A stretch of 23,825 nt of DNA from the NCBI GenBank assembly GCA_019058015.1, contig JAHLWH010000209.1, forward strand, positions 1 to 23,825, given 5' to 3'. The position numbers were made by a program, and so were the translations under genes. The notes beneath the pieces were generated by a model. It had not been told where the DNA came from, searched no databases, and saw only the letters and a list, made by a program, of their open reading frames with translations. Origin of the DNA: Promethearchaeota archaeon. Its GTDB lineage: Archaea; Asgardarchaeota; Lokiarchaeia; Sigyniarchaeales; SOKP01. Below, one piece after another: positions 1 to 23,825 of this stretch (position 1 is its first letter; each line of letters begins with the position of its first letter).

Positions 1-497
1 TTAATTTCTACTTCTGAAGCTTTAACTTTACCTTTTAAAATAATTAATTGTGTTTCAGCTAGTTCTCTACATAATTCATCATAAGTTTTTTTCTCTTGAG
101 AAATGTTATGTGCTGCAACAGTTATTTCGGCTTCGAGGGCTGGGTCTAATCCCGCTTCGATTAATTCCATCGTATCTTCTATTTCAATACTTAACTCGGG
201 TCGTTTTTTAATGGGAATATTCTGTTTTATACCTTTTCGTAAAATATCCATCATTGCAAGAAAAGCGCCAAATTCCTCATTTTGGTTTATTATATGTATT
301 TTGGCAATGTTTTTCCTTTTATCATTTAAAATATTCGCCTTTTTTATACTAAAATTCTTTTTCTTTTTAGTAGCTTTTAGTCCAATCCATAAATAAATTG
401 ATTTTAAATCATCAATTAGATAAATTTTATTTTCAGCAAAATCTACTCTAGTTATTTTTCTTAAAGCTCCATTTTCACTCACACTATACAGTTGCAT
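1..497 (-). CDS. Gelsolin-domain protein with C-terminal helical domain (Asgard 1DGelX-like); 3' end beyond left window edge
   Basis: Manual translation from ATG at 497: MQLYSVSENGALRKITRVDFAENKIYLIDDLKSIYLWIGLKATKKKKNFSIKKANILNDKRKNIAKIHIINQNEEFGAFLAMM..., open to base 1. YLIDDLKSIYLWIG and IINQNEE match gelsolin-repeat motifs (F/YILD...I(F/Y)VWxG and ..QGxE). A helical segment EITVAAHNISQEKKTYDELCRELAETQL follows. Not in the ORF track. Confidence 0.8.
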   Translation of the reverse strand, partial: MQLYSVSENGALRKITRVDFAENKIYLIDDLKSIYLWIGLKATKKKKNFSIKKANILNDKRKNIAKIHIINQNEEFGAFLAMMDILRKGIKQNIPIKKRPELSIEIEDTMELIEAGLDPALEAEITVAAHNISQEKKTYDELCRELAETQLIILKGKVKASEVEI

Positions 498-621
498 TGT
501 ATTTCTCTATTTAGTTTAAGATAATAATATAGTAAAAATAAATAATATAATATTATTAACATTAACTTTTTATTTTTTTATTGAGAGGGCTATAAATCCT
601 TAACTTTGATTTAATTGACTT

Positions 622-1860
622 TTATTTTTTATATTTTAGAATAATTTTTTCAAATTCAGGTTCTGTGACAAATTTCTTTTTTGAAATAATATCTCGGAGT
701 TCCTGTTTGATATCATTAAGGTGTTTCTCATATTTATCAAATTTTAATTCTTCACATTTAAACCTAATTGCATCTCCATGCAATGTTGTAGGTCCAAAAA
801 TTAATTGTTCTTTTTGTCCTACAACCTTATCTTTATACGGTGTGAAACACATCCAAAATTTGTCTTTTTTGATAGCACTCATTACATGTAGTTCACTTTC
901 ATGTAAGAAAGTATTTTCACCAACCACTGGTTTATTTGGGGGTATTTTTATACCAGATTTTTCTTCAACAAGTTTAGAAAGTTCATAAAGTTTTGAGAGA
1001 TCAATTCCCGTATCGATTCCATATAAAATTTTTAAAGAAACAACAACTTCTTCCAGTGATGCATTACCAGCTCGATCGCCTAACTGATTCACGACAAGAT
1101 CCATAAATTCTGCCCCTTGTTCGACTGCTGCAATAGAAGATGCTGTTGCAAGACCGAAGTCATCATGGATATGAATTCCTAATGGAATATCTCCACAAAT
1201 TGGTTTAATTTCCTTAATCATATAGGAAATTGCACGAGGATGACATGCTCCCACTGTATCATATAAAAGAACCTTTTTTACTCCATGTTTTATACCCCTT
1301 CTAATTGCATCTTTTAACAGAGTTAAATCTGTTCTTGTTGCATCCACACAATCCAATATAGCAGTTCCACCATATTTTCTGATTTTTCTTAAAGTTAAAG
1401 GGATGATATTTAACATAACTTGGGGTGAAACTCTACTATCTCCTGTAAATAATTCTAATTGCCATGAGGTTAAAACAATTCCATAACCGATATAATCAAC
1501 CTTGGCGTCTAATGCCTTTTGTATTTCTTCATCCCATTTTATTGGATTGGAGCTAAGATGGCAATATGTTTTAATTTTTAATCCCAATTCTTTAATTTTA
1601 TTAGCTAAATCCCATTGTTCTTGAACTCTTCCAATGTATCCAACATCAATATCTCCAACTCCAACTTCCTCTAATTTTTCAACAATATTAATTTTATCCT
1701 CTAATGTATAATAAACACCTGGTGTTTCTTCTCCTTCACGAATGGTACTATCACGGACATAAACTTTTTTAGGAAAATTAAAATCTTTTAAAACGTTTTC
1801 ACTAAAATTGAGAGGAGAAATCCACCACTTATCAGTGAACCATCTATTATATTCTGACAT
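622..1860 (-). CDS. DRE-TIM metallolyase, homocitrate/2-isopropylmalate synthase (LeuA/NifV/AksA) family, no C-terminal regulatory domain
   Basis: Motifs DSTIREGEETPG, YDTVG, HIHDDFGLATA, LGDRAGNASLEEV, PPNKPVVGENTFLHES; 412 aa. Confidence 0.88.
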   Translation of the reverse strand: MSEYNRWFTDKWWISPLNFSENVLKDFNFPKKVYVRDSTIREGEETPGVYYTLEDKINIVEKLEEVGVGDIDVGYIGRVQEQWDLANKIKELGLKIKTYCHLSSNPIKWDEEIQKALDAKVDYIGYGIVLTSWQLELFTGDSRVSPQVMLNIIPLTLRKIRKYGGTAILDCVDATRTDLTLLKDAIRRGIKHGVKKVLLYDTVGACHPRAISYMIKEIKPICGDIPLGIHIHDDFGLATASSIAAVEQGAEFMDLVVNQLGDRAGNASLEEVVVSLKILYGIDTGIDLSKLYELSKLVEEKSGIKIPPNKPVVGENTFLHESELHVMSAIKKDKFWMCFTPYKDKVVGQKEQLIFGPTTLHGDAIRFKCEELKFDKYEKHLNDIKQELRDIISKKKFVTEPEFEKIILKYKK

Positions 1861-1977
1861 ATTAAATCGCTAAAGAATTCACATATTTTTTAAAATTAGT
1901 ATTTAATATAATAATTAATACTATCTAATGCTATAAATGTTTAATATAGTCAAAAAATAAAATCCAAATGAATAATT
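1861..1977. promoter_or_regulatory. Probable bidirectional archaeal promoter region between the divergent paralogs
   Basis: 117-bp AT-rich gap between divergent starts, with TATA-like elements (tttaatata, ctataaat). Exact boxes cannot be resolved in such AT-rich DNA. Confidence 0.45.
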
Positions 1978-3195
1978 ATGTGGGTAAATCCTTGGGCATA
2001 TATGAGAATGGATAAAAACCAACGTTGGTGGAGTTTTGAATGGAATTTTATTGACCGTGTTAGAAACCAGATGAATTTGCCACAAAAGGTAATAATTAAA
2101 GATGACACATTAAGAGAAGGGGAAGAGACTCCCGGAACATATTTTACAATAGACCAAAAAGTAGACATTGCTAAAATTCTTGAAGAAATGGGAATCCCAG
2201 AAATTGAAGTAGGATATGCTGCTGGGATCAAAGAACATGCTGAAACTTTTAAAGTATTAAAAAAAGAAGGGATAAAGATGAAATTATCTTCCCATGCACG
2301 CCTATATGCAAAAGATGTTATTAAAGAAGTTGATGATATTATCGCTGCAGAAGCGGATATAATAAACTTTTTACTTGTGCCTGATCCCGTATTAAAGAGT
2401 AAAAATGATGTATTTAACAGAATCACTGAAGGTATTGAATATGCAAAATCACAATCTGCTTATGTAGCATTTGGATCAGGGCGTGTAGCTCCGCGTTATT
2501 GGGAAAAGTTTTGTAATCTTGCGTTGGATGCTGGTGTTGATAGAATAGTAGTTTATGATGGAAATGGATGTGCCCTTCCTACAGCTTTTAAAGATCAAGT
2601 GGCATTTACTAAAAATATTGTTAAAGAAACTCCAATAGAAGTCCATTGTCATAATGATCTGGGGTTAGCTGTCGCAAACACACTTGCGGGAGTAGAAGGA
2701 GGTGCAGAAATAGTTGATGTTGTGTTTAACGGTCTTGGGGATAGGGCAGGGAATGCAGCTACTGAAGAAGTAATTATGGGACTTGAAATTCTATACGGAA
2801 TAGATTTAAATTTAAAACTTGAAAAAATTATGGAAATTTCACAAATAATTGAAAAATACAGTAAAACGCAATTACAACCACATAAAGCTATTGTAGGCAA
2901 AAATTGTTATATTCATGAATCTGATTTGCACGTAGAACAAATTTTAACTGGTAATTGGGTTACTTGGGAATTAATTCAACCCCATGTTATAGGACAAACT
3001 CGAAAATTGATATTTGGTGCTACCACACTTCAATCTCGAGCAATAAAAGCAAAATTGAGTAAAATGGGATTAAACCCAACTGATAAAGAAATTCAAACTC
3101 TACGAACCGAAATCAAAACCTTAATTAAGACCAAGGAATTCATTTCTGAAGAAGAATTTGAGAAATTAGCAAAAAAAATTGTAAAAACGGAGTAA
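1978..3195 (+). CDS. DRE-TIM metallolyase, homocitrate/2-isopropylmalate synthase family (paralog of 622..1860)
   Basis: Motifs DDTLREGEETPG, HCHNDLGLAVAN, GLGDRAGNAATEEV, QPHKAIVGKNCYIHES; 405 aa. Confidence 0.88.
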   Translation: MWVNPWAYMRMDKNQRWWSFEWNFIDRVRNQMNLPQKVIIKDDTLREGEETPGTYFTIDQKVDIAKILEEMGIPEIEVGYAAGIKEHAETFKVLKKEGIKMKLSSHARLYAKDVIKEVDDIIAAEADIINFLLVPDPVLKSKNDVFNRITEGIEYAKSQSAYVAFGSGRVAPRYWEKFCNLALDAGVDRIVVYDGNGCALPTAFKDQVAFTKNIVKETPIEVHCHNDLGLAVANTLAGVEGGAEIVDVVFNGLGDRAGNAATEEVIMGLEILYGIDLNLKLEKIMEISQIIEKYSKTQLQPHKAIVGKNCYIHESDLHVEQILTGNWVTWELIQPHVIGQTRKLIFGATTLQSRAIKAKLSKMGLNPTDKEIQTLRTEIKTLIKTKEFISEEEFEKLAKKIVKTE

Positions 3196-3334
3196 AAAAT
3201 TTTCCTATCGTTCATTCACCAGACAACATTATTCCACTAAATAAAGCAATTCAAAAATATGGTAAGTATTAAATATCCATAGAATCAAACTTAGAATATA
3301 TTATTATTTGATAATAAACTGAGATGATCTATCT

Positions 3335-4057
3335 ATGGATGATGAAAGACTCAATAAACTTAAATTGTTGGCGGTAATTCTTATTGTTATTTTAGGAATA
3401 ACCCATGTTATTGAGGGTTTCTTAGCAATTGGGTTATTAGATCTTTCGGTAACGGTATTTTTATATAGTTTCTTTCTTATTCCTATAGGTTTTAGGCTAT
3501 TAATGCTATTAAAAAAAGAGGAATTAGATGAGAAAAAACACACAATAATTTTCGCGTCAGTTGTTATTTTTCTTAATGGATGCGCATCCTTAATATTTTT
3601 AATCACAACAGATGTAGGGCAAAAATTCTTTCTTTATGGTTTTATAGTATGGCATCTAATAGTAGATATTTATGTATTTCCAGTTCTATTTATCTCTAAT
3701 ACTATTCTCGATAAAATGGATACTGATGAAAAAATTGGATATTTCTCAAATATTTTAATAAGAGGTTTAGGTTTAAATTATCTTTTTCAAATTCTAGCAC
3801 AAATTCTTCCTGGATTATATTACATGATTGTTTATTTGTTAATTTTTGGAATAATAAATTTGATTATAGGTAATTTGTTGTATTTGAAAAAAGAGAATAA
3901 ACAAATTCAGATTTTAAGTATAATTCTTCTTACAATTGGAGGCATTATCGCAGTAATATTACTCATAATCAATACCACGCCAAATTTAATTTTGTTTGTT
4001 ATCTTTCATGTTATAATACTCGTTATTAGAATTTATTATATTAAGAGAAAATTTTAA
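3335..4057 (+). CDS. Hypothetical integral membrane protein (~8 TM, apparently two similar 4-TM halves)
   Basis: Alternating hydrophobic stretches and Lys-rich loops. KLKLLAVILIVILGITHVI...IGFRLL is echoed by KIGYFSNILIRGLGLNYLF...IGNLLY. Confidence 0.75.
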   Translation: MDDERLNKLKLLAVILIVILGITHVIEGFLAIGLLDLSVTVFLYSFFLIPIGFRLLMLLKKEELDEKKHTIIFASVVIFLNGCASLIFLITTDVGQKFFLYGFIVWHLIVDIYVFPVLFISNTILDKMDTDEKIGYFSNILIRGLGLNYLFQILAQILPGLYYMIVYLLIFGIINLIIGNLLYLKKENKQIQILSIILLTIGGIIAVILLIINTTPNLILFVIFHVIILVIRIYYIKRKF

Positions 4058-4069
4058 AACAATAAGAGA

Positions 4070-4663
4070 TTAAGAAAAAATTCCACTTAATTTATTTAGT
4101 AGAGTATTAGCTCTTGTGGGATTAAAAATTCCGCACACACAAGGTTTTGATAATTTTTTTGCTGCATTTTCAACAGAAATTTTTCCACTTTTAATTAATT
4201 CCACGTAATATTTTACAGATTGGGGAGATACACAATGGTGACCACACATAGTAGTAATTTCTAATATTTCTTCAGAAGGTAAAAGTTCTTTTCTCCCGAA
4301 TGTACCTAATGAAAGATGTATAGTATGCGTTTTCAAACCAGTTTCTTTGACTGCTTCTTGGATTTCGGAAATTAATCCACTAATTACTATCGAAACACCC
4401 AAATCTTCTTGTATAAGAGTTTGTATAGCATTCTTAACCATTTCAATATCAATAAAGGTTGCTGTAATTACTGGAGAAATCTTCCATGCAGGTTTTGGTA
4501 TAATATTTACAGGATTATTTTGATTTAGTATTTCAGCTACTCGTAATAGTTTTTGTTTTGAATCCGCGTATTTATCGTTCATCCCAGCTGCAAGCATTGC
4601 TAAGATAATGTAATCACTCTTTAAATCGTTTATTTTTCCCGTTCTATGTAAAGAATGTGTCAC
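4070..4663 (-). CDS. Conserved hypothetical Cys/His protein, partner of the adjacent 4Fe-4S protein
   Basis: GTG start with a GGAGG Shine-Dalgarno-like motif just upstream. N-terminal THSLHR, C-terminal TMCGHHC and CVCGIFNP. 21 nt from the upstream ferredoxin gene. Confidence 0.8.
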   Translation of the reverse strand: MTHSLHRTGKINDLKSDYIILAMLAAGMNDKYADSKQKLLRVAEILNQNNPVNIIPKPAWKISPVITATFIDIEMVKNAIQTLIQEDLGVSIVISGLISEIQEAVKETGLKTHTIHLSLGTFGRKELLPSEEILEITTMCGHHCVSPQSVKYYVELIKSGKISVENAAKKLSKPCVCGIFNPTRANTLLNKLSGIFS

Positions 4664-4684
4664 ATCCCTTGATCCTCCGTAAAT

Positions 4685-5386
4685 TTATACCTTGCCTAAA
4701 CCTATATTAATTTTAGCATTTGGTCTTACTGAAAATCCCTGTAGAATTAGTAAATCAAGTATTGGAATCGTCCCATCTTTCATTACTTGGGAAATAACAC
4801 CTACTGTAAATACAGTATCAATATTTTTTTCTATTTGTTTTATCACTTGCATAACCAAAGTCGCTTTATTTATAGGTACTTTAAATTCAATAATTGCAGA
4901 GAGAACACGTTCTTCTTTTATATCTTTCTTAATATGCCCATTATCATCAATTAAAAGTGCTGAAACAGGACTTTCCCTTTCAAAATTTACACCAATAGAT
5001 GTTAATTTCGTCGTAAATAATTCTATATTTCCAAGATGAGTTCCTCCCCCAGGTCGTCCAATTTCAATAGAAAAACCGATTTCATCCACACCAAAATGAT
5101 TGGTTACATCGTTAGTTTTCATCTCTTCTGTCCCTCTTCCGGGTATTCCTGTTAGTTTATGAGTAGAAATTACATCACTAAAGGGACTTCTAATCACTCG
5201 AGGCCATTTTAATCGTCTGGATCTAATTGCATTGACGGGACAATCAGCATTCCTTTTACAAATAGAACATTCTACACAGAGATTCATATCTATAACTGCA
5301 ATATTATCAATTAATTTGATCACCTGAACGGGACAAATAATGATGCACTGTCCGCACCCTATACAAAGATCAGCTTTTATTTCCAT
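4685..5386 (-). CDS. 4Fe-4S dicluster (ferredoxin) domain protein with uncharacterised C-terminal domain
   Basis: CIGCGQCIIICP and CVECSICKRNADCP, followed by GRGTEEMKTNDVT and EIGRPG motifs. Confidence 0.88.
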   Translation of the reverse strand: MEIKADLCIGCGQCIIICPVQVIKLIDNIAVIDMNLCVECSICKRNADCPVNAIRSRRLKWPRVIRSPFSDVISTHKLTGIPGRGTEEMKTNDVTNHFGVDEIGFSIEIGRPGGGTHLGNIELFTTKLTSIGVNFERESPVSALLIDDNGHIKKDIKEERVLSAIIEFKVPINKATLVMQVIKQIEKNIDTVFTVGVISQVMKDGTIPILDLLILQGFSVRPNAKINIGLGKV

Positions 5387-5397
5387 TGCACTAATTC

Positions 5398-6696
5398 CTA
5401 TTCTTGCTTTATTTCATTCTCTTTCTTCTGTCTAGATTTAATTTTATCTATGTCTCGAGGCAAAAATTTAAAAATTGGAATTAAAAGTAAATTACTTAAT
5501 AAAGCCATAATAGCTAATATAACGTAAGCAGGTCTATATTGATTATTAAAAAATACAAATAGTTGTCCAACAATCAATAAACTTATACTTCGACCAATGG
5601 TGATTGTTAATAAATAATTTAGTGAATAAATAGTTGATCTAATTTGAGGAGGATTAATTTCTCCGAGCGTCGCTTGAGTAAGTGGATCTATACCCCCAAA
5701 AAAGAAAGCACCTGAAATTGTAAGAAGAAGGAATATAATAACCATTATAATTTCAGTAGATGTAAAAACCAATGAAAATGCTACAATATAAAAAAGTGAT
5801 CCGGTTATGAGACAAATCAGAACTATTTTTATTCTTCCTTTTTTGTTTTTTTCATAGTTTTTATCACCAATATATCCGAAAAGGGGGCCACTCGGAATTT
5901 GACTTCCAAAAATTATAATTAAAAAGATGGTTGCAATTGTGGAGCTAAACTGGTAATCATTTTTCAACATCGCAATCAAAAGGGAGGAAATAGCACCTAT
6001 TGCTATAAACATTGCAAAATTAAAACATAATATTAAGAAAATCGATTTGATTTTCCAGATTTCCTTTAAATCTTTAATTCTAATATTATAACTTAATCCG
6101 AGAAAGCTTTCATCTAAAGTTTCATATAATTTGTCCTTTGCTCCTCTTAATGGTTCTTTAACTGTAAATAATAATATTGAACAAACAAATCCACCAATTG
6201 AAACTACAATAAAAGGTACAATCCATGGACATACCTCAATTAAAAATCCTGAAAGAAACTGACCTAAACCATTACCTAAAACATAAACCGCACTTAATAA
6301 GCCAAATTTTTTCCCTCGTTCTTTCATATCACTTAAATCAACTAATAAAGAGTATGTTAGAGGTATAGCAGCCCCAAAACCTACTGCCGTAGATATTTGA
6401 TATATTAATAAAGAATAAAAATCTGTAGCTAAAGTGGTAATAAGGGTAAAAATTGACCATTCTAAAGTAGCAATAATTAGTAATATTTTACGTGAAAATT
6501 TATCGCCTAAAATTGCCCAAACTAGCGAAGAAACTGCACCAACTATCAAAAACATAGAATTTATGTAAATTACTTGCTCTTCACCTGCTAATCCTAAAGC
6601 CAGTGTAATCTCATTAGCCATAGGAGTTAAAATACTAAAAAGAGTTGATGAAAATAGTATCAATAAGACTAAGATAAAAAATGAATTTTGCTTCAT
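5398..6696 (-). CDS. Major facilitator superfamily transporter
   Basis: ~12 TM segments; MFS motif A (AILGDKFSRK) and its second-half repeat (GYIGDK...GR); ERGKKFG motif. Confidence 0.92.
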   Translation of the reverse strand: MKQNSFFILVLLILFSSTLFSILTPMANEITLALGLAGEEQVIYINSMFLIVGAVSSLVWAILGDKFSRKILLIIATLEWSIFTLITTLATDFYSLLIYQISTAVGFGAAIPLTYSLLVDLSDMKERGKKFGLLSAVYVLGNGLGQFLSGFLIEVCPWIVPFIVVSIGGFVCSILLFTVKEPLRGAKDKLYETLDESFLGLSYNIRIKDLKEIWKIKSIFLILCFNFAMFIAIGAISSLLIAMLKNDYQFSSTIATIFLIIIFGSQIPSGPLFGYIGDKNYEKNKKGRIKIVLICLITGSLFYIVAFSLVFTSTEIIMVIIFLLLTISGAFFFGGIDPLTQATLGEINPPQIRSTIYSLNYLLTITIGRSISLLIVGQLFVFFNNQYRPAYVILAIMALLSNLLLIPIFKFLPRDIDKIKSRQKKENEIKQE

Positions 6697-6841
6697 GTTT
6701 TATAGAATTAATTTTATAATAATATATATTTTAATTTTTTGAACTTATGATTTCTAGATTAGTTATATAAATTTTCTATCTTTTTTCCAAATATTAAATC
6801 TTGGATAATAACTTTAAAAAATCAAAAAAAAATAAAATATA

Positions 6842-7600
6842 GTGATGGCAAAGAAAAAATTAGGCAACTTTTATACTAACGAAATTTATTGCGGAAATTC
6901 CTTAGAATTAATGAAAGAAATTCCGAATGAGACGATAGATTTAATTATCACAGATCCACCTTTTGCAATTAATTTCAAGGCTAAAAAAAATAATTACAAT
7001 CGAAAACAAGATAATGTTTTAGAAGGATACAATGAAATTCCTCAAGAGAAATATTATGAATTCACATTTAATTGGATTACAGAATGCTTTCGAATAATAA
7101 AAGAATCAGGTAGTATGTATGTTGTTTCTGGATGGACAAATCTCAAGGACATTTTAAATGCATTGGACGAGATTGGGTTTCTTATAATAAATCATCTTAT
7201 CTGGAAATACCAATTTGGAGTATTTACGAAAAGGAAATATGTTACAAGCCATTATCATATATTATTCGTGGTTAAAAATAAAAAAAAATACAAATTCAAT
7301 AAAATTGAGCATTATCCAGAGGATGTTTGGATAATAAAAAGAAAATATTGGACTGGAAAAATAAAAACACCTACAAAACTTCCAGTTGAGCTCGTGAAAA
7401 AGATAATTCTATTCAGCAGTGATAAGGAAGACATATTACTTGATCCCTTCCTAGGCTCAGGAACTGTAGCTGTTACTGCAAAAACATTGGGAAGAAGATA
7501 TTTAGGATTTGAATTGGTAAAAGATTATTATGATTTTGCAAAAGAGAGAATTTCAAATGTACAGATGAGTTTAATTAACTGGGTAAATGATAAATCTTAA
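6842..7600 (+). CDS. Site-specific DNA methyltransferase (N4-C/N6-A, beta class), orphan
   Basis: Catalytic motif IV (ITDPPF) precedes the SAM-binding motif I (LDPFLGSGT) and YLGFE, which is the beta order. No endonuclease gene adjacent. Confidence 0.93.
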   Translation: MMAKKKLGNFYTNEIYCGNSLELMKEIPNETIDLIITDPPFAINFKAKKNNYNRKQDNVLEGYNEIPQEKYYEFTFNWITECFRIIKESGSMYVVSGWTNLKDILNALDEIGFLIINHLIWKYQFGVFTKRKYVTSHYHILFVVKNKKKYKFNKIEHYPEDVWIIKRKYWTGKIKTPTKLPVELVKKIILFSSDKEDILLDPFLGSGTVAVTAKTLGRRYLGFELVKDYYDFAKERISNVQMSLINWVNDKS

Positions 7601-7880
7601 GGGAGAAAAAAAAACACATATTTTATTAGATAACCCTATAATTTTCATACTTTAATTTTTTATTGCTTTTATTTTTAAAAAAAATAAACATCATTATGAA
7701 AATTAGTAAATTTTAACTCCCATAACAAATATATTTTTTTCCCCTTAGTTTTAATTACACATAACCTTAACTAAAAAAAATTTCCCCAAATTTTTTTTAT
7801 CTGATATTAAGTCTTATCCTTAACCTCCATGGGGAAGTTTTTTCTCTTTTTCTTTATTAAATAAGTTTTTTTTGCAAGAG

Positions 7881-8381
7881 TTAATGATTATGCTGATTCT
7901 TACGTTCTTTTTTTGCTGAAATATCCTTTCCTACTATTGAAAAGTCAAAGTTGATTGTACTCTGTAATGATGATAATTGTTTATTCATCTCAAAAATTCT
8001 TCTCTTTAGCCCTTTTACTGCGATTATTAGCAAGCAATTATCATCTTCTAAGTGAATGTGCATCGTTGAGATAATAATATCTTGAAATAAATGCTGAATA
8101 TCATTACTTTTTATAAAATCAGATTGAACAATAGATGCATATTTTGGACCTGGCTCATCTTCAGATGTCTTATCAAAATGCTCATGCTTTAAAATATAAG
8201 TAATACAACCTACAATATCTCCACCTAAATCCGTTTCAGCAACTTTATCTACCATATAAGATTGCATAGCCTTTCGAATAGCATCAGAACGACTCATTCC
8301 TAGAGATTCCCTAAAGTGTTCAAAATCATCGTATAAATCTTTAGGAAGAGAAATTGTAAAACGTTCATAAACTTCTTTCAA
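7881..8381 (-). CDS. nikR: NikR-family nickel-responsive regulator (RHH + ACT-like NikR_C)
   Basis: RFTISLP...SRSDAIRKAM ribbon-helix-helix. IQH...STMHIHL...NC supplies the His/His/His/Cys nickel ligands. TTG start. Confidence 0.85.
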   Translation of the reverse strand: MKEVYERFTISLPKDLYDDFEHFRESLGMSRSDAIRKAMQSYMVDKVAETDLGGDIVGCITYILKHEHFDKTSEDEPGPKYASIVQSDFIKSNDIQHLFQDIIISTMHIHLEDDNCLLIIAVKGLKRRIFEMNKQLSSLQSTINFDFSIVGKDISAKKERKNQHNH

Positions 8382-8423
8382 TTTAAACCATCTAAATATT
8401 TTTTAAAAAAATTAGAAAAATTA

Positions 8424-9155
8424 TTATTTTTTGATTAAAATTGCAATAGGTACAGAAGCTTGACGCCATTGAGCAATTTTGCCAGAATATTTTAAATCCA
8501 TCTTAAATCTCCCATGATCTCCCAAAATAATCATTAAGGATTTTTTTCTTAATTGTTTATAAGTACTCAATATCCACTTATCAGTTCTATTAATTAATTT
8601 CTCAAGTAATACTTCTGGGGTTTGTTGTCTTAATTTAGAATGTAGTCGATGCAAAGCCTCAAAATCTAAGTAATGAATCCAACTTAAATCGAATCGGTTT
8701 ACAACCTTAGCAGCTTCAATCCATGAACTCATGTCTGTCTCTTTTGCAATAGACTTTGTTCCACCATCATATCTATCAATATCTTTTTTTCTACCAATAA
8801 ATATTGTTTCTTTTCCTTGATTATTAATTTCTCTCAATAAATGGAAGCCATTAGGCTCCTTTTCAAACCCTCCAAACATTATTTGATGCAAAAAACCTAA
8901 AGTATATGGATTTTTTGTTGATAATAAAATTAAAGCATCAGAATTTGTAATTATGAATTGTGGTTTAAGAAAAGTTATCTCAAACAACCCGAAATTATCA
9001 ATTAAATTTATTACAATTCGTTCAATTCCTTTAAAATGCTCTATGATTTCACTTACTGGTTCATTTATAAAAGATGGGGGTTCAAGTCCCAATAGTTTTA
9101 AAATTGTGCTCGGTAATTGTGACAAATAGCATTTATAACTTTCTAATTCACTCAT
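8424..9155 (-). CDS. Degenerate alkaline phosphatase / nucleotide pyrophosphatase superfamily protein
   Basis: LSQLPSTILKLLG, RIVINLIDNFG (cf. VVLxxIDGLG), HYLDFEALH (cf. DxxGH) and LMIILGDHG (cf. IITADHG); only 243 aa. Confidence 0.6.
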   Translation of the reverse strand: MSELESYKCYLSQLPSTILKLLGLEPPSFINEPVSEIIEHFKGIERIVINLIDNFGLFEITFLKPQFIITNSDALILLSTKNPYTLGFLHQIMFGGFEKEPNGFHLLREINNQGKETIFIGRKKDIDRYDGGTKSIAKETDMSSWIEAAKVVNRFDLSWIHYLDFEALHRLHSKLRQQTPEVLLEKLINRTDKWILSTYKQLRKKSLMIILGDHGRFKMDLKYSGKIAQWRQASVPIAILIKK

Positions 9156-9385
9156 TTCCTATTGCGGGGAATAATTGTAATAATTGAATTATAAAATTAA
9201 ATTCAAATTATTTATGAAATATATAGATTTTTGGAATATTAAATTTAATGTAAATTTATTGGTTAATTCATTAAAAAGATTATATAGCAAGATTGAAAGC
9301 AAAAAATTTTAAGATACTTATGAAATTAAAGAAAAAAAAAAGGAGAAATTTTAATATATTTATTTGTAAGAATTTTTTATTGAAA

Positions 9386-9916
9386 TTATTGGTTGATATG
9401 AAATTTTTTCAGTAAATATTCATTTCTATCAACTTCTTCACTGAATTCTTCAATTTTTTTGATTTCCCAAGCAATTTTATTAATTTTTTCTTGATTTCCT
9501 AATTCCTGATATATATCTAATGCTCGTCGATAATAGTCAATAGCGAATGCATATTTACCTAATATTTCGAAATCACTGGCAATATATACCATACTCTCCG
9601 CTTCACCTAGTTCATCTCCAAGTTCTTTATGAATCTTCATTGCCTGTTGAAAGGATTGCAATCCTTTGGCAAAATCTTTCCTAATTGCATGGATTTGTCC
9701 TAAATTTTTTAATACCTCAGCTTCAAGATTTTTATCTGCTTCCTTTCGTGAATAATCCAACATCTCCGTTAATAAAGTAAGTAATTTATTGCTATCTCTC
9801 TTAGAGTGGACAAATACCAATGCCATTTTAAAGTATTCAAGAGATTTTGCAATATCCTTTTTGTGAAAAAATTCTAAGCTCTTTTCGTATAGACTTGGTA
9901 AATTTGCTGTGGTCAT
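9386..9916 (-). CDS. Tetratricopeptide repeat protein
   Basis: TPR-like helical repeats (EAEVLKNLGQIH...GLQSFQQAMKIHKELGD; AIDYYRRALDIYQELGN). Confidence 0.88.
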   Translation of the reverse strand: MTTANLPSLYEKSLEFFHKKDIAKSLEYFKMALVFVHSKRDSNKLLTLLTEMLDYSRKEADKNLEAEVLKNLGQIHAIRKDFAKGLQSFQQAMKIHKELGDELGEAESMVYIASDFEILGKYAFAIDYYRRALDIYQELGNQEKINKIAWEIKKIEEFSEEVDRNEYLLKKFHINQ

Positions 9917-10233
9917 TAAATTTCAACCATCTTATGCAAAAAAGTTATGTTTTTATTTGATTTCTTAGATCATTTTTTGATACATAACAAAATGAGTATC
10001 TATACAAATTATAAATAAATTGATATATATATTTATTGCTATTTATCTAGATGACTATTTATACAAAGTTTTTTGTTTATAGACAATAATTGGGTAACTA
10101 TTATATTTAAGATATTAGCCTAAATACTCAATTGAATCGATAATAGGAAATATAAACATAGCTTAAGATAAAATCAGGGCATTTAATGGGTTTCTAATAA
10201 AAAAAATAAAAAGGAAATAACTTTATATGAGAA

Positions 10234-11247
10234 TTATTTAAATTTTGAGCTCGATTTTCTGTATCCTAAATCCATTAACATACCAAAAACAAGAGCTACA
10301 AGCATGTTAGAGAATACTGGATGCGTAATATCAAATGTTTCAGATCTCATTTTGAAATAAGGACCAATCTTATCTACAATATAACGGGTCTCCGGTCTTT
10401 CATTATAAAATTTGATAATTAAAGACCTATATTCTCTTATAAACGATTGATCTTCTAAAAGTATCTCTTCAACATTTTCTTTTTTATTTAAAAATCCAAA
10501 ATGAGAGAACCCACATGAGCTTGCTCCTAAGGAGATTATATTTGCTAATGATTCCATATAATCTTGATAATTATATAGGGGAGGCATTGATGTTGGAAGT
10601 GTTACCAATTTAGAAGAATGATATAAAGTTCCTCCTGCTTCTCCTAAAAAAATAAAATCAACCGCACCATCCTTTATGATTGCAGGACATATATGATCGG
10701 GAGTATGACCCGGAGAATTAAACAAACCTAATTCATACGTATGCCCATTAAAATCGGTTAGATGGATTAAAGCCTTACTCTTATTAAAATTAGCAAAATC
10801 CATAATTGGAGATACAATCTTAAATGCCTCATCGGGAATAGGATTCATTTCACCTACAAGATCACCAAAGGTGCTTCTTCCACGTGCCATATGCCAATCT
10901 GAATCATTTAAATAACCTTTTGTTTTTTCATTTGCCAAAATTTTCACATCAGGGTTTTCTTTAAGAATTGTTTTATAGATTTTCCAAAACCCTCCGGCAT
11001 GGTCAAAATGATAATGCGTAGGAACTAAGTATTTAAAACTTGAAAGTGGGATATTATTTCGTTTAAGATATCTTAAAACTTTCTTAACTTCATCACTTGT
11101 TCCTACATCAAGAAGTATGCTGATATTATTAAGATTAAAAATGAAAATACTTAACGTTCGTCTTGCACCATATTGACGCATATCAACATGATGTAAATAT
11201 TCATTAACTTTCTTTGATTCAAGAATTAAATCTTCCCTCTGAAACAT
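10234..11247 (-). CDS. MBL-fold metallo-hydrolase
   Basis: LLDVG, THYHFDHAGG (HxHxDH), PGHTPDH, FSHFG. Confidence 0.92.
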   Translation of the reverse strand: MFQREDLILESKKVNEYLHHVDMRQYGARRTLSIFIFNLNNISILLDVGTSDEVKKVLRYLKRNNIPLSSFKYLVPTHYHFDHAGGFWKIYKTILKENPDVKILANEKTKGYLNDSDWHMARGRSTFGDLVGEMNPIPDEAFKIVSPIMDFANFNKSKALIHLTDFNGHTYELGLFNSPGHTPDHICPAIIKDGAVDFIFLGEAGGTLYHSSKLVTLPTSMPPLYNYQDYMESLANIISLGASSCGFSHFGFLNKKENVEEILLEDQSFIREYRSLIIKFYNERPETRYIVDKIGPYFKMRSETFDITHPVFSNMLVALVFGMLMDLGYRKSSSKFK

Positions 11248-11321
11248 AATTAAAATACATAAACATTGAATTTTAACGTTATTTTTTTAAAGACATCTTT
11301 AGGTTGATTAAACCTAATTTT

Positions 11322-13041
11322 CTAATAATAAAAAAAGGAGTTTATAAACTCAATTCTTCTATTGATTTTTATCCCTTTCAATCCCTTCTTACATATATAA
11401 TATATAATCAAAATAACTCCTAGTAATGAACCAATTAATAGAGTTGTGATTTGAAAGCCAGGAATTTGTAGTCCATTTTGAATATTAATCCCTATTGAGG
11501 TTTGTTTAACATTATTTGCTTTGTCTATAGCAATGGCTGTAATATTATGTAGTCCATTTATATAATTTGATGTATTTAAATTATAAATTACTTCAGGATA
11601 TGGAAGATAGGGAGGCATGGCTTCTTCTTTTAGTAATGCACCATCACAAAAAATTTGGATTTTATCTAAGGCTTGTTCATCATTTCCCTCAGCGGTAATA
11701 TTAATAACATCGCTTACAGTCGCGTTCGCACTTGGATTTAATATAGATATTGTTGGAGGAGTATTATCAGGAGGAGCTTGTCCATCTTCATTTAAGGTAA
11801 TGTAAGTTGATTGAATATCTGCTACTGTTCTGTCCTGACTCCTTGCATAAAAATTAGCTTTATAATCTCCCGTAGTATTCCAGAAATCAGGATCCAATCC
11901 TACTTCAATATAATTTGTATAATTTCTATCACCATCATAATCGTGTAATTCAATTAATAGAACGCCTGTGTCTTCAATGAGATTTGAACCTTCATCATCA
12001 GATATCATTTCTGAAGGTGTCCAATTTGGTGGAATTATTATTGTATATACTTTTTCAATTAAAGAATCATTATCTACAACTGCCCATATAGGTTTGATAG
12101 ATATACCTAATTTCATGTACATTCTATTTGGAAAAAAGTTTACAGTGGTTTCTGGACAATTTGACCCCATTCCTATCCATACATTTAATGCATCTGATCC
12201 ATCTCCACCATTCGGTAAGCCAAATAATGGACCCCCAACATGACCAACTTCATCGTGATTATCATCTATCAATGGAAACTGGTTATTAAAAAAACAATGA
12301 ACATGTGTCGTAGCGTCTTCAAAACACTCTCCAATTGTTTTACATTCTATTACTGACGACCTAAATTTTTCAGAGAAGATAGACCATTCAATATCCGGAG
12401 AAGTTATTCTATTAGTATGTGCGCCATGTTCAATATCTGTAGAAGTTACAATAATACGATTACTCTTACTAAGCGGATTAATAAATGAGCCAGAATGACA
12501 TGCATCATAGATTACTATAATACGATTACAACAGTGCTAGCCTCCAAGTTGTCTAAATAGGTATTTAAATTTGAATCAGTAAGATCAGTGCCTGGAATAC
12601 ACATGACACTACAACCTCCGTGGTCAAACAGATATATCCCGAGACCATGAGTAGCATCTACTCCCCTAGTTGGTGCCCACTCCTCAATTGCCCATTGAAT
12701 ATTTGAGAGAATTGAAAAATACTTTTGATTAGGCGGAGTTGGCGGCTCAATAGGACCTTAATAACAAATATCATTGGGGTCAAATACCGATCTTTCAAAA
12801 TCTCATATACTTGATTACATCCATTTTTTATTAAATTAAGATTACTATGATCATCTCTATCACCACCTATGATTATCCATGCAGCTAAATTCGCAGGACC
12901 TAAATTTGGCGATGGTTCAACCTTGGTAATATTTGTGGGTTCCATTTTTTTTATATATATGTTAATTTGAATATTTCCAAGGCATATTGAAGAAAAAGTT
13001 AGTAGCAATAAAAAAATTGTTTTATGATTTAATTTTTTCAT
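11322..13041 (-). pseudogene. Disrupted secreted clan CD / C13 (legumain-like) peptidase + Ig-like domain + Loki-CTERM-type membrane anchor
   Basis: Joins track ORFs 12658..13041 (signal peptide, AAWIIIGG) and 11322..12272 through a frameshift at ~12785, an in-frame TAA at 12758..12760 and a frameshift at ~12531. The reconstructed middle contains IYLFDHGG (His 12620..12622) and VIYDACHSGSFI (Cys 12498..12500). The C-terminus has a DNTPPTISILNP Ig-like domain and IPGF + TM helix + KK. Confidence 0.85.
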
Positions 13042-13231
13042 ATTTGTTAAAACACCTTTTCTTACCCGGTATTTAGTTACAAAATTATAATTTTGTATAT
13101 AAATATTAAAGTTTTAATTTATAAAATGAAAGTGTTAAAATTATTTAATCTTAATATCCAGAAAAAGAATTAGGATAAATTAATTAATAATAATTAATAT
13201 AAAAAAAGATAAGCAGAAAACGATATAAATC

Positions 13232-14284
13232 TCACTGGTTTTTCTCTTTTACTTCTTTAATTACTTCATAAATTCTATGTAATAATTCGAACGCAACTGA
13301 GGGTTCATCCCATCCATAAAGTCCACAATCTGGACCAATATATTTTAATCGATCCCCATAATGAGCCATTGCGTTTAATAACATATTTCGTATCCTATCT
13401 TTTGGATCTATAAGAGACATAATACCCTCGGGCGTGTTAAGTTTTTCCATAGGAATACCGGAATCCAGTGCTTCAGCGAATATATTATTGAAATTTGTTC
13501 GACATATTCCAACTCGAATAAATTTATCATAATCTTCTAAATCTTTCTTGGGGATCACATTTCTCTGATCTGAAGCATATTCACATGTTAAAACATTAAT
13601 TTTTTTTGTGTTAAGAGGAATTCGATACGCACTTAAAGTATGCAGATGAATTAAATTATCAACATCAATTCCATCCAATGATTTGTCAAAAATTTCAATT
13701 AATTCATCCTCATTTGTATTTACTAAATATGTATATCCAAAAGAGGGCTCGTCAATGGATACTGTTTCAGTTTTAAAATATTTATTATCTATCATGGAAT
13801 TTTCAAGAAAACGATTAACTGAAGTTGCATATTTTAATGCAATATCTTTATAAATAGTAAAGCCTCGTTCCCGAATATATAATTCAATAGGTCCGGTTAC
13901 GCAGACCTTTAATCGTATTGGTTTATTTGTTTGTTCGAAAATTTCCTTAGCGAAATGATTAATTATTTCAACTTCAGGAATTATTGCTTTATCACTACTT
14001 ATTAGGAAGGAGTCTTCCTGATAATCATTTAATGGCTTTAAAAATTGAGTGTACATATCAATATGTTGGGGGTAATTAATGATTTCAACCCCAGCTTCCA
14101 TTTTTAATTTAAAGGAATTTATAATGGGATTAATAATGAAATTAGTTAAACCTGCATGCCCAAATATATCGTACTTTTTAGTTAAAGCATCATAGGCTTT
14201 CCAATAAAATTGAGTGAATTTCTCTTTATCGAGATTCTTTGGTAAAGGGAAACTTCCCACGTCATCATATTGAAATGTATTCAT
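13232..14284 (-). CDS. Core (single-barrel) cobalamin-independent methionine synthase family protein
   Basis: DDVGSFP, VTGP, SIDEPS, IHLH, CEYA, GPDCGL; 350 aa, equivalent to the MetE C-terminal barrel only. Confidence 0.8.
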   Translation of the reverse strand: MNTFQYDDVGSFPLPKNLDKEKFTQFYWKAYDALTKKYDIFGHAGLTNFIINPIINSFKLKMEAGVEIINYPQHIDMYTQFLKPLNDYQEDSFLISSDKAIIPEVEIINHFAKEIFEQTNKPIRLKVCVTGPIELYIRERGFTIYKDIALKYATSVNRFLENSMIDNKYFKTETVSIDEPSFGYTYLVNTNEDELIEIFDKSLDGIDVDNLIHLHTLSAYRIPLNTKKINVLTCEYASDQRNVIPKKDLEDYDKFIRVGICRTNFNNIFAEALDSGIPMEKLNTPEGIMSLIDPKDRIRNMLLNAMAHYGDRLKYIGPDCGLYGWDEPSVAFELLHRIYEVIKEVKEKNQ

Positions 14285-14323
14285 TAAGAAAAATAAGAAG
14301 TAGTAATATAAAAAAAAATAGAT

Positions 14324-17020
14324 TTATCCATATAGATTTATTTTTTTAACAATAAATCTTATGGATCTACGAGCAAGATAATACATTAAAATACCGTATA
14401 GCCCAAAGTGATGTTTCAACGCCCCAAGAGTAGAATAGATATAGCTAGTTGCGCCAAAATAATCTTGAGTTAATGAATATTCACCTTTTAGAAGATCTGG
14501 TTTTATTATATCTCCGTTTAGATTCGGAGGACGACCAAATGATTTTACTTTATTCCAGCGTGTATCATTAAAATCGATTTGAGACCATGAATCATTACTA
14601 AATTCCTCTTTTTTATAGCAAACCCATGATTTATCAGAGTAAAATTCTTGTATAGAATTATTATCCAATAAAATTTGACCAAAAATATTAAAAGCTCCTC
14701 CAAAACCTTGATAATTTATACCCTTTATAGCTATTAAATTGTTCCCTTTTTTTAGTAAATTAGTAATATCAAATGTTTTAACTCGTCTTGCGATTGGGAC
14801 AATATGGAGCGAAAATCTACTTAAAACTTTCCCAATAAGAGTTCCATTTACATATATTTCAATATAATTGCCTGCGATTCCTTGAATAATTGCTTTCTTA
14901 ATATTTTGATCAATTTTTATAACCTTTCTAAAATACCTAGGCTTTGGTGGGTTTTCAAATTCTTTTACCCAAATCCACTTAGATTCTAAATATGGATCAA
15001 CAAATTGTATATTCTGATTGAGTTCTTCTATTTTTTTATTATAAGCATTAATGACAAAATCAAAAAGAATGAGAATTTGGTCGAGACAAGGTCGTTTTGC
15101 AGATCTAAGCCATAATTCTTCAAATCTATTTTTCAAATAAGTGAATTTATTTTTCACTTCTTCCAATTGTGGGATTATCTTCTCTCTTAATTCATCATTT
15201 AAGTCGTTTGATTTTAATAAATTAGTTATTGATATAGATGTTTTAATTTTTTCACTCAAAATATGAGCCAATTCAGCTCCAAACTTAATGTACTCAAAAT
15301 TTTCCTTGTTAAATTTAACAAAATTCTCAAGTTCTTCATAAATTCTTAGGGATTCTATTGCATTTTCTTCCATTAATTCATATTTATCAAAAGGTGATTT
15401 AATTTTCTCGGATGTAAATGGATGTTTGAAAAGATACGTAAAAAACAAAGGCGGTAAGAATATCGACATTTTTTTATATAATTTTGGCATTGAACTTAGA
15501 GTGTTAAATAGTTTGAAATATCTTTCTTGGTCTTTCTTTTCTATCCCATAAAATAAAAAACCATAATTTTTAACAATATCTTCATAATTATCAAACCTAG
15601 AATTCCATGAAACAGTGGCACCTAATATTCCACCAAAAAGTGTATTATCTCTAAAAGAATAATAATGGTGATCCCCCCAAATACTATTCAGCATACCAAT
15701 AACCCCGCGGTCTTTATTATTGATTCCTTGTTTCGTCAAATTGATTATATTTTTACTTGCATTTATATTATCCGGAAAATTTCTGCACCAATTCAACATT
15801 GAAGGACTTACGATTACCTTGAAACCTGCATCCAATAATTTATCCAAATCTTTATAATAATCCCTTGGAGTATATTCCCAATACATTAATATTATATTTT
15901 TATTGAGATTTTCTAAGATATTTTCATCAGTAATGGGAATGTCATGATACATCACAATTTTATCTTTCCCAGCCCCAGTTACCATCTCATAAATTTTATT
16001 ATAAAAATCTATAAGTACCTTCCCCTTTCCCTCCTTTTCTACTAAATCCCTTGACCTTATCGTTCCTAGATCAAAACTCTCATCACATCCGATGTGGAAC
16101 CATTTACTGGAGAATGCCTCACTTAATATGTCTATAAAGCTTTTTAGGAAGGGAAATATTTCTGGATTTGAAACATCAACACATCCACTTCCAGGAAATT
16201 CGGCTAAATTCCAATAATCCTCAATCATAAAGATATTATCTTGATGACCAATACAATTGTAAATAGGAAAGAAGTTTACAAATCTTTCTTTTGCGTATTT
16301 ATCAATCTCTCTGATTTCTTCGACTGTTAATGCACCTCTATTTTTTCCAATTTTTGGATGATCAGGATTAATAATCATATCCTGAAAATAACAAGGACAA
16401 AAAGTATTCAACTTATAATGGCTAAGTATTTTTATGAACCGTTTGGCTCCTATTAAACTAAAGACTTGTCCCCTGGCAATATCTTCAGTTATACCACGAA
16501 TTCTTAAATCAGGATAATCAATTATTTCAATTTCAGGAAGAATAATATGTTTTCGATTTTCTTTTTTTTTAGATAATTGTATTTTATTTTTCAAAAAACC
16601 ATTTTTAAAAATCTGAATTAATGTTTGAATGGCATAAAACAATCCTTGTTCAGTTTTGGAATAAATAATAACTGTCTTATTCGAAATAATTAAGCCATAC
16701 CCTTCATCATCGATAATTTTATCTCCATTAATGCGTTTAATATATTCAATATCTTTAAAATCTTCAATTATGCCAGAATTTTCATAATTCAACGCACAAA
16801 ATTGGTTTAGAGCCTCATTAACATCATCTACAAAAAATTGTGATCTTTCAGTACCATAATAAAAGAATTTTGACTCTCCTTTAAGCGAAAAGGAATAATT
16901 ACCGCCACCTATGGTTAATTTTTTCGGTGCTGGAATTAAAATTGGTTTCTCAGATGGGGTGTTTTTGGTCTTATCGAGATTTTTAATAATAAAAAATTTT
17001 AAATTCTTCAAGAAATTCAC
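14324..17020 (-). CDS. Glycoside hydrolase family 20 (beta-N-acetylhexosaminidase-like) with GH20b N-domain and C-terminal rhamnosidase-N/CBM-like beta-sandwich
   Basis: LIPAP, EGYGL, GLFYAIQTL, IIDYPDLRIRG..DIARG and catalytic HIGCDE; C-terminal SKWIW..PRYFRK..SDKSW. GTG start, no signal peptide. Confidence 0.92.
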   Translation of the reverse strand: MNFLKNLKFFIIKNLDKTKNTPSEKPILIPAPKKLTIGGGNYSFSLKGESKFFYYGTERSQFFVDDVNEALNQFCALNYENSGIIEDFKDIEYIKRINGDKIIDDEGYGLIISNKTVIIYSKTEQGLFYAIQTLIQIFKNGFLKNKIQLSKKKENRKHIILPEIEIIDYPDLRIRGITEDIARGQVFSLIGAKRFIKILSHYKLNTFCPCYFQDMIINPDHPKIGKNRGALTVEEIREIDKYAKERFVNFFPIYNCIGHQDNIFMIEDYWNLAEFPGSGCVDVSNPEIFPFLKSFIDILSEAFSSKWFHIGCDESFDLGTIRSRDLVEKEGKGKVLIDFYNKIYEMVTGAGKDKIVMYHDIPITDENILENLNKNIILMYWEYTPRDYYKDLDKLLDAGFKVIVSPSMLNWCRNFPDNINASKNIINLTKQGINNKDRGVIGMLNSIWGDHHYYSFRDNTLFGGILGATVSWNSRFDNYEDIVKNYGFLFYGIEKKDQERYFKLFNTLSSMPKLYKKMSIFLPPLFFTYLFKHPFTSEKIKSPFDKYELMEENAIESLRIYEELENFVKFNKENFEYIKFGAELAHILSEKIKTSISITNLLKSNDLNDELREKIIPQLEEVKNKFTYLKNRFEELWLRSAKRPCLDQILILFDFVINAYNKKIEELNQNIQFVDPYLESKWIWVKEFENPPKPRYFRKVIKIDQNIKKAIIQGIAGNYIEIYVNGTLIGKVLSRFSLHIVPIARRVKTFDITNLLKKGNNLIAIKGINYQGFGGAFNIFGQILLDNNSIQEFYSDKSWVCYKKEEFSNDSWSQIDFNDTRWNKVKSFGRPPNLNGDIIKPDLLKGEYSLTQDYFGATSYIYSTLGALKHHFGLYGILMYYLARRSIRFIVKKINLYG
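16460..17020 (-). repeat. Copy A of ~560-bp diverged direct repeat (5' end of the intact GH20 gene)
   Basis: Collinear with 19890..20449 at offset 3429-3430 with a single 1-nt indel; hand count 91/150 identical residues. Confidence 0.9.
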
Positions 17021-17814
17021 TTTAAAACTTAAATTTATTTATTCTTTTAATTTTTTAATATTTATAATTTAATAAACAAAATATCTTTATTTTACTTCAT
17101 AATTATAACAAACACATAATAAAAAAGTTATGTAAAGAAACATATCAAAAAGAAAAAGCAGAATTTTGAATAAATTTTTCAATATAAAGAATTCTTATTG
17201 TTTTTTATGAATAAATTATATTTTACTAATTTTTTTAATAAGATAAAGAATTATAGGAACGCTCAGAATTATAAAAAATGTGTAGAGAATGATTTGATAT
17301 CTAATATTTGGGAATTTTAATTTCTCTCTAAGCTTTATCTGTTTAAAATAAGCCAGATTTTTTATTCTCAAAATTTTTTTATTTTTATTTACTTACATAT
17401 TTTTGGGCTAAGGCTTCGAAAAGATTTCATAATAAAAATAAGATGTATTTTCGGAATCCAAGGAAAACTATTTCCTTTTCATATAATTTCAGCTTACATT
17501 ATCTAGTTGTTGTTTAATTTTTTAATATCCACCTTCGAAAGATTTTAACTCTTCATAAAATTCTATATTATTAGAATTTTTGTTCATAAGTTATAAAAAA
17601 TAAAAAGAAAATCAGCTATCATATATTTCGAGAGAGTTATTTCAAAAAAATCAAAAAATCAGGGATTTATTAATTATTAAAAATAGTTTTTTCGTTTAAA
17701 TATATTGAATTTAATAAATTTTCAATCAATTAAATAAATTTAAAAAATATAATAAGCAGATAAGAAAAGGAAATTCAAATAATAAATCAAAGTAGAGATC
17801 GAAAATTTGTTAAT

Positions 17815-19870
17815 ATGAAAAATAAAGAATTAAAAAATAGAGAATTAAAAAGGAAGAAAGTAGCAATCGAAGAAATTAATATTTTAAAAAATGAAGTATT
17901 AAGGGATAAGATCTACGAATTTAAGAAAAAATATAACAAAAAACCTAATCATGGAACCCACATATTAAATGATTTTCTTGAATTTTTACCAAATAATTTA
18001 AAGAATTCTTTAAAACATCAACAAGATTCTATCATTAAGAATCTTATAAAGTGCTATGCTACGAAATCCGATAATACATTACAAGATATTGCTGGTTCTA
18101 TAACAAATATTGGCTTTAAAATTAGTCAATCTACAATAAAAAGAACATACATCAACTATGTTTATTGTGGTGATATAAAAAAATACAATAAAAGATTTTT
18201 AATAAGAGAGAGAAATGATATCATTACAATAAATGAAAAAAAGGATTCAATATTGAATATTCCCTTAATATATATGCCTACAATTTGTAATCGTATATAT
18301 AAATTGTTAAATAAGGAAAAGTATAATTTTGATATATCAAACAAAATCTTAGAAGATATTAAAAAAGAAACTTCTTCTGATAATTGGTTAAAAAATTTTC
18401 CAAAAAAAAATTTTGATGAATTAATTAAAAAATCTAGAGATTTAAAGTATAGTAGAGCTTTATTGGGATATTTTAAAGATCTTGTAAAAACAATAGGGAA
18501 ATTGAAGGAAAGTAGTGAAAAATATAAAACTTTAAACGAAAAACTTAATATTCAAAATCTTATTAATGAATTGATTGAAGATAATATAAAAATAGCACCA
18601 AATAAATTCCGCTTAAAAAAATATTTGAAAATTATTATTAATTCTCTGAGAGATAATAAAAGTTTTAATTTGGAATATAGGAAAAAACAGCTATTATAAA
18701 ATGATGGCAAAATAAAAGAATGTAGTGCTTGTCATGAAAAAAAACCATACAAAGAATTTGGTACTATAAAAGGTCGTTTGCAATATCAATGCAAAAAATG
18801 CAGTTGAAAATTAAACAACATCAGAGTAGAAAAAAACAAATTATATATATTTATTAAAATTTTCAATGGAAGAACTAAAGGAAAATGTGAAAATCCTGAA
18901 TGTGATGTTGATACAATCTTTTTACCTGCAATTGACTGCCATCATCTAGATCCTACTAAAAAAAAGTTTTCACTTCATAGATTAAAATTTGGTAATTATA
19001 TAGAAGCTATTAATAAACTAGAGAAAGAAAATATATTATTTTTATGTGGAAATTGCCATTCAAGATATAGAAACAAGATTTTTAATGTTTATGAAGATTT
19101 AATTCTTCGGGATAATTTATTTCTATACAAATCTGAAGATATTAATAATTTATTGGATATAGAAATTCGAAATCGTGAAAAGGAACTTCCTAATGAAAAG
19201 ATTAGAAATATTAAGTTTCAGCTTAAGAAATGGATTAGGAAACGATATATTATCGAACAATTATTTAAAGGAAAATGCGTTGGATGCGGTAAAATTACTG
19301 TAAAAAATAATCTTGGTGCTCTTTGCATCCATCACAAAACGCTATCTGATAATAATATAAAATGGCCGAAAATCGCTCATTTAGATTGCGAAAATATTGC
19401 CAATATATTAATGAAAGAAGATTGTTCTTGTTTATGTATAAATTGCCATGCTTTGATACATTCGACTGGTTTTGTAGAAAATGCGAATGAAATTCTTGGA
19501 GATGAATATGGGCAAATGGTTAAACAAAATTTTGAAAATATAAAAAACAGAATTAATGAATTTAATATCTGTAAAAATAAAAGTATAATTTCACCATTAA
19601 AAGTAAAATTTTCTTTTGGGCAAATTTGGAAAAAATATCTTATTAATATCCATAAATTAATTCAGGAAAAGAATTTTAATGAATTTACTGCTGATTAGCT
19701 AATAAAGAATCTTAATATTTATAAGGGAACTTTTACTCGCCCTAAAAATACATTAATAAAAAAAGGTTTAATTAGAATCTCTAAAGAAGGGTATAAACAA
19801 TACAATTATTTATCAATTAACAACAAAAGGAAAGCAATTTATTGAATCTTATTTTAATGAATATACATAA
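17815..19870 (+). pseudogene. Decayed large endonuclease: HTH + CxxC zinc finger + two HNH domains + winged-helix-like end
   Basis: Track ORFs 17815..18699 and 19153..19698 share one frame, interrupted by TAA 18697..18699, TGA 18805..18807 and TAG 19696..19698. Read-through gives ECSACHEKK...QCKKC, GKCENPEC..IDCHHLDP..LCGNCH and GKCVGCG..CIHHK..LCINCHALIH. A probable frameshift near 19810 gives YQLTTKGKQFIESYFNEYT, ending at TAA 19868..19870. Confidence 0.8.
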
Positions 19871-19884
19871 TTTTCCTTCTGTCG

Positions 19885-20449
19885 GTAAAAAATACTTGCC
19901 CTCGAGCGATATCTTCTGTCACACCTCGCATGCTTAAATCGAGATAATCAATTACTTCAATTTCTGGCAGAACAATATGTTTTCGAGCCTTTTTTTTTCT
20001 GTTAGTTGAATCTTATTTTTTAAAAAACCGTTTTTAAATATATGAATTAAAGTCTGGACACCATAAAATAACCCTTGATCAGTTTTAGAATAAGTTGCCA
20101 CCATGTTATTCGAAATAATCAACCCATAACTCTCATCATCTTTAAGATTTCTCTCATTGATACGATTTTTTGATTGAATGTCTTTGAAAACTTCAAAAGT
20201 GCCAGAATATTCATATTTCAGAGCGCAAAATTTATCAAGCGCATCATTTATATCATCTAATATCAATTTAGATTTCTCTGTATTAAAAAAGTAAAATTCC
20301 GAATCTTCTTTTAATGAATATGCATAATTTTTTTTACCAAGAATAAGCTGTTGAGGTGGTGGAATCAAAATAGGTCTCTCTGAAGATAAATTCTCTAATT
20401 TTTCAAGATTTGTAATAATTAAACCCTTTAGATTTTTCAAGCAATTCAC
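19885..20449 (-). pseudogene. Truncated, frameshifted 5' fragment of a GH20 gene (copy B)
   Basis: Homologous to residues ~1-187 of 14324..17020. A 1-nt deletion lies in the T-run at ~19990..19998. The shifted frame continues KHIVLPEIEVIDYLDLSMRGVTEDIARGQVF, then homology stops. No catalytic barrel. Confidence 0.88.
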
Positions 20450-20575
20450 CTCATAATTAAATTCGTTATTTTATTTTTTTCATTTTCATTATATTTAATA
20501 TTAAACGATTGACTAATTAAAGTATAAAACAATCAAATGAAATTATTAAAAAACATCAATAAGTGAAAAAATAAG

Positions 20576-21802
20576 ATGTATGACTACAAAAGTTATAAAG
20601 ATGTAGACCTAAAGGGTAAAAAAATTTTAATACGTGTAGATATCAACTCCAATATCGATACAAGCGGTTATACTCCAAAAATCAGAGGAGAATCACCAAG
20701 AATAAAAGCCATTATTCCAACTTTAATGGAATTAAAAGATTCTGCAATAGTATTAATGGCGCACCAAGGAAGGCCGGGCGGTAAGGACTTTACTTCTCTC
20801 GATATTCACACAGAGCAAATTAGAAAGAAAATTGATAGACCTGTTAAATTCGTAGATGATATTTTCGGTCCTAAGGCCGTTCAAGCAATAAAAGACTTGA
20901 AAATTGGCGAGATATTAGTTCTAGATAACATCCGAAAATGGGATACCGAAAATAAAAGTTTTAAGGATTTTGCCGAAGCTGAAGAAACTGAAATGGTACA
21001 AGTATTATCTCCATTATTCGATTACTTTATCGAAGATGGCTTCGGCGTAGCACATCGAGCACAACCAAGTATTGTTGGATTTAAAACATTATTAGCTGGT
21101 CCCTTAATTGTTAAAGAATTTGAGTATATGGCAAAAATTATTGAGAAGCCAGAAAAGCCAGTTGCCATGTTGATTGGAGGAGCTAAAGCTATAGGTAAAT
21201 ATAAAGCGATGAAATATAACTTTGAAAATGACAGACTAGATTACGCATTATGCAGTGGTTTAACAGCAATTCTTATAATGGAAGCGATTGGAATGAATAT
21301 GGGCACTAAGAATAAAGATATTATTTCTAAGGATTTAGAAGCAAACAAAGATGACATTATTTCTACCTACAATAAATTTAAGGATAAGATAATACTTCCA
21401 AAAGATTTGGTAATTAAGGAGAATGGGGGCACGAAAAACATCTCAACCGAAGAAGCTGGTAAATACAACACAATTACTGGTGATATTGGTCCAAAAACCG
21501 TAAAAGAATTCTCTGATATAATTGTGAAATGTAAAACCATTATTGCTAATGGTCCTCCCGGAATTTTTGAAGATGAAGTGTTTAGAGATGGAACAAAAGC
21601 GATGGTCAAAGCGATGGCTGAGGCTTCATTGCAAAATAATGCTCTAACCGTGATTGGTGGGGGTGAAATGGGGTTAGCTGCTGAAATGTTTGGTTATGGT
21701 GATAAAGTCTCCTTCATTTCTACAGGTGGCGGAGCAATGTTAGAACTATTATCAGGAAAAGAAGTGCCTTTAGTTAAAGCCTTTAGAGAGAAGAAACCTT
21801 AA
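20576..21802 (+). CDS. pgk: Phosphoglycerate kinase (archaeal type)
   Basis: ILIRVDINS, MAHQGRPG, DGFGVAHRAQPS, IGGAK, GDIGPKT, NGPPGIFE, FISTGGGA. Confidence 0.97.
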   Translation: MYDYKSYKDVDLKGKKILIRVDINSNIDTSGYTPKIRGESPRIKAIIPTLMELKDSAIVLMAHQGRPGGKDFTSLDIHTEQIRKKIDRPVKFVDDIFGPKAVQAIKDLKIGEILVLDNIRKWDTENKSFKDFAEAEETEMVQVLSPLFDYFIEDGFGVAHRAQPSIVGFKTLLAGPLIVKEFEYMAKIIEKPEKPVAMLIGGAKAIGKYKAMKYNFENDRLDYALCSGLTAILIMEAIGMNMGTKNKDIISKDLEANKDDIISTYNKFKDKIILPKDLVIKENGGTKNISTEEAGKYNTITGDIGPKTVKEFSDIIVKCKTIIANGPPGIFEDEVFRDGTKAMVKAMAEASLQNNALTVIGGGEMGLAAEMFGYGDKVSFISTGGGAMLELLSGKEVPLVKAFREKKP

Positions 21803-21826
21803 ATCTAATTATTAAATATTTACTCC

Positions 21827-21840
21827 TTTTTTTGTTTTTT
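21827..21840 (+). terminator. Oligo-T tract, probable archaeal terminator of pgk
   Basis: tttttttgtttttt about 25 nt after the pgk stop codon. Confidence 0.45.
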
Positions 21841-22052
21841 AATTGATTAGAAGATCTTAAAAAAAAATTAGTGAATAATATAAGTGCCAGTTTCATATCT
21901 TAAGAATTGACATTGGTTCTATGCTTGAAATGGGGATTATATTCGAATTTTTTCTTATAATTTGGGCATTATTTAGAATAATTTTATTTTTAGTTAAAGA
22001 TAATACATCAGAAAAACAATAAATTTAAATAATTGAATTTGATACACTAGAT

Positions 22053-22331
22053 CTAATACCTTTCTCTTTCGTTTCTAATTAAATCCTCAGCAGATTTGGT
22101 TAAATTAGATGAAAATGAAAAATTCTCCATTGAAATCAATTTATTAACAATTTTTTTTCTTAATTCTTCATCTGAATCTTCTTGCCATTCAAAAGGTACA
22201 GTTTCTTGTTGAAGCTTTTCAAGAAGTAACTTCTTAATCGCTTGACTCCGATTTTTATACCTTCCTTTTTTTACAAGATGATCAATTTTTTTTAAATCTA
22301 CATCATCAATGCGAAGGGGAATAGTTGGCAT
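22053..22331 (-). CDS. Ribbon-helix-helix (CopG/Arc/MetJ) protein, VapB-like antitoxin/regulator
   Basis: TIPLRIDDVDLKKIDHLVKKGRYKNRSQAIKKLL is an RHH signature; the C-terminal SAEDLIRNERERY resembles archaeal antitoxin ends. Confidence 0.8.
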   Translation of the reverse strand: MPTIPLRIDDVDLKKIDHLVKKGRYKNRSQAIKKLLLEKLQQETVPFEWQEDSDEELRKKIVNKLISMENFSFSSNLTKSAEDLIRNERERY

Positions 22332-22525
22332 TATGTATAATATTATTTTTTGTACATATAGATTTATTTATATATTTAATAATTGAATTTTTTTATTTCA
22401 TTTTCTATTTTCAGTTTATTCCCAAGAGATTAAAGAGGTACGCTCCCATCCGAATACTTCTATAGTTTTTAAGTATTCATCATATGTGTCCTGGGAAATT
22501 ATTTTATATATGAGATTTTTTAGCC

Positions 22526-22675
22526 TCATCCTCCACCATTAGGAGGAGGTTGGAATAAAACCGGAGCGAATATTACTAATATAATTACAATTATTATTAT
22601 TGCCGCTATAATTGTACCTAAGATAATAAATTTTTTTTGTTTCCGTTTATCTGCAATATTTTGATCCATAACCAT
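22526..22675 (-). CDS. Small 49-aa single-pass membrane protein (or 5' remnant of a larger membrane-anchored gene)
   Basis: Manual translation MVMDQNIADKRKQKKFIILGTIIAAIIIIVIILVIFAPVLFQPPPNGGG*: basic patch, ~22-aa hydrophobic helix, Pro/Gly tail. Below the ORF-track cutoff. Confidence 0.55.
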   Translation of the reverse strand: MVMDQNIADKRKQKKFIILGTIIAAIIIIVIILVIFAPVLFQPPPNGGG

Positions 22676-22802
22676 ACACTTTATTTTTTAGACTTAATTA
22701 ATCTAATTCAAATTATATATTTCTATTAAATTTTTATAAAATTACAATAACAAAATAATTCAATTATATAAGTTAAATTTAAATCAATGAGAGAGTATTG
22801 TA

Positions 22803-23825
22803 ATGATTAATAAAATCGAATTAATGAATGATTTTTCAATAGAGATTGAAGATATTGATAAAATCTGCTATGATAAATCTTCCAAAATATTTTCTGTTGA
22901 TCTTTTTGATTTTAAATTTATAGGTCTTTATAGAAAATCGACAAAAATAAGAAAAATCTTAGATGAGATCTATACTTTATTGAGAGACTTACCAGTAAAA
23001 CGCAATGATCTTTTTCTTTTAAATTTAAAAAACTGGAAACCAATCTCTGAAAAAAGTAAAATAAAGCAACTGAATTTGACAAAAAATGATGAGTTTGTAT
23101 TTGGAATAAGGTTTAATATTAATATAATCGATGAAAATATTGAACAGCATAAATTATTTAGAGATATTTTCCCTCACAAGATACCTTTTAATATGATTCT
23201 ACAGAAATTCACAACAGATGTGGGCATAGATAATAGATCTTTTGAACTTTATGTAAAAGAAAAATCTATGGCTCAGTGGATTTTATTCGAGGATAATGGT
23301 GAGAAACTATTTGAAGATATAATAAGTGAATACGGAAATGTTTTTGAATTGCGAATTAAGAAATTTGAATTAAAAGAAGAAAAATATCTTGTAATATATT
23401 TTGAAAATAAGCTATTGCCAGAGCACGAACTTGTGCCATTCCCAGTTTTACCTACTTCGACTATAACTGATCTTTTACCCGAATTATCAAAAAAATTTAA
23501 TATTCAACCACAAGATGTATCTATAACAGAAAAATATGGAACTATATTTTCACCAGAAGATTATATGCTACCAATTAAAGAATTGAAGGAAAAATATGGA
23601 GATACGTTTGATATAATTGAAATCCATTTTGCAGGTGGTGGTCCTCCTCCTCCAATGGAAAAAGATATGTTTGTAGAAGAAATTAAAGAGGAAGAGAAGA
23701 AAAAATTACGGAAAAAAGCATTACCTTCAACATTATCACGCCCAGCAGGTCCACCTAGATCTAAAGAAGTTAGTAAACAAGAAGTTCCTAAATTGGCTTC
23801 AGTGATGGCACCTTCTCTACCAGAA
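22803..23825 (+). CDS. Protein with putative tandem ubiquitin-like/UFM1-like beta-grasp domains, internal AGG and Pro-rich linker; 3' end beyond right window edge
   Basis: Open frame of 341 codons from ATG 22803 to the window end. Segments KPISEKSKIKQLNLTKNDEFVF (ubiquitin-like), IPFNMILQKF..EDIISEYGNVFELR and LVIYFEN..STITDLLPELSKKFNIQPQDVSI..ELKEKYGDTFDIIEIHFAGG (UFM1-like). The ORF is solid; the domain call is by eye. Not in the ORF track. Confidence 0.7.
   Translation, partial: MINKIELMNDFSIEIEDIDKICYDKSSKIFSVDLFDFKFIGLYRKSTKIRKILDEIYTLLRDLPVKRNDLFLLNLKNWKPISEKSKIKQLNLTKNDEFVFGIRFNINIIDENIEQHKLFRDIFPHKIPFNMILQKFTTDVGIDNRSFELYVKEKSMAQWILFEDNGEKLFEDIISEYGNVFELRIKKFELKEEKYLVIYFENKLLPEHELVPFPVLPTSTITDLLPELSKKFNIQPQDVSITEKYGTIFSPEDYMLPIKELKEKYGDTFDIIEIHFAGGGPPPPMEKDMFVEEIKEEEKKKLRKKALPSTLSRPAGPPRSKEVSKQEVPKLASVMAPSLPE

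Follow-up and report, generated by a model that had tools for sequence, protein, structure and literature searches.

Two UFM1-like modules in the beta-grasp head of a predicted Asgard membrane protein, and the case for their display without cleavage

The window considered here, 23,825 nucleotides from a Promethearchaeota archaeon, is an entire contig (G000:C213), and an ATG at 22803 on its plus strand opens a reading frame of 341 codons that, in the ORF list, is still open at the final base. Because window and contig coincide, the end of the frame reflects a break in the assembly and not biology, and 22803..23825 would hold the N-terminal 341 codons of a gene of about 612. The remaining ~269 codons are assigned to another contig of the same genome (G000:C145, minus strand, 6509 down to 5703), which is matched by residues 357-611 of the family member P0003 at 83% identity in tblastn, and whose reverse complement starts as an in-frame opening; about 2 codons are missing between the two contigs. 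A near-identical full-length protein (P0060) spans the junction (...APSLPE-RA-VYKRDEIQ...), and two genomes of the same genus, G144 and G040, have intact ORFs of 616 and 615 aa. From this we infer that the two contig ends are parts of one gene for a ~612-aa protein. A partial relative, 93% identical, has been deposited as 'hypothetical protein'; a Pfam scan of the 341 residues at E <= 10 returned only USP7_C2, at E 0.0035 and below the cut-off, and NCBIfam gave no match to the window protein. A first-pass annotation, made from the letters of the window, had seen in this frame a possible precursor of mixed ubiquitin-like (UBL) modifiers and had proposed retrieving the rest of the gene. The rest holds some 270 more residues with a conserved domain and a predicted membrane hairpin.

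Structure prediction from the single sequence of 341 residues was unusable (pLDDT 34). AF2 with a 47-row alignment gave a mean pLDDT of 78, with 82-97 across most of three units, dips to 73-78 within and just past the second, and values below 50 from residue 278 onward; residues 22-103, 104-185 and 196-273 each show a beta-grasp-like order of strands and helices. With this model Foldseek gave no fewer than 239 matches in the PDB (E <= 0.001), headed by linear tetra-, tri- and di-ubiquitin, the UBL array of USP7, and ISG15, with 240-325 aligned columns. At the level of predicted structure, the three UBL units claimed earlier are thus confirmed as genuine folded beta-grasp domains, arranged head to tail as in tandem-UBL modifiers.

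The units are not alike in sequence or, it seems, in history. Unit 1 (D1; residues ~22-103, 22866..23111, plus strand; delimited with AF2, Foldseek and phmmer) is modelled at pLDDT 91-97 as strand-strand-helix-strand-strand-strand, and the Foldseek alignments of 305-325 columns on the USP7 array are, indirectly, also pertinent to it as such a length requires its inclusion. With ubiquitin, to which it had been likened specifically, it has only the fold in common: comparison with the UBL family profile stays at noise level (hhalign probability 1.2%) and provides no sequence link, and the D1 profile found nothing credible in the PDB (best E 0.012, a CbiG homologue). About 40 of the 56 phmmer matches cover the unit 1 region only, and residues ~13-95 align at 34-50% identity with the beginning of dozens of Asgard family proteins; on these sequence comparisons, unit 1 is taken to be the N-terminal head that the entire family conserves.

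Unit 2 (residues ~104-187, 23112..23363, plus strand; delimited with AF2, hhalign and VIA-align) has an extra helix and lacks a terminal Gly, with pLDDT of 73-94. Its earlier designation as UFM1-like is borne out by comparison with a profile built from free modifiers only (hhalign probability 94.5%, E 7.7e-8, 56 columns), far above the value of at most 5.1 reached in 30 column shuffles, and the common ending of units 2 and 3 to which attention had been drawn is recovered, with hhalign pairing ...EYGNVFEL with ...KYGDTFDI. Most family members lack the unit; those that have it (P0003/4/5/7/44/59-63) include more distant ones at 28-46% identity. To judge from these alignments it is a diverged, UFM1-like copy of the UBL family to which unit 3 belongs, and, given that a unit devoid of Gly stays folded and conserved, the lineage evidently keeps UFM1-like domains as structural modules.

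For unit 3 (residues 194-277, 23382..23633, plus strand; delimited with VIA-align, HMM and tree), most of which has pLDDT above 90, the UFM1 likeness is more direct. Among 995 PDB chains ranked by VIA-align, ranks 1-9 are all UFM1 (Z 12.0-12.8); TBK1-ULD, ISG15 and SUMO trail by some 2 Z units, the next, unrelated UBLs being at Z <= 10.1 with TBK1-ULD the best. Superposition on 8qfc_E has Z 12.3 and an rmsd of 1.2 A for 76/76 residues (1.2-1.6 A over 76-79 residues when 5ia7_B is also considered), and in 8bzr_B model residues 194..279 lie on UFM1 2..83. The structural check that the first-pass annotation had proposed has therefore yielded beta-grasp folds, with ubiquitin matches in Foldseek and UFM1 matches in VIA-align. 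An HMM built solely from free or E2-fused relatives matches unit 3 at E 3.3e-27, well outside what chance would give, and in the tree unit 3 is nested inside the modifier family (clade support 100/99) on a long stem branch (0.68), adjoining fusion proteins of that family, the closest being a UBL-UFC1 fusion from G040 (P0175, 49% identity). PF03671, the Pfam Ufm1 family, has no match in the window protein at E <= 10 or in the genome at E <= 0.1, and a search of the PDB with the unit 3 family profile A1, which had absorbed the E2 half of the fusions, failed to reach any chain of UFM1 at E <= 10, its top match being a redesigned ubiquitin at E 0.042; the unit is accordingly termed UFM1-like and not a member of Pfam Ufm1. 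The choice of alignment mattered for the comparison with free UBLs: A2 (149 rows) placed them on unit 3 in 0/22 cases and sets from which the E2 fusions had been left out in 0/11, A3 placed them but aligned UFC1 halves and core linkers as noise, and A4 was adopted.

Directly after unit 3 comes the Gly run, G278-G279-G280 (23634..23642, plus strand, ggt codons; sequence and alignment), preceded by A277 (gca, 23631-23633) and followed by PPPP. The HFAGG end and Pro run are as had been described, with G280 as an additional third Gly. In the alignment G278 falls on the C-terminal Gly of free modifiers, and in the superposition Gly83 of UFM1 maps to model residues 279-280. The conservation check that had been suggested for this Gly comes out in its favor: it is present in 18/18 family members reaching the column and in 6/6 three-unit proteins in A4, and the three orthologues from the same genus (G144, G040, G177) all read HFAGGGPPP. 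The surroundings are less constant, with the preceding residue being V in 17/18 family members and A or T in three-unit proteins, and position -4 being R in 17/20 and I in the window's genus. After GG, three-unit proteins have G, S, V or I and never Pro.

From 23643 to the final base at 23825 (plus strand; composition and AF2) extend the first 61 residues of a tether with 11 P, 10 K and 9 E and pLDDT of 34-45, and an equivalent Pro-rich charged linker is present in all family members. The Pro-rich, charged, disordered tail of the first-pass annotation thus stands with respect to disorder and composition, and falls as a tail, since it is an internal tether with ~270 more residues beyond. Those on C145 comprise a conserved, beta-rich C-terminal domain (Y.INMGLQYYSVMME...) and then two hydrophobic helices, with Kyte-Doolittle window-19 peaks at residues 193-218 and 219-252 of the C145 part. 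As the gene runs on into this domain and the helices, the Gly-Gly is ~333 residues from the C-terminus. UFM1 has its Gly at or near the C-terminus, and tandem-UBL modifiers are soluble proteins ending at their last Gly-Gly; here neither is the case. For the C-terminal domain no Pfam family was found (with P0003), the A2 profile retrieved nothing from the PDB, and in the ESM Atlas only unannotated Promethearchaeota clusters were recovered.

The family with the D1-tether-C-domain-hairpin layout, for which there is neither a name nor a Pfam entry, has 399 matches, and among the 120 of these listed most are of 430-490 aa with unit 1 only. Since most members do without units 2 and 3, the family's job needs neither them nor a Gly-Gly. 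In P0062 an unrelated beta-rich module takes the place of unit 3, and in P0007/P0044 TPR-like helices do so, which marks the position as a cassette slot for interaction modules. (A relationship of the P0062 module to the beta-rich domain of a UFL1-like protein was considered and rejected, BLASTP E 0.074 not being significant.) Proteins with all three units were seen only in the genus of the window and in a single sister group, whose proteins have 60-63% identity, and with a clade as shallow as this (60-94% identity) conservation of the Gly is weak evidence either way. From this distribution, units 2 and 3 appear to be later inserts in a family that had unit 1 only. The core family is in 38/201 genomes of the phylum sample, mostly in one family (f1, 31/40), and its conserved neighbours are housekeeping genes and one unannotated 336-aa membrane protein with two helices, whose orthologue in the window genome is on C247. 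A UFL1/DDRGK-like protein (788 aa, C121) is kept in 5/5 genus genomes; prediction of a complex of unit 3 with its residues 1-470, run without controls, scored 0.00 and so speaks neither for nor against contact.

Free relatives of unit 3 (P0182-185, P0008) are of ~87 aa, and their last residue is the very Gly that pairs with G278 in the alignment; this terminal Gly is a single one, and their partner is a UFC1-type E2. In G026 and G040 the gene order is identical, ThiF E1 - JAB - UFM1-like - UFC1-like E2, and ESCRT-II-like and SPFH genes adjoin this cassette. All 17/17 members of the cassette E2 family match PF08694, and the best 26 PDB matches are all UFC1. In 10 UBL-UFC1 fusion clusters the fusion is in frame and downstream of the modifier's Gly, and these are probably resolved by the JAB protease of the cassette. 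The cassette is in 13/201 genomes (f1, 3/40); within the genus it is in 1/4 genomes (G040), with the three-unit protein in 4/4. No description of it was found in the literature searched, and the evidence supports an Asgard-specific UBL system.

The cognate enzymes that the first-pass annotation would have had sought nearby do exist, as this cassette, though elsewhere. Neither C145 nor the contig of the window carries an E1, E2 or JAB gene. In the window genome the HMM of the cassette E2 has no match at E <= 1, no orthologues of the cassette's JAB, EAP30 or Band 7 genes were found, and for ThiF only paralogues of 26-35% identity; that genome being 94% complete, it does not by itself prove that the cassette is missing. 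The cassette was also not found in G177 or in G144 (100% complete, 10 contigs), both of which have the three-unit protein. Searches of the window genome with Peptidase_C78 (UfSP) and PF08694 were silent, as they were for the control genomes, and so have little power. What the window genome does encode is 4 ThiF-type E1s, one UQ_con E2 and 4 Prok-JAB matches above cut-off (one each on C97 and C63, two on C267).

UFM1 was long regarded as having arisen in eukaryotes, and Picchianti et al. 2023 reported UFM1 and UFC1 from eukaryotes only. The novelty of UFM1-type proteins in Asgard archaea cannot now be claimed, as homologues in nine Asgard clades are reported by Koestlbacher et al. (Nat Microbiol 2026, PMC12962969), where some hits are described as 'not full-length' or as having 'multiple hit regions'. 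The latter wording fits the combination of units 2 and 3, and very probably those homologues and these units are of the same protein family. As far as searched, the main text of PMC12962969 describes no membrane-anchored host family, no E2 ('UFC1' occurs 0 times) and no operon.

Several known systems provide partial parallels. Unit 3 resembles eukaryotic UFM1 in whole-chain superposition, with Gly83 on the Gly run, and differs in being internal to a 612-aa membrane protein, in having A/T before the Gly and in giving no PF03671 match; a further difference from the eukaryotic system is the JAB type of the Asgard cassette's protease, the C78 (UfSP) search, which had no positive control, having given no match. 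ISG15 aligns over units 2 and 3 (model residues 101-275, Z 9.4-9.7), and tetra-ubiquitin over ~241 Foldseek columns (E 1e-11), with head-to-tail beta-grasp units in both it and the window protein. However, ISG15, FAT10 and polyubiquitin are soluble and end at, or a few residues past, their last Gly-Gly, whereas the window protein continues for a further ~333 residues, has a membrane anchor, and combines units whose sequences fall into two types unrelated to each other, with Gly on the last unit only. The C-terminal array of USP7 (305-325 Foldseek columns) likewise consists of non-identical UBL folds, which there stay uncleaved and serve for interaction or regulation, but the window protein has no protease domain and does have a membrane anchor, and the likeness is structural, the USP7_C2 match being sub-threshold. 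Membrane proteins of the eukaryotic ER such as HERPUD1/Usa1 and TMUB1 carry their N-terminal UBL on the cytosolic side, followed by a disordered segment and a hairpin in the membrane, and proteins of this type recruit machinery from the cytosol to complexes at the membrane. By analogy the same logic of layout may apply here, with the Asgard C-terminal beta-rich domain being a part for which Pfam, PDB and the ESM Atlas offered no counterpart.

Against this background the reading given most weight, at somewhat better than even chance, is that the array is an uncleaved, membrane-tethered display of UBL surfaces, with the precursor reading weakened. The host would be a cytoplasm-facing, hairpin-anchored protein of ~612 aa from an Asgard-specific family whose basic plan is a beta-grasp head, a long Pro-rich charged tether, a conserved beta-rich juxtamembrane domain and two TM helices, with a short basic tail at the end. 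The head has been extended, in the genus of the window and the sister group, by two modules derived from an Asgard UFM1-like modifier, unit 2 being the older, degenerate copy that lost its terminal Gly and unit 3 the younger, well-preserved one that kept the modifier's Gly (G278), followed by GG-PPPP. Not being cut, the array could bring UBL- or UFM1-reading factors to the membrane by surfaces on a flexible arm, much as integral UBL domains of eukaryotic ubiquitin-domain proteins do their recruiting. The architecture, the three folds, the UFM1 likeness of units 2 and 3 and their descent from within the modifier family are shown, as is the failure of the cassette searches in this genome; non-cleavage, the recruiting role and the partners are inferred. 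Built-in display is favored because the gene continues past the array with a conserved domain followed by two hydrophobic helices, because most of the family does without units 2 and 3, because unit 2 persists as a folded module after losing its Gly, because the cognate cassette was not found in the window genome, G144 or G177, and because the end of unit 3 has moved away from what is typical of the modifiers (A/T for V, I for R, with a long stem). A free-standing precursor of the ISG15/FAT10 type, as first proposed, is not supported, given the continuation of the gene for ~270 residues to a membrane hairpin and the optional nature of units 2 and 3 as inserts.

A variant that does accommodate the hairpin is a membrane-tethered pro-modifier, from which a JAB-type or other protease, cutting after G278/G279, would release a soluble three-UBL protein with a free Gly; a non-cognate E1, alone or together with an E2, would then conjugate this product, or it would simply act as a released signalling protein. 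This is unlikely, and its specific form, in which the mixed three-UBL unit is freed at G278/G279 and conjugated without a UFC1-type cassette, is quite unlikely, but a number of features speak for it and against display. The Gly is kept in 18/18 family members and every three-unit protein, a second Gly has been added with no Pro ever following, and flexibility begins at G278, where UFM1 Gly83 superposes (279-280), all reminiscent of a processing site. P0182-185 and P0008 end at the aligned Gly, and UBL-UFC1 fusions imply processing in the modifier family and so give cleavage a precedent. The genome's other E1s, its UQ_con E2 and its Prok-JABs could act on a Gly-Gly end, and G040 holds both cassette and three-unit protein. 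P0002 stops 23 residues past GG, though there a frameshift in a C/T-rich run is suspected. On the other side, a dedicated E1-JAB-E2 cassette was not found in 3/4 genus genomes with the protein, one of them 100% complete, the residues beside the Gly are not those usual in the modifiers, the basic family is without any such site, and to our knowledge no UBL precursor has a membrane-anchored extension of ~330 residues. If it were true, a UBL modifier would be stored at, and released from, a membrane, for which there is no known parallel. A different possibility, deemed very unlikely, is that the modifier became fused to its natural docking site or target, yielding an uncleaved mimic of the permanently modified state, so that the conjugation cassette became dispensable and was then lost from most genus genomes. 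The nesting of unit 3 in the modifier radiation beside fusions (P0175 the closest, 49%), the genus counts of 1/4 for the cassette against 4/4 for the three-unit protein, and retention of the UFL1/DDRGK-like protein in 5/5 genomes are consistent with it. But core family (38/201) and cassette (13/201) hardly co-occur (f1, 31/40 versus 3/40), which makes it clear that the core protein functions in the modifier's absence, and the core protein as a substrate is unsupported. Neutral accretion, with units 2 and 3 being functionless captured copies in decay, would account for the lost Gly tail and strong divergence of unit 2 and for the long stem branch and altered tail of unit 3; it is highly improbable in view of the compact predicted folds (pLDDT 73-94 for unit 2, mostly above 90 for unit 3), the intactness of the units in every genus genome and in the sister group at 60-63% identity, and the retention of unit 2 in distant members at 28-46%.

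One Asgard lineage has thus built two copies of a modifier into the head of a lineage-specific membrane protein, with one of them keeping the Gly of conjugation. Elsewhere the free modifier is encoded together with an E2 of UFC1 type, in many cases as a single fusion protein, and with an E1 of ThiF type and a protease of JAB type, beside ESCRT-II-like and SPFH genes. A large, unannotated family of Asgard membrane proteins with a UBL head is thereby defined, and the whole offers concrete, testable material on the pre-eukaryotic origin of UFM1-type signalling and of membrane-tethered UBL adaptors.

The three-UBL ORF (22803..23825, + strand) begins with ATG and runs for 341 codons to the final nucleotide without meeting a stop; since the window spans a complete contig, the missing 3' part reflects a break in the assembly (which comprises 3.84 Mb in 283 contigs and is rated 94.4% complete; G+C of the window contig is about 28%). 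A phmmer search of 1.8 billion database representatives with the ORF product gave 56 matches at E <= 0.001, including full-length proteins of 561-667 aa. The closest named relative is a partial protein, 93% identical, labelled Candidatus Lokiarchaeota. The continuation is at the end of another contig of the same genome, C145. In tblastn with the relative P0003 (611 aa), residues 1-341 fall on the window and residues 357-611 on C145 (83% identity), whose reverse complement is open in frame and encodes 269 residues. Judged by P0060 (612 aa, sharing 94% identity with the portion in the window), two residues only lie between the ...APSLPE of the window and the VYKRDEIQ... of C145, and two same-genus genomes carry intact ORFs of 616 and 615 aa. 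The C145 part has a conserved beta-rich domain of about 170 aa and two adjacent hydrophobic segments, residues 193-218 and 219-252 (Kyte-Doolittle window 19, value >= 1.6); the window part has none on the same scale (maximum 0.97). Given the lack of an N-terminal signal-like segment, and the basic C-terminal tail, the full protein is likely anchored by a C-terminal hairpin with all else cytoplasmic.

That three beta-grasp units are present, as proposed in the first-pass annotation, is borne out by modeling. A single-sequence AF2 model was unusable (pLDDT 34). Short relatives were misplaced by MAFFT in large sets, and the modeling therefore used an alignment of 47 rows with the 341-aa ORF product as its first sequence. 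With it mean pLDDT is 78, with ten-residue blocks at 82-97 over most of units 1-3, dips to 73-78 within and just past unit 2, and values under 50 both in residues 1-10 and from 278 on. The order strand-strand-helix-strand-strand-(helix)-strand recurs in residues 22-103, 104-185 and 196-273. Foldseek against the PDB gave at least 239 matches at E <= 0.001. Leading these are linear tetra-ubiquitin (7yui_A, 241 aligned columns, E 1.1e-11), the UBL array of USP7 (5c6d_B, 305 columns) and ISG15. For unit 1, which no row of the VIA-align table covers, the predicted beta-grasp fold is based on secondary-structure order and the long Foldseek alignments.

The units differ in kinship. With VIA-align run on Foldseek's best 995 chains, ranks 1-9 for unit 3 are all UFM1 entries (Z 12.0-12.8), with rmsd 1.2 A over 76/76 residues for 8qfc_E and 1.6 A over 79/79 for 5ia7_B; for 8bzr_B, model residues 194..279 lie on UFM1 residues 2..83. 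Ranks 10-11 (Z 10.7-10.8) are the NMR entries 1l7y and 1j0g, whose titles do not name UFM1 and which we take to be UFM1 orthologues, and the next different UBLs are TBK1-ULD (Z 10.1), ISG15 (10.0) and SUMO1 (9.8). A sequence link of unit 3 to eukaryotic UFM1 was sought without result: there was no match to Pfam Ufm1 (PF03671), of which it is thus not a member by sequence, and no UFM1 chain in the PDB profile search. Unit 2 is in register with unit 3 from helix 1 through the last strand (hhalign probability 87% against unit 3's alignment), which extends the shared ending first remarked on. Against a profile of free and E2-fused modifiers only, unit 2 scores 43.3 (probability 94.5%, E 7.7e-8), the maxima from 30 column shuffles being probability 5.1 and score 18.7; by profile comparison it is a diverged sibling of unit 3. 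The original description of two UFM1-like domains accordingly stands for unit 3 by structure and for unit 2 by profile, and fails at the Pfam level. That of unit 1 as ubiquitin-like holds for the fold and not for sequence relationship to the UBL family: against the modifier profile its hhalign probability is 1.2%, the level of the shuffles, and its own profile found nothing in the PDB. A tree of UBL units groups the unit 3 sequences of three-unit proteins together (100/99), their long stem (0.68) arising from among free and fused modifiers; the unit 2 sequences make up a separate long-branch clade (100/100). In working terms unit 3 resembles the Asgard UFM1-type modifier, from which it very probably descends.

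That modifier family includes free proteins of 87-89 aa ending exactly at Gly (P0182-185 ...INRG[IV]VG; P0008 ...VVG) and a form, P0024, with a few residues past it. A defence-like architecture is also seen, P0013 (285 aa) combining a TIR domain (PF13676, E 9e-21), a charged helix and a UFM1-like domain ending ...VGGSKI. In ten clusters UBL, Gly, short linker and E2 domain form one fusion, and the same E2 also occurs stand-alone at about 180 aa. All 17 E2 members match Pfam UFC1 (PF08694), the strongest at E 2e-7. In the PDB, the top 26 matches of their profile are UFC1 chains without exception (E 4e-6 to 1.5e-4), and the matches listed include no E2 of another type, which makes this, by its profile, a UFC1-type E2. 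Two distant Asgard genomes have an identical gene order: ThiF-type E1, JAB protease, UFM1-like UBL, UFC1-like E2, EAP30/Vps22-36-like and SPFH/Band 7 (G026 contig C1, L015 6831-11532, UBL of 87 aa; G040 contig C36, L016 6452-11912, UBL and E2 fused in one 272-aa protein). The conserved E1-JAB-UBL-E2 order implies that the family is a modifier served by a dedicated E1, E2 and protease. Koestlbacher et al. 2026 (PMC12962969) already reports Ufm1 homologues in nine Asgard clades, some hits being 'not full-length' or with 'multiple hit regions', with which the present family agrees; 'UFC1' is absent from that main text, and Picchianti et al. 2023 reported UFM1 and UFC1 in eukaryotes only. In literature on archaeal UFC1, Asgard UFM1 and Asgard transmembrane UBLs, judged by title or abstract, no description was found of the E1-JAB-UBL-UFC1 cassette, of the host family with its membrane anchor, or of the two UFM1-like copies built into it.

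The host family has wider membership than the three-unit form. A search with P0003 yielded 399 proteins at E <= 0.001. Among the best 120, named sources are Promethearchaeota/Loki-, Thor-, Hermod-, Hod- or Heimdallarchaeota, with one bacterial label, P0089 (Candidatus Neomarinimicrobiota), whose contig is likely mis-binned since all other named matches listed are Asgard archaea. Most of these 120 measure 430-490 aa and consist of unit 1, a linker rich in Pro and charged residues, the C-terminal domain and the hairpin. Proline runs (PPPP, PPPPAP...) are in the tether of all members (e.g. window 23643-23825, P0021, P0025, P0126); in eukaryotes, profilin or readers of the SH3/WW type bind stretches of this kind. 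A minority has unit 2 (P0004, P0005, P0063, P0007, P0044 and the three-unit group), and unit 3, among the matches listed, is exclusive to the three-unit group (window, P0001, P0002, P0003, P0059, P0060, P0061). At unit 3's place P0062 has an unrelated beta-rich module (~130 aa, residues ~100-230), whose resemblance to the beta-rich domain of the UFL1/DDRGK-like protein described below is not significant (BLASTP E 0.074, 26% over 104 aa). P0007 and P0044 have TPR-like helices in the middle region, and P0054 (1026 aa) and P0057 (875 aa) a WD40-repeat region, judged by eye, and coiled coil ahead of unit 1; the head takes N-terminal additions as well as inserts. P0002 (302 aa) stops 23 residues past the Gly-Gly, and these residues read like the P0059 linker frame-shifted from a C/T-rich Pro-codon run; the short form is an assembly artifact or else a naturally soluble version of the protein. 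Of 201 sampled genomes of the phylum 38 have the family, 31 of them among the 40 of the window's taxonomic family. Full-length three-unit matches in this sample are limited to the window's genus (own genome and 3/3 others, a count that leaves out the fifth, G201, 69% complete). Directly upstream of the core gene, or one gene from it, 7/7 loci of other genera encode a 336-aa protein (L019 10971-11981, - strand, and counterparts) that has no Pfam family and carries a pair of neighboring hydrophobic helices. In the window's genome the orthologue (C247:2392-3396, 38.5% identity) is away from the host-family gene; this protein is a possible partner of the family.

Of the machinery that the first-pass annotation proposed to look for, neither the window contig nor C145 has an E1, E2 or JAB gene. 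Genome-wide, a UFC1-like E2 HMM gave no match at E <= 1 (13/201 sampled genomes of the phylum have this E2), and with the UBL HMM unit 3 is the sole strong match (E 3.3e-27; one other ORF at E 0.032). The G040 cassette proteins found ThiF paralogues only (26-35%), and none for JAB, EAP30 or Band 7; the cassette was likewise not found in the genus genomes G144 (100% complete, 10 contigs) or G177. The window's genome does have four ThiF-type genes, a UQ_con E2 adjoining a 534-aa E1 on C195, a ubiquitin-family ORF and four Prok-JAB matches over cut-off. It also has a single-copy UFL1/DDRGK-like protein of 788 aa (C121:19499-21862, - strand; L026 1501-3864) with N-terminal Cys-rich zinc-finger-like motifs, a beta-rich domain, a helical C-terminus, and winged-helix repeats matching the DDRGK (28 bits) and E3_UFM1_ligase (51 bits) models. 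This is kept in 5/5 genus and 42/46 taxonomic-family genomes, and in many genomes without the cassette. Elsewhere on the window, a 176-aa TPR protein (9386-9916, - strand) has a sub-threshold match to the UFMylation factor CDK5RAP3 (E 1e-4, 21.6 bits, cut-off 22.6) that is probably coiled-coil or TPR noise. Adjacent divergent HMGL-like/homocitrate-synthase-type genes (622-1860, -; 1978-3195, +), a full GH20 hexosaminidase (14324-17020, -) and a 165-aa ORF matching GH20 domain-2 alone, possibly a fragment (19952-20449, -), were also seen.

The Ala-Gly-Gly was correctly placed at the outset: A277 is at 23631-23633 and G278-G279-G280 at 23634-23642 (+); next come four Pro and a stretch rich in Lys, Glu and Pro. 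Conservation of the Gly is also seen, the G278 column of the 47-row alignment being Gly in 18/18 modifier-family members that reach it (4/22 end earlier) and in 6/6 three-unit proteins, P0001 being truncated; three same-genus orthologues have HFAGGGPPP. With the three-unit group shallow (60-94% identity), this is weak evidence of selection. The preceding position is V in 17/18 modifier-family members and A or T in the three-unit group, position -4 is R in 17/20 modifier-family members and I in the window's genus, and the second Gly and Pro run are particular to the three-unit group. Retention of the Gly, the modeled flexibility of the chain from G278, the common occurrence of in-frame fusions past this Gly in the modifier family, and the other E1, E2 and JAB genes of the genome are what a pro-modifier cut at Gly-Gly would have in its favor, though such processing is judged unlikely. 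The ISG15/FAT10-type precursor first envisaged is not supported by the completed gene, as about 333 residues, a likely membrane hairpin among them, follow the Gly-Gly, and the whole protein is not of that type. Unit 3 differs here from UFM1 modifiers too, in that its Gly is not terminal and no cognate E2 was found in the genome.

The best fit, and on balance the probable one, is an uncleaved, membrane-tethered display of UBLs. In its favor are the distance of the Gly-Gly from the protein end, the drifted tail beside the Gly, the persistence without Gly of the older UFM1-like copy, unit 2, and the failure to find the cognate cassette in 3/4 genus genomes with the protein. In addition, unit 1 by itself suffices for the core family, in which the place of the added units is taken in other members by different interaction modules. 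Neutral accretion of the units is a very improbable account. That the built-in copies are a cis-wired 'permanent modification' is distinctly doubtful, if less so than accretion. The three-unit protein is similar to the integral UBL array of USP7 and, in analogy only, to the membrane UBL adaptors HERPUD1 and TMUB1.
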